A DNA stretch of 64,000 nt, taken from assembly GCA_964199315.1 (NCBI GenBank), contig OZ116700.1, positions 10,354,001 through 10,418,000 of the forward strand, written 5' to 3'. Position 1 is the first letter of the stretch. Every line of letters starts with the position of its first letter. Below, one piece after another: positions 1 to 64,000 of this stretch. Under the pieces are notes generated by a model. The model was not told the origin of the DNA. It worked only from the letters and a program-made list of their open reading frames with translations, and did no database searches. A program made the position numbers and the translations under genes. Source of the DNA: Orbicella franksi. Its lineage: Eukaryota.

Positions 1-96
1 GCAATGGACCTACCGATACAGCATATGAAAAACACAAATTCAGGCATATAGTCCTAGTGATAAAACGCAAAAAGCTACATCTAAAGATAATCTTAC

Positions 97-153
97 CGGC
101 ACATGCTTGTATTGGGCAGCAGGTTTCATTTGAACCCTTTCCCGCTTTAGAAA
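97..153 (-). CDS. COPB2: COPB2 exon 25
   Basis: tcctgtag|[19 protein letters not shown]|gtaaga; aligns with the PAKQY region of beta'-COP. Confidence 0.85.
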
Positions 154-658
154 CTACAGGAAACAAAAGCAAAGAATATATAAAGTTACCATGCATTCAC
201 TTAAGTAACCTCATATCTAGTGCGCGCTGTAGCAATCAGTAGAAGACGTTTGATTTGTTCACAAAAAGAAGGCTTATAGCGGGGAACTTGATTCGCAGTA
301 TCTGTAGCAACTTGATTCACTTCCTTCACCATTAATGTTGGTCTGAAAGGCGACAAGCTTCGCTTTCTCTCTGCACTGTTTGTAGTTAGGAGTTAGTGAT
401 GGAACCAAGCCACTTCAGTTGGCTTGTTCCATTCACGAGTGCAGTGTATCGTTGTAATAGAGATTTAAAAAGCAGAGTTGTAACTCGAGCAGCCAACGTG
501 CTAGTATTATACCAATATGCTGGGGCCAACCATCTTAAGTTACCAATGTTCTTGTCTGGGAAAATCCTACTCTGATGCAATATTTACAAATGATTCGCTA
601 TTTACTGATAGCCATGAATAGCTCACTTGGGAAAAAAAAAAAAAAAAAAAAAAAAAAC

Positions 659-693
<35 letters not shown>

Positions 694-3600
694 CATAAAC
701 AAAGGAGAAAAAATAAAACACAAACAATGCAGAATCGGTAGACACAACTTTTAGTCTCACCTGCTCCGCCTGCAAAGCTTCCTGAAATTCAGGAAACAGA
801 TTCTCGTATTCAGAAGGATCCGCCAAAGAGTCGGCAGCCTTTTTGTTGACTTTACCTAAGTCTTCTTTCCACAATTTGACAATCCTAGCAAAAGAAAAAC
901 ACGCAAGCATTGAAAAGCATTGCAGTTAATAGAATCATTTAAAATGCAATGCAAATACGACATAAATTCAAATATGCACCACTGAGCAACAAACATCTGG
1001 AAGAACTTGAAAAACGGTTCACACTCCACGACTTAAAATGGGTTATCAAAGCTGAATTAGGTTGTTAAAATAGTTGTAGCAACTTGATTCACTTCCTTCA
1101 CCATTAACACAGGTTTGAAAGGCGAGAAGCTCCACTTTCTCTCTGCACTGTTTGTAGTTAGGAGTTAGTGATGGAACCAAGCCACTTCAGTTGACATGTA
1201 CCATTCACCAGTGCAGCATTATTGGGTGAGGGGTGAGGTGGGGGTGCGCTGAACTACGGGTCAACAGGTCCGGGGTAGAGCCCTGGCAGGGTTATTGTGT
1301 TGTTTTCTTGCATAAGAGCATATTGCCTCTCTCCACTCAGGTGTAAAATTGATGGGTACTGGGGAATTTAGTGCTGAGAGGTGTAACCCTGCGATGGACA
1401 GCCATCTCATTCAGTGGGGAGTAGAAATACTTCTAGTCGCTTAATACGCAAACCGGAAATAACCTCAAGTGGCTCAAGTGGTATGGACACGTTTATGTTC
1501 CACCATTTTGTTTTAAAAGAACATTTTCCAAAAAAAAGGGGGGGGGGTTTCTTCTTTCTTTCTGAATTATGAACCTGGCTACTGTTGTTATCAAAGGGCT
1601 TAATTACGTCTAACTTACTTTGACACATGGCTTGGTAAGTAGGTGCGAGCCATGAAGGCTGCTTCAGGGTACCGACCCGTGCTACACAGCAACTCTATGC
1701 CTTCTTCTAACCTAATTTTAAATTAAACATCATCGTTAACAAACAAATGTTGGGGACAAATGGTTAGGTTGACAATGAAGGTGGGAAAATGCGATCCCAC
1801 AAAGGTTCACCCCTAAAAACGTGACCAGCTGTGGTCGAACTTCTAATTTCTTTGAACAAACCTATCTTACGAAACGCACAACACCGTCATGAGTACATGC
1901 ATTTGTAGAAAGAACTGATACCTGCAGGAATAGCTTCCTTGATTAACAGAATGTATAGCACGAACAGGAACTATAATTTTATTTGAAGAAAATCTAAGAT
2001 ACAAAAAAAGTCTGAAAATTACAAAGAAGCCATTTTCACTAGCCTTTGTCACTTCCTGTCTGTTACTAGTTTTCTTGTTCAAAATCGAACTATAAAATCG
2101 AACCGTTACTGTTGGACTTCCCTTTAGAGCTTTCTTAAAAAAAAACATCTACCGGCTTTCGCTCTTTTTAAACCCTAAATCGTAAATAAAAAGTATTCTG
2201 TAGGCAATGCGTACAGCGTCTGCTGTATATCGTAAGTGGATACCCCTAACATTTTATAACCCCTTGGTACTAGGTTACAAGTTGTACTACATATCTACCT
2301 TCCGAGAAGGAAATAAGCCAAAAAGGCCACATTGTTCTTGCCCTTCTTAGCAGACGTCTCTGCGAGTCGTAGAATCATGTCAGCATCTCCTGCAGATGTG
2401 GCTAGAAGTAGCAAGCCTCCGAAATCCTGTGCATTAATCAGACACTCTTGAGCCAGCTGAAACTGACAATTGGAGATTGCCAGCTCTGCCAGCTGCTTCC
2501 ACTTGTGTTCACTCTGAAACAAGAAAAGATATATTTAAGTTAAAGAGAGTGGAAACAAGAAATCAGTTGTAACTGGGGGGAGGGGGGGGGGGGGAGGGGA
2601 GAGAGTGGGAAGGGCATTCTTTTATAGTTACCTCTGACTTGGACGCAATCTCGTAGGCGATCTTCAGCTCTGACAACTGTATTGCCAGGTCAAACCTACC
2701 GAGAGAAGAACAGAAAACTTGTTAGCTGAAAACTGCTTTTAAGTGTTGCTGTTCCTTACACCCGCATTCTGAAGTTCAAAGCCTAACTAATGATTGGGTT
2801 TTGAGCTGCTGTCAATCATACATACTGTAACTGTACGACCGCAGCATATGAACCTTAAAAATGAAGAAAACAAATCTGGATCTGTGAAGTGCATAGTTTG
2901 ATGTTGTCTTGGTCTACATGTATTTGATCCAGTTTGATTCAGTGATTCAGCATACCTTTACCGTACATCATGTCTCCAACACGGCTTTTTGGTTTTCTTT
3001 AAGGTAGAAACTCAGTTTTTGTTGTATCCGAATATGCAACTGTTTTCCACTTAAACTTAAAGCGGGAATTAGGGTACCGGAGTTGCACACTCTCGAAATG
3101 TAGGATGTATATATTTTTTGTAATGTCATGATGCTAATGATGAAGATTTATGTACTTCCTGGGCACAATGTACATGTAGCTACCTGTGCTCTGGATCACA
3201 AGACACTGCCAGCGCTTGTTGCTTGAAGCCTTGCTTCTCTAAGAAGTGAGCTACGCGATTCCTTTGGTCTCGAGGAATGGTCGGCAGCACCTGCATGAAA
3301 TAACAGTGACACATGTAAGTACTGCACTAAAGGTTTCATTTCTAATACCTGGTCAATCACAGGAATTTAAACCACAGACTTAAATGTAACAACACCAGCT
3401 TGAAAGCATAATAAACTGTACTACTTACAGTCTTCTACATATGGGTCATTGACCAACCGTGAGATCACGATGGCTGGATATTGGCCAAGTCCTTACTCTG
3501 TGTGTTTATAACTGGACAGAGTCAAGGTCTAAAAACTAAATGAGGCCAAAAAGAATGAGGCCAATATCCCGCCATCTTGACAGAACAAGTTTGATTAATA

Positions 3601-6600
3601 AAGGATTTATTATATGGACTTCAGGGAGATTCTTCTTGCAGGAAACAGCAGCTAGTCCCAAGCAGGCAAGATAGCTCCATCTTGTCCGCTCAGGTAGCCA
3701 ATCATCGCGCAGGATTTGGTTCATCTTGCCCACTCACAAAGCTACAGCGTAGCCATATAATAAATGAAAGTATTGCTCAATAGCTTTCATAATTTTGAAT
3801 GGTCACGCACTACAGTAGGGTGTCATTCACGGAGTGACCTGAAAGTGACAGCTTGTACAAGATACAGCAAAACTAAAGAACGTGAAAGTTCATGTACTGC
3901 CCAGCAACTTTCATATCAAATTTTAAGACTAGACATACATGTACAAAGACACATTTATAGTACATGCACCTGCTTAGCTGTCTCAAAGTCTTGTCTCATC
4001 ACAGCTGTCTGGTACTCCAGGACCGACAGCAGCAGGGAGTAACCAACAACATTCATATCCTTGTCACTCAAGTAAAGCCTGTTGTCTTTGGGGATGTAGC
4101 CAAGAATGTACATTGTCCTAAACAAACCAGGAACAGACCAAGTCAATAAACACAGCAGTGAATAGTCTGTCAACTTTCAACTTTATTGGTCACAAAATTA
4201 CAATATAATTGCAACCCATACACATGTGTATGCAGTTTTGTTTGAACACCTTTCTAGTTGTAGTTGGGTCCAATGGAATGTTAAGTGATTTATATCACCT
4301 AGTGTACAAAATAACTGTAGCAGCTTGATTCACTTCCTTCACCATTAATGTAGGTTTGAAAGGCGACAAGCTTCACTTACTCTCTGCACCAATTGTATTT
4401 AGGAGTTAGTGATGGAATCAAGCCAGTTCAATTGACATATTCCAATTACGAGTGCAACCCTTTCATTATGAAAATAGGTTCAACTAATTATAAATAGTAT
4501 AGCCGACCTATTCATCTACTGAAGATATGGTTCACAACAAATACATGTACATGTATCTAGAAATTGCAACTGCCATTGTACATACATGTAACACAAACTA
4601 CAGTGCAAATAATGTGAGTGAGTGAGAACTGTATTAAAGTGTCCAAAACCTTATAGCCCGGAAATAATACACTATAATATGGGAAAATGCATGCACAGAT
4701 GACAAATTTTATAAATGCACCACAAACCTGTCTAGGTGAGCAATGGTAACAATTTCACCTCCAACGTAATAGTTGAGACGGTTCACAGCATTAGTGTAGA
4801 TAAAACAGTCTCCAACCCAAATGCCAGTCTTGACACAGTCTTCTATTTCCCCACAAACCTAATATGCACAAGGAGAAACATTCTTCATTGACATCACAAC
4901 TATAACCCACATACATTGCTGTACTAATGCAAAACAGACTATTCACTATTATGATCCCACTTACACTGTATAACTCAATTTTTCTTGTTGTAAAAAAATC
5001 AAGCCACTGACAGAATATTTTACCATTTGATTATGTGTACCACATTTAACTCTTATTATTAAACACTTGATCATTGGATAAGACATTTCAATAGTTTTCA
5101 TTGGTTTAGTCATGATGGTATTTGAGCAGTTACACCATTCTCCACAAATATGGTGAGCATACGTGTAAATTTTTGGTGCGTTTTTATTTTATTTTACTCT
5201 AGTTTCCTATATTTTGGGGGCGTTTTTAATAAAAACAATTATTCCAATAGCACTTGTTGGTTATGAGATGAATATAGCCACCTTGGTGCTACGGGCCTTG
5301 TTGTCTATCTACTGTCTCATATCCAATGCACGCTCATGGAATAATAATTATTGTGAGATAATCAAATTGAATAACTAACATGTACAGTACAATGTATATT
5401 ATTGAACNNNNNNNNNNNNNNNNNNNNNNNNNNNNNNNNNNNNNNNNNNNNNNNNNNNNNNNNNNNNNNNNNNNNNNNNNNNNNNNNNNNNNNNNNNNNN
5501 NNNNNNNNNNNNNNNNNNNNNNNNNNNNNNNNNNNNNNNNNNNNNNNNNNNNNNNNNNNNNNNNNNNNNNNNNNNNNNNNNNNNNNNNNNNNNNNNNNNN
5601 NNNNNNNNNNNNNNNNATTTCACCAGTGAGCCTGGGGCTCATTTTAATGTGAACGTGTATCCTAAAATTAAAATGTAAAATTTAAATATGTTACAGTATC
5701 TATTCAATAAAAATACAAAAACTAGACTATAAAATTTAAAATTGAAAAACTAAACTATAAAATTTAACTAGACTACAAAAATTTAAATATGTAAACTAAT
5801 AGATACAAAGATTACAGCCACAATTGGCCTCTGTAGTCAGATTAACATTGTTCAGTAAGTTTTTAAAAATTCTAAGAGAGGACACTCCTCTTATATTGTC
5901 AGGTAGGTTGTTCCATAAACATGAAGTTATGTAGCGATAAGATTTATGCAAATACTTTGATTTAAAGGTAGGCTGATTAAGCTTACAATAGCCTCTTACG
6001 TCATAACTGCTAGAACGCAATGAGAACAATTCCTTGATGTAGTTTGGCCCCGTGATAAATAAAGATTTTTAAAGAAGGATTAGGGCTTGCATGTATCTGC
6101 AATGCTCCAGGGACTTGATGTTTACTATCTAAATGACCTACATGTACCTATACTGTATAGTAGGGGTTTCATTAACATTTTCAGCAGAAGTGCAACTGGG
6201 GTTAGTAGGGGTTTCATTAACATTTTCAGCAGAAGTGCAACTGGGGTTCTCAGGCAGGCAAAACTTTTTGAACTGAACTTCATTTTAAGAAAAACTTTCC
6301 TCTACCTGTAAATGGTTAAACCAGGTGGGCAAAATCATTCTCACAGTCAGTCAACTTGCCCGGTGCCAGCCCTTAATGAAACCCCTGCCTATAGCCAATA
6401 ATTATTTGCAGCCTTGCTTTATGTGTACCACACTATTGTGCCACTTAAAGAACTGAATAACTAGCATGCACCATTTACATTGTAGATGCACAAAAATTAC
6501 GGTAATCTTACATCAAAAGCATCCTCGATGCCATCTTCAGTCATGACCTCTGGTGTTTCCTGTGCTTTAGCAACATTTTCAGCACTATACTTGAGAATAA

Positions 6601-9600
6601 AGAATGACTCATCTGTTGCTATACAGCATAGCTCACCACTATCAGCCCAGTAGATCTGTAATCATGGAAAGAGGAAAGAGTTCATATTACACTTCTCAAA
6701 CTCATTAATAATTCATCCAATTAAAGCAAAGAAAAACACAACCATGGAGGAGGTCTGGATACCATGTTTTAATTAGAATAGATTTTGACAATTTTACTTC
6801 TCCATTTACTCCATAGTTTTTGTTTCAATTGAGAAGATAATATATCAAACACTCGAGACAGTGTTTCATCAGCTATCCGAACACCTCGAATTTCATTAAA
6901 AATACTCCGCTGCAGGTCCTATTTTCAATTCCCTTCTCAGTGTTTGGATAACCCAATGAAACACTGTCTCTCATGTTTGATATATTACTTCTCATTTACA
7001 TGTAGCATACATGGTATGAACTAATATTACACTGCCCATACAGCAGTATGTATGTAGTATGCATGTATGTATGCAGCTTTCAACTGAGTGGCGTAAAACC
7101 AAAACCAAAACCAAGTAACCACTCTAGCCAATCACAAAGGTCATAGAAAATCCAGTGAACCAATCAAAACTGAACGTAATTACCTGTAGCTGATGCAAAG
7201 CGCAAGAATACGAGGGCAAGCGAGTCGCAATTGGTTATGGTTTTACTTCTGATTGGATGAAAAAGTGGTGTGAGTTCTTTAGGCCAATCATGTAGCATAG
7301 ATGATGCAAAACCAATTAGTTATTAACACTCAAATGAAAATCACTCACTGAAAAGTTTCTACTTAAATGCAGTTATGCAATGGGCATACTTTGCTTTCAC
7401 AGAATTTGTATGATTTGCAGTTTGAATTAGACAACTTACACTCTTAGGCTGAATTTCAATCCTACGGACTAGATCTGTGCTCTCCCAGTCAAAGAAAGCC
7501 AGCCCACTAACAGACTTCACTCCAAGAAGATGACCACCATAGATATCTGAGAAAAAAGACAAATAAAGCTTAATCAAAGCATAACTGTACCTGTATGTGT
7601 GCAAGGGCATTCACATCTCAACAAAACTACATTTCGCTAGCATTTAACAAACACTACTTAAGCTACTAGTCTACTAACCTCAGATACTACAGCTAGCCTA
7701 CTACACATGTATCCTTAAAGTTTCCAGTTTCTAAACACTGCATATTGCACAATAGTTCTCGCTACAATCTGCACATGTACATCCTTGTCATGATAGAAAC
7801 CTTGTCTGCTAACTTTCAAGATGTATATGTAACTGTTTTTCTTTTGTTTGTTTTAGTAATTTTTTTTTTGGCTTTTCTTTAGACAAACTTGATGTACAAT
7901 TTACAGGGGTGTATATCATGGCAGATTGATGGATGGATAGGTCTGACAGAGATACTGTCTTGGTACTCACTTTCTGCCCCATACTCAGGCTTGAAAGATT
8001 TCCTTTCTTTAAAATTCTTGAAGATCTTGATTTTGTTTCCATCCCTTATTGCATATCTGGATGAGACGAGAACAAAGACACATGGATTAACAAAGACATA
8101 AATAAGCATACCAGTTGTTTCACAATCTAGATCTTCATGTACAGTAGCTACATGTAACTGCATTTACAAAATGAAAATGCCTTGTTGAACCTATCTGACA
8201 CAAAGGAGTACAAAAGTGAAATAAACATAGCACAACTAGTCAAAGTGGTCTGTCAATTGTACTGTATACACTGAAATACAGTGGATACGTGTACAACTAC
8301 ATTAAGAGTGCAAAGTGTTTTGCGGAAGTAGATTATCTAGTGCCCTTTCATCACTTTACAGTTTGCTACAAACAGTAGTCACACAGTGCATGTGCATGTA
8401 CAGTACATACTCAGAGGAATCAGAGGCCCAAACAAATTCCTGAGCTGATCCAAAACTCTTGTTCCTCAGTGCCATAGCTGTGTAAATGATGTACTCTCCA
8501 TCCCCACAAACAACCACAAACCTGCCAAAAGAGACAAATTAAACTTCAAAAGATGGCTATATTTTGAAAGTCACAATAAACAAAATTTACAGCTAAGACT
8601 ATGTTTGTCTACTGGGTATTTTTTTTTTTTATGGATTTAACTGATTTATTGTAAAAAGCCATTGAACCATTGGGAAATGGCCCTTTATAAATCTTAATAC
8701 CAGTATTATTAATAATTATTATTACTCAGTCTCCTCTCCAAGGCCCTAACTGGGCTCTGCAATCTGGGTACACCAGTCCAACTCCAACCACATGACTGGG
8801 AGGGGGTCAAAATCCTTGACAATGGGATTGTGGACATTACAGTGTATCAGACACCTACAGCTATAGTGTCACATCAGACACCAATATCTAACTTTAATAG
8901 AGATGGTGGCTCCAGATTACCAGCCATTTTTAACAACTTGTTGTCACAGGCCTGAATACACATGTACACAAAGCCTTGTGATTTTTAGGATTTTTCACAT
9001 GTTCCAAAGCAAACAGGGTCTACATGTACAAAACTTCATGTCTTTCCCAAAATCAGAAGTCATCCATACCTTCCATTTGGATTATGAGACAAGGTTTGAG
9101 GAAACATCTCACAAGGTCCCATGTCTTTGATGGCCAGAGGCAGGCGCTCACCATCTTTAACATCATAATCTAATTTTAAAAATATCAGTAAACACTATAA
9201 GCAGATTTGTAATACCATGGACATGAACAGGAACAATGTGTATACATGTAAAAATAAACAATAACACAAAGACACTGTATGTTCATCACTGATTATTCAT
9301 GTACCATAAATTTGAATTCTCTCTGTAGACACAACTGAATAAACACACATGTACAGGTGTGAACATGAACAGCACCTGACTGTCACGAACAAATTATTGC
9401 ATTTTACTGTACATAAGACCCATGTTTACACTTACCAGCCACATTTTTAAGATTAGCCTGTTGAATTTCGCTGTGCTTGGCAAAAATAATTTTACCATTG
9501 GAATCCATGGACATGGCTGGCTCTTCCCGTCCAAGCTAAAGGATAAGTTACATGTTCAGTCAACACCAATATGGATGAAGTGGCAATTTAAGCCACAAAT

Positions 9601-12600
9601 ACTGAGATAAAAGTATATAATTTTAAAGGCAACACAGTTGACAAACCTTGATAAGAATACTTCCTTCATCATATCCAAGGGCAACATTGTTTGACCCCTT
9701 GAACATGGCCATACTCCAAACCCTCTCAAGACCATAATTCAGGGTGCTCTCCAGTCGGTAAGTGTTTGCTTGCCAAATGCGTACAGTGCCTAAAGGGTGC
9801 AATAAACAGTAGAATCAGGTAATTACATGTAACAATTTAAGCATCAATTACCAGACAGAATATAATAATTATCTGATAGTTACATGTACATTCTTCTGAA
9901 CAAATACATGCACTGCTCAAATGAATCATTGCATTGAAACATAATTTGCTTTGACTGTTTTTGATTGTTCAATATTTTGGAAAAGCAAAAAAAGAGGGAA
10001 AAAACAGCTTTGATCAGTTTTAACTATCCAAGGCATCTTTTTCTTTTGTTTTTGTCTCCAAAAACGATGAGACATAATATCAAAAAGTAAAAATGTTCTC
10101 TGGTTGAAAGATTAAAAACACAAGCTTTCAGCTTTGGAACATAGCAAGCAATCCTGAGCATGCGAAAGAGCCCTACATGTATCTTGCCCTCCCAGGTAGC
10201 CAGTCACAGTAAACGATTTGGTTCATCTTGCCTGCTTGTGAAGCTACATGTACATGTACATGTACATGTACATGTACCAATGAAATAGTTACTCTCTAAA
10301 CGTGTATGCTGAAGTTGTACAGGTCCATGTATTTTGAAAAACTTATATGCAGTTTTATAAAACAAACACAAAACCAAAGCACAGACAATATACTACAGTA
10401 CATGAGCACATGTTCATGTTACACATATTATTTCCACTAGTCAGTGAAAACAACTCCACATTATCTTGCAGCCAAATTTAGCGATCATCGTCGAGTATAT
10501 TATTGATTCTTTGTGGCAACATGGTCTTGAAAGAACATGTATAGGTATTATACTTTTACTGCCACCACTGTAAAATAATCTGTGTCAAAATACCAGGAGC
10601 TTTTTTACATACCATCCTCTGAACCAGTCAAAATTATGGGCAATTCTGGGTGAAATCCAACACAAGAGATGTTCTGGGCATGACCTTCAAGTGTTTGCAC
10701 ACAAGTTTTGTTCTGGAACATAACCAACAACCAATTCAGAAAAGAAACTTAGAAAGCAAAATTTAACAACTACTACATGGACACCGTACATGTACAAAAA
10801 AAAAAAAACTAATTAAACATAAAAACAAACCTGATAGTCCCATATCTTTACCAGTCTATCATCAGCACCAGATATTAGATATGGCTTCTCACCACCATGG
10901 AAATAATCCACACAATTTACACCCTGCAATACAATGATAACAAGACACACTTTGAGTAACCATAATAAATATTATTATATAAACATGTATATACATGCAA
11001 GGTCATTTAGCAATGTTCACTTGACACAATATTACAGATATTTTACAAAATACATGTACATACATTGGAAATTATAATATTAAAATTAATAAAAAGTTTA
11101 CTTAATGTCCCATTAATTAAGCACATAGACCTGTATACTGTATATACCTTTTCATGTCCTTCTAGAGTGAAGTTAGGAGTGTTGGATCCAAGCTGCCACA
11201 CCTGAAAAGGAAATGTAAATTAATTTTCAAGATGGTACATGTAAAACAGTCAAATTTTCATATACGACTGTAATGGTGTTGTAGCTCAGGGGGGCTGGCC
11301 AAGCATTATCTCAAATTAACTTCTCATATGTGGGCCCCAAGCGGGGTCTAAACATTTAAACTTTTACTGAACAAATTAATGGAAATTAATTCCTTGCGCA
11401 GGTTCAAAACATGCACAAGATGCCAAAAGTCAGTCACCTCCTGGCAACCAGCCTTGAAATTCTGGTCATCATTTCAAACCCTGCCTAGTACCTTGCACAT
11501 AATACATGTATGTATACCCAGTATGGTTGAAATTGTGGCTCAGTACAGATGACACAATGTAATACACAGAAGGTACATGTAGAGCAGGACCATTACACTA
11601 CAAAGTTTATCTACAACACAGCGCATTAAGGAGAAACATTTTTGTGAGCAGACCTACACGAACAGATGTACAAGTCATGTATACAATGCCTTTTGTTTTC
11701 TTCCTTACTGTAAAAGGATCTTAGTCAATTGAACACAGTGTTGTTATAATGAGTAGAATAGAGAGTAACTAAGTAAACACTTTATTTAGTGAGGATAACA
11801 CTGGCTAAAAACTAATAAACTTCCTCAAATAATCAAAATTATCAGACATCTACATGTAGCTTAGCAGAATAGTGTGCCTCTGATGGTGATTTTGCTGGCA
11901 GCTGGCTTTTTTAGACAACCATGTGTACATTACAAATTGTGAATGTACATTGTAATTCTGACTAGCTCAGTGCTATACACAGGTTACACTTTACCTTGAT
12001 TGTTCTGTCTAAGGAAGCACTAGCAAACTGGTTGTTATCCTTTGGATTGATGACAATTTGCATCACATAATGGGTGTGGCCCTCAAACACTTGAGTGCAC
12101 TGCCATTTTTTATCCCAGTCCCATAGTTTGATCAACATATCATCTGCAGAAAGACCAATTACAAAAATAAGATTACAACAGCTGTAATGCAATTTTAATT
12201 GAAGCTACAAGTACACTTAATATTTCTCTTGGCACAATACAAATATTACATTTAAGTTGATTAACAACTGCATCGCAAAATGGAGGCTGGGTGCCTGTGA
12301 TATCCAGGAGCTTCCACTATTGGCAGCCAGCTCCTAGATGGAGACTGCTCCCATGGCTGGCAAATCCTGGCAAGCCAGCCATGAGCCCCCACGCAGAAGG
12401 GAGAGCAGGCACCCGTCACACTGTGTGAACAGTGGAAAAGAGGGAGGGAAATGGGGGGGAGGGAGGAAGCCTTGAAGATGAGGTCCCATGAACTGCCACG
12501 CAAATAACACGCTAGCGCCTGTAACGCTAAACACACTTCAGTCAAAGAGCACATGGGATCTGGCGCATGCCCATGTATGAAACGCCGCTGACTCCAGACA

Positions 12601-15600
12601 ACACTGGCGCTCTTTGTTGTTAACTCCGTTAAATTGCATTTAACTGCATTTAACAACTGCATCGCAAAATGGAGGCTGGGTGCCTGTGATATCCAGGAGC
12701 TTCCACTATTGGCAGCCAGCTCCTAGATGGAGACTGCTCCCATGGCTGGCAAATCCTGGCAAGCCAGCCATGAGCCCCCACGCCAAGCCGGAGGACCTCC
12801 GAGCAGCGCGCTAGCCAGCTCGGAGAAGAGAGGGGCTCATGGATGGGGAGGCCAGAGCCCCGAGAAAAATGCCCAAATCCGTAGGCACCCAGTAACTGGC
12901 AAATTAGTGACAAAAACCATACCTGTTAGGCAAGTCGTTCAGCTACTGAAAGGATGGTTTCCACAGGTGTGCGCACATATAACAAGTAAGCATCACTCGA
13001 CCAGCGACCCATTGTCTTAATGAGATGATCAGGAACACCTCTCTGGGCAGCAGTTGTAGCGGCTCCAATTCTAAAACTATGACCCGAGAACTTTCCAGGA
13101 ATACCTGCTGCCTGTAGAGTGGTTTGAAGAAACGAGGAAAGCCGAGATCTAGAAAGAGGAGAGCCATCTTGGTGAATAAAGAGAGGTCCGGTGCCTGGCC
13201 CACGAAGATGAAGGTAGTTTGTTAATGCAGTCACAGGACAGAGAGGAAGGGAACCACGGCCAAGATAGATGAAACAACCCTGCCTGAAAGGATCAGTCTT
13301 TGCACACTTGATTAACACTCGAAAGCTTTGGGGATTGGTGGAGGAATCTACTTGAAGATCTGCCGCGGTCAAATGAACAGATGGATCAAAGGTACCATTT
13401 GTTGTAAATTCACCAGCTCTAAGAAACCCAAAGAAGCCAAGACAGCAGGCTGCCCATAGCATGACACTGTCAGGGTTGATAAAATCTAAAGACTTGTGCA
13501 AAACAGACATAAGGTCGGCTGTCACTGGTTGGCGCTGAGGGAGATTTGGGCCCTGATGACGTTTGATCCCTCGTAAGAGACGCTGAAGTTGAAGACGGTT
13601 GACAATTGGGTCTGGGAAGCCATAGTCAATGTGTAAAGAACGGACTGCAGACAAATATACTTTAATGGAAGAATGATGAAGACGATCTGCTAAATGGGTA
13701 CAGAAGCGCATCAGAGTTTGTTCACTGGCTGGTAAAAGAGGCTGACTTGGCTCGAAGGGAGTATCCTGACTACAAAAATCTAAGAACTGACGTTGAGCCG
13801 AAGCATAAACTTGGCGAGTAGAAGGTGCGAGGCCATTGGTCAAATAGAACTGGCATTTATCTGTCAAATTACGGGCAGCTGAGCCAGCAGCGTTAACGGA
13901 ATTGGAGTCGCCCCAGGAGCTGCATGAGGAGCAAGATGATGGAAACGCTGAAAATCAAAACGAGATAAGGCATCAGCAATCGAGTTGTCTTTACCCGGCG
14001 TATGAGAGGCAGTAAAGGCAAAGGAATGTCGGGCTGCCACAAGTGACAAGTGGCGGAGAAGAACCATCATGTTCGGATCCTTCGTGGTGCCCGAACGCAA
14101 AACACTAACGACTGCCATGTTGTCGGAGCAGAACTCAACTCGTTTAGAAGCCCATCGGTGGCCCCATAGGGAAGCTGCAATAACCACCGGAAACAACTCT
14201 TTGTAGGCAATTGCCAAGGGATGCTGAACAGCTGACCATTCACCCACAAACCATTCATGATCACAAATTGCACCATAACCCCGAGCACCAGCAGCATCTG
14301 AGGAAACGTAAAATTCAGGCAAGGTCGCCCACTGTGGGGAAAGCAGGAAACTGAGACCACCCCAAGAATGGAAAAATTCTCGCCACCAACGGAGGTCTAA
14401 GCGAAAGTCTTGGTTGATCCTAATTGGGTGGCTATCACGTCGAAATGCTGACAGTAAATTGATCATGCGTCTCAAGAAGGTACGCCCCTGAGGAACTACT
14501 TTACATGCGTGTTGGAGATTGCCAATGAGAGATTCCAGCTCCTTCCGTGTGCAATGTTGTTTGAGGGACCAGGCTTCCAGAAGTGCAGCAATACGACCAA
14601 ACTTATCCAGCGGCAGACGGGCCTGAAGTGAGAGAGAATCGAGCTCAATACCGAGCACAGTTAAACAAGTGGATGGCCCCTCCAATTTGTTCGGGTGAAG
14701 AGGAATACCCCACTTTTTAAATAGCTTAACACAAGTATCAATATTGTTCTGGCAAACAGGTGAGTTAGGAGGGCCCAATGTATGGAAGTCATCCAGGTAG
14801 TGTAAAAGAAAATTCACATTATAATTGTGTTTGAGGATCCACTCGAGCATATCTGCAATGGACGAGAAGATGAAAGGAGCAGAGCGTAGTCCAAATGGAA
14901 GCGCCATATCAATAAAATATTTCCCACGCCACTTCATACCAAGTAGGTAACGATCATCAGAATGGACAGGGACATTACGGTAAGCACTTTCCACATCGAA
15001 CTTTGCCAACAGCGTTCCTCTGCCGTGAAGCATGATCCCATCGATGATATCATCAACCTTCATGTACTGCACTGAAAAGGGTTCTTTTGGAATGCCATCA
15101 TTGACACTATGGCCTAAAGGACTAGACAGATCCAAGATAAGCCGCCATTTTCCAGGCTGGTACTTCTTCGGGATAATTCCAAAGCGACTCACATGGAGGT
15201 TTGGGATAGGGGCTATAGCAAAGGGGCCAGCTACACGGCCTTTGTCGAGTTCCGTGAGGAGATACTGGTCGATGACTGAAGGCTGAAGGGATGCTGAAGG
15301 CATATTTTTATTCTCCGATTTTAAAGATACCGCCCGAGGGTCAAAACCCAGCTGAAAACCATTTGTGAGACCTGAAATCACATACTCCACTTGCGTTTGG
15401 TCGGGGTAAGAACACAGTTCATGCCGAAGTTCCTCCGCGTCTATGGGGGTTACTCTGGATGGGGGGACCAGGTCTTGCTGCGGGGTGCCCAAAATGGACA
15501 AAGAACAAGAGGGCAAAGCATGGTGTGCCACTTCGGAGGGCATGTCATTACCAAAAGCATCTTGTGGTGCAGGAACAACCACATTAACAGGAACAGGAAT

Positions 15601-18600
15601 AAAAAAAAATTTGAAAAGGAAACTGAACAAGATGAATGTACGCTATTTACATATGGTTTGGATCCCACTTCAACGCCGCAGATGTTTGCTTTGGGATGGG
15701 GGAGTTGACTGGGAGCGCCGGTAAGAAGAGGTTGAGGCCCGAAATGGACAGTTGACACGTGGATGATCACCTTCACATTTCTCACAGCGATGGAGGTACC
15801 GGCATTGACCAAAGGTCCAGCGACAGGTGCCATCATTCCAAGATCGGCAAAAGGTGGATGAACCGGCTATTGAAATTGAAGCCGAAGACGAAGTGGTTGG
15901 CTGCTGGCTTGACTGGGGAAGAGGTGATGAAAGAGTATGGAAGTTGTACAAATCATGGTTCATGTGAGACCAGTCCACCAAACCTGCAGCAGCTGCGTCC
16001 TTGCGGAATGCAACATCGTAATGGAGCCAAGCCTTCCCAGGGAACTGGCGCGACGTCTTGAGAATTAGCAGCTTGTATTGTGTCATGTCCTGCCATCTGG
16101 AAGAATGAACACAGCAGAAGATCCATGAGTACACAGTGAATGCTTCAACCCATGTCACGATATCAGTGATCTCTTGCACCCTTTTCTTGGAAGAACTCAC
16201 GAGAAGTTTGCCATCAAGGTACGTTTGGGGCTCTGTCTCCTGGGCTTTCAAGTTCTCTGCTAGCAAGTCAGCAAGATCCACAAATTGGCCAGACCTAATT
16301 TTTGTCACCAGCTTCTCCAGGAAAGGGGAATAACCGGGGCCAACAACAAACGGCCTATTCAGGGATGTTGAGGTAGAGGCGATGGAGGAATTAGAACCAA
16401 AGGAGACCAATGGCATGAAAGACTGGTTGGAAGATGGCAATCCATTCGCAGCACCACGAGAACCAAACAACGATGGCGAAGATAAAGAAGAATTGCCTAA
16501 CGTGCAGTATGTTGAAATAAAGGGAGGAACGACCAAATTACCTGAGGACTGGCCTGCAGAAGAAGGCAGTGGTTGGTTAATGACAACAGAACCGGATGAC
16601 GTCATGCCCGACGCCGCGTTTCCCGCTGTCGAAGAACTCGATGAGTGACTTTGCAAAGCCGCCAAAATGCGAGGTAACGTATCCCCCAAGGCTTGTGAAA
16701 ACGCTTGACTGAGGTCCTGTTGAGAGAGGACGAAGGAGGGCGGAGTGGACACCGGAGTCGAAGAAATGGGAGGACGTACGACCGAAGAGGGAGAATCGGC
16801 TGAAGAAGAAGGCTGACTTGAATCCAACATGGCGGCCACACTGTTGTTTGTTGCACGACGATGTGCCATACCAAACGAAAGAAACAACGGCAAGATTCGA
16901 AAAACGACGAACGAAGAACAAATAATGCACACGCTACTCAGGGAGGAAGCCTTGAAGATGAGGTCCCATGAACTGCCATGCAAATAACATGCTAGCGCCT
17001 GTAACGCTAAACACACTTCAGTCAAAGAGCACATGGGATCTGGCGCATGCCCATGTATGAAACGCCGCTGACTCCAGACAACACTGGCGCTCTTTGTTGT
17101 TAACTCCGTTAAATTGCATTTAACTGCATCAAAATCTCAACAGTTTACTGCATCATTCAATGACAATCTGAAGTTCAAAACCTAACAAATGACTATGTTT
17201 TCCGTTATGGTCAATCGTGATTATAACAACAAGCTATTAACCCCGAAAAAAAACAAACAAACAAAAATGGATCGAAATCTACCAATCACAACCCACACAA
17301 GACCTTTTGAATCTACTAAAGTAAACTTTTGTTTCCTGAGAGGTCTGCTAATATGATTGATGGCAGGGAAACACAAAAGCATTGATTGAGCAGACTTTGT
17401 ATGTAATAAATTGAAAGATGCAGCGAAAAGGTAGAAAACACACATTTGTTGTAGTGACAAGGCAAAAAGAAGTGCAGAACACAAATTCAATTTGATCATT
17501 CTCAGTCCATCAGACCATTAAAAATTCATTGCTTTTGTTTTACTCACCACTGCTGGTAAGAACATAGGGCTGCGTTGGATGAACAGCAATTGAACGTAAG
17601 TAATCTGAATGAGCTTCAAATCCATATGCCTGTTAAAGAAACAACAAAATTGTCAAAGTTTACATGGACTAAACAGGTTGAACAAAAAATGTACCATGCC
17701 CTGAAGAAATTTCTGAAATCCTTAAATACTCTGATCCCATTTTCTCTGATAGAAACTCTGTGACACAGAGATGAACAGGAAAGGTGGCATGGCAACACAT
17801 CAAATTGAATGCAACAAAAAAAATTTACTTAAAATTTTGCCAGTCATTTGTCTCACTTCACTGAAAGGCATACAGACATATGCACATTGATAACTACAAT
17901 GTATATACACATACATAATTATATACCCTGAGATATAACATACACAGCCCCTGGCTTTTCTGCAAGTTTTTCAGTAAATGCTGCTTTTTGAAAAATGCTC
18001 TATCACCACGCACAAAAGAAATGTCTTTACCTTCTCTAGAGTGTTGTAGTTGAAGACTCTTAGCATCATGTCATCCTAAAAAGCAATTCACACAATCATG
18101 CTCAGAGTACTACATAGGCTGGGTTACGTAATGTATGTTTCACTCAAGGTTCACAGCATTTTTGGACCAAATTCAAGAACTTGTTAGGACCTACATGTAC
18201 ATGTACACTTCAATAAATCTAATTTTTCAAAGACATACAAAATGCAAGTAAGAATTTTACTGTACATGCAAACAAAGAAATGCAGAGCTACATAAGTTAG
18301 TTTACTTTTCCAACTGCCAAGCACCAAATTCAACCAATACTGAGTGGAAGTACAGTACATGTACTTGAATATTAGTGCATGATATTAAGTATACAATTAA
18401 AACAGAATCATACATAAACTTACAGATCCTGTCACCACCCAGTTCTTTCTTGGTACAAATTTGGCTGTACGCACTACAATAAATAATGCATACAATAAGA
18501 AACTGAATCAGTTGAATGTTTCAATATTGGTTATATTATTGTACTTTTAATCAAAGTTATATGCATTTACCTCCTAAATCAAATGCAAAGCTATGTACAT

Positions 18601-19922
18601 GTTACACTCAATCAATGCTACACTACACTCAATCAAAGTTTGACCAAAACTGGTGAGATCCAAGTCAATATTTGGATAATTTTCTTAATGGTACCTACCA
18701 CAAAATTCTGAATTGTAGTTCTCCACGTGCCTATTTGTCAAGCAATCAGAGCGCAATTGAAATTGAATACACTGTACTTCATAAGTACTCCTCTAACTGC
18801 TTTGATATTATATACTTAAAACTTGTGTAGCAAAAACTGCCAACAAAACCATACCTGGCAGATCAGTGACTTCAAATGTCTTGACCAATGTCTGCGATTC
18901 ATAATTCCACACATGTACATTACCATTGTATAAACTAGCTAACATCCATGGTTCCGTTGGGTGAACGTCCACACACTTGACTCGGTCAGAACGTGCAGAG
19001 AGCTTGCGCTGTTGACAAGAGAATGGAAACCACAGTAAGACACTTATTATAAATTATATAATTTGAAAGTCAATCACACATCATTTTTGCAAACTAACAT
19101 TTTGTCTTTCTTGGGTATTCAAGTTTTTAATCTAATTATAGTGTACTGTAGTTCCACGATAAAGAAATTATAGGTTGAAGGTATTTAAGGCTGCCACATA
19201 CTTTCGGGAATTAGTGATTTCTACACATGTCATTGGTTCTCAAAAGGTGCAGAACAAGTGATGCAGGATGTCCTTTTGCACTCATTGACATACTTAATAC
19301 TAATTGAAAACTCAGCATGACCTAAACTTCGTCACTTGATATATAACATATGAGTTCAAGTTTGATACTTCATGTAAGACTATAAGGCTTAAGCATAGAT
19401 GTAAACTCAAAATTCTTCAAACTTCATTGACGTAAGTGGGAAACTTACATTTGTAGGATATTCTAAGATGCACTACCAACGCACAAGGGAGTTTAGAACT
19501 TCAAGACCTTTAAGGAAGCTTCTGTACATGCAAAGCTCCGATCATACACTTATTAACTCAAGCCTACATACACTATACACTGTACATAAATCAAAAGGAA
19601 ATTTGACTTTGAAAGAGAACAAATATTCTATGAGACGGCAAGCAGTTGAAAGATAACACTTACCTTAACATCTAATCTCAACGGCTGTTGAATCCAGCAA
19701 AATGCAAAGGAAAAGAGGAAAGTTTAAAAAATTAAGCCAACTAGAGTAAGCTTAGCTTATAAGCTTTTTAATTCAGTCAGTACATTTGATGACGAGAAGC
19801 CGAGAGAGTTACATACAGGCAACAGGCCGTAAAACGACGAAAATCAATCACAAATACCATAAATGAAATATAACAGTCTCAAATATTACTTAAGTACTAC
19901 AAATAAAGGAAAAACTTACCAT
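97..19922 (-). CDS. COPB2: Coatomer subunit beta' (COPI), 25 coding exons in window, 3' end outside window
   Basis: Manual splice assembly, complement join: 19920-19922, 19664-19684, 18855-19008, 18424-18473, 18031-18075, 17548-17629, 11995-12143, 11148-11201, 10831-10923, 10613-10712, 9647-9789, 9436-9535, 9070-9169, 8411-8521, 7971-8056, 7440-7546, 6512-6655, 4728-4858, 3970-4117, 3184-3290, 2632-2695, 2299-2513, 1619-1711, 761-884, 97-153. Total 2481 nt with no stop; all introns GT-AG. Translation [29 protein letters not shown]...[31 protein letters not shown]...[16 protein letters not shown] is colinear with beta'-COP. Confidence 0.97.
300..445 (-). ncRNA. H/ACA snoRNA, U68/SNORA68-like, copy 1 (COPB2 intron 24)
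   Basis: Hairpin-hinge-hairpin-tail. Stem CUGCACU/AGUGCAG, H box AGAGAA (370-365), 3' hairpin AGCUUG..CAAGUU with pocket GUCGC/UGAAU, ACA at 305-303 lying 14 nt from the pocket. Confidence 0.85.
629..688. repeat. Poly(A) plus (CA)n microsatellite
   Basis: A run followed by a CA dinucleotide array in intron 24. Confidence 0.9.
761..884 (-). CDS. COPB2: COPB2 exon 24
   Basis: [41 protein letters not shown]. Confidence 0.95.
1072..1217 (-). ncRNA. H/ACA snoRNA, U68/SNORA68-like, copy 2 (COPB2 intron 23)
   Basis: Paralogue of copy 1; H box AGAGAA, pocket CUCGC/UGAAU, ACA at 1077-1075. Confidence 0.82.
1244..1470 (+). mobile_element. tRNA-derived SINE (degenerate)
   Basis: Degenerate B-box-like GGGTAGAGCCC followed by the body motifs GCCTCTCTCCACTCAGGTGTA..GATGGGTAC..CCCTGCGATGGAC; a related copy lies at 29690-29880 on the minus strand. 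Confidence 0.65.
1619..1711 (-). CDS. COPB2: COPB2 exon 23
   Basis: [31 protein letters not shown]. Confidence 0.95.
2299..2513 (-). CDS. COPB2: COPB2 exon 22
   Basis: [25 protein letters not shown]...[15 protein letters not shown]. Confidence 0.96.
2632..2695 (-). CDS. COPB2: COPB2 exon 21
   Basis: [21 protein letters not shown]. Confidence 0.95.
3184..3290 (-). CDS. COPB2: COPB2 exon 20
   Basis: [36 protein letters not shown]. Confidence 0.96.
3970..4117 (-). CDS. COPB2: COPB2 exon 19
   Basis: [49 protein letters not shown]. Confidence 0.96.
4313..4457 (-). ncRNA. H/ACA snoRNA, U68/SNORA68-like, copy 3 (COPB2 intron 18)
   Basis: Paralogue; H box AGAGUA, perfect lower stem AGCUUG/CAAGCU, pocket GUCGC/UGAAU, ACA at 4318-4316. 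Confidence 0.82.
4728..4858 (-). CDS. COPB2: COPB2 exon 18
   Basis: [44 protein letters not shown]. Confidence 0.96.
5408..5616. other. Assembly gap (N run)
   Basis: 209 N in COPB2 intron 17. Confidence 0.99.
5620..6080 (-). mobile_element. 5'-truncated non-LTR retrotransposon 3' end (L2/CR1-like)
   Basis: ORF 5796-6029 [39 protein letters not shown] is typical of the post-RT C-terminus of L2/CR1-group ORF2; followed by an AT-rich 3' UTR. Confidence 0.7.
6158..6390. mobile_element. Small TIR element with an internal 45-bp tandem duplication
   Basis: Unit 6158-6202 is repeated at 6203-6247; GGGGTTTCATTAA is inverted as TTAATGAAACCCC near 6375-6390. Confidence 0.55.
6512..6655 (-). CDS. COPB2: COPB2 exon 17
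   Basis: [48 protein letters not shown]. Confidence 0.96.
6830..6992. mobile_element. MITE-like inverted repeat in intron 16
   Basis: gagaagataatatatcaaaca..gagacagtgtttcat is inverted as atgaaacactgtctc..tgtttgatatattacttctc. Confidence 0.6.
7440..7546 (-). CDS. COPB2: COPB2 exon 16
   Basis: [35 protein letters not shown]. Confidence 0.96.
7971..8056 (-). CDS. COPB2: COPB2 exon 15
   Basis: [28 protein letters not shown]. Confidence 0.96.
8411..8521 (-). CDS. COPB2: COPB2 exon 14
   Basis: [36 protein letters not shown]. Confidence 0.96.
9070..9169 (-). CDS. COPB2: COPB2 exon 13
   Basis: [34 protein letters not shown]. Confidence 0.95.
9436..9535 (-). CDS. COPB2: COPB2 exon 12
   Basis: [33 protein letters not shown]. 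Confidence 0.96.
9647..9789 (-). CDS. COPB2: COPB2 exon 11
   Basis: [48 protein letters not shown]. Confidence 0.96.
10245..10277. repeat. (TACATG)n tandem array
   Basis: About five tandem TACATG units in intron 10. Confidence 0.85.
10613..10712 (-). CDS. COPB2: COPB2 exon 10
   Basis: [33 protein letters not shown]. Confidence 0.96.
10831..10923 (-). CDS. COPB2: COPB2 exon 9
   Basis: [31 protein letters not shown]. Confidence 0.96.
11148..11201 (-). CDS. COPB2: COPB2 exon 8
   Basis: [18 protein letters not shown]. Confidence 0.95.
11995..12143 (-). CDS. COPB2: COPB2 exon 7
   Basis: [50 protein letters not shown]. Confidence 0.97.
12261..12394 (-). repeat. Split direct repeat B2 (134 bp)
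   Basis: Identical to 12650-12783. Confidence 0.95.
12460..12649 (-). repeat. Split direct repeat A2 (190 bp)
   Basis: Matches 16940-17129. Confidence 0.95.
12650..12783 (-). repeat. Split direct repeat B1 (134 bp)
   Basis: Identical to 12261-12394; directly abuts A2. Confidence 0.95.
12926..13867 (-). CDS. Ngaro ORF3 tyrosine recombinase
   Basis: Core-binding motif LAPSTRQVY; catalytic residues R (FLRAGEF), K (AKTDPF), HxxR (GHSFRIG), W (GRW), Y (LLYVR). The listed start is TTG; first ATG is codon 53. Confidence 0.95.
   Translation of the reverse strand: MTDKCQFYLTNGLAPSTRQVYASAQRQFLDFCSQDTPFEPSQPLLPASEQTLMRFCTHLADRLHHSSIKVYLSAVRSLHIDYGFPDPIVNRLQLQRLLRGIKRHQGPNLPQRQPVTADLMSVLHKSLDFINPDSVMLWAACCLGFFGFLRAGEFTTNGTFDPSVHLTAADLQVDSSTNPQSFRVLIKCAKTDPFRQGCFIYLGRGSLPLCPVTALTNYLHLRGPGTGPLFIHQDGSPLSRSRLSSFLQTTLQAAGIPGKFSGHSFRIGAATTAAQRGVPDHLIKTMGRWSSDAYLLYVRTPVETILSVAERLA
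13864..15630 (-). CDS. Ngaro ORF2 reverse transcriptase / RNase H
   Basis: RT motifs [32 protein letters not shown]; RNase H motifs [20 protein letters not shown]. The listed start is TTG; first ATG is at 15543. Confidence 0.95.
   Translation of the reverse strand: MFSFLFKFFFIPVPVNVVVPAPQDAFGNDMPSEVAHHALPSCSLSILGTPQQDLVPPSRVTPIDAEELRHELCSYPDQTQVEYVISGLTNGFQLGFDPRAVSLKSENKNMPSASLQPSVIDQYLLTELDKGRVAGPFAIAPIPNLHVSRFGIIPKKYQPGKWRLILDLSSPLGHSVNDGIPKEPFSVQYMKVDDIIDGIMLHGRGTLLAKFDVESAYRNVPVHSDDRYLLGMKWRGKYFIDMALPFGLRSAPFIFSSIADMLEWILKHNYNVNFLLHYLDDFHTLGPPNSPVCQNNIDTCVKLFKKWGIPLHPNKLEGPSTCLTVLGIELDSLSLQARLPLDKFGRIAALLEAWSLKQHCTRKELESLIGNLQHACKVVPQGRTFLRRMINLLSAFRRDSHPIRINQDFRLDLRWWREFFHSWGGLSFLLSPQWATLPEFYVSSDAAGARGYGAICDHEWFVGEWSAVQHPLAIAYKELFPVVIAASLWGHRWASKRVEFCSDNMAVVSVLRSGTTKDPNMMVLLRHLSLVAARHSFAFTASHTPGKDNSIADALSRFDFQRFHHLAPHAAPGATPIPLTLLAQLPVI
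15670..16869 (-). CDS. Ngaro ORF1 gag-like protein with C-terminal zinc fingers (~399 aa from MAHRR)
   Basis: Ser-rich N-terminus; C-terminal [20 protein letters not shown] (CCCH type) and [13 protein letters not shown] (CCHC-like). The frame is open from 17034; ATG at 16869 is chosen by inference. Confidence 0.82.
   Translation of the reverse strand: MAHRRATNNSVAAMLDSSQPSSSADSPSSVVRPPISSTPVSTPPSFVLSQQDLSQAFSQALGDTLPRILAALQSHSSSSSTAGNAASGMTSSGSVVINQPLPSSAGQSSGNLVVPPFISTYCTLGNSSLSSPSLFGSRGAANGLPSSNQSFMPLVSFGSNSSIASTSTSLNRPFVVGPGYSPFLEKLVTKIRSGQFVDLADLLAENLKAQETEPQTYLDGKLLVSSSKKRVQEITDIVTWVEAFTVYSWIFCCVHSSRWQDMTQYKLLILKTSRQFPGKAWLHYDVAFRKDAAAAGLVDWSHMNHDLYNFHTLSSPLPQSSQQPTTSSSASISIAGSSTFCRSWNDGTCRWTFGQCRYLHRCEKCEGDHPRVNCPFRASTSSYRRSQSTPPSQSKHLRR
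16940..17129 (-). repeat. Split direct repeat A1 (190 bp)
   Basis: Matches 12460-12649 with two mismatches. Confidence 0.95.
17548..17629 (-). CDS. COPB2: COPB2 exon 6
   Basis: [27 protein letters not shown](D), ends in phase 1. Confidence 0.94.
18031..18075 (-). CDS. COPB2: COPB2 exon 5
   Basis: [19 protein letters not shown] flanks. Confidence 0.95.
18424..18473 (-). CDS. COPB2: COPB2 exon 4
   Basis: [21 protein letters not shown] flanks. Confidence 0.95.
18855..19008 (-). CDS. COPB2: COPB2 exon 3
   Basis: [55 protein letters not shown] flanks. Confidence 0.96.
19664..19684 (-). CDS. COPB2: COPB2 exon 2 (21-nt microexon)
   Basis: caacag|PLRLDVK|gtaagt. Confidence 0.93.
19920..19922 (-). 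CDS. COPB2: COPB2 exon 1 coding part (ATG only)
   Basis: tggcaatcATG|gtaagt on minus strand. Confidence 0.88.
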
Positions 19923-19983
19923 GATTGCCACAAGAATCGCTTAAAGTCGGGAGAGACAAGAAAAGACCCCAGGCAAAATGGCC

Positions 19984-20324
19984 GACGTGGCATTGAGAGT
20001 CGGCCTCGCTCTCGTGCATTTTTTGGTATTGCCGCTGTACAAACAGTCTGCATGTGCAAAGATCCACGCCCCGGCCCAGTCTGCGCCAGCCTGTTCCACT
20101 TGAAGAACAATGATTTATTGGCTGGCTCGTTTTATATTCTCGAGGAAGAAATCTTCTTTCGCAGTTCACGTTTCATCATATGCAAATCAAGGACACTAAC
20201 TATAAAGAAACTGAATCTTTTAAAGAAAAGAAAACAACAACAACAGTGTTTATCATGACAGCGCGCGGAACAAGTCTAGATCTCAAGTTCTGACGTCATG
20301 TGATTTAAATTGTTTGTGACGTCA
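19984..20324 (-). promoter_or_regulatory. COPB2 promoter with bZIP sites (CCACGTC and two CRE palindromes)
   Basis: CCACGTC on minus at 19984-19990; TGACGTCA at 20291-20298 and 20317-20324; CpG-rich region just upstream of exon 1. Confidence 0.6.
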
Positions 20325-20551
20325 AATTTTCTTGGGTTGTCACTGATTAGATTGTTCACGCCGCTCCAATGTATCGAGCTTAGTGCTCTGTCCCGCTAAT
20401 CCTCTTTCAGTGGGCTGCCTGCCATTGATTTGTGTGGTTTATTTGCCAGCATTCAACCGACCAGCGAAAAGTTCGTTTACAATGTTGGACACCAGACAGA
20501 AAAGATACTACAATGGAATTCAGGTAACGAAAAACGGTTTAAACTATTTAA

Positions 20552-21551
20552 GGGGCATGTTGCAGGGACATGTTGCTGCAAAAGGTAGCAGGGACAAAAT
20601 CGCGTTACGTACGCACTGAGGGGCCATGACATGTCGCAGGGATATGTAGCATGGGCATGTAGCATGGGCCAAATCGCCGAGTTAGCACACTTGTGAAAAA
20701 GTTGCCGGGACAAGTTTCAGGAATATGTTGCAGTGACACATCCCCTGATGTGCGCTAACCCTTTTTCACTGGTGCAACCATAGTTATGGTGCAACATGAA
20801 TTTTGAGCAAAATTTGTCCCGGCAACATGTCGCATGGAGTTCAACTTGTTGAACTCCGTGGGACATGTCGCAGCGACAGAACTTTGCATGAGACGCCATG
20901 ATCATCGTGTGCTCGATTGTGCAACATGTCTCTGCAGCAAAAACGGATATTCGAGCCAATCAGAGACAAGATCCAGCATGCTTTGCGGTGATGCTTAAGG
21001 CAAAAAAAAGATGGCGGCCGTTCACAGATCAGAGGAGTCCGTGGTCTCGCTACTGAATTGGAATGACTGGGATAGAAAGCGTAAACTTTTCATTTATCTC
21101 GATACGGAGCTTCGCAAGCTATACCACGTTGATTTAATCTCTTTTAGGCCTCTTGGTGGCTGTGTGTTCCCAAATTGGGCTATCAGTGGTGCCATTGCTT
21201 TCTTTGTTTTCGCCTTGTTGCCGTTGTCTCTCGGGCACTTATCCCATAAGTTTGCATTTTCCTCGAAATGAAAAATTAGCATACGAGTCTGGCTTACATT
21301 CCACGAAGTCTGGCCGGTATCATTGCGAGTAGGATCACCCAACTGGTCTTCTGCGATTGATTTATCAACGAGGGCCGCCATCTTCCTTCCACATATAAGT
21401 GACCAGTACATTGTGGTCTTTATTTCTGAAACTCTCGCAATTACCACTGTTGTTTCTGCACTTTCATGAGTGTGCCAGCAAGTCGTAATCCTTCTCCTGA
21501 CTCATGTCCCTGCCGCGAGACACGTCCCAGCTACATCAGTTGCATGACCCA
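20552..21551 (-). mobile_element. PIF/Harbinger-derived remnant with a truncated MADF/Myb-SANT-like ORF (21094-21381)
   Basis: MAALV..SWNVSQTRMLIFHFEENANLWDK..IKSTWYSLRSS resembles MADF; TAA on both flanks, imperfect ends GGGGCATG / CATGACCCA, repeated GGGACATG subterminal motifs. Confidence 0.5.
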
Positions 21552-24046
21552 TAATGTGTACAGTGAGGGGCGGCCACCTTTAAACTATCTTCCCCTTTAA
21601 TTAAACTATCTTCCGTGGACACCTGCGTATTCAAGGCGGCAGCTGAGGCCATGAGGCAAGTAACCTGGGGGTACGGACGGACAAGTGCTGTCTCCTCTCA
21701 GTAGAAAACAAATCTTTTGCCGCTCGATCGCTTGTGATTCTAGCCGTATGTTTGTTGCAGCTTGCCTCCGTTTTGACGGCAGTGTAATAAGGGGCGGGGG
21801 TCCGTCGAGATTCACCTGGAAGTACGACTGAATTCTTACTGATGATTATAAAAGAAAAAAAAAAAACGTTTCAGCTGAACTCAAAAGGCCCGGTGATAGA
21901 AAACTCGCTGATGTGAATACAGTGAAAACTAACTTTAACTTTAAGTCGGACTGAAGAAATTATTCAAGCAAGGAAATTTTCTTTTACGGCCGTTCTTAAA
22001 TCCTGTGGTGACCTACAAGTGGGAGAACAACTTCGGTATCCTTTTCGGTTTTCCGAGTGTGAGTATTAACTAACCTTTCCCTGTTACTTCTCGGCCAGCT
22101 ACCCAAAGCTATAGAAGACTGAATTATGGACAAGCTACAATAATGCGAAAACATTAGAGTCCTGATTTGATAAAATTGCTTGACTGAAAGGTGATAGTAA
22201 GTTTCCGGTTATATAAAATTGGACTTGAATTTATATAAAGTTGGATTACTCTGTCTGCACACTGTAAACACACTGGATATCACGGTCAGCCTGCGTGGGT
22301 GCTTCCATTGGCTTCTCTGTCTTACATAGCAAATTTTAAGCATGCCACCGTTCATTTTCTGCATTTTGTTTAGACTAATGTTCACGTTTTTCGGATGCAA
22401 GGCACGCAAAAGTCTTCTGTTTACGGGACATAGCTTTTGCTCTGTGACCTATGAATTAACCTTCGACCTTTGAGGCTCTCACGTGACGAGAAAAAAATTC
22501 CTTCCCACGTGAGAACGTTGAAACCATGGACATTTGACCACAAAGCGCCATTTGACATATTAGAAAGTGATACTGATGGATAATCTTTCGGGCTTTTAAG
22601 TCCAAATTCTCCAATTCTGGAAAATTTGAAACAGGAAAATACCCAAGCTACTAGGTAAGTCGAAACAGTTGCGAAGTCTGTCGTAAATTCACGGTTACTT
22701 TGCAGAAAAGATGAAAGTGAATGGTGTGGAAACGCTTCCCTGCGGCACTGATTTTCATCGATAAAAGGTCAGTCTGAAAGGTCGGCATATGAATGAAAAT
22801 GAATGAATGAAAACCAGGGACCCAACAAATATTCCCACCCTAGAGCTGTAGAACCCATTTGGAAGTTCTGAGTTACAAGCAAACTTGGCGATAACGAACT
22901 TGGAGCATTCTTGCACGGTTACGTTCCTCGAAAGTTTGTCGAATTTTGGGGAACAGTGCACAAGTATACGGTAGGAATAGCAACTGGTTGTTCGCCCCTA
23001 GTCTGTTGAAATCGCCGTTGGGCCTTGACCTTCGGGATAGGTCGAAAATCTGACGGATCACGAGCGGAGACTGCAGTTCGCTATAAACACAGCAGTACTC
23101 TTGTTTACTTTCGTTTTGTTTGTTCTGCAGGGGTCATTTGAGAATGTGGCGGGAAGGGGTGGGGAGGCGGCTATAGGGATTATAAAGGATACGCTGGGTT
23201 ATTGTTCGCAACTTTCGGTCGCCGTGCTCACACTCTTCAGTTATGCTGACGCAGAAAGCAAGTTGTCAAATTTATAGCATACGAACCAAAATGACGTTGA
23301 TATAGCCTGAGTGAAGTATTCAGGAAAATCAAAGTCAGCTGAACACTTTGTTCACAGGGGAGGAGGTAAAGACTGTCTCAGACCAGTGTTACAAACTCAC
23401 GCAGGGTTCAGACTGCTTGTACGGTGCAAATATGCGGGGAAGCTTAAGTTGAATTGTAAAGAACTGTAAATCCACCAAATAATGTCTCCATGAAGTAGAG
23501 ACATCAACATCATCCCTTTTCTCGGCATTCTCCGGGCATTTGACCAGTTATGGGTCCCCGAGGGAGGAATTTCGACGTCGATATTTGTTGTTAGGATGGG
23601 GGATTTTACACCATATGGGAGGGGCCGGAGAAATTTGAACTGAAGTTGCCTCGAAGTCATGGTGAGGCTCCAAGGCATTAAGAGACAATACCAGTTCACG
23701 GTAACGTTGTGGCTTGACAATAAAAGTTTTGTACTGTGTTTAAAGGCAATTACAAAATGTTGCTTGTCACACTGGGGAAGTTCAAAGCGGATATTCAACA
23801 GTGAATTTTTTTATTATTATTTTCTTTTCCATTACTCATTTTTGCCTTGTACATGTCCCGTAAGGAGGGGTCTTCTCGCTAGTATAGTGGGGCACATACA
23901 ACTTTTTTGGCCCGGGGAAGACCAACCAGAAACTCCAAATACCCGGGATGTTGGAGTATAGAACTGAATGGTCCAATAGAAAATAACATTAAACTTGGCA
24001 AATGTATGGCAATTATTAACCATTTCATATTACGTGTATGCGCATT

Positions 24047-24302
24047 TAGCCTGCAGTGCAGGCGTTTTCCCTGTGTTTACGAGTTGCTATCGGTATTAAC
24101 TCGTGATCGAGTAGATTCGCCGCCATGTTGGCTAGGGAAAAGTGGGCAAGGACCCCCTTACTCCACTTTCAGCCCCACTCCCCGCTAGCTAGGACGCCTT
24201 TTAGTCTCTACCCAAGCCTCTTCCGAATTTGAATCGAAGATGCCACTAGCTCAATTGATCGAAAGGCACGCGCTCGCCCCCCGAAATACGCCTGCATTGT
24301 AT
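24047..24302. mobile_element. MITE-like element
   Basis: tagcctgcagtgcaggcgtttt is inverted (degenerate) as aaatacgcctgcattgta. Confidence 0.45.
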
Positions 24303-26289
24303 CCCGTGAAGAAAACATCCCTTGTCTGAAACACTGGGCAATTGTACTTGGCAGCTTTCCTAATCAGGAAGTTGGATTAGTAATAATTACATTTTACACC
24401 AAAGTTCAATTGAACTACCTTGCGTACACGTTGTGACAAGGAGTACATCTCCAGCTCCCTGTTAAACAGAAATGTGGAAGAAGTGTTTTTCAGTTGACTG
24501 GCGGGTCTGGTCCATCTGCGTAAGTGTGATGTGATCTTATGTTTACATTTGGGATAAAGTGATGAACGCCTACTGGTTAACAGATTATACTGTCTGAGAA
24601 AGGTTGCAGCCTAACATCATATTGTAGCACGAAGCTAACCGTAGTAATATGTTCTCAGTTATCACTGCTCGAGAAATACCTGTGAAAACAAATACGAACT
24701 GCGATGTTCATACTTAAAGAAGATAGTGGTGTATGAATTGTAAAGATAACAAGCGTTTTTAAATCCTCCACACTTCAAGCTGACAAGTGGGCGTTTTGAG
24801 TTTATTTCACTAGTCTCGATTTACAGAGCATCTCCTATCCTCCAAAAAGACGTAGAATTCTATTAAAAGTGCGTTTCTGTTGGTACTTTCTTAAATTGAA
24901 GATGGCGAATCAAAGAAGTATAGTTCTTTCCGAATTTTAATACTCACTGGGGTGGACTGAAACTCGTAACATAGGACAGCGCCGTATCGCGAGAGTGCAA
25001 TGGTTTTATACTTTTTGTTTGTTTTGACATTCCTCAAGGATTGTTTTGACTTGCCAGGGCTTATTAATGCCCCACAGGTATCACTAACACAAAGAAAACT
25101 GGAGATTCCTAAGCTGTCGAATGCTTCACAAAACTATTCATTTCAGTTATTTTTTCCCTCAGTGGTTATGTTTAAGGTGATTTTTGTGACGGAAGCTATT
25201 GTCAAGTCAAAATGAGAGGGACAATTATTTCTGACACTGGCAAGTGATTCTGGATTACATGTTCAAGGCGCAAACACGAACAAGATTCAACCTTCTCGGA
25301 TTGAATTGTAGGTAAGCGATTTTACAGATTGTTCCTTCCACCATATGTTGTTCATTTAATAACGAACTGAAATGACGTTTTCACAGGATATTCTGCGTTG
25401 CAGGTCTCTTTCAGGGTACTCTGCGCGTTCTGTAATGCCGGCTTGCAATTCTTGGGGTATTCCGGTTTTCTAATCAGAAATGCAAGTCTCGTGACTGTTC
25501 GCGAAATTCCGTTAACTTACTGGATTAGCGCGTGAAACGTACACAGCCTGAGATGTCGCCGTCTTCAGTAACTTTTACTCGTTTCGTAAATCTAAATTGC
25601 TTGATTTTGACAGCCTGGTCAAATGAATTGCTGAGGGCCATGAAAAACAATTAGTTCTAAACGAGTGTTTATATCATGAAATATGAACCACCACACAGCT
25701 CTTGCTTCTCCTCCTCGCATATCTTCATCACAACGCGCTCCTTGTGCTTATGACCCAGTTTAACTGGATTCACAGTTTGCTACATAGTGAAGACTGCAAA
25801 GTTCGAGTACTAGAGGTAATTTTGGTTGAGGACAATTAAGGATTTTAAATGGAGCACTTTATGGCCATTCAAGTCACACTTCAAATTTTAATTTTGTTTA
25901 CATTTTTGTCCAGACTGTTGTCGACCATTGCTTATCATCACAGGATGTAGTTTCACCGCAAGAATGTTGGAGTTTTCGTGTTCCTGTTTTTTCATCACTA
26001 ATAGCTTTCGGGATTGTCTTTCAGCGTAAATTAACGAGTTGTTTTTCTGATCCAATTGTCCGACAAATCATACCACTTTTCATAACACTTTCCCTCGCTC
26101 ACTCCGCGCAATCAAGGCCATATTTTTAGCGCATTATAGGTAAAAAGCTGTTAACTTAACTATGCACACTGAACGTTTTCGTTAATGGAGATCATCAACA
26201 GAGTGTCGGCAAAAAACTGGGTGTGCTTGAATATAGATTACGTAACGGAAAAATATACACGTGAGTTGAATTGATTGTACTTGTTTGTT

Positions 26290-27560
26290 AACTTTGGGAT
26301 GGAAACGTGCGATATAAAACTGCTTCTATGATTCTTAGTCTCATCCAAGAGTGAACAGTGCATGATTAAAATTTACCATGCGAAAATATGGTTTCGATGT
26401 TCTCTGGTGTGTTTTGCTGGCTGTGATTGTTTGTTGACATCACAACGGACTTGGGGTTGGCAAAACTGCCCGCAATTTTCCCAATAAACGTTTGACCGCA
26501 ATTGCATGTGCCCTTGTAAATGACGAGTGAATCGGTCTTGCGTGCTTGCTAAATGATGTGGATTTCCATCTTGTGAAAGTGTTCAGTCTTCTCATGAGTT
26601 TTTTCTGTCAACTTCATTCTTGCGGCAAACGGTAGACGGATTCCGACTTTAATTGGTGAACTGAAATGGATCTTTTGGTCACCTTTGGGTTTGGCTGGCT
26701 GTGATTGCTTGTTGACATCACAATGTTCCTTAACACGGACTTGAAGGTTGCGCGCATTTTTTTTTTTTTCTTTTTTTTTGGTTTTGGCAAGACTGCGCGC
26801 AGTTTTTATTAGCAAAACTGCGCGCAATTTTGCCAATAAACGTTTGACCGCAGGGTCATGTGCCCTTGTAAACGACGAGTGAATCGGTCTTGCGTGCTTG
26901 CTAAATGATGTGGAGTTCCATCTAGTGGAAGTGTTCAGTCTTCTCATGAATTTTTTTCAGTCAACTTCATTCTTGCGGCAAACGGTAGACGGATTCCGAC
27001 TTTAATTCTTTCTTCAAACTAATAACTGAAATAAATCTTTTGGTCACCTTTGGGTTTTGAAAGTCTTCAGTGAATTCATTTACAAATTTTGCAGGATATC
27101 CAGACTTGATGAAAGACTGTTTCACAAATTTGACTTCTTTGTTCTGCGCGGTGTAAGGTTCCCCGGACAGTGCTAAGCCTCCACCTCTTTTGGATGGCCT
27201 ATTTCCAATGTACTTGTAGTTTCTCTGGTTTTTGGTACAGTGCTAAGATGTAGCATCCAGAAAGTGATCCGGGTCTTTCTTAACAACAACTTACTGTGGG
27301 GGTAGTAGGTATTTAGGTTGTCAAGCCGGATATCTAGAGCGTTGGACTTTCCACGTACCTGTGGTAAAAAGGGTTCCCCATACTGCAACTATCCAGTTGT
27401 TTATAGAGTTTTCTGTTGAGAACGGTTCCTTTGATGACTCTTGTGGTGTTCGTTAATTTGGTCAAGGAGGTGAATGATTGTTCACCCAAGGGTCTTTCTT
27501 TGAACAACGAAGTGACGTAATACGAGACTGGGTCTTATCTCGGTTAATCTTCTAATCGTT
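26290..27560 (-). mobile_element. Degenerate Penelope-like retroelement (RT C-terminus plus GIY-YIG endonuclease)
   Basis: NRKLYKQLDSCSMGNP (27371-27417), VHWK*AIQKRWRLSTVRGTLHRA, KSGYPAKFV, GIY-YIG VIYKGTCNCGQTFIGK (about 26480-26525, duplicated at about 26828-26875), RLRIIEAVL; stops and frameshifts throughout. Confidence 0.78.
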
Positions 27561-28495
27561 CGGTTTTTTAATTTTCCAGCGGAGTCAAGGGTGGCCTTGA
27601 TTGTGTGTTGGTTCTCTGCTACATATTTGGATAGGGCTTATACAGTTTCGCAAAATTTTGTCCCAGACGTACTGATAATAGGTTATCTGGTTGTGATCAT
27701 TAAAAACTTGTGAGTTTTGGCTGTAGCAAAATAAAGTCATAAACGGCTAGGCATCCTCTCGCTGTCATTTATACTGAAGTCATCAGTTCTCTTAAATACA
27801 AGCTTCTGAGTAGATTCGTTTCAGTGATTTTCCGCAAAGATAAGTCCAGAATTGCTTATCCTTGATCTTCACCCACGACTTCCAGTGGTAGAAACATCCA
27901 ACTTCTGGCGAGTAGCGCGCGCCTTTTGCTTTCCAGCCCGGTCTTTTCGGCCAAGGTGAATCGGCGACAAGCAGGCGAGCGTACCAACAAATATTTTGAA
28001 AAACAACTTCAGTGAAAACCACGTGTAAATCTCTCGCTAAATTTGCAATTGTTCTTTGCAGCACCGCGCTCAAGAGTGCTGGAATAAAGTTATATCAGCG
28101 CTGTTTCTCAGGGGAGACGTTTTATTGTGTTATAACTTCATTGGATACGATCAAAATTATCTAATCTTGAAAATTAAGAGAAGCTGGTAATTTGAGTCGA
28201 ACTTAAGTTTAAGAAACTGCTTCGTAAGGATTTTTGCTCTTTGTGTTTTCGTTGGGTCGTAAAACCAAGGAATAAGGAAAAAATTTGAAAGATGTATGTT
28301 CAGACGCAAAGGGAAAAAGCAACTGTGGTTTGTTTTATACATTTTCCAGCGCTTGTCACTAGCCAAGTTTTTGCTTTTCGTGCTTATTGGTTCTTGTGTC
28401 CTTTGCGGTCGTTGTGACTGGCTAAGAGGACTACGTACTGCATGTATCTACTTAGATTTTAATTTACGAAGAAAAGGGTTAAGTTGCGATCGAGC

Positions 28496-29244
28496 CACAG
28501 GCGACCCGAACATTGTATCAGCAATAACATAATCATTTACATTCATGTAAAATAAAAGTACTGTTATTTACCTGTGTTCCTGGGTCTTTTTGAACCGTTT
28601 AGAAGGGATTTGACTAGACGCGAAGGCGGTTTACATTTCAAATATCATCTTGTCTGCCGCTTTGTAAATGTGACGCTCCGATGACGTCTCGAGATTTTAT
28701 TATCATCATTAACTTAACTCTCATCGGGGGAGAGAAAGGAGAAAAGAGACAAGGCCTCTTTTCTCTTCTCACGCGCGGCCGTTATGAAACCTGGGAATCT
28801 TCCCCGATGAGAGTTAATATTTTTTATTATTATTATTATTAATTTACAAACACAATATACAAAGGAAAATATAAACAAAATTAAAAGAGGAAAATAGTCA
28901 TATTATAGCAAGTACAATATGATAGTTAAGACTACTTACATCGTTTAGTTTACATAGCTAAACAATACAGTTTGGAAGGCTTTTGTTTTTGTTTTAAAGT
29001 TTCGAACAAAATGAGAGTTAATAGTTAATGACGATAATGAAAACTCGAGACGTAATCGGAATGTCGACGTCATATTTAGAAGGCGGCAGACAAGATGATG
29101 TTTGAAATGTAAACCGCCTTTGCTTCTATTTAAATCCCTTCTGTACGGATCAAAAAGACACAGGAGCACAGGTAAATAACAGTATGTTATTTTACATGAA
29201 TGCAAATAATTGTTATTGCTGATACAATGTTCGGGTCCCCTGTG
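28496..29244. mobile_element. Foldback/long-TIR non-autonomous element
   Basis: Arms of about 235 bp (28496-28730 versus 28800-28818 plus 29023-29244); flanks ATCGAGC / TTCGAGC. Confidence 0.7.
28819..29010 (-). mobile_element. 5'-truncated LINE 3' end inserted in the foldback arm
   Basis: 12-bp TSD ATGAGAGTTAAT (28807-28818, 29011-29022); (TAA)n/A tail on minus; residual ORF end HFVRNFKTKTKAFQTVLFSYVN*. Confidence 0.75.
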
Positions 29245-29255
29245 TTCGAGCCTAA

Positions 29256-29572
29256 AGGTCGGCATTCATGAGAAGACTGGTTCCTGCGACTAATCCCTGC
29301 AACAAGTCGCGGGGACAAGTCCCATCGTGTGAACTGGCCATTTTTGCCTCAAAATCTAGCAGAAGGGACCAAAGGTTGGTCCCTGCGACTAGTCCCGCGA
29401 ATTCAAACCAGTTTGAATTTTTGGGACAAATCTCTTCGACTTGTTCCTCAGAACGCTTCGTGTGAACTGTTCGTGGAACAAGTCCCTGCGACCAGTCCCT
29501 TCGAGTAAACTCCTCAGGGGACTGGTTGCAGGGACTAGTCGCAAGGACTAGTCCCCTCGTGTGTGACGACCT
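29256..29572. mobile_element. Harbinger/Tourist-type MITE
   Basis: TAA TSD (29253-29255, 29573-29575), TIR AGGTCG(G/T)CA, internal GGGACTAGTC-type repeats. Confidence 0.75.
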
Positions 29573-29689
29573 TAAAGATTCATCAGGCCAGCGCTAGCTA
29601 GTCACGCTTTCCGAAGCATAAAGCGGCTTGTGGTATTTCTATCCGCCCCCTACCCCCCCCCCCCCCCACACACACACACACACACAACC

Positions 29690-29880
29690 CCCTGCCTGGC
29701 TAGGATGCTGGTCCATCGCAACGTTACTTCCCAGTATTAAATTCGCCGTACCCATTTGTACACCTGGGTCGAGAGAAGCACTGTGAGATTCAAGTACATG
29801 TATCTTACGTAAGAATACAATACAGTGATCCGGCCATTGTTCGATACCGGACTGCTCGATTAGGTGTCCAGCGTGCACAC
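29690..29880 (-). mobile_element. tRNA-derived SINE (same family as 1244-1470)
   Basis: Reverse complement contains CAGTGCTTCTCTCGACCCAGGTGTACAAATGGGTAC..GCGATGGACCAGCATCC. Confidence 0.65.
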
Positions 29881-30274
29881 CATGCCCCTTTTATTTTTCG
29901 AAAGTCGCGAGGAATTCATTCACTCTATTTTTGTCTTTTACAGGCTCGAGGAGATTAAATTCCCGAGGCTTAGGCTATTTTGACAGTGAAAGAATCAAAA
30001 ACCGTTTGGTAAGTGAACGTTCATTTTGTAGCCTAAATTTGTCGTGTTAGCTTGCAAATGATGTGTTCGTCCTCCTGAGTAGTTACCCGTACGTTATTAA
30101 TGGTAAATAAATGTTGCTTGGTTCTGTCTCTTATACTTCATTCAGTTTTACTTTGGGCTTCCAGTAGTTTTGGGGAGTAGAAATCCCTTTTCATTCTGAC
30201 GTTATCCGTGAAGGTGCGTACCTACTCTACAATTCGGGAAGAAGACAATCTTTGATTAAAGATAATTGCGCAAT

Positions 30275-30407
30275 TAGAGCGGTTTTCAATGGAGTGTCGT
30301 AAAACCAAAACGTAGAGTAGTCAGCCAATCTCAAACCGTAGTAAAACCAAAACCAAAACCAAACTAATTGTCTAACTACTCTCGACACCCAATTGAAAAC
30401 CGCTCTA
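30275..30407. mobile_element. Short MITE with TA ends
   Basis: TIR TAGAGCGGTTTTCAAT / ATTGAAAACCGCTCTA; internal AAAACC repeats; a related longer copy lies at about 7075-7350. Confidence 0.72.
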
Positions 30408-32704
30408 TTTGGACATGATGGCTATGTAAAGCATAGGGCGCGTTTAATTCTCTTAGTGAATAAATACGACATTAAGATAATAATATGACAACAATATTAA
30501 TTTATTTTATTTGGATAATAGTTTTTACACAAACACCATATATTCAATTTAATATAGGTTACTATAGGACAAATAATAGACTTTATTATTTAATTTCCCG
30601 ATCTTTCTGTGAAACGCTTGGAGTAGTTGGACACCACCCGATTTAGGATAGTCGCGACCTACGCGATATAACGTTATGTCTTTCACGCATAACGTCACGT
30701 CCTTCACAGGGTTGGCTCCTACTCTGAGCTTGAGAAATTAGAGGAACATTTATTATTTAATGGACTATCTATGCAAAGACTCAGTTTTCCCTGTATCGTT
30801 AGGAATCTTTTGAGTCCTGCATTATCATTACTTGCTTCTCGTATCCGGCAAAGTTCCTTTAACTATCATGCTGTGTAACAGAGTCGTGGCCAGAAAAAAA
30901 TTACGACTGAGGCAATGTACATGAATAAAATAAGACTGAGGCATTGCTCATGCCATAGTTGAATTCTCTTCCTAGGTCTTTAAGGTGTCTATGATGACTA
31001 TAAACAACAAAAAAATGGAAAACAAAACAAATGACTGAGGTATTTAATGCCTCGGATTGCCTTTTACCATCTACGACCCTGTAAAGCATGTGCCCATGAT
31101 AACTTTATGGAAGGAGCGTCGTCTTCCCAGGTCTTATTAAATTACTATGAGTGCTGTGGTCAACGTAGGAAATGTTTCATCGATGTATGTAAAATGAAGT
31201 TCTGCCTGTCGACTTTTTTCATACGCTGCTTTGTCTCAAGCAAGAGTGTTGCACTGTGGACGTAGGCGTTGCTCTCGTCCGTCCCTCCCCTGAGGCCATT
31301 TTCTTAACCATCCGTTCCACATGATGTGGATAGAGGACAGCAACTGCGGCAGCAGTTCATAGTTCACGGAGCCCCATACTTTTCAAAGGCATATGGTCAC
31401 TTGTCTGTACAACTGGTTACATAGTTTTCTTCTCACCTTCATGGCAAACTTGGTGGAGTTGAGATAGAGTTGAACTTTGACTCTGACTAACAAGTGAAGG
31501 GTAGTTGGACACCACCCTGTTGTATGTATGGTCGCGTGTTTCATGTCTTGCATGTTATTGTGTCTTGCACAGGGTTGGCTCCTACTCTGAACTGCAGTCT
31601 TTCAAAAACCCTTTTAAATGATCATCGTGTTTGAACGCAGCACACAAACCCTTTTTAACTGCGATTTTTCAGTTAGTCCCGTCAGTTAGACGTTTGAAAG
31701 AAGCGTGTCCAATGATATTCCATTTGATATTTGATGGCCAGTTTCTTCCATTCACCTTGACTGAACTGATTTTTGCAAAGAGCATCCTCTAAAACAACTG
31801 TCGGGAAGCGCGACAAACCGCCACAAAATATAGTTGATTTTGGTTGAATGGTTTTGATAACTGGCACCTTGTAGCAAGGACGTTAATTAAGTGTACATAT
31901 ACATAATTAAGTATACATATACATAAATCGAGTTTTTCAATATCTGACCCCTGCGAAATCCTGGCTCAAGCGCTCCAGGAACTTACTACTTACTTAGGTC
32001 CTTCACTTCAAGTGGAGCATAGGCTATTAATGACTCTCCAGATGGAGCATAGGCTATTAACGACTCTCCTCCATCTCACTCCACTCTGGGCTGTCCTTTC
32101 TGCCTCGGCCCAGGTGGTGCCACGTCTCTCTAGTTCCGACTCAGTGTCACAGCTATTCAAAAGCGCTACAGAAAGCGTTCTTATATTAAGTGAGTTACCT
32201 TTGAGGCCAATGAACTAGGGAATGTTCTCTTCTCAGCTGTAATCATATGTGGCAGCCGAAGTTTGGCCGGTTAATCTACCATACCTGCCTTTGTTTTGTG
32301 TTCTGGCTCTTACTCTGAACTTAAGATTGAAGACCCCTCTTTCATCAGTCTCACATTCACAATATGGATGACTTATTTCATGCCACTGAAAACGATATTC
32401 CCACCAAATTTCATCTGAGAGTTTGGACTTCGAGGAATGTTAATGCTGAACATCTAGATTCTGATCTTATCAACAGTCAATCAAGCAAGCAGGCGATTAG
32501 ATAACCAGGCAGTATTGTCCCGATAACCGTTCATGGAGAACAAGTCTCATGACTTAATTACGGAGAGATGCTGCAGGATGCTTGCTTAGAATTTTAGCAA
32601 ATACAGAAAATGTTTTATTTGGGAAAAAGCGGAACACAGTAGCAGTTTATGAAACAGGTCTAGCTAGCACAAAATCCAGCCATTTAAGGTTAGGATGCAC
32701 GTAC

Positions 32705-33390
32705 ATCACTTACAAAAATTTTCGGACGTTTAATTTTCGAATACTTTTTATCTCACTTCGGAAAAATTTCAGGCGGACAAAAATTTCGGAAACCTTGCTG
32801 AAACGAAGCTCACGTGAATTTACGCCGCCTACAAAACACGTTTTAGACTGAAACAACATCCTGAAAATGGTAGATGTACTGCACCTTCAAGGTTTTACAA
32901 ATACATCGACAGGAAAATAACACAAATTCTATCAAGCCGTTATGTATCTCAAACAGTGTCACAATCCTACGTAGGAAAAAAGATGGCCACTGGTACATTT
33001 ACCCATAGTTCTTAGCGCACGAAAACCTAAACAACGTTCATAAAAACGTACAGAAACGTTATAATATCTTCAAACCTAGGCTACTTAATATCCTTTGTAC
33101 AGGGACAAATATTGCAATTATAAGGCTTGCTTCGTGCCTTTTGGGCTGAGTTAGGTTCGCGAGGCATTGTGGTAAAATGTACAGCCGCCATTTTTTTTCC
33201 CGCGGTGGATTAGAGCTCGCTCCATAAAGGAAGCTAACAGCTTTGGAGCTACTTAAAAGTTTTATACTGTGCTGTAAATATTTCGGACGCTTAAAATTTC
33301 GGAGGTTTAAAAATTTCGGCTGGGTTTGTTTTCGGACGCTTTTTTGTCCGAAATTTTTTTGCGAGTAACTTTGACCTGCATATCGAAAAA
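32705..33390. mobile_element. Putative DNA-transposon derivative with AAAATTTCGGA subterminal repeats
   Basis: Clusters of AAA(A)TTTCGGA motifs at 32714-32790 and 33275-33360; the terminal copy is inverted (TCCGAAATTTTT). Confidence 0.45.
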
Positions 33391-33829
33391 TAACATCCAT
33401 CACGTGTTGAATTTACAATTGTCAACCAATATTCTGTAAATGAGGGTGACTGTCCAGTCTGCGTAACACCGCCATTTAGTATTGCTTGATTCTGGTTCGT
33501 TGACGGATCCATCAGTGCAAGGTAAGGGGTTGCTCATCCAGTCCATGCTGTTAGTGGCTCGCAGTGATCGTTGGAAAACACTCCAAGGGAATATGTGGGG
33601 ATGTGATATGTGTTAAATGTAGTAACGATCGTCAAGTTGTTTTAAGCTTGTTCGACAGACCAACTTTCTTCACTGGTGTTTTTTGTTTGTTTGTTTGTTT
33701 GTTTGTTTGTTTTCCTGGCAACAGCCTTTTTAAAATAGCTACTGAGCACTTTAACAATGGTTGAAAGGATCTTCGTAACGCTAAGACAAGTCAAAATAAA
33801 TTTCTTAAACTGTGCCCAGATTTTTTGCC

Positions 33830-33864
<35 letters not shown>

Positions 33865-33965
33865 TAAATAACTTAATTGACTACTTTTTAAGAATTTTCC
33901 GGGTCGATGTCAACGAATTCTGAAACAAATATAGTAAATGTACATAACATGCATGGTAGTTACAG

Positions 33966-34126
33966 ATCCCAACTGGTACGGGCCAAACCGTTTGGCTATT
34001 TACAAGCCTTGACCAAGGAATTGAATTTATGACCACCGGAAACAAATTCAGTCAGGAATAGTACGGAGAGTTTGAATCCGGGACCTCTGGATAGCAAGGC
34101 TAGCGCCAACTCGGCCACAGTGCCTC
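33966..34126 (-). mobile_element. tRNA-derived SINE (second family)
   Basis: Minus strand starts GAGGCACTGTGGCCGAGTTGG (A-box-like), then GGATTCAAACTC (B-box-like), then the body GCTTGTAAATAGCCAA. Confidence 0.62.
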
Positions 34127-37100
34127 TCGCTAATTGCACCTAGAAGTTAGACAGTTTGCGCATTGCTTACAGACAAAGACAAAGCAAGCGCTGGCTTTAC
34201 GAAACGCTTCTACTGGTCACAGGAGGGGTGCTGCTCTGTTTACTGTATCTATAATCTGAAATACACCTGAACTTTGACTCTGTTGTTTCGGTAACACGTA
34301 ATGACAAGTGAAGGATAACTGGACACCGCCCTGAAAAACTGGACGGACGCGAACATTGAGCGCTATCTATTCAACCAAAAACTCCGGAAGTTGTAAAACG
34401 GGGGCAAATGGTACGGAAATTCCGAAAAACCCGGAAATTGAAAAATTTCCAAAATGGGAACCATTCAACCGCACATTTCGGAAATTCTGGGATTAAAATT
34501 TAATGGTGCAGAAATTCCCGGAAAGAAATTCTTGTATTTCCACTACAAGGTTGTTTACTTTTCCAGAAATTGTGGATAATGCTGTTTTATTTATCAATGG
34601 AAAAATGTCCGGAAATGAAACCGTCATTTTTGTTCGCGTGGGGAGCTCTAGTTCTATCTAGCTTCGCGCCCTGAGAACGCTATAGCCTACAAAGATTTAT
34701 TCCTACTCTTATGTTTCCGTTCATTAGCATTAGTTATTCTGGACATTGTCTGTAACTCTTTTATGCCTTTCGGTCACTCCTTTTTACAGGATTTAGTTTT
34801 AAGTGCGGATGATTGTGCCCCATGCTTTAAATATTTCATAAGCTTCTTAAAGAGAACTAAGTTGAGAACTGAAGCGTTGCAGTCTTTGGGTAGATTGCAG
34901 GTACATGTTTGAATCTTGGTTCTATCGTGTGCCTTTGTCATGAGACCTTTAGATTTTGGCACTTCAGCATGTTAATTTTTAATTATTCGGGGTTTACTTT
35001 CCTGGTCAACCTTGATACGAGGACTTCTCTCTGTTTTGTCCTCCCCTTCCATCCTGCTTCCGCGACACCAAAATTTTCCTTTTATTTCCGTCTGGGATAT
35101 TGGGCCCGTGAGGGTACCCCCTCTCGAGTTGTGTATAGTGCCCTGTTTGACTGACATCTTTTCCTTAAGCTATTTTATTTAAGAATTGTCGATTTTTCAT
35201 ACTAATAATTGTTCATGGAAGGATGTACTAGTTTAAACATTATGGCCGATAAGGAAGTTATGCAAGCGTCATACAGGACCAAAGATCGTTTTGCTGTCGC
35301 AAACAAAATAATTATTTTGCATTTGCAAGTAACGCTCTGGTCATCATAGCTCTATTTCGTTTGTAAGGATGTGATTTGCTTCCCCTACGGCTCCTAAAGT
35401 TGCTGTCTCTGACGCAAAGCTCTTTCTGTTCATTCAGAGAAGGCTGAACATGGAAGGCTCCAGTTGTGAATTTAAATAGTATCCATGAAAGGTTCTGTGT
35501 TGAGGACGCTTACTTTTTTTCATTATAGCTGTTATCGATTCTCGCTTAAATCTATTGTTACATTGTCATCTTCTACGGGGCGATAATGAATCAAGGCTAG
35601 TACGGGGCACAGCATTTTCCTGAATCCCTGCTGTTTCTTTAGGCCTTTTACACTGAAGAAAAGGCGTATTCTTACAACAGTTTTTTTTTTTAATGTTCTT
35701 TCTATAGCTAAAGGCACTCTCTTTAAAGGCCTGCACACAAATACTCTTTTAAACTGGCACTGAGAAACTAAGACTCGATTCCTTTCTTTTACGTGTTGAT
35801 TAATATTCATTCTCGTGGTTCTATAATTTATTGACGTTGACTCGGTCCCCCTTAGGTGGAAGTATTGTATTCCAGGACTTCAATCTCCCGTGATGAGCCC
35901 TTGTGCGAGCCGGGAAACCCTACTGAGCTGCTTTGACAGTCTGTGTGAGACATTCAAATTTATTACGTCTGGTTGGGAAAAGATCTTTAGAAGTTTCCGG
36001 CACACGGGCCTTTTTAATTATGAATGTTCTCAACTCTTTTCCCAGACTCATTTAATTTTGGTAAAATGCAAATTTGCTAACGCTATTACCGAAAGCCGAT
36101 TTTCTTCCGCCAGATCTATTGGGAAAAGAACTACTCTGTTTTCTTTCCTAGATTAATTTTCGAGCTGTTAAATTTGAGTTTGCATTTGTGTGTTTGCGGG
36201 GAGGTTTTCCTACACAATAACACGCCATTACTGTCAACGAGCGTGGGAGATGTTTGTTTTGTGTTCTCACACCCCAAGGTAAAGGTTTATAGACGAAACA
36301 GCATTTGAAAAGACAAATCGGAGGACAAAGCTTCTGTCTTGTTTCTTCTTACGTTGATTGTGCCATTATGTAGACAAGATTTTCTGTATCTCTGGTTATG
36401 TTACTGCTCTGTAAGTCCCCTTTGCGGCATACCTCAAATTAAAATATTTAAACAACGATATTAAAGCAGAGCCATTAAGCCGCTTTTTTTTCTTTTTCAG
36501 GCGCGGGTCATTGTCAAAAATGTAATGTATGTTTTCCTCGTTTTATTTTTTTAAAAAAATTAAGGGAAGCGAGCGTCATTTCTTTCATTTCTTAATTGAT
36601 CGTCGACAGAATCTTCTACAACCTGTTTAAAGAAGCCGCAAAGAAGCGCGTTCTATTCTTTACCTTAGGGCTCCTCGTGTGTCGGGTCAGATTTAAATAA
36701 TTTGCAGACAAAGATGAATTCAAACACTGCAATTTGTAAGCGACTTGCCTGCGGTGAGAGTTTGAAAGTAGCCCAGAACGCCAAATTGAAAACATTGCCA
36801 AATCCATCCAGGTTGTAGTTGCCAAGGTTATTTCTCTTTCTCTTGATTTCGCCCTTCAACTTAATTACTGTTTTTTCTGGCACCCTACGACGCGATTCTT
36901 AAAGAAAGGACAAGATAACGAAAATTAGAAGATATCGCCTTCGGCTAAAATGGGTCGTCAACGTAGAACATATTGGCTCGTAGATGAATTAGTGGTCTGA
37001 ATGTCCGCTTCGGGAAAGCCCTTTCACCGTGGGTGGCAAAACAATGAAGGAGTACTACTTGCCTTATTCCTAGCAAAAGATCCAAGCTTTTTGATCCAAA

Positions 37101-40100
37101 AGCGAAACCTCTTTGAACGCGTTTATTCATTTGCTACAAAAATAAAACTCAAGATTTTGGCTGTTAGTTGAAATTGTTTTAACTTCGAGTTTGCGCTCGG
37201 ATGAATTGTAAAATTTCAAATGTTCTTTTTTTCTCTTTGGTTGAATGAGAGTTTTTATCGTCACCTCTGCAGTAATAAACTCCATCAGATATTGCAGTAG
37301 TCTTGTTTTCCATTGTTTTAGATGTATACTGGCCATGGGCAGGCAACTATTTTTATTCATGTAAAGGAAATCCATGATACAGATCGTATCCGATTTTTGA
37401 GCTGATATTCTTCGATAAAATTCACTCGGCTTTCAGCACGACATAATATTTTAGGGTCGCTTACGAACGAAGTCGTCTTTGAGCCAAATATCTAAGTTTT
37501 TCGTGTTGCGTGAAAGACCATCGCAATCAGTTTAAGTCACAAGTGATCAGAGCGAAATTCATTTGCTACACAGCGTTAGTGTCACCGGCCTGCTGCCACT
37601 CAAGCGTTGGTTGTTGACCTAAGCAATATACCATAGCACGACAAACAACCATTACGTTAATTGTTGCAATAAAGGAATCATTCTCTTTTCTGAAAGCAAC
37701 TAAAAATATTTAGCCGCGAGTCAGGTTGTTTACATTTCCCTATGTAAACATTCGTATCCTGGTAAAGGGATTATGTCGTCGGATCTCAGTGGCTGATGTT
37801 TCGAGGGTTAATTCGGATGAAGGGCGCTTCTTTTCTCCCTTTGAAGATATTTAACTGCAGTTGACAGCCGATGTATGACGGGCATCTAACGCGAGAACGT
37901 AGCTCGGCGAAGTGTTGACACAAATTGGCAATTCACACTATTTTTGAATCAGATAATATTAATAGTGTTTTGACATGACTGTTTCGTGTTTCGACGTATT
38001 TTGCAGCAGTGTTCAAATCTTATCAACACCTTATTTTGCTTTCCAAGATATGCAATAAAGGCTACCACTACGAAAGTAGCTATTTTAAGCCGCTTACTGC
38101 CTAAGATGTCGGTCTGCGACTATCAGACCGAAACTTGGCGTCGTAATAAGCAAGTAATTTGTTTTGACAATATTAAAACGCAAATAAATTTAAGAAGAAA
38201 TGAAAGTTGACTTCCAGGGGACAAGTTAGGAAACTGCGAGCGGTGTTTCGGCAAGGACTTCATCTACGGTAGTTATTATGGTATTTCAAATCAAAACATT
38301 TGTCGACAGTTTCCCCTGGTTGGTGTCGCTTCTCCAGTTTTGTACGAAAAGTCTCTTTCGGCACAATTGTAAGACCTATAACTGCACTTAAGACTCCTAC
38401 AATATAATACAACATAAACAGGGCATAACAACAAACTCAAGAATCAAACATGATATTTAATATATTCAGATATAACGACATGTTGACAATTTGAATAGTG
38501 ACTTCTACATCCCCTACAATGTATCAGCAGTTCAAGTCAATCTCATATAGGGGCAGTGAAGTCGTTCCCGAGGTGGACATTCTTAAGTTTTCATCAGAAA
38601 TGGCCAACTCTAGCGTTCAGTGATTAGCTTCAGTTATTCATATGAGGGGTTCTTCGTTTGGTTGACATGCAGCAGCGGCGGCTTGTCCTGTCAGCATGAA
38701 TGACGATCTTTAAATGATGTGGACTGCCTGCGTATCATTGCAGCAGATTGGTAAACGGCAGTGTTAAATTAAAGGAACCTTGTTCATTGTAATGCTGCAT
38801 GTTACAACTAAGGATTGCCAAATACTTCAAGCAGCTCTTGTATTGTTCACGTGTGTACTAGTAAAACAAGTACAAAACAAGAGATTATTCGCTGGCTACG
38901 AAATAAAATAATACTTAGCATAAATGTTCTGAAATCAAATACAAGATTAAGCTCATCTGTGCCTCAAAAAACAGAATTTTTACGTCAAAATAGTGCACTA
39001 TTGCATTCAATACAAAAGGATAGCTCAGGGCAAAACATTCAGCAACATCCAACATTCCATATTAGCATAGCGCTTAACCTCTTAATATTAGTTAACGACC
39101 ATAGTTATGGCGGCTTACATGTTTCTCGCCAAATTTCCGTGGTAGTCGCAAGGTAACCTGATGCTAGGCCAACTACAATCCTTAACAATGTCTTTGTTAT
39201 TAACACGAGCACCAACTTGGGTTTTTGTACATATTTAATATTAAACAACACATAACAAAATAAGTTTGAAATTACAACTGAAAGCCTTGTCTTGTTCTCT
39301 CGCATAGCTTCAGAGTAGAAATTTAAGAGGTGCTGGGTGAAGAATGAACACTAGCAGTATCGTTATTTTCAACTCCACGAAATAAATGCCTTGCTTTGAA
39401 CGGAGTGGTTCTAATTTTGTGTTTGTGTACTGACTGATCCTGATTTTATTTTACGAGATACTGAGTTTATTTTATGAGATACCGTGATTGACTTCCAAGA
39501 GGCTCTGTGAAAGACAACCTTTGCATTCAACTCGAATTCCACAACAATTTACAGTAAAATAATCAAATAAAAAGTCTCATTAGAAAACTATAACTAATGC
39601 AGTTTGACTCTCACATTTATCGAGCAGCCTCTTTTAGACAGAGTTTCGCTATTTCATTTTAGAGTCTCCCTGCTCTGTTCTTTGAAATTGGCTCCTGAAT
39701 ATATATGGCCTCATGAATTTAAAGGGCTGATATTACGAACCCAGTGAACCAAGATCAAGTTGAATTCATATAGTAACATAAACCTGCTTAACCAAAGCCT
39801 TTATTTATACCGTATATTAAAAAAAAAAATATTGAATCGAAGCTTTCTTGCCAGTCCTTACGTGACTTAACGCCACTTCAGGATTGTTTGCATGGAAGGA
39901 GCTCATTTATGGTTAAACGGTGGTTTCTGTAAAAACCTGTGTGTTGTCTAATGTATTTTCTTTTATATGCTTTTATCAAGACAGAAAATAGGACGCTGTA
40001 TTCTAAAAATGTGTCAAGCACATACTAGTGAAACACGCCCTTAATTCGTCCCCTGGCAAATGAAATGTAGTGTTATGGTAGGTATCGGCTTTACCTCCGA

Positions 40101-43100
40101 GTGACATACAAAAGACAATTGTCAAAGCCTAGTTCACGGAAATTTTCTTGCAATGAGGAACTCCTTTAACCTGGATTCCTGTTGCGGAGCATCCTCTACA
40201 TAGACACTTTTGTAACATCCAGCAAAAACGTGACTATTTCCTCGTAATGTTCTACTGTTTTGTCAAAGGAAAAGTGCGAAACCATCGAGACTGGTTCGAA
40301 ATTTTTTTTTTATATAGGGTTTAGTAAGAGAATTTTGCCAAGTCTTTCATTCAGTAACTTATTTAAATTTCTAAGCGTTTACTTATTCTTCCATGCTTCC
40401 TCTTTGCATGTTGGTTTGCATTTCTCCTCCTTTGACAACATGGCGACAGGGCGGCCACATTTCAAAACTATTTACTTGGTTTAACTTGAATCTAGGGAAA
40501 ACATCTTCCGTGTGATAGTGTGGACACTTCTCTAGGGCTTAATAGTTCCTTTCAAGATTGATTTCTTAACCCTTCCACACAGTAACTAGTAGATAGACAT
40601 TCTCCCCACAAAAAATATATTTTCTCTTGGGCTTCTTTCCTTTTTGATAACACTGGGCTTGGGCAACAAGCTTTATCCTTGATTTTGTTTCGTTTTATGC
40701 TATACAATTCAATACAATACTTCATTTACTGTGGAACATACGCTTAGCTATATGGTTTAGTTTAAAAAAACTGCACCAGTTTACAGATATTCCACGAGAA
40801 ATTCTGGCGAAACTATGAAATGTTCCTTAGCATTTTTGTTTCCAATTTTTTTTTTTGTCCTTGGAAATATAGAATTTCAAACAGACTTTGGTTTGGTTTA
40901 AGGTGATAGCTTAAGATTATAGCTTAAGGGAGCTGCGTCCAAGGTTTTTGGAATATCCCACAAGGGTTTGGATGATATTTTAACTGCCAGTTGGAAGAAC
41001 AATTAGTTACTAGAGTAACTGACTAAAACAACTTTCTCTACGTCCCCTTAACGTGTTCTAAACAAAGATTTTCAATTTTTCTTTGGGTAACATTCACTAT
41101 GAAACAAACTATAGTCAGACTTAAAATAAGACTATTGACCAAGAAAAGCTATATGGTAGCGCTCAATAGCTAACCTTCAAATCTGCTGCAGACAAACCCC
41201 GGGAAGCTTGTTAGTAAGCCAAACGACAAATAACAATGAACGCTATCTGCAATGCGCCCAAACCCGGCCTAGAACTGCAACCTGACGATTATAAGAGGAA
41301 AATTGATACCCAACGTCAAAATGCAGAGAACTGGCAAAGCAGGTTTTATCAAACAGCGTAATGTCGACGGGATTATTTGAATAGGTACTGAGGTTGATGC
41401 CACTGAGCTGCTTGGCTTTCCATTCCTTTTAAATTTTCACAACCCCCCAATACGTTTGCGAAACTTCACAAAAGCACTTGAGCTGTCTTTGTGGAGTTTC
41501 GTGGATGCATTGAGGAATTTTACTTCGAGTGGTCAAGTTACGAACGAAAGTGATGACAGGTTAAAATGAGGTCTTATGAAAAGGTTGAGCAATTTAGTGT
41601 CGGTATGTACGTCTACAAGCGTTTATGAAGTCTTTTAGAAATTAAACCTAGTCACTTGAAACTTTTTTTTTTTACCAACCAAAAATGATGTGCTGTAAGT
41701 ATTCAAGACAGGATAGTCCAGCAGGATGTTGTATCCAGGGAAGTGGAAAGCAAATTATGAATCACGCGGACTTTTTAACTTTCAAATATGGGCAGAAAAC
41801 GATACAAAATTATGTCATTAAGCAGCTTTCACTACAATACATACAGCGTGTAACAAACAAAAGGAAAGATAACCTGGGGATTTCCTCATAGGACAGCTTT
41901 GAACGAACGCCCTCTTCAATTTGTACACGTCTGTAATATAATATTTACTTTGAACGCTGACCTTAGGATTTTGTATCAAGCCCCATATACACGTGGTTTG
42001 TCTTAGCAGGCTGTTGGGGTCGCGCGCGTTCCTTGTAAGTCTTTGGTCGTTACTATGACAGGCAAATGTGTTATACCAACCACCTGCTATTTTAGGCTAA
42101 TTTTGTGAAAATTAATTTTCATCTTCGATCGAAATCCTGAAGCATATTATATCAAGCTGAACTTTTTTTGTTAGATATATTGACGGATTCTGCCCATCGT
42201 GCCAGTTTTCGGCGCCTTTGATTCTTCTGGTACTAAGACTCGACTTTTTTTCGCGGCTGTTTAGAAAACATTTTATTTGATCTCTTTGAGTATTCCGAAT
42301 TATGGCTATTGAATTGCTTTAATTGTGCCGGTGTGCCGCTGGAAGAACCGCTTTTTAAACAAGTACAGCGATAATACTTGAAGATCTATCTAGCGTCGAA
42401 CCTTTCAGTTTTTCCTTGTCGCATCCCTGCTTCTTCTCGGTGGGGTTCTGTTTCCATTTTGAAAAGGAAAACACACACATACATTAAACATATCCAACCA
42501 CTCGAGAATAAGCCGCTCTTGTCAAAAGCGAAAGCAAATAAATAACTTATTCCTAGTGCTCGCGTTTTTTGTTTTTTCTTTTTCTTTTTCAACAATATTT
42601 CTTGTTTTGGGCAAACTAGAGTGCTTAATATGTAAAGATGTCCACTGCAATTTAGCACGGAGAAATACTAAAGAAGATTCGAAGAAAGGCATCGAGGGAC
42701 GGGGATGTAACTCTTTTTTGAGGTGCTGTTCGTTTTTTCTCACTGTTTCTGTTAAATGTAATACCCAAACTGTTTCGTCGAAGCCAGTACTCTAGTTTTT
42801 TGAGGAATCTTCCAGCTTACCAGCCGCCCAATTTATCTAATCTTATATTTAGCCTTAGAATCTGCCTTAAACAAGGAGACTCTGAACTGTCCATTGCTAA
42901 AGGCAGAATTTATTGCATTTGTCCCAATGGTTCAACTAGTGCACCCAGTTGTCATAGATATATGATGGCGAGGGGAGGGGGGTTTTGGCGTTATTTTAGG
43001 CTTTGCGTCAGGAATTATAAATCAGGAAGGGCCTTCTGTAAAGCATCAGCTGCAGGTTTTTCACACGGCATATCCAGAGCTGATGTCTGAATTGAGAGAC

Positions 43101-46100
43101 GCATGGCTAGCTCTTTAGTTAAAATTAGTTACCAGCCATCCGGCTATTTCGTAGTTTTCTGTAGGTCACGCACATTTTTTCCGGGTATGTCTCACTAACT
43201 AACATATGGCATTCTGTGGGAAGCAGCTTTTACTTGCTGTGTTTTTCGCTGTTTTATTTGTTTAGTGCTAGTCAAGTTCGAATGCCCGAGTAAAACTGCA
43301 ATATCTTGCTTATTACGAACGGTAGTAACTCCTTGCCTCAGACATTAAGATCCAAATGGACGAGAGTGTTTTTTTTCCCTAGGTTGTATTTTTTTCCCTA
43401 GTGTGAAAAGTGTTCCCGACATGTATGATAATTTCATGATGTTTACTCAGTGATGTGGACTTTTTAACACCTTTCACTGGCTTCAGGCAAAAGGGACAGC
43501 TCGTTGTCAATTTGCTGTCACCTTGCGTCTCCGTGTCTCGTTCTTGTTTTTTAAAATAGGAAATTCAAATTCTTAACCTTGTTTATTTTTCCAAGTTTTA
43601 ATAATAGTAATTATTCGTGTTCAAAACGCGCTGAAATTAAACCTTCTTGAAAACTAATCGTTGACGAACATACCAAAGAAAATCTTAGGTCTTAGCCAGT
43701 AAACTAAATTAAATAAACTTTTTTAACGGTGAGCATATTTCTTTAGAAACCTGACCTAACCACCTGTCTTCATAATTTGATCATTGCTCTTACTCACTAT
43801 TTCACTACTCTGGGAATCATTTATCCCTTGTCAGTTATTCTCTCATAGGTCTTTCAAATGAATAGTTTTTCAAATTTATCACGAAGAATTTTTTCTGTGT
43901 ACGCTGATCTGCACCTTCCTCTTTACAACCTTCAGACTTGTGCAATATGTGCACAATATGTCCCTACCGACCGCCTAAGGTACTCTATTGTTTGTTATAT
44001 GTTCAAAAGGCTGCGCCTTCTCGTAATTCCTTCTTTGTAATTTTTGAAAACAAGCCTGTCACTTTAGGCAGTGGGTAATTCTTAAAACATTTTGTCGGGA
44101 GATGGTTAAAACCGTAATAAGTCACACTGGTGTATCAACAAAAATAATGACAAAAAGCCTTTTAACTGCCTTGCAGTTTTTCTTAAGTCATTGTCCATAC
44201 TGATAAGGACAGGATGCAAACACACATTTAATTTTGGTTCCTTAAAAAGAGTGTTACAAAGTTGAAGAGTAGTTTTGTTAAACTTAAGCGGCTTCTTGTA
44301 ATATATAGACTGATAATCTGCAAACAGGAAGTCGAGATGACTCATGAATTCAGTTTAACAAAGGATATATTATGCTTTTTGTATAGCTTTCTAAATGCCA
44401 AATAAACAACACAAATTCCACTTTGACAAAAAATCAATTTAAGTGGATAATAGCCTCTAACTTTCCTAAACATGTATTTCAACGATGTCTCCATGCAACT
44501 TCCAACGCCTTCAGGCAGGACTGTTTTGGCTTTTTTCTCTTGGTCTAAGTAAACTGGCCCTACCGCTTTACACACGATTCCACAGTGGTTCTCAGACATC
44601 AAGTGTGTCGTTTACGTGTGTATTTTTCCACTCATTAAAACTCAGCATTTGCACAGTTTTTCTCGGCGATTTCTGACATCTTGAAACAGGAGTTTTGTGC
44701 TGAAAAAACTACACATATTTGTGACGAGTGCTTCCTTTCAAGCGGTCCAATTTGCTTTATTTCTTGATTATAAATAGAGTATACCCCCAAGTATCGTACC
44801 AAAAATTTTCCTTTCTGTTTAGCTATTCTTTGTCAGTAATCCGAATGCTTTGAGGTTAGAGTATAACCTTATTTGTCAGTATTCTGAATGCTTTGAAGGC
44901 AGAACGTAACGAGTTTCAATACAACGATCGTCTGCCATTTAAGATCCGGCTATTTGGAATAATCCATCCCTATCATGAGAACTTAAGAGGCAGTCAACCT
45001 TAGAGGAGAGGCTATTCATAGCTCACTACAAAAAAAAATAGAAATAGAAATATATAAATAGAATTCAACCTTGAGCTTTGAGCTAACAAAGGCAGTTTCA
45101 TGGCGGCTTTTAACAATAGGCCGAAGTCAACCATGGAAGTTGTTATATAACTCTGGGCTCACCAAGGCATCGTGAGAAAGAACTGTTTATTTCGGACCAT
45201 ACGTGCAAGATTTAGTCGTTGTCACTCTTCATTTTCTTTTTTCTCGCAAACATACTTCTCGACCAAGGTGTTTTTGGCGTAGTAATGCTTTTTTATCGAG
45301 ATACTTTAACCTCTTTACCGGTTCGACCGAAATCTTTGCCTCGCTACAGAGAACACGTTCCATGTAATTAAACAGGCCATGTTTGACTAGCTTAATTCAA
45401 AAGCTTAATGCTTAATACTTCTTTACCGTGTACGAGCAGTACGTTCTTGACGCCCTAAAGTATGTCTTTTTGCGTTATAACTAGCGTGAAATATAATTTT
45501 ACAGTGGCTACGAACTAAATGACACCAAGTTTCGAGAATTACGAAATGAAACTCCGATCTCACCTTTCTTAGACTTGCCGGACGAACTGCCTGCAGCAAA
45601 GAAACACTGTTAAACTGGAGATTAAAATTATTTCAAGTTTTTCGCTGTTGACACAATTGCGACCTGTCTGTTCCAGTGTAATTGTCACAATTTTTCAACC
45701 GTCGAAGGACAGCTTTGCGTTCTCAATTTCCCTGAGAGTTGAAACATTCATTTTGTATGGATTGCCCTGAGGGATAGGAAAATGAATCGTGTTGTGTGAT
45801 TTATGGGGACGCTGCACTTGTGGCACTTTTGTCAACTTGGGCGACTAGTGTCGCGAATTCGAGCCACACAACAATCACAAAATCCGGCCTTATTGCCTGT
45901 TTTTTATGTCTATTCGCTAAGAATGAAGTTTAAGAGTGCCATGAAACTTTTCGTTTGTGGTGATGGGAAAAGGTGTGCTAGAACTAGGGTATGGCCTGGT
46001 ATGATTAGTAGACTTCCATCCGGCTGAACTGGGTAAATGCCATTCAAAAAGGTTTCTTTACACTGATACAAGTACACAGTATAATTATGACGAATGAAGC

Positions 46101-49100
46101 GGTGTGTAGTAGTTCTTATTAACCATTGCTTTACCTTGTGTTTTTCTCACTTTCGATGCGCTGTGCTGTTACCATTGACAAGAGCCGCCGACATTTCATA
46201 GGTTTGCCAACTTCTGCGCCAACCGTGGACGTTAAAAATTATCCGAACCCTTGTTCTAAATAAGTAACTGAGAGACTATTAAGCGTCCTAGTATATGACT
46301 CGAAAAATAATAATAATAACCCACTACACACCTGGAGTAGGTGCATGCTGCTGTTCTAAAAAGCTTGGACTCAACACAGCACTCAGCATGATCAAGACAT
46401 TCCGTCAAACTTCTTTATTGTTTAATGATGGATGAGTGTGTCTCGAATACCGCGTGGCTCACTGTGCTTTATAATCTAGAACGTATGTTTGGCTCTCTCT
46501 AGAGACCCTATCCCAACTGAAACTCGTGTTTCTTTACGTGACACTCTCACGCGCCGTTTTGAAAACGGCGCGTGTATGCATTGCTCAGTGTTGATATTGC
46601 GATGTTTTTATTGTCCCGCTAGCAGTGATTTCGAATCACTTCGGCGTCTACTTCTGTATCCAGCAAGATTGCCTTTAGACCTTTTGTGCAATATGATCAA
46701 TCATGTTCGACAGCGTGTAGCTTCTCGTGTAGAAGTAAACAGCGTGTTTGAAGAAAGGAATATGCATGTAGCGCTCGTTTGGGAGTTACGAAAAACGTTT
46801 AAAAACAGTTTAGCCTCCTAGTGGATACGAAATGCTTTGTAACCTAAACAGAGCTGTTAAGTCAGAGTTTACATGATGTATGCTGTAAGGTATTTTATTT
46901 CTTATTTCTCCGCTTTAGGCACGTTTGCCAGAGAGAAACTATTGGCACTAATGAGGTACATTTCGGTGTACACGCCAGGCACCCCTTCGCCTTAAGTTAC
47001 CGTACCGGAGCGGTGTATTTTGGTGGAATAGAGCGGAGTTTTTGGAAATTATCACTTTAAGCTCGGTGAGTCGGCCACGCCTTCATATCATGAGAGCCGA
47101 GTTTACAGAGATACGCTTCTCGACCTTGGATGATTTTTTTCTATAGCATTCCGAATAACACTAGTTGATTTTTCAAGTTTTTGCTCCATTAAATCTGATG
47201 GTTGTTGGAATGTTTTTTGTTTGTTTGTTTGTTTCATTTGCTTAAGATGTGGTTCCTTCTTTTACTGTCTGTAGTTTTTGTGGGCATGTCAGTTTTTTAT
47301 TGCCATAATTCTTTCTTTTTTCGTTATCTGTTACTTTTCGATTATCAGTCTCGAAAAATAGTCGATGTTCTCCTGATTAATAGAAAAAGATTATGTAGCA
47401 ATAATCTCCAATAAAGGCAAACGTAATAATAGCTTCAGTCTTATGCGGAACTTAAAAACTGAAGAATGATCTCGATTTGATGAATTCTATCTTCTTAATT
47501 AAATATCGTTAAAATTGCGGAAATTGCTCAAACGAAATAAGAATGATCACCCGAAGTATCCGGCTTAAATATTCATGATTGAAAACAGGAATTAATTTGA
47601 AAAAATTTTACGCGGAAAAATCCGCAAATACCACATCAAGGTTGTCCTTCTTCTGGCCAAATATTTGCTCCTGATGTAACGACCCTTCTTCAATGTCGGT
47701 TGCTTTCAAGTTTGAAGTTTGTTTGCTTACCTATCGACAAACTATGTTTAACATGGCTTTATTTTCTTAAGAAACAATATAAACAGCCTGATTTTCAAAT
47801 ACTGATATGATTTTTCAGACCAGATCAAAATATCGATTATTATCTTGGAGGTAATTTTCAGAAAAACGTTAAATTTTTAGGAAAAAAATCATCGATATCT
47901 TTTTTTATTGTTTGGCAGTTCATTTGAACCAGGGGTAAAAATTCATATCGCTGCATGTGAATTAAAATACGGGTTCATAAAACCCCCGCTGTGCGCCAAA
48001 AATATTAATTATTTGAAAGACATTTGAGTTCTGAAGACAGCGATGATCTGGATAAACATATTTTATAGTTTCGATGCGTAGTTTTAGGCGTATGAGCTTT
48101 CGTCAATTCTTATCTGCTAAATGATTGCTTGGCCAACGTGCCGATTTTTGGAATTATGCATAAATGAAACATGATTCTTCCAAATTATCTGACTCCTTCG
48201 CTCATCAGAATAAATTGACGCTTGAATATAATGAGAACAATTTCTAAGAGACAAATTCATCGAGTTTTGCGGCGTTATTCGATTGCAATTTTGTTCGAAC
48301 TGTTGCGGACTTTCTTTCAAGAGTAGTAATAAAATCCAATTAGACTTTGAAAGATTCCATAGTAATTTCGAATTAAAATAATTTACTAAAGACGATCAGG
48401 TTGCAGTCAAAATAAAATTTCCCAGTCTGGAAGATATTTGCAAGCGATTGTGGCTATCTCGCAATTACATCAACTTGATAACAAGAATAGCCTCAAAGTA
48501 AAGCTTCATCATTTGTGATTCCTTTGATTTTAACAGTTTCTAACAAAGCGGCGATACCCTGGTTAATCATGCAATTTCTTTCGGAAATTAAGGTCTTATC
48601 ACTCATGCGAGGCGCTACTTTCGAAGCTAAACACTGAGATATTCAGACGCCCGCCATCGGTAGTAAACTTGTCTGCCCTGTGTTCAAAGTGGTGTTGTTT
48701 TCTCTTGTATTGTCTCACTTGCTACGTTATCAATATTTTGCGCCCCACCAGTTTACCTAACTTTACTGTGCGGAATGTCGAGAACAGTAGTAAACAACAT
48801 TGATTCCGCGGTTTCTGAACCAAAGTCCTTGATCTTCGGAATCTCCTATTTAAGTCCCCTTATTTGTTGCTCAGAAGAAAGCAGACCCTTGTAGTAAATA
48901 CGGTATTTATATTTATTTTGATCTTAAGAAAGCTGTCACGGGTAAATATTTGTCTTCATCTTGTAGGCATTGCAGACTAACTAGTAACATATTCACTGTC
49001 AAATGTTATTTGCTATTTGGTTACCGACCGATAATGTATCTTGAAAAGCCGGGTGCTTGAGTAATCAATTTCAATTTCATAGCACTTTACGATATTGCTA

Positions 49101-52100
49101 GTCACGAAGACCAGTGTTAAAGCTTGGGCTATTTTTTTGGCCTCGTTGCTTGCGGGTTTAATTGTATTAACCTGTATTCGCCTTTATTTGTGTTTTCTTT
49201 CCTGTTTTTTTCCTTTATTTGAAATAGCTGGCATTAGAACGCCTTGCTTCGGCGTTAACCACGGTGAGTGAAACTGTATCTTGATGTTCTCGATCAGCCA
49301 AAAACACTAATTCTGAAGTTTCTGTTGTAAGTTCTTAAGCTTTATTTTCGCTCTTCAATTTCATTTGAACATCTTAATTACGGGCTTGAATGGGTTCGAG
49401 TTCAATGTGTTTAGATAGTTCACGCTTCGAGTCCTCGATGGTTTATCTATTGCCATGTTCAAGATGAAAACGTGTAGAGATTGCTAATTAAGTGCAATCT
49501 TCAGCCGCAGCTCAAAACCTAATGAATTCATTGTAAGTCCTTCAAGGCAATAACAATCTGTAAATTCTGAATTACGAGAACCTGCTTGGTAAAATTAATT
49601 TTGTGTGATGACAGATAAACGTAAACATCACTGCATACAAAACCAATAATTTGTTTGACCGCGGCCGAGAGCAATATTTGCCTACGACATGCTCGGGTGA
49701 AAAGTTCAAGAGATTTCGACAACGATTTCGGAACAGAGAGAAGGAACTCTTGTGTTAATTTAATAAAAAAATGCCGGCCTGAATATTTGTTCTATTTACC
49801 TTTGGCCTGCTAAACTTGTAAACTATATGTATTGGGGAATGTCTAAGGAAAAGTTTCGCTGTTGCAAGCAAAGGATTGCCTTTCCTCGCTTCAAACAAGC
49901 TAGTAAACTTCGCAGTATTCTGTGTGAAAGGAAAGATTAAACGAGCTATTCGCCTTGCCTGATTGTCACGAGTCGCACCGCCGTCATTGTAAAATTCAAA
50001 TTTCTTATCGGTTTTGTAATTCTAATTTGTTGACACCATCGTGTATGACTAGCAAGGGGTCGCCATGTGTTCGTTTGTGGTTTTAAGCAAGCCCTTAGTT
50101 GACCGTCTCGTTTCGCATCAGTGCAGCACCAAGCAAAAATATCTGTTAACGCAGGTCTATCCGGGCAGATATTTACTAAAAATCCCAAAGAACTTCCTAA
50201 TAAAATGTTCATCGACACGACGACGCGGCTAAGGAGGAAATGGGAACAGATGCTAGAAACAAGACGAAGAAGAAGTAAGAGAAGAAGGCTATTTTAATGT
50301 CAAGGAAGTTATTTTAAAGCAGTAGTTTTTATATTTAAGCACTCGTGTAATATTCCCGCTGGGAAGTTTGCTTATTGCTCGTTATCTTCCTGTAAATGTT
50401 TTCGTATTATCTACGAAAAGCCTTAACGTGTGGCTTTGCCTTGTAACTAGGCTATAAACTAGATACGTAAAATATGTCCTCATGGCTCCAACGGCCGAAT
50501 GTCGCGTTAAAATAAAATGGTCGATCTTATTTAACTTGCGCGGCATAAGTTTTTACAAGAATTTACACGGGAGGGTTTCAGTCGTCATTATTTTACGAAA
50601 TATCTTCATTGTTTTCTTTGATAAGTGTGCAAGTTAAGCAAAATAGAGACCCGACCGAGAGATCAATCTCGCGCGGCGCTGTGACACCCCGGTTGTTAGA
50701 ATTTAACTCTGTTCTTTGCCATTCCCAAGTACAATTTTCAATTTGCGCCTTTGTGAACATTCTACGTTTGAAAAGGCTGACTCGTTCAGCTATCATTGAC
50801 GGCAGTGTTTTGGCTTTATTCTTTTATTAAGCTTGTTTGAGATCAAAGCGAAGGAAGGAATCTATTATTTACATCGTTTGCAAAGATGAACACAACTTGC
50901 CATCAAAGTTGTGAAAGAAATGACCGATGACTCAGTAACTGTGAGACACCATAAGGTGCCCAATTTTCATTATTAAACAGAGATAATCCTCATTTTGTCG
51001 GAATATTTTTATTTCCACCTAATAAGCCGACGGTGCTAAAGGATAAGAGAGAGAAAACCAGTTAAGAATGTTCTAAATTTAATGAAATATTTATTGTACT
51101 CGGTGTTCATTGATAGTCGGTTCTTCGCGTGCCAAAGCGTATTACTTCATTGAATGGCTTTTCTGAGAGGTACCCTCTTTATAGCTTAAATTCTTCGCAA
51201 ATTATTTCAAAAGATGTTGAGCGTGTAGTGGCTTAGGAGACCTTCTTGCTGGTCAAATGTAACCAGATCAGTGTAATTACTGTTGACTCGCGCTTTGGAA
51301 GATTGCGTTCGACGCGATATCGATCTTAGCTAATTTGGCACAGTGATATCATTTAAACTGAGGTAGTTTTTTTCCTTTCCAGCTTTACACAGATGTAATT
51401 TATCGCTCAAAGGAATATTGCTCTAGTTGAAACAGATGTGTTTTCTTCCGTATTGGTTTACACGCTTTGTTTTAAATATTTGATTCCAACTATTTTCCAA
51501 ACGCATTACTTAATTTGTCACCAAAAAGCTTTCGTAGAAATACTAACCCCTTTGTTTTAATTTAAAATAAAAATATATTGCCTTTACCGCCAATTTTTCT
51601 TGGTGAATTTTTATGGTATATTTAGATTGGGGAAAGAGGCAAAAAGCTCGCAAATTAATATATTGGTAAGCCTGGATTGTATACTTCTGGTGGTCGTCAT
51701 AACAGGCAATTCAAAGGGTGTACACAAAAACACTTGAATCTTTCCCATGTTTTTAGAAGTGCACTCAGTGTTGTTAAAAGAGCTAAAAAATAAACCGTGA
51801 AAACTGCTCTTGTTTGCGCTAATATTCTCTGTTTTTTTTTTTTTTTTTTTATAAAGGATTGAAGAGGGTTTATCATCTGTTCTTTAAAGAATTAATGAAA
51901 AACTGTAATTGTGTTATTTTCTCAAGTGTTTCATTTGAGGCGATGGCTAACTCGACGATTCAAAATATCAGCCTCTTTAGAAGAAAAGGGGTGTTGAATT
52001 CAGAGACCACCTAGCCTCTGTAAAGCCGCTATAGCATAAACAACACGACAATAGTTTCGGCGAGGATTAAAAAGGGCCGGCACCTACAAGATCCGAAAAA

Positions 52101-55100
52101 AAAATGCTTACTCTTCCTTGCAGTATCAAACCATACAAGAAAATCATAGAATCGTGACAAGAATAGAGAACAAAGCTACGCTTGATCTTTAAGTTTAAAT
52201 GCGGCGCGCTGTCCTTAATCAGAAAAAATAGCTTCCCTGCAAGTTCACAGGTGCTTTTAAAGTTATCGCTGATACCTTCTTTAAACAGACCGCGCGTGAA
52301 TCGATAATCTATAACTGTGCAATACTGTGGGGTTGGGACCTTGCCATCGACGTATATCCATGGCCAGCTTTCCTAGCACAATTCCAAACCGAATGCTTGG
52401 TGTTCAAAGTTAATGAAGTTCGCCATGGAGGAGCATCCTTGGTTTGTTTATGTCCTGGGCAGATAAGGGAATGACTCGAAAAGAAAACCTGCGCGGTCGT
52501 GTTATATAACACTTAAATATGTCCTCTAACATAGGCAATGCAAAGAGCATTAAAGCCAGTTAACCCTGAAAAAGGTAAATAAACTTTATGCTGCCCTTTC
52601 CTCCTTACCGATCCTTGCAGTTTGCCCAGTTTTGTTCGAATATTGATAAATTTAAACAAAGCTTTGACAACGCTGCCGATGAAACAGAAAACAACCAACC
52701 CCTTGCTCAAACTTGGTCTGGACTATAAACAGGTTTGCAGCTGACCGAGCGTTAGTTTCGCATGGGGCTCGTTTAGCGGTTAAAAACATCGAATTTCCCT
52801 TTTGTCAGTGTCATTTCTTCTTCAATTTTCCTGCTAATGTGTTTAATTCTTAGAGATTTTAGCGTACGACGGTTTCAAGCCGCTCCTCACGCAGAGGAGG
52901 GCACCCCGCAGGGATTGTTTTATAGCAGCGCACCCTCTCGCATCCATGGAAATGTAATATATCTCTTTAATCAGAAACATTTCCTCTCCATTTCCTTGCA
53001 AGCGGAGTTGCAGTTTATCACAGCTGTTTCGGAAAGGCTTGGATCGGTAAAATTTCCCACCCTAGATATTTTTTAACTTTCCGTCACGCATCTAATATAA
53101 GAAAGAAATTTGCGGAAACAGCAAGTCAAAATAATGATCCACCTGTTAAGAAAAAAAAAATTATCGTTTTTAAAAAGTTCTTTTTCGGATAGTTCATGAG
53201 GACCAAATCATTTTTATACCATAACTTTTTTTAAGAAATGAATTCAGTCACGACAAGTAAAGTGTTTTCCACACGTGTCGTGCTTTGAGATCCTTTGTGA
53301 GATTTAGAAGGCCGCGCGACCATAAATGATGATTCTCTTATCTCGCCGAAATGCCTCGGGATATGTGGTTAATTTGAATACAAGAAGTCTTCGCCGGCTA
53401 CTTTCATGCATTGCTTAGATTTCCACGCGTGTGAGAAATTTGGGCACGTCGAAAGTTTTTTTTTTGTTCATTGTTATTTCGGTAGAATAAAAACTGTGTT
53501 GTGTTTATCGGTACAGATCCGTGTACCGGAATGTAAATTTCATCGGGTAATTTACAATTTTTGACTTAAAAATCACGCGAAAAAAAGCAAGCGAAGGTCT
53601 CGCAATAACAACATTTAAAATTAAGTTAACAGTGTCAAATTTCGTGTCACTTCTGGGTGCGAAAGACCCTCACCTTGTCAGCGTTCTCGAATTTAATCGC
53701 TGACTATTTAACAGAAAGTTTGGTTAACAATAAGCGATGGAAAAAGCTTAATTCGATGTCAAAACACCATAAAGTTCAGCGATGGTTTATATTCCGAATA
53801 AAAACACGGCCCATAATAACAAACAGTTCCTTAGTTTCTCTCATATTTGCCTGCCCATTGGCGGTGCTGATTTGGATTAATAAACTGCGCTGCGAGACCA
53901 GAGTGGCAGACAGCAGAGACAACGATAAAGTAAATAGTGGGAGGATAATGGAACCAATGATAAATACTACAAGATCGGACAAATAATTTTCAGGTTACGG
54001 CCATGTAATCAGTGCAGTTCGACAGCTCAAACCACAGTCCAGTAGTGAAATCGCCTGCCGAGTTCAAGGGAAGCAGTAGGTGACGAAAGTGCCATGTAGC
54101 AATGTCCTTGATATCACCGTAAATCCGAATCTCGAATAAATCGTACGATCCTCAAGGATGCGAAGCCATCTTGATTGAGAAGCGTATAGGTTTCTGACCT
54201 AGTGACCCAAATTTCTTCAATGATTTTATTTACTACTTGGGCCGAGAACTTCACAATTTTGAGCGTCTAGAGACGCTCGATGGTGTTATCCCCATATTTA
54301 CTCAAGGAAATCAAAACAGCCAGATATCCTGGTTAAGAGTTTATTTGCATTGAAGGCGTAGAAAAGACAGTGACACCGCCGCCTTAGCAAATAAATTATT
54401 GTCACAAAATTCATTTTCTTCCGTATTTCTTTGAACGTTTGAAACGGCTCCTGTACAACTGACAAGTTATCGCCCGTTCGTAGAATTATTCAAAATTAAA
54501 GTCAACAAATGCTAGAGGTACTCTCATAATTCTAAAATGGAAGGAATAGATCGACAAAATCCTTTTAGTTGAAAGTGTTCTGCAAATCGCAGATATGAAA
54601 TGAAATTCTCTCCGCGGTAAAGAGATGGCGTTTGACGCCTGACACTGAAATAGAAAGCCTACGCTAATAACAACTCACTAAAGTGTAACTAATGCATTTA
54701 CTAGCTCGTTACCTTACTGTATGGACTTTCATCATACGAAAACGTGCGAAATAAGAATAAATCGAAGAAAAAAATCATGTCTTCTTTTTTCTCTCTCTTC
54801 TGTATTGTAGATAATATATGATTTGGTACAATTCGATTTGTCTGTAGGTCAACTGTTGCCCTGGCTGGAATGCCCAGATACCATATCAAGGGGGCTTCTG
54901 ATTTAATGATTAAAGTAAATATAATACTCAAATATTACATGAAATCTCTATTTGGAGTGTACATCTAAACTTTGTTAATCCCTTTTCTTTTTTTGTATTT
55001 AGTTTTTCTTTCTCCACTAGGATCCAAGAGTAATTCTTACGCGGCTTCATATAAATAAAATCTCTAGGTCGTAGAAACGTTTTGCAGTCATTAATCTCTC

Positions 55101-55112
55101 GCACACGTTCTT

Positions 55113-55997
55113 CTACGAACGTGGTTGAGCATCAAAGGTATGCTTGTCTGGTGGATTCCAGTATGGATTAGTAAAGTGGTGGCCGTGGACTGCGGCTGTA
55201 TGATCAGTTTGTCTGCGACAGCCTACACTGGGCATTGCCACGGCTCCGTACCCACACTGGTTATTCACGGGGTTCTGGATTTGTGTAGAATACTGCGTAC
55301 CTGTGTATGAGCTGACGGGGACTCCAACGGTTGATCCCATGTTCATGTAGGGTGCAACCGCATATCCTGGTGGAACTCTAGACGATTGCGGGTTGCACGG
55401 GTACGAAAGAGGGCCAGCAGGTTGAGCAGTTCGCCAGTTTCCCCCTGCTGCAGGTACACTCTGAACCGGGTTATATGCCGACCACTTTGGAGCGATGAAG
55501 TTTCCGTACGCTGCAGCGCGCGGATCTGTCAACATTCCGTTTGTGTGCTGCAATGTGGGCTGACGGTAGGGCCTCTTCATACGGCGCCGGCGCCTGTAGT
55601 TTCCTTTCTCAAACATGTCCTCGCAGGCTGGATCTAAGGTCCAGTAGTTACCTTTTCTCTCACCGCCGCCTTCTCGAGGCACTTTAATGAAGCACTCGTT
55701 GAGTGATAAATTGTGCCGTATGGAATTTTGCCACCCCTTCTTGTTCTTCTCGTAAAACGGAAACTTGCTGATAATGTACTGGTAAATTCCATTGAGGGTT
55801 AACCGCTTTTCGGAAGACTCTCGAATCGCCATCGCGATCAGCGCGACGTACGAGTACGGCGGCTTTACATTGGGATCTTTCGACGAGACTTCCTTACTTT
55901 CGGCTTTTTCGCTGTCGATTGGACTTGATCCACCGTCTTCCTTCTTCAGCTCCGGCTCGTAGCTGCTGAGTTGCTGCTCGTGGTTTGCCGAGGCCAT
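55113..55997 (-). CDS. FOXL2: Forkhead box L2 transcription factor (intronless, 294 aa)
   Basis: Forkhead domain [99 protein letters not shown] carries FoxL2-diagnostic segments ([25 protein letters not shown]). Confidence 0.97.
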
Positions 55998-56049
55998 TTT
56001 TCTTGTATTTGACAGAGTTAATTCTGAAGTGTTGGAGGCTGTTCTGTGG

Positions 56050-56515
56050 CAATAATATATAAATTAGAAATTCTAAAGACTGTTTGGTGTTTGTCTTGTC
56101 GATATGACATTTGATTGGCTCTTCTATTCATTATCTATCACTTTCTATAAATATCCTGACATCACGCTATCTTTTGTCCATCGAACCAATCATTATGCTC
56201 TTTACAAAGCGTCAATTGATTCATTTATTTGTCTGGTAGCAATGCGACCACCTACTCTGGCAGCTGCTAGTTGTCCGTTTAGGCCCTTAATTGTTTCTAT
56301 CCATTCACTTTTATTATTTACACCAACTATGCCAAATTTCGTTTACCTTTCTATCAAACACTCACGAGTGTACAATTTTTAACTGCCTTGACTCCTGTTG
56401 TATATTTACACCCAAGGCGCGAAAATATTCTCCCGTTATCATCAAGGAGGAGCGAAAAGTGAAACGCTCTTCCCCACACCCATAGTTAACACCTGGTTCG
56501 CGACTATACCAATCA
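56050..56515 (-). promoter_or_regulatory. Candidate FoxL2 proximal promoter
   Basis: AGCCAATCA on minus (56112-56120), CCAAT on plus at 56186-56190 and 56509-56513, TATA-like AT run at 56051-56063; motif matches only. Confidence 0.4.
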
Positions 56516-59500
56516 GAAAGAAGCAATCGGCAGATGAAGGGTATTGAAAGGCACAAAGCAATTCACATGTTGTCTGGCCCAAGTGCAGGCTATTTAGCTT
56601 TAATTATACGATGTAGATTTTATTTTTTATTATTACAAACTTCCCGCTGTGACTCTTTTTACGCGATAATGCTGCCCCACGCTGGGGTCCTGTACCATGC
56701 AAATGCGCTTTCCTCTTTCTGCGAAAACAACAGGACAAAAACACAAGACAGGAGCGCTTATTTCGCTCCACCTGTGCGCGGCCCAAGAGCCAGACAATCG
56801 AGCCGTGTTTGACAAGAACGCGCGAAACATTTCCAAATTAAGCGAGACAAGCGGACTTCCTTATCACTCAAAAGAACTGTCTTGATTAGAAATGTTCTGA
56901 ATTGAGTCAACGGGTTTCGTTTAAAGCGATAGCGGCGCTTGTTGATAAGCCCAAATACTCATTTTCCCGCAGTCAAGAATGAGCTTAATATTATTATTTC
57001 CTTGGTTTTAATTACAGTTTAGAGTGACTGCAACGTCGTGAAACCCCCCTCAAAAGTAAATATTTCGCCGCTGAAACGTCTCTGAGGCTGATTACAGTAT
57101 TTGCTGGTACTATTAAGGTTTGTGTACATTCCAAATGTTTATTCAAAAGAGTTGTTAAAGATTTATAATTCAGTGTAAACAAACAATTTCCAGTTTGTAA
57201 GGGGCATTTTCATTGAAGTTGACAACGAGAAGACGTCTAAATCTAGTGTAAGGATACACAAAGCTGTGTAAATGTTTCGGAGACATACCACGCTCTTGTT
57301 CACCGGAAATCTGCAGCTGCGGTTCTCCTATTTCTGGTTTAATCACAGAAAGATGGAATTCAAAGGTCATTTTCGTGTTGCAACACCAGATTCATCTCCT
57401 CTGAGCCTTATCAGATCGACGCAAATTGTTTGTCTTTGTAATTGTACGAGGAAAATACGATCCTGTCTCACAAATTTAAAATCTGACCTAAAGTGTGAGG
57501 CAAAAGCCGGCTTTGTTTTCTTCTGAAGGAAATAAAAAAATGACATAAAAAACAGCTGTGCCTTTTTTTTTTCTTGAATGACATTATCAAAAAGCACGCG
57601 AACTTCCTCGAAGAAATCATGCGACAACTCATTAAGTCAAGCAAAGGATGTTATATCTGGGCACTGAGTGAAATTCGATGGACACTGGATCACTGTTAAC
57701 TCGATAAGTTTTTTTCGTAAAAACATGCTAAAGATTCAATTACCTTTTTCTTGTCTTTCAGCTTTCAGCTTAGGAGAATATCTTGCCCTATCTCGATGCG
57801 GCAAAATTTTCCGAAGCTAAGGCGATTCAAACCAATTTATTCCCGTCAGTTAACCTTGAGAAGAACCGGGAAGCTTTTGAAGAAGTAACTGGGGTCGCTC
57901 TGATATTTTCTCCACGGGTTGTGCTCCTACTGTCCTCGCTAGACATAATTGTTTCCAAGCACGAACACTCTGATTGGCCGTGCTTCAATTTATTGCCCTA
58001 TTATTTACATCTGAAACAACAGTTGTCTTGTCTCGCGTGGGACTTAATTGAAATGTGCTTGAAGTAGAAGTTAGTGTATTAATGCGTGCTAAGTCGGATA
58101 AGTCAACACATCGCCGCTCTGCATACGCTTACGAAAGCACATCTTGTGAACTTATTTTCTCCGGTTTTTTTCCCACAATCCGGTCTTGAAAAGAATTGAC
58201 AGAACTCCGCGGAAGTTTATCTGTTAACCTGCTGTTTGTGTTTACTGAACTAATCTAAATTTCACTACAGGACAGTGATTATATATTCGCAACGTTTATT
58301 GCATTTATGGTTTGTCAAGCCCTCCGAGTTGACAGATTTGCCCTTGGCGGGAACGTGATAATTAAGTGACAAGCGTGGGACTTGAATACGGTTTCGTGAA
58401 ATCTTAGCTCGCTTTTAAAATTCCCGAACCATTATCTACTGGCAGAAATCGCTCTCTATGAGGTGAAAAAGACCTTGAGTGCTATTTTCGGCTTTTAGGC
58501 GGATTCGTTTGATCACAGGAAGCTTGTGAAATGTTTATGTATTTCCTTTGTTTTGGTTCCTCAATTGCCAATGTTATGGTTACTTAGGGGCTTGATTCAG
58601 AAACATTATTCCATGGACTTTGCAAGACCTCATTATTTCAATAACACCAAGGTAAAGATCAGGTGTTTGCTAAACGATTAATGAGCGCAAACCTCGAAAT
58701 AGCCGCTGAATAATAGCATTTATATCGACGCCAATAACCGATGGACTGCGGTTGACACTGTTATCTATGTTTCTCGAAAGTTCAAATTAAATGTCAGTTA
58801 ATCTTGTCTGTTGAGTACGGACTCGCTCACACGCAGGGATCTCGTAGACAAAACTGTTGAAAATAATGCCTGTTAAGCTTGTTTGTTTAGACAAGCAAAT
58901 CATCATAGTGTCAGTCAACATGTTACTTTGTCTTTACCTTCGCTTATCAGCCGCCGTTAAACTCCATCCGTTTCTTAGAGCTTTTAAAACGTTCTGGCAT
59001 TCCCCGAGGCTGTGTAATGAAAAGTTTCTCTTGTTTCGACCCCATCAATCACAAACGACCCCTGCCTAGAATCTGCTGAAATTGAGCCTCTTTACCATAG
59101 TGCATTGATCCAAAATCTCGTGACGACAGCATCGATAAATCCTAGCAACCCTTTTTGGCTATGTTTTCTTAACGTTGGAGTTCAAAGAGATTTGTCAATT
59201 GTCAGACCCACGTGTTTGTTCTGGCATATTTACATTTACAGCATTGTCCTTCAATCTTCGCGAACTCTGTCCAATATACTACAAAGACAAACTACGCTAT
59301 AGGCTCTCTCTTGTTTTTTTCTCAGAAATTGATGTCAATTATTCGGGGGTCACGCCGTTTCGAAATCTCCATGTCTTTGAATATTAAACCACGGTCATAG
59401 TAAACACAGATCAGGTAGACCGTGGCGATCCATTGTTTCGACTGAAAACACGAATAATACTCCATCGACCGGTGGATGAATTGCAAATTGAATATTAATG

Positions 59501-59791
59501 GTGGTCGCTGTCTAACGAAAGCCAATGGGCACCTCAGCAAATAAGACTACAGTGCTTCTAAATTGTTTTGATAACTCTAATTCTGTCGTCAATAACCCGT
59601 GTAAATTGAAGCCTAAACAAAGAGTTTGTTTACAAACAGAATTTCCTGTATTTAAATACCTCCATTAACTTCCTCGAAAGAGAGGCATATAGTACATCGT
59701 TATAGTTTGCGCCAAATTTCCTATTTCATATTCGTATGAAACAGATGCATTTTTTGCGCTACCAAAGGCTGTTTAGTGATTTTTGTTTTCC

Positions 59792-62120
59792 TTAATCTTC
59801 AACTGCTTTGAGTTCTGGACAGCCCAGAGCTATGTACTGTTCATCCAGAGAACTCTCCAAATACCAAAAAGTTCCTTGTGGGTCTAATGTAAATTCTATC
59901 AAATCTTTCCGTTTCCATTTGAGTTGGTGCAATGAGACCTATGAATAGTGCCGATTCACTCGCGACTTTGCTGTCCTAACGAAACTTGTAAAACAGTAGA
60001 TATGAAACTGATAATTCAGTGATAAACTCAGCGTGTTGATAGTTTCCGGAAATTGAACCTATGCTCTTTGGGGAAAAATTGGCTCCGTTATATAATTTAC
60101 CGAGTACCTCACCTCGTCAGATATCGACGAAAGCGGAACGCACTCACCTTTGGAATGCCAAATCCAAGACTTGAGCCTCGTGGGAAAAGATTACTGGCTT
60201 CTCAATAGTTTCATTCAATAAATCCAACATAAGATAGCAATCAATTATTCACAGCTACTTGACTGAAGAAACGGCTTCTTCTCCAACAAAGTTCAAGGTC
60301 TCTCCGCCTAACAGTTAGTTATTAAATACCCGCCAATGAATAATGCCTGTGCCATCGGAGATGTGATTACACATTGTTGTAGGCGCGAACTTCCGACCTG
60401 CCAGTGTGTGTGCCAGTCACAAAAAAGACAATGACCTCACGGTTTGTATCGAGGCCCCACCAGGAGCAGGCAGTGTTTAAAGTCCCTCCCAAGTCCCTCC
60501 CAACCAATTACAGCTTATGTTATCTTTAGTAGTCTACGTCTAGGTCGAGGGGCTTTTTTACGATGTCACGCTGTTTTACCAGCATGTTGTAAGTCTCAAT
60601 GGCCAGTGACACTACCACGCAATTCAATAAAGCAACTTTCCCTCATCATGGTGAGCTACCTCGAGTTCTTCTTTCACCGTTGCTAAACTCTTAGGTAAAC
60701 ACAACTCGAAACTGAACCTTTGGCAGAAAAAAATGACTCGACTTGGAACCAAGCATGCTTCCACTCGATTGCTATTGACTTTGTTTAGCATTCCAACCCT
60801 CTTCAACAATGTGGGTGATCCATTGTGTAATAACAAACTTTTCGAAGTTTAACGCACATTATCTGTTCTCTGTTTTTTTGTTATGTCGTCTTGTTTTGTT
60901 AACCTTGAAAATTGCTTTGAGTGATAGCTTTATCATTCCCCCGTGTAGAGGGTTTGTTAACTTATCTCCAACAAGGTGAGAACGAGGTGATGAGGGTTTG
61001 ACTAATGTTTCATTTCCTTTACGTTATCTCTGTTGATAAGAGGTGGATCTCTGCTATCAGCAGTTGCAGTTTGTTTATACAGCGAGAGCTTATTTGTCAA
61101 CAGGAATTTCAAGTGAAAATGGGAACATTCGTCCTACAAGGTCAGTACCTTAACGACCTATTTCCTGTAACAATAACCACAATTCAGGAATTTTTGGATG
61201 TGGCGTTGACACACGCCTTTCAAACGTTTGATAACTGTAATCTAGAAGTGGCTGCCTGCCATTTCAAACAATTGTAGACATCTTGTAGTCGTTTATTTTG
61301 GCTCCTATTTGTGTCTTTGTTGTTAGTTCCAGATTAAACCTATCTTATCGATCAGTGGTGTGATCAACTCATCTTTTTACTCCCAAGAGCGCCCAAGTTC
61401 AACTGGTCAAATATAGCATTCGGTGTATCGTTTCACCCAATAATGAAAAACGAATTGTGCCATATTTAATACTGCGAGGTAGCATCCACATTAATAGTCA
61501 TTCATTGAGCTTTTATTCACAAGCTTACAAGTTGACGCGATGTCTAGCTCTGGGACCAGCACAATTAGAATTAGCTATCCGAGTTTCTTCCTTCGGCTAG
61601 ATAAGAATAGCGTTCCGATAACAATGAGGTGCAGGTTTCGGTTGCACACTCCTCAAATGTCTTGCAAACTAAAATCAGGTATAGTTCATGGACCTCCTGT
61701 TCTCTGTTGAGGACAATGTTTTTGCAGCATTCAAAGTGCTCACGAGGTATTCTGTTTGCCTGGTAAAACAAATTGGTAAAACTGAAAAAACACTGAGAAT
61801 CACTTATGCCTACTGTTCAAAACTCAAAGATTCTTGCTTTAAGTGCTTTGTGAACGCTAACTAATACGTGCACCAACTTTGCCATCAACTGAATTGCCTG
61901 GGCCCCTTGGAAGTTCCGGTCAAGATATGTAAGTTATGTAGGTGCACCTTTGACAACTTCTGACAACATTCCAGCCTCTTTGGGAATTCTATCACGTTCT
62001 CAGCAGAGATATGAAAATTGTTACATCGATCGCATAAGAGATTAAAATCACTGTCACTCATTAGCGCAAAGTGCTCTTCAAACAAAGAAACCTGTTGTTA
62101 GCTTTTGACTTATACAATGT
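59792..62120 (-). pseudogene. Decayed multi-exon gene of unrecognised family
   Basis: GT-AG-bounded, phase-compatible exon pairs: ..61948 to 61759 (phase 0), 60660 to 60307 (phase 1), 60148 to 59975 (phase 2). The reading frame is preserved across junctions but has several in-frame stops. Confidence 0.6.
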
Positions 62121-64000
62121 CACATGACTAGGCATTTTGCCCATGTTATTGTCTTTTGTGTCGATAGAGGCGTTCCACGATTGTGGTCCTGAAATAGAAG
62201 AGTCGTGCAAATTTTTCCCACGGTAAAATTTCAATAGCTGGTACATGGAGCACAATTGAAAGGCTAAATTAAATTAACTTCATTTTCTACCATAAGCTAT
62301 TCAGTGCTTCATAAAAGGAGTTAATTAAATTGCGCGAGCCAAGCCTTCGAGGTAAACTCGTTCACTTCAAACAAAAAATTGGGAGGCCAATAAAAGAACG
62401 CGTCTTAACTGTAGATCACGTCTTCGGTTTACGTTGCGGCTATTGAAGAAACAAAAGGCTGCTTTACTCAAACAATATGAAAAAAAGGGGCTCTCTAAAT
62501 CCCTTCAATTTGAAACAGCTTGTTTTATCCATTATAATCCGCTGTTTCAATTTGAAACCTCAGCTTGTTTTTATCCGTTATAATCCATTGATTCCAACTT
62601 AGAATCGGAAATGCTACAAAAGCACACATGCTAATAAGGAAAGCAGCTGATTTGCTACCTAACAGGTGCGTTAGGTGGGCAATAGCCTTATTTGACTGCG
62701 CAATTTTACTATAGACGAGTCATTGTTCATAGAGCATTTCTGAGCACGCAACTCCCAGCTGTTGGCTCATTTATTTGTTTTTCGGTTCCTTTTTATGGTC
62801 TAGAAGTCAGCTGTCACTCCAGCAGTTGCGCTAGCAAGGGCAGTGAAATCACCAATGTTTATGTATCAATTATGGTAACCTTGTTTTGTCGCGTGGTTGC
62901 TGTTTTACCACTTGATTCAAACAAAGCTAGCAATGAATCATCAACGTTATGAGTTTTTTTTTCCTTAAAACTTCTTAGCAGCCCCCTCGCAAAATGAAAT
63001 TGTAGTCCTTTCGAAAACATTTCGTTACGTTTTCAACTGATTTTACGCCCTTGTTTCGTCGCTAAATCTTGTGGTTTTATCACTATTACTCTGCCATTCA
63101 TTCATTAAGGTTTCGTTATTTTTAACATCTTAGCACGGAAACTTGTGTTGGCCTTTGTGTGTGACGAAGCACCATTATTACTTTGCAGCTATTAATACTG
63201 TTACTCGTAAACTTCAGCGTTTGTCAGCCACGTTTTTCATCCTTAATTGACAACAATATCTTATTACTAGGTGAAGTGCCTTCTAAATCATTAATTAGTT
63301 CATGAACAGCAAATCCATGAAACCAAGCGACTGGTAGACACATGCCCGAAGCCAATGGATTTGCGAATTATCACGTTTGTTATGATTTCAAGATACGTCA
63401 TTCAGTAAATAATTTTTTGCCCGCGGTCTACTATCAGAGGCGCTCTGGACCGGCCGGCGAAACGTATTTCCTTGTTGATTTACAACTACAAATTGTTCAC
63501 CTTCATTTTGATAATGCGATCACAATACCCAAAGTCCCCGTGTTCATTATCTTTTTTGTCACCGACCGGTTTAAACTTCAAGGCATAATGCTTCTATTTG
63601 TTCGCATTTATCAGGGTAAATGGATAATCGGGTGATATAATGGTTTCGCTTGTCCAAGATTAACTCAGCGGATGTTTCTTATGAGTTAAAGTTGCAGCAT
63701 TAGACGGATTAGAATGTTTGATAACAACGAGAGTTTTTCTCAAATATTTCTTGTTAGGGCCTAGGGTAGATTAAACTGTTTTACAATATATGGGAGTAAA
63801 TAGAATCCGCAACGGGAAAATATCTTCACTCTATTTACTTTTAAAAAATAAACAATCTAAATTGCAGGCAAATAATAACTTAAACTTGCAAGCAAACATG
63901 GGCAATTTTATAAATACCTTCCCCTAACTACGAAAACTTACCTAAGACGTCTCCTTTGCTTGTACTTCACTAGCGAGAAGGCAAGCAGAAGTGACAGATG

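Follow-up and report, generated by a model that had tools for sequence, protein, structure and literature searches.

Vertebrate SNORA68 (U68; Rfam RF00263) is an intronic RNA with two hairpins, an H box, and an ACA box; in human, its host is RPL18A and its target is 28S U4393 in the older numbering (PMC3511933), just as the first-pass annotation of this DNA had stated. Host associations of snoRNAs drift across eukaryotes, and the "constrained drift" model describes how the same guide function comes to reside in non-orthologous, broadly expressed hosts in different lineages (PMC3511168). This is a general model, with Cnidaria and SNORA68 outside its coverage (PMC3511168). Copying within a single host is known from the sponge Suberites, an early-branching animal, where an H/ACA snoRNA of RPL13A was copied to a neighboring intron, the copies being ~94% alike (PMC3412847). 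Our literature search for snoRNAs associated with COPB2, or for H/ACA snoRNAs of corals or Nematostella, returned nothing specific.

Several H/ACA snoRNAs also engage rRNA without modifying it, examples of which are snR30/U17 (PMC2664660), snR10 (PMC2879522), and snR37 (PMC13015370). Here, a pocket-like loop or an extra domain is paired or tethered to the pre-rRNA for folding or processing, and in snR10 and snR37 such a contact sits beside a working pseudouridylation pocket.

In the 64-kb stretch of coral DNA analyzed here (the window), three paralogous units lie in introns of COPB2. We consider them very likely to be box H/ACA guide snoRNAs of the SNORA68/U68 type, with a working guide for U3096 of 28S rRNA in the 3′ hairpin, a 5′ hairpin that probably is structural and may also act as a tether, and, for copies B and C, an origin before the split from another coral. 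They resemble vertebrate SNORA68 in their intronic location, two hairpins, and H and ACA boxes, in a similar basal 5′ stem, (U/C)GCAC...GUGC(A/G), and in the letters of the 3′ pocket (GUCGCCUU...AGUGAAU), which match the family consensus and address the same 28S site, present in coral 28S. Unlike SNORA68, they have a longer, differently built 5′ hairpin, are hosted by COPB2 rather than RPL18A, and are found as three copies in one gene. The Suberites case is similar in the copying between introns of one host, but concerns another snoRNA family and host, while the coral has three copies, two of them five introns apart.

Three SNORA68-like units in separate introns of COPB2

The unit of ~146 nt occurs three times on the minus strand of the window, with 85 to 90% mutual identity, and we recovered all three occurrences where the first-pass annotation had placed them (Table 1). 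Splice joints from RNA-seq put each copy, in sense, in its own intron of COPB2, and spliced reads agree with the claimed arrangement of one copy per intron at all three loci. Read on the plus strand, each of these introns has CT..AC ends; in the case of copy C, this holds once the cut is moved by the shared CT. The intron numbers assigned earlier (24, 23, and 18) have the same spacing as in the exon count here, which gives 23, 22, and 17, a difference of one throughout.

Table 1. Positions of the snoRNA copies and adjoining COPB2 features in the window
Feature	Position	Strand	Details
Copy A, H/ACA snoRNA (very likely)	300..445	-	H box 365-370; GUCGC 350-354; UGAAU 315-319; ACA 303-305; invariant block 386-404
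Copy B, H/ACA snoRNA (very likely)	1072..1217	-	H box 1137-1142; CUCGC 1122-1126; UGAAU 1087-1091; ACA 1075-1077; invariant block 1158-1176
Copy C, H/ACA snoRNA (very likely)	4313..4457	-	H box 4378-4383; GUCGC 4363-4367; UGAAU 4328-4332; ACA 4316-4318; invariant block 4399-4417
COPB2 intron with copy A	154..760	-	Splice joint 153|761, CT..AC; supported by 67 X23 read pairs and by contigs of X10 and X1
COPB2 exon between copies A and B	761..883	-	About aa 767-809 of COPB2 ortholog P0034
COPB2 intron with copy B	884..1617 (boundaries +/-1)	-	Joint 883|1618; supported by 57 X23 read pairs and by contigs
COPB2 intron with copy C	4118..4727	-	Loose ends at 4119 in X23, X10, and X1 run on at 4730

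Using copy A as a BLAST query against the whole 497-Mb genome, we retrieved just these three loci (E = 2e-69, 6e-51, and 5e-44; identity 100, 92, and 88%), and a genome-wide search with RF00263 likewise found the same three only. A model built from the copies added one weak match (27 bits, contig C13), which we attribute to chance: it lacks an ACA box, carries GGAGAA as its H box, and lies antisense in a remnant of a LINE reverse transcriptase. The high-copy dispersed repeat against which the annotation had cautioned is not what we see, there being three copies genome-wide, all sense in COPB2 introns.

Scores for the Rfam SNORA68 model were 30.8, 37.8, and 39.7 bits for copies A, B, and C, respectively, all below the curated gathering cutoff of 43 (E values across the 64 kb, 6e-4 to 0.08), and at gathering level the whole window gave no Rfam match; the family assignment thus rests on sub-threshold matches. 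When the 64 kb were compared with 4,227 Rfam families at E ≤ 1, SNORA68 at the three copies was the sole match. The suggested Infernal check therefore picked out the three copies and nothing else in the window, albeit with scores under the cutoff. Judging from their sequences, the copies appear SNORA68-like by function, and formal Rfam membership is not reached. By analogy to the general H/ACA pathway, they would be transcribed within the COPB2 pre-mRNA, freed from three different spliced introns, and trimmed by exonucleases to the protein-protected two-hairpin core.

A predicted 3′ pocket for U3096 of 28S rRNA

RNAs of the H/ACA class are stable, discrete molecules to which dyskerin, Nop10, Nhp2, and Gar1 bind. 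They have the order hairpin-H box (ANANNA)-hairpin-ACA, the ACA being 3 nt before the 3′ end, and a pocket that pairs to either side of an unpaired U-N of the target and has its top 14 to 16 nt away from one of the two boxes. The coral units show this architecture of hairpins, H box, and ACA spacing. As the annotation had reported, an ANANNA H box (AGAGAA in A and B, AGAGUA in C) and a terminal ACA are present in every copy, the former between the two predicted hairpins and the latter 3 nt before the predicted end of the conserved unit. Compared with shuffled sequences, copy A folds best of the three (z = -3.1) and copy B weakly (z = -0.26). The 3′ hairpin contains a pocket with GUCGC on the left and UGAAU on the right whose top is 14 nt from ACA, which reproduces the earlier description for A and C but not for copy B; here, the left guide reads CUCGC, and the G-to-C change costs the lower stem its top pair. 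The CAB box (UGAG), a mark of scaRNAs, is absent from the apical loops, which read CUGAAG, UUGAAC or AUGAAC, and AACAUUAAU. What had been taken for stem-restoring variation (CAAGUU versus CAAGCU) proved to be a one-sided change from G·U to G-C, and covariation over six sequences was not significant, with one two-sided change only and shuffle controls not exceeded.

Scanning every uridine in the LSU, SSU, and 5.8S rRNAs of this coral, we found U3096 to be the best match of all three copies, supporting the proposed fit of the 3′ pocket to the conserved 28S segment GUUCA-U-A-GCGAC. Copies A and C each form 11 bp at this site, with the next best site reaching 9 bp, four of them G·U; copy B forms 9 bp, and U3096 is its sole site at or above the 8-bp scan threshold. 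The pocket of the 3′ hairpin provides 5 + 6 bp around U3096-A. Specifically, GUCGC(C) and UGAAU would pair with GCGAC(G) and GUUCA of 28S, leaving U3096 and the next A free of pairing at the foot of the upper stem, where dyskerin would isomerize U3096 to pseudouridine, 14 nt from the ACA box. In copy B of this genome, the guide would be weakened.

The target sequence, GCGUUCAUAGCGACGU, occurs ~1,574 times in the genome, in rDNA arrays, inside LSU rRNA. In the structure line that Rfam gives for LSU, U3096 is the penultimate base in the apical loop of helix 89. Its placement "next to the peptidyl-transferase centre" is right insofar as the site belongs to domain V and lies beside the peptidyl-transferase ring, but the helix-89 apical loop is outside the ring itself. 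Yeast snR37, which guides U2944, was considered as the SNORA68 counterpart and rejected; U2944 corresponds to human U4521, which is assigned to SNORA10 (PMC13015370).

Conservation and expression of the copies

In a second, more distant coral, exons are 97 to 98% and introns 76 to 86% identical, and the requested look at orthologous introns, made in this one other coral, found the unit at the B and C loci (positional orthologs: the upstream part of L014 for copy B, L015 and L016 for copy C). The presence of both copies in the same two introns therefore points to an old duplication; on this comparison, B and C probably predate the split from the second coral lineage and have been retained since. 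Guide strands and ACA box are invariant in the orthologs of the other coral, and the ANANNA H box is kept in 6/6 sequences, its fifth base being A or U. At the B locus, the 5′ hairpin is 93% identical versus 76% over an alignment spanning its upstream introns and exons, and the B-type signature in the second coral adjoins an intact GUCGC. Taken over its full length, the ortholog of copy C exceeds its intron in identity by a small margin only (88 to 89% versus 82 to 86%).

As to expression, metatranscriptome X1 gave a depth of 232 over the bin of copy C, compared with 0 and 61 in the neighboring intron bins and 86 to 315 in exon bins. A contig from the same run spans 4314-4444 at a depth of about 273, with Illumina adapter at both ends; this copy C-type contig suggests an ~142-nt form at exon-like depth that ends 2 nt past ACA. 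Expression support comes from contigs only, which by themselves are no proof of transcription, ends, or strand. Copy A in X10 showed intron-level depth with no enrichment over the flanking intron, and a discrete product of copy B was not seen in the RNA runs. The raw poly(A) reads of X23 had zero depth on all three copies, as expected for snoRNAs and without lending support either, and run X21 barely maps.

These differences among the copies bear on the possibility that one or two of the three are functional and the rest are redundant duplicates in decay, a reading we consider rather unlikely, though not negligible. It would account for the loss of two base pairs (from 11 to 9) and of the top lower-stem pair in copy B, for the fold of this copy being no better than shuffles, for the lack of enrichment of copy A over its intron, and for the restriction of the discrete, adapter-flanked contig to the copy C type, but it sits poorly with the retention of H box, ACA box, right-hand guide, and invariant block in 3/3 copies and of a B-locus copy in the second coral, where the B-type signature stands beside intact GUCGC. 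Moreover, published minimal requirements allow that nine base pairs may suffice for H/ACA guiding, which counts against decay as well.

A 5′ hairpin without a canonical guide pocket

Two-hairpin H/ACA RNAs often have two pockets, and the 3′ strand of the internal loop in the 5′ hairpin is invariant among the coral copies. Nonetheless, we regard it as very unlikely that this hairpin directs pseudouridylation of a further uridine, in rRNA or snRNA: the strand that would form the rest of the pocket differs among copies, the loop top and the H box are separated by 29 nt rather than 14 to 16 nt, and canonical pocket scans of the rRNAs (LSU, SSU, and 5.8S) with three pocket definitions found no target common to the copies. 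Lacking a usable bipartite pocket, the 5′ hairpin of these guide snoRNAs probably contributes to RNP architecture.

Duplication within COPB2 and a different host

The flanks of the three copies do not align with each other, and since the ~146-nt unit alone was copied, the suggested duplication from intron to intron fits well. In the case of the "lineage-specific host switch", what holds is that the host is COPB2, and not RPL18A as in human, and that the RPL18A locus on contig C11, searched over 10 kb surrounding two exons recognized by Pfam, yields no SNORA68-like match at E ≤ 1; the direction of the switch had been assumed. An origin by retroposition (snoRT) was rejected, as A-runs after ACA, poly(A) tails, and target-site duplications or flanking repeats are all absent and the copies are all sense in one gene, whereas such retrogenes insert at dispersed sites in either orientation. 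It is highly improbable that we are dealing with a low-copy intronic repeat, or with snoRNA pseudogenes spread by retroposition, that resembles SNORA68 by chance and lacks guide function, for although Rfam scores stay under the cutoff and covariation is not significant, three sense copies in a single host gene, without poly(A) tail or target-site duplications, have boxes and both guide strands in correct geometry, the known SNORA68 site as best rRNA target, conserved positional orthologs, and the sole Rfam matches at E ≤ 1 in 64 kb.

With the COPB2 units, the range of the SNORA68-type guide comes to include corals, and by inference so does that of the pseudouridine in the helix-89 loop. The units provide a clean case of copying from intron to intron that can be dated, together with a different host for an old guide function, both of which agree with published models and do not challenge them.

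A possible 28S tether in the 5′ hairpin

While this kind of gene is ordinary, we did not expect an 18-base match to two rRNA segments flanking the target uridine. The 3′ side of the 5′ hairpin carries a strand, UUCCAUCACUAACUCCUAA, that is invariant over a 19-nt stretch in all copies; within it, two 9-mers directly abut, one perfectly complementary to 28S 3161-3169 and the other to 3024-3032. The former is the junction after the helix that follows helix 89, the latter the tip of a variable hairpin before the peptidyl-transferase ring strand; the two segments are 128 nt apart on 28S and flank U3096 symmetrically, for which the chance is about 1e-4. The 9 + 9 nt complementarity to 28S is non-random. 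In duplex-energy scans against LSU, SSU, and the complete rDNA unit, the 5′ loop did not outperform shuffled loops. The signal resides in the two 9-mers being exact and abutting and in where they are placed, rather than in energy. Likewise, when copy A was folded together with 28S 3011-3185 in RNAcofold, the splint was not selected.

We tentatively propose, granting somewhat less than even chances, that the invariant block is an accessory rRNA-binding element. Its 9-mers would pair with 28S 3161-3169 and 3024-3032 and close a 128-nt loop of pre-rRNA with U3096 exactly in the middle, and the resulting splint might hold the helix-89 region open and bring the loop to the short (5 + 6 bp) 3′ pocket. 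The invariant strand may, in other words, tether the RNP to the two 28S segments flanking helix 89, making this a dual-mode H/ACA snoRNA in which a catalytic 3′ pocket would be joined by a degenerate 5′ pocket put to new use as a bipartite tether made of a single strand.

If true, a spent pocket could still serve a modifying H/ACA snoRNP for tethering or as a splint in folding, a question now being opened in yeast with snR37 and snR10. The yeast examples differ in their means: snR30 has one motif on each strand of its loop, as opposed to the one continuous coral strand that would bind two rRNA segments, whereas snR37 uses extra helices and proteins and guides a different uridine.

As a side observation on 28S itself, the tip of the variable hairpin has the consensus ucaaAaUUU versus UUAGGAGUU in the coral, and the A at 3165 is coral-specific.

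Three snoRNA units reside in separate introns of COPB2

The first-pass annotation had reported a unit of about 145 nt recurring at three places, all of which were borne out by our reading of the window and by a three-way alignment (see the table). Likeness among these SNORA68-like H/ACA snoRNA units, here called copies A, B and C, is confined to the unit itself, the flanks not being alignable. A BLAST search of the whole 497-Mb assembly with copy A returned exactly three matches (100, 92 and 88% identity; E values from 2e-69 to 5e-44), and the Rfam SNORA68 model, applied genome-wide, found the three copies and nothing else. A covariance model trained on the copies together with their orthologs added a single match of 27 bits (G000:C13:23657748-23657886; L022:1501-1639), which we rejected as a chance hit lacking the boxes, including the ACA box, and lying antisense within a LINE reverse-transcriptase remnant. 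Because BLAST and both model searches give only three copies, the unit is not a high-copy dispersed repeat, an outcome that the annotation had named as refuting.

Coordinates of the snoRNA units and of the COPB2 introns that contain them (window positions)
Feature	Position	Strand	Evidence
Copy A, H/ACA snoRNA unit (~146 nt)	300-445	minus	window reading and three-way alignment
Copy B, H/ACA snoRNA unit (~146 nt)	1072-1217	minus	window reading and three-way alignment
Copy C, H/ACA snoRNA unit (~146 nt)	4313-4457	minus	window reading and three-way alignment
COPB2 intron with copy A	154-760	minus, copy in sense	spliced RNA joints
COPB2 intron with copy B	about 884-1617	minus, copy in sense	spliced RNA joints
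COPB2 intron with copy C	4118-4727	minus, copy in sense	spliced RNA joints

A 75-aa exon translation from the window matched COPB2 proteins. The ortholog P0034 can be aligned over its full length with mouse coatomer beta′ (5a1u_D, 1646 bits), and in its tblastn map the COPB2 exons run from about 19,000 to 761 on the minus strand. Splicing was read from poly(A) RNA-seq reads of a coral with an identical species label and from contigs of two further RNA runs; the joints have CT..AC ends, equivalent to GT..AG on the minus strand. The units end 146 (A), about 188 (B) and 195 nt (C) upstream of the 3′ splice site. While the annotated placement in separate COPB2 introns, sense to the gene, held, the intron numbers 24, 23 and 18 did not, as we count 23, 22 and 17. 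Spacing is the same in both counts, and the offset of one could reflect an untranslated first exon of COPB2.

COPB2 introns contain several other features. A retroelement lies in sense at window 12261-17129 (minus-strand ORFs of 313, 588 and 454 aa; reverse transcriptase and tyrosine-recombinase-like), and a run of N, either an assembly gap or masked, at about 5400-5625. The stretch at about 3543-3850 has very high summed contig depth in the RNA runs (up to 695) with many odd joints, and looks like a high-copy repeat expressed elsewhere. In the copy A intron, reads are cut at 623-697, where a (CA)n microsatellite follows a poly(A) run. Also there, the 10-nt AACTTGATTC (GAAUCAAGUU on the RNA strand) occurs twice (286-295 and 309-318), one occurrence in the lower stem of copy A and the other 13 nt past its 3′ end, which may be a small local duplication.

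The copies are predicted to guide modification of 28S helix 89

At its cut-offs, Rfam assigned no family anywhere in the window. A permissive search (E ≤ 1) of the 64 kb with 4227 families gave just three matches, all to SNORA68 and all on the copies, with scores of 39.7 (C), 37.8 (B) and 30.8 bits (A) against a cut-off of 43; the model check proposed in the annotation thus named SNORA68 as the sole family but left every score below threshold. The copies align closely to the SNORA68 consensus over the 3′ hairpin (GUCGCCUUU ... AAGUGAAU ... CUACA) and again over the basal 5′-hairpin stem. The H box reads AGAGAA in A and B and AGAGUA in C, the ACA box is followed in all copies by three nucleotides and the unit end, and the first base past the upper stem of the 3′ pocket lies 14 nt before the ACA.

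We scanned every uridine of the LSU, SSU and 5.8S rRNAs, taken from a complete rDNA unit of the assembly, for bipartite pairing with the 3′ pocket. U3096 of the 3631-nt LSU was the top site for all three copies, in agreement with the annotated pairing to the conserved 28S segment GUUCA-U-A-GCGAC. Copies A and C form 11 bp there (5+6, two G.U), the runner-up site reaching 9 bp with four G.U; copy B forms 9 bp, and no other site reaches the 8-bp threshold of the scan. By the Rfam LSU structure line, U3096 is the second-last base in the 7-nt apical loop GUUCAUA; the long helix that this loop caps follows the peptidyl-transferase ring strand and is helix 89. The 16-nt target site occurs about 1574 times in the assembly, in rDNA arrays. 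Human SNORA68 (U68) has 28S U4393 as its target (PMC3511933, table). Judged from sequence, the copies are probably SNORA68-type guides in function, although they formally miss the Rfam cut-off; they differ from Rfam SNORA68 in host and in the 5′ domain. The annotated finding is real and was well described, and adds a further member to a known kind of snoRNA.

As for the rDNA itself, a chromosome-scale contig carries an LSU-containing array of 7272-bp period (G000:C10:27184800-27192400; L017), with a 200-N run; the 4.6 kb upstream gave no SSU match. On unplaced contigs the units are complete, measuring about 8.5 kb and comprising SSU, 5.8S and LSU.

Different from the coral copies in COPB2, human SNORA68 is hosted by RPL18A, as the annotation stated and the published table agrees (PMC3511933). 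Exons matching Pfam PF01775 marked the coral RPL18A locus on contig C11, and 10 kb of it gave no SNORA68-like match at E ≤ 1. Paralogy and host difference are ordinary, since sponges are reported to have copied an H/ACA snoRNA between introns of one host gene (PMC3412847) and unstable host association is the published expectation across eukaryotes (PMC3511168). Sub-threshold matches to several plant-type miRNA precursor families on both strands of the RPL18A region (L013:3125-3492) most likely reflect a long inverted repeat or MITE-like hairpin.

Copies at two loci are shared with a more distant coral

One exact-pattern scan of metagenome contigs yielded three contigs (L014, L015 and L016) of a more distant coral, 97-98% identical to the window in exons and 76-86% in introns. 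Two of them, L015 and L016, are orthologous by position to the copy C intron. In L014, the upstream intron of the B locus passes via the snoRNA (L014:2271-2418 plus flanks) into the downstream flank of the C locus, and this flank has 98.4% identity to L016; the likeliest reading of L014 is a chimera formed in assembly through the snoRNA repeat, in which case the B and C copies of that coral would have a long stretch of identical sequence in common. In its 5′ half L014 is of B/A type (69/74 identical to copy B versus 60/74 to L015), which, taken with the C-locus orthologs, indicates that copies at both loci predate the coral split and have been kept since.

Across the six sequences, the two guide strands, the ACA box and the upper-stem base show no variation except a G to C change in copy B, and the H box conforms throughout to ANANNA, its fifth base being A or U. 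Constraint is uneven: the B-locus 5′ hairpin is 93% identical versus 76% for the alignment over its upstream introns and exons, and the whole C-locus unit 88-89% versus 82-86% for its intron. Pair counts gave 94.9% of cells paired, the sole two-sided change being U-A to C-G in the 5′ upper stem, and no covariation measure over the six sequences rose above shuffles. The variation CAAGUU versus CAAGCU, previously read as stem-restoring, turned out to be a one-sided change from G.U to G-C.

A permuted contig of copy C type in a coral metatranscriptome

The poly(A) raw reads of run X23 have zero depth over all copies, as expected of snoRNAs, which are non-adenylated small RNAs. In X1, a coral metatranscriptome kept as contigs, depth is 232 in the copy C bin, 0 and 61 in the adjoining intron bins and 86-315 in exon bins. 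The contig over copy C covers 4314-4444 and has Illumina adapter sequence at both ends, indicating a short insert. Between adapter and 4314 stand 17 nt of the RNA 5′ end (GCACUCGUGAGUGGAAU, a copy C-type variant), giving the order adapter, 17 nt, 4314-4444, adapter (window 4314-4455), so that the RNA 3′ end (ACA plus 2) is joined to the 5′ end (GCAC...) in circular permutation. The contig defines a copy C-type RNA species of about 142 nt, whose permuted form could stem from circularised or concatenated snoRNA, or from ligation as an artefact of that library. In run X10 copy A had no more than intron-level depth, and copy B gave no discrete product in the RNA runs; X1 and X10 contigs do not by themselves prove transcription, ends or strand.

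An invariant block in the 5′ hairpin complements 28S rRNA on both sides of the target

In the predicted fold, the 5′ hairpin forms an extended, irregular stem whose 3′ side has an 18-nt bulge. Opposite this bulge the 5′ strand differs among copies, and 29 nt separate the loop top from the H box. Scanning its pocket over LSU, SSU and 5.8S gave no target common to the copies, and the hairpin is not a canonical guide. Within it, 19 consecutive columns (UUCCAUCACUAACUCCUAA) are invariant in 6/6 sequences, whereas 38% of its other columns vary. This block is made of two abutting 9-mers, UCCAUCACU and AACUCCUAA, perfectly complementary to LSU 3161-3169 and LSU 3024-3032, respectively. Its 5′ half is thus complementary downstream of U3096 and its 3′ half upstream, the order that one continuous strand would need for splinting two rRNA segments. 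The segments lie 128 nt apart with U3096 at the midpoint (63 and 64 nt either side), and the block ends 15 nt before the H box. About 1550 rDNA copies carry both rRNA segments. Compared with the Rfam LSU consensus, 3024-3032 is the tip of a sequence-variable hairpin, and in 3161-3169 one base specific to the coral, A where the consensus has U, is among those that pair with the block.

Single 9-mer matches to rRNA are frequent, chance alone giving about three per copy. An abutting pair bracketing the target arose in 0/300,000 block shuffles and in 12/300,000 random window 19-mers, which is about the number expected from resampling the three snoRNA blocks themselves; analytically, the chance of such a pair in the whole 147-nt RNA is estimated at about 1e-4. 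Energy-based scans did not single out the block-rRNA pairing. Tentatively, and at somewhat below an even chance, we propose that the block is a putative accessory rRNA tether or folding splint. Precedents in kind are snR30/U17 (PMC2664660), snR10 (PMC2879522) and snR37 (PMC13015370), which the coral block does not resemble in form. The invariant bipartite complementarity is the one feature deserving experiment.

The 5′ hairpin of the SNORA68 family consensus carries CUAAACCCA, which is complementary to UGGGUUUAG; the latter belongs to the 28S A-loop consensus and lies downstream of the target by about 110 nt (chance of a match about 0.05). Vertebrates may thus have a counterpart of the putative coral tether, and we take this as a lead only.

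What the first reader, a model, noticed from the sequence alone, without database searches (positions are those of the whole stretch)
12261..17129. Intact, very young Ngaro/PAT-type YR retrotransposon in sense orientation inside an essential gene
Seen: the complete A1-ORF1-RT/RH-YR-B1-A2-B2 layout; B1 equals B2; A1 and A2 differ at 2 of 190 nt; all catalytic motifs are intact. The element ends 117 bp upstream of the exon 7 acceptor and expands intron 6 from about 0.5 kb to 5.4 kb. It contains an internal AATAAA on the sense strand (15307-15312). Inference: potentially active and probably polymorphic, and could disturb COPB2 splicing or cause premature termination.
Basis: partly seen in the sequence, partly recalled or inferred. 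Interest (0 to 1): 0.7.

Follow-up and report, generated by a model that had tools for sequence, protein, structure and literature searches.

The report
Polymorphic Ngaro retrotransposon in coral COPB2 intron
A 4.9-kb jumping gene of a known kind (Ngaro, which uses a tyrosine recombinase) sits in an intron of a coral's essential COPB2 gene; some individuals carry it and others do not, this copy has a small frame-breaking change of its own, and there is no sign that it harms the gene.

Summary
Window 12261-17129, minus strand, is a 4,869-bp tyrosine-recombinase retrotransposon laid out A1-ORF1-RT/RNaseH-YR-B1-A2-(65-nt spacer)-B2. It lies in sense orientation in a COPB2 (coatomer beta') intron that it enlarges from 535 to 5,404 nt.

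It has no methyltransferase domain and no inverted repeats, so it is Ngaro-type, not PAT or DIRS1-like.

The family is young. The assembly holds 15 copies with the RT core at 99% or more, plus 8 solo A-X-B remnants.

The insertion is polymorphic. Contigs of two public runs from two studies hold the exact empty site (a joint that skips exactly 4,869 nt, with no duplication). Both runs look heterozygous. A third run holds only the filled allele.

Twenty insertion sites share a TTWA|Y motif that matches the last four bases of B. This fits the known DIRS-order model of recombination at a short junction sequence.

"Intact" is overstated. This copy has 19 private substitutions and a private +2-nt change that splits the family's 666-codon ORF2 frame, although all catalytic residues remain.

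No RNA data could be obtained, so any effect on COPB2 splicing is untested. The AATAAA occurs in all 13 full-length copies.

The scan holds another note on this same stretch (s1-207930) and notes on other Ngaro-type elements in this genome. Verdict: a new member of a known kind.

The parts
12261..17129 (-). Whole Ngaro-type element, 4,869 bp
   Evidence: The boundaries are set by the repeat ends. The read joint 12260->17130 skips exactly 4,869 nt. Twelve other full-length copies start and end at the same bases.
16940..17129 (-). A1, the 5' terminal repeat (190 nt)
   Evidence: It differs from A2 at 2 positions, both CpG>TpG.
15673..17034 (-). ORF1 (454 aa from the first ATG), gag-like, with a C3H1/CCHC-like zinc-finger region near its C-terminus
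   Evidence: There is no Pfam hit. It has 124 homologues, mostly unnamed; the named ones are Porites 'C3H1-type domain-containing protein'. The nearest Atlas clusters are unnamed and mostly cnidarian.
15453..15866 (-). The 5' piece of the family-typical ORF2 frame (138 codons), cut off from the rest in this copy
   Evidence: In six other full-length copies this frame runs on for 666 codons.
15601..15609 (-). Homopolymer run holding the private +2-nt change (plus one substitution) that shifts the ORF2 frame
   Evidence: 12 of 12 other copies have T6+G here, and this copy has T9. table 4: the majority contigs of three runs lack the 2 nt.
13867..15543 (-). ORF2 core (559 aa from an internal ATG): reverse transcriptase plus RNase H
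   Evidence: Pfam RVT_1 1e-15. It aligns to Ty3 RT around YLDD and the ADALSR motif. The AlphaFold2 model (pLDDT 90.9) aligns over 530 columns to CaMV and Ty3 RT/RNase H. D183, Y249-L250-D251-D252, D416, E449, D474 and D524 are kept.
12929..13954 (-). ORF3 open frame (342 codons): tyrosine recombinase. There is no ATG before its N-terminal SAM-like domain.
   Evidence: Pfam Phage_integrase 5e-9 and Phage_int_SAM_4 4e-6. R179, K216, H292, R295, W318 and Y326 are kept. It overlaps ORF2 by 88 nt in the -1 frame.
12650..12783 (-). B1, internal repeat (134 nt)
   Evidence: Identical to B2.
12460..12649 (-). A2, internal repeat (190 nt), directly adjoining B1
   Evidence: The B1|A2 junction is the presumed template for the B2|A1 junction.
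12395..12459 (-). Unique 65-nt spacer (X) between A2 and B2
   Evidence: It is present in all copies and in the 389-nt solo A-X-B remnants.
12261..12394 (-). B2, the 3' terminal repeat (134 nt), ending in TTAA
15307..15312 (-). The only AATAAA on the element's sense strand, inside ORF2 coding sequence
   Evidence: It is present at the same place in all 13 full-length copies.
17548..17629 (-). COPB2 exon upstream of the insertion (…[27 protein letters not shown], phase-1 donor)
11995..12143 (-). COPB2 exon downstream of the insertion ([14 protein letters not shown]…LDRTIK)
   Evidence: It matches coatomer beta' residues 120-166 of 5a1u_D at 1e-33. It is single-copy in the genome.

Best explanation
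This is one copy of a young Ngaro-type retrotransposon family (order DIRS, tyrosine-recombinase retrotransposons) in a coral genome. It is a presence/absence polymorphism inside a COPB2 intron, in the same orientation as the gene.

**Shown**
- The layout is A1-ORF1-RT/RNaseH-YR-B1-A2-X-B2.
- There is no methyltransferase domain and there are no inverted repeats.
- There is no target-site duplication.
- An exact empty allele segregates with the filled allele.
- The family prefers TTWA|Y targets, which match the TTAA that ends B.

**Inferred from the published DIRS-order model**
- A full-length RNA is reverse-transcribed by the Ty3-like RT/RNase H.
- The ends are completed using the internal B1|A2 junction as template.
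- The recombinase joins the B2|A1 junction of the cDNA to a genomic site that shares the short junction sequence. One TTAA-like copy ends up on each side.

**This copy**
- It is probably no longer a source of new copies. It has a private +2-nt frame break in the 5' part of ORF2 and 19 private substitutions that no other copy shares.
- Its RT, RNase H and recombinase cores remain open with all catalytic residues.
- It most likely behaves as a tolerated intronic passenger in COPB2.
For: **Structure and domains**
- Repeats and ORFs.
- RT/RNase H fold over the whole of ORF2.
- Conserved catalytic residues.

**Family**
- 13 full-length copies, 1 internally deleted and 1 split copy carry the RT core at 99% or more.
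- There are 8 solo A-X-B remnants.
- Pairwise divergence is 0.55-1.6%.
- Differences between the repeats within one element are 0-9 of 324 nt.

**Polymorphism**
- The joint 12260->17130 skips 4,869 nt with no shared letters. It is seen in X1 (depth 70 against 125 in the flank) and in X4 (23.8 against 38.5).
- In both runs the flank contigs stop exactly at 12260 and at 17130.
- The X9 contig runs unbroken from the flank into the element (11950-12289). It carries three flank SNPs against the assembly, so it is another haplotype.
- Junction words are held in 6 runs of 4 studies.

**Target motif**
- T at position -4 and at -3 in 16 of 20 sites.
- A or T at -2 in 18 of 20 sites.
- A pyrimidine at +1 in 18 of 20 sites.
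- Resampling gives p<0.0005 for positions -4 to -1.
- This agrees with the junction-trinucleotide rule described for DIRS1-like elements (PMC3266345, PMC7192593).

**Private frame break and substitutions:**

**Classification criteria:** PMC4157794, PMC9210276.
Against: - No RNA evidence exists here for transcription of the element or for normal COPB2 splicing in carriers. The raw RNA run laid 0 reads.
- The +2-nt change sits in a homopolymer and could be an assembly error. It could not be checked in reads of this copy, because contigs collapse the family.
- Several relatives start ORF2 right at the conserved core. The frame break may therefore lie upstream of the functional start and be harmless to the element.
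- Heterozygosity in X1 and X4, and homozygosity in X9 (about 6x depth), are read from contig topology and depth, not from genotyping.
- No reference Ngaro sequences were available, so placement rests on structure and not on a tree.
Confidence: 0.85

Rival explanations
1. The COPB2 copy is itself a fully autonomous, currently active element. Its ORF2 would start at the internal ATG (window 15543), downstream of the +2-nt change, or else that change would be an assembly error.
For: - ORF1, the RT/RNase H core and the YR frame are all open, with every catalytic residue present.
- Relatives such as P0004 and P0007 begin right at the conserved core.
- The repeats differ at only 2 of 324 nt.
- The family as a whole has been active recently. 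One copy has identical repeats.
Against: - All 12 other full-length copies lack the +2 nt. Six keep a 666-codon frame that this copy splits.
- A short VNSV-like motif upstream of the break recurs in the ORF2 frame of relatives at 65-80% identity. This suggests the region is translated.
- None of this copy's 19 private substitutions is shared by any other assembled copy, so there are no visible daughters.
Confidence: 0.2
2. The insertion measurably damages COPB2 expression, through premature polyadenylation at the internal AATAAA or through splicing into the element, and is deleterious.
For: - It is a sense-oriented 4.9-kb insertion in a short intron of a single-copy essential gene.
- It carries one AATAAA and one ATTAAA on the sense strand.
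- An acceptor-like TTTTGATTTTCAG at window 13948-13960 is in phase with the upstream exon's phase-1 donor.
Against: - The filled allele is found in several runs and under two species labels. In X9 it is the only allele seen.
- The insertion lies 117 nt from the acceptor and 418 nt from the donor, outside the usual branch-point zone.
- The AATAAA and ATTAAA are conserved in all 13 full-length copies, inside coding sequence. The element's own full-length RNA must read through them.
- There is no RNA evidence either way.
Confidence: 0.12
3. The element is PAT-like or DIRS1-like, not Ngaro.
For: PAT elements share the split direct repeats A1…B1A2B2 (PMC4157794).
Against: - ORF2 is filled end to end by RT and RNase H.
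- The last RNase H aspartate is residue 524 of 559, and the YR SAM-like domain starts within about 40 codons of where the ORF3 frame opens. That leaves no room for a methyltransferase domain.
- Pfam finds none.
- There are no inverted repeats.
Confidence: 0.03
4. The insertion is an assembly artefact, or the empty site is a product of precise excision and not the ancestral allele.
For: - The element is a repeat at about 99% identity, which is where assemblers can err.
- Tyrosine recombination is reversible in principle.
Against: - The left junction is bridged by a contig of X9, a run whose flank SNPs differ from the assembly.
- Junction words occur in runs of 4 studies.
- X1 and X4 contigs branch exactly at both element ends.
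- Excision cannot be told from ancestral absence with these data, but ancestral absence is the simpler reading.
Confidence: 0.04

Closest known systems
Ngaro retrotransposons (first described in zebrafish, sea urchin and fungi; abundant in the cnidarian Nematostella vectensis, 114 instances, PMC4157794)
   Same: - Split direct repeats A1-[ORFs]-B1A2B2, with the internal repeats downstream of the YR.
- A gag-like ORF1, a Ty3-like RT/RNase H and a tyrosine recombinase.
- No methyltransferase domain.
- No target-site duplication.
   Different: - There is no fourth ORF with an SGNH hydrolase, as some vertebrate Ngaro elements have (PMC9210276).
- ORF1/ORF2 and ORF2/ORF3 overlap, whereas Ngaro elements are said not usually to overlap (PMC3266345).
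- A 65-nt unique spacer lies between A2 and B2.
- The YR frame has no ATG before its N-terminal domain.
Ngaro elements of Cafeteria burkhardae (PMC8547959)
   Same: - The same A1-[ORFs]-B1A2B2 layout and three-ORF coding plan.
- A low copy number per genome (10-25 there, about 15 here).
- Isolated solo AB repeats, explained as recombination between the 5' and 3' repeats.
   Different: - The host is a protist and the elements favour virophage DNA.
- Those elements are about 6 kb and GC-rich.
DIRS1-like elements (DIRS-1 of Dictyostelium and relatives)
   Same: - The same enzyme set (RT/RNase H and YR).
- An internal region that templates the joined ends.
- Integration by recombination between a short junction sequence and the same sequence in the target, without duplication (PMC3266345, PMC7192593). 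Here the matching motif is TTWA against TTAA.
   Different: - DIRS1-like elements have inverted terminal repeats plus an internal complementary region, and a methyltransferase domain. Neither is present here.
- Work on DIRS-1 points to linear single-stranded cDNA intermediates (PMC7192593). Nothing is known for this family.
PAT-like elements (Pat1, Toc, kangaroo)
   Same: Split direct repeats; a zinc finger in the gag-like protein.
   Different: PAT elements carry a methyltransferase domain (PMC4157794). This element has none.

Membership tests
Ngaro (order DIRS) | Split direct repeats A1 … B1 A2 B2, with the internal repeats downstream of the recombinase | tested here: met
   the A copies (190 nt) are 99% identical and the B copies (134 nt) 100%. 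The order on the minus strand is A1-ORFs-B1-A2-(65 nt)-B2.
Ngaro (order DIRS) | A tyrosine recombinase in place of a DDE integrase | tested here: met
   Pfam Phage_integrase 5.5e-9 and the SAM-like N-domain. R179, K216, H292, R295, W318 and Y326 are conserved across 52 homologues.
Ngaro (order DIRS) | Ty3/gypsy-like reverse transcriptase with RNase H | tested here: met
   Pfam RVT_1 1.2e-15. The best match by sequence among solved structures is Ty3 RT. The model (pLDDT 90.9) matches CaMV and Ty3 RT/RNase H at E 5e-21 and 2e-18.
Ngaro (order DIRS) | No methyltransferase domain | tested here: met
   RT and RNase H fill ORF2 (530 of 559 residues aligned). Pfam gives no other domain at E up to 10. 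The ORFs leave no free coding space.
Ngaro (order DIRS) | Insertion without target-site duplication | tested here: met
   The empty-site joint has 0 letters shared between its two sides. The flanks of 20 insertions show no duplication beyond the TTWA resemblance to the element's own end.
Ngaro (order DIRS) | RT and YR cluster with reference Ngaro sequences in a tree | not tested
   No reference Ngaro, PAT or DIRS protein sequences were obtained with the tools. The database hits are unnamed.
PAT-like (DIRS superfamily) | A methyltransferase domain between RNase H and the YR | tested here: not met
   and the ORF coordinates.
DIRS1-like | Inverted terminal repeats and an internal complementary region | tested here: not met
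   0 inverted repeat pairs of 30 nt or more in 11500-18000.

The most novel reading that the evidence does not exclude
The family is still mobile in living coral populations. Because the element lies in sense orientation, its internal acceptor-like site at the start of the recombinase frame (window 13948-13960) could be used by the COPB2 pre-mRNA. That site is in phase with the upstream COPB2 exon's donor. Carriers would then make an in-frame COPB2-recombinase chimeric transcript, a host-driven route to express a recombinase that lacks its own start codon.
Probability: 0.07. Interest if true: 0.6.

Novelty: new member of a known kind. Interest (0 to 1): 0.3.

Why it matters
Tyrosine-recombinase retrotransposons are poorly studied, and their integration step is known mostly by inference.

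This locus offers a natural filled/empty allele pair with base-exact ends. Together with about 20 sister insertions, it shows integration without duplication at TTWA|Y sites that mirror the element's own junction. That extends the junction-sequence rule of DIRS1-like elements to a cnidarian Ngaro family.

For coral genomics it is a ready presence/absence marker shared across two species labels. It is also a test case for how an essential housekeeping gene tolerates a large sense-oriented insertion.

Beyond that, it is an ordinary young transposon insertion.

Tried and rejected
**RNA evidence**
- The one raw RNA run laid (X21, polyA, organism C) gave 0 reads on the whole stretch. That is no test.

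**Independent check of the +2-nt run**
- The read contigs collapse the family and show only the majority form.
- An exact-protein look-up of this copy's ORF2 found nothing on record.

**Spliced or fused recombinase**
- A Logan contig holding a 96%-identical YR is simply colinear with the element.
- None of the 120 listed ORF1 homologues (124 hits) carries a recombinase domain.
- There is no canonical slippery heptamer in the ORF2/ORF3 overlap.
- How the YR is translated therefore stays open.

**Searches that found nothing**
- phmmer of the YR against solved structures gave nothing meaningful.
- Rfam and tRNA scans of 11500-18200 gave nothing.
- ORF1 has no Pfam family.

**Exon numbering**
- I could not find the start-codon exon with short motif searches.

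**Copy number**
- Depth ratios (about 13 in X1, 10 in X4, 58 in X9) are mentioned only as a hint. The tool warns that they are not copy numbers.

**Rejected readings**
- A bacterial-type reading of the ORFs, because this is a eukaryotic intron.
- PAT or DIRS1 membership.
- An assembly artefact.


Full report
**What is there.** Window 12261-17129 holds a 4,869-bp element whose genes all lie on the minus strand.
- Repeat finding gives two direct-repeat families.
  - The 190-nt family is at 12460-12649 and 16940-17129 (99% identical).
  - The 134-nt family is at 12261-12394 and 12650-12783 (100% identical).
  - No inverted repeats were found.
- Read in element sense, the order is A1 (17129-16940), internal region, B1 (12783-12650), A2 (12649-12460), a unique 65-nt spacer (12459-12395), B2 (12394-12261).
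- The two A1/A2 differences are both C/T at CpG sites (12499 against 16979, and 12510 against 16990).
The one addition is the spacer between A2 and B2.

**Coding capacity.** Three frames are open.
- ORF1 runs 17034-15673 (454 aa from its first ATG).
  - It has no Pfam family.
  - It has 124 homologues in the protein collection. Most are unnamed, and the named ones are Porites 'C3H1-type domain-containing protein'.
  - Its nearest Atlas clusters are mostly cnidarian.
  - Its C-terminus carries a cysteine/histidine zinc-finger region.
- ORF2 matches Pfam RVT_1 at 1.2e-15.
  - It aligns to the Ty3 reverse transcriptase around the YLDD box and the terminal RNase H motif.
  - In an alignment with 53 homologues this copy keeps D183, Y249-L250-D251-D252 (RT) and D416, E449, D474, D524 (RNase H).
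  - An AlphaFold2 model built on that alignment has mean pLDDT 90.9.
  - The model matches the RT/RNase H of cauliflower mosaic virus over 530 alignment columns (E 4.6e-21), and also Ty3, foamy virus and MLV enzymes.
  - RT plus RNase H therefore fill the whole protein.
- ORF3 matches Phage_integrase (5.5e-9) and the SAM-like N-terminal domain (3.8e-6). It keeps R179, K216, H292, R295, W318 and Y326.

**Classification.**
- The published criteria are as follows (PMC4157794, PMC9210276, PMC3266345).
  - DIRS1-like elements have inverted repeats and a methyltransferase domain.
  - PAT elements have split direct repeats and a methyltransferase domain.
  - Ngaro elements have split direct repeats downstream of the recombinase and no methyltransferase domain.
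- This element has no room for such a domain, and none is detected.
- A tree against reference elements could not be made, because no named references were obtained.

**The family in this genome.** The assembly is 497 Mb, from a coral according to the run labels.
- It holds 13 full-length copies, 98.7-99.2% identical to this one.
- A 600-nt probe from the RT core finds 14 complete matches at 99% or more and one split copy. Nearly all candidates were scored (50 found, 40 scored).
- Pairwise divergence among the 13 is 0.55-1.6%, mean 1.0%. Each copy has 11-34 private substitutions, a star-like pattern.
- Differences between the repeats within one element range from 0 to 9 of 324 nt. This copy has 2, which is in the younger half but not the youngest.
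- Eight isolated 389-nt A-X-B units are scattered over other chromosomes. They are the expected product of recombination between A1 and A2, and were described for Cafeteria Ngaro elements (PMC8547959).
- Three of the 13 full-length copies keep all three frames at the family's usual lengths. I name none of them, as the operators ask.

**State of this copy.**
- It has 19 private substitutions (0.39%). Seven are CpG transitions, and 13 lie in the first third of the element.
- The same positions show up as differences from the majority contigs of three independent runs (table 3).
- It also has a private change in a homopolymer. The other 12 copies read T6 followed by G, and this copy reads T9, that is +2 nt and one substitution (window 15601-15609).
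- In six other copies the ORF2 frame is open for 666 codons from element position 1264. Here it is split into 138 and 592 codons.
- The conserved core starts about 50 codons downstream of the break, and an ATG at 15543 precedes it. A 559-aa RT/RNase H could therefore still be made.
- Some relatives start exactly at the core (P0004, P0007). Others keep a short VNSV-like motif upstream of the break in the ORF2 frame, which suggests the region is translated.
- So 'intact' is overstated. Whether the break disables the copy is open, and an assembly error in the homopolymer cannot be excluded.

**Polymorphism.**
- A 60-nt query spanning the left junction has two indexed words. X9 and X25 hold both, and X4, X5, X26 and X27 hold one. 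That is 6 runs from 4 studies.
- Twenty runs hold the flank itself.
- Laying contigs of X9, X1 and X4 on 11950-17800 gave a joint from 12260 to 17130 that skips exactly 4,869 nt, with no letters shared between its sides.
  - In X1 its depth is 70 against 125 in the flank.
  - In X4 its depth is 23.8 against 38.5.
- In both runs the flank contigs stop exactly at 12260 and start exactly at 17130. That is the shape of a heterozygous insertion in a de Bruijn graph. X4 also holds a junction word.
- In X9 one contig runs unbroken from 11950 to 12289, 29 nt into the element, and there is no empty joint.
- X9 differs from the assembly at three flank positions (12097, 17597, 17650). It is therefore another haplotype, and independent support for the junction.
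- The COPB2 exon is single-copy, so the empty joint is not from a paralogue.
- X1 and X4 carry species label A, and X9 carries label C. The filled allele occurs under both labels.

**Integration site.**
- I compared the rebuilt empty sites of 12 full-length and 8 solo insertions with the element's own B|A junction (…GTTGTTAA|ATGCAG…).
- The four bases upstream of A1 are T (16 of 20), T (16 of 20), A or T (18 of 20) and A (12 of 20).
- The first base after B2 is a pyrimidine in 18 of 20 sites.
- No resample of 2,000 from the same flanks reached the observed match for positions -4 to -1.
- At the COPB2 site the four bases are TTTG.
- This is the pattern expected if the recombinase exchanges strands within a short sequence shared by the joined element ends and the target. 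That leaves one copy on each side and no duplication.
- The same rule has been proposed for the 3-nt junction of DIRS1-like elements (PMC3266345, PMC7192593).
- The replication steps before integration are inferred from those papers, not shown here. Work on DIRS-1 favours linear single-stranded cDNA over circles (PMC7192593).

**Host gene.**
- The exon downstream (11995-12143) encodes [10 protein letters not shown]…LDRTIK. It matches coatomer beta' residues 120-166 of 5a1u_D at E 1.4e-33.
- The exon upstream (17548-17629) encodes …[23 protein letters not shown].
- The intron is 5,404 nt, or 535 nt without the element.
- The insertion lies 117 nt from the acceptor and 418 nt from the donor.
- The AATAAA at 15307-15312 is real and is the only one on the sense strand. 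It and the single ATTAAA are conserved in all 13 copies inside coding sequence. The element's own full-length RNA must read through them, so they are weak evidence for premature termination.
- The flanking intron is strongly CpG-depleted (observed/expected 0.19 and 0.40) compared with the element (0.64). This fits a recent arrival in a CpG-poor gene body.
- No RNA evidence was obtained. The raw RNA run laid no reads.

**Age.**
- Two differences in 324 nt of repeats give about 0.3% per lineage, with a wide Poisson range.
- The 0.39% of private substitutions is an upper bound, because some may predate insertion.
- This is of the same order as within-species diversity. It is compatible with an old segregating allele shared between closely related species labels.
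- I give no age in years, because the species and its mutation rate are not known to me.

**Verdict.**
  - The family is young and the insertion is polymorphic.
  - This copy's autonomy is doubtful.
  - Harm to COPB2 is untested and indirectly unlikely.
- It is a new member of a known kind (Ngaro elements are abundant in cnidarians, PMC4157794).
- Interest is modest. Its main value is a clean filled/empty pair and a target-site rule for a metazoan Ngaro family.

Noticed in passing
G000 C14:8.33-9.06 Mb (loci L017, L019, L020, L023-L028): At least eight copies of a related element (72-76% identical to this family) lie on one strand at intervals of about 43-55 kb. This looks like a large tandem segmental array that carries the element along.
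   Followed up: no
G000 C15:12010737-12020982 (L015, L016): One family copy is split at element position about 2410-2415 (a TTTAAA site) by a 5.4-kb insert. The insert has tandem-like terminal repeats and a 176-nt stretch 76% similar to this RT. The same stretch recurs at nine or more other places, so this is probably a second tyrosine-recombinase element family nested in the first.
   Followed up: partly
G000 C14:1790-7047 (L008, L030, L048, L049): One full-length copy is followed directly by a second A-X-B unit (…B2-A-X-B). This would fit a multimeric cDNA, or recombination into an existing B|A junction.
   Followed up: partly
window 13948-13960 and 15784-15786, minus strand: The recombinase frame opens at an acceptor-like TTTTGATTTTCAG. 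A GTGAGA donor-like site in ORF1 (exon end at 15786) and the upstream COPB2 exon's donor are both in the matching phase. There is no RNA support, no ORF1-recombinase fusion proteins in the database, and no slippery heptamer in the ORF2/ORF3 overlap.
   Followed up: partly
G000 C4:27935602-27936624 and C4:27993009-27994031 (L021, L022): Two near-identical truncated copies (element 4029-4869 with an extra partial A) lie 57 kb apart, probably through a segmental duplication.
   Followed up: no
window 15486-16990: 13 of this copy's 19 private substitutions fall in the first third of the element. This could mean that its 5' part comes from a source lineage not otherwise present in the assembly.
   Followed up: no
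window 11950-17800, run X9: The depth ratio of element interior to flank is about 58 in X9 (species label C), against about 13 and 10 in X1 and X4 (label A). This hints at a higher copy number in some individuals or species, but X9 is shallow and the tool warns against reading depth as copy number.
   Followed up: no
   Followed up: no
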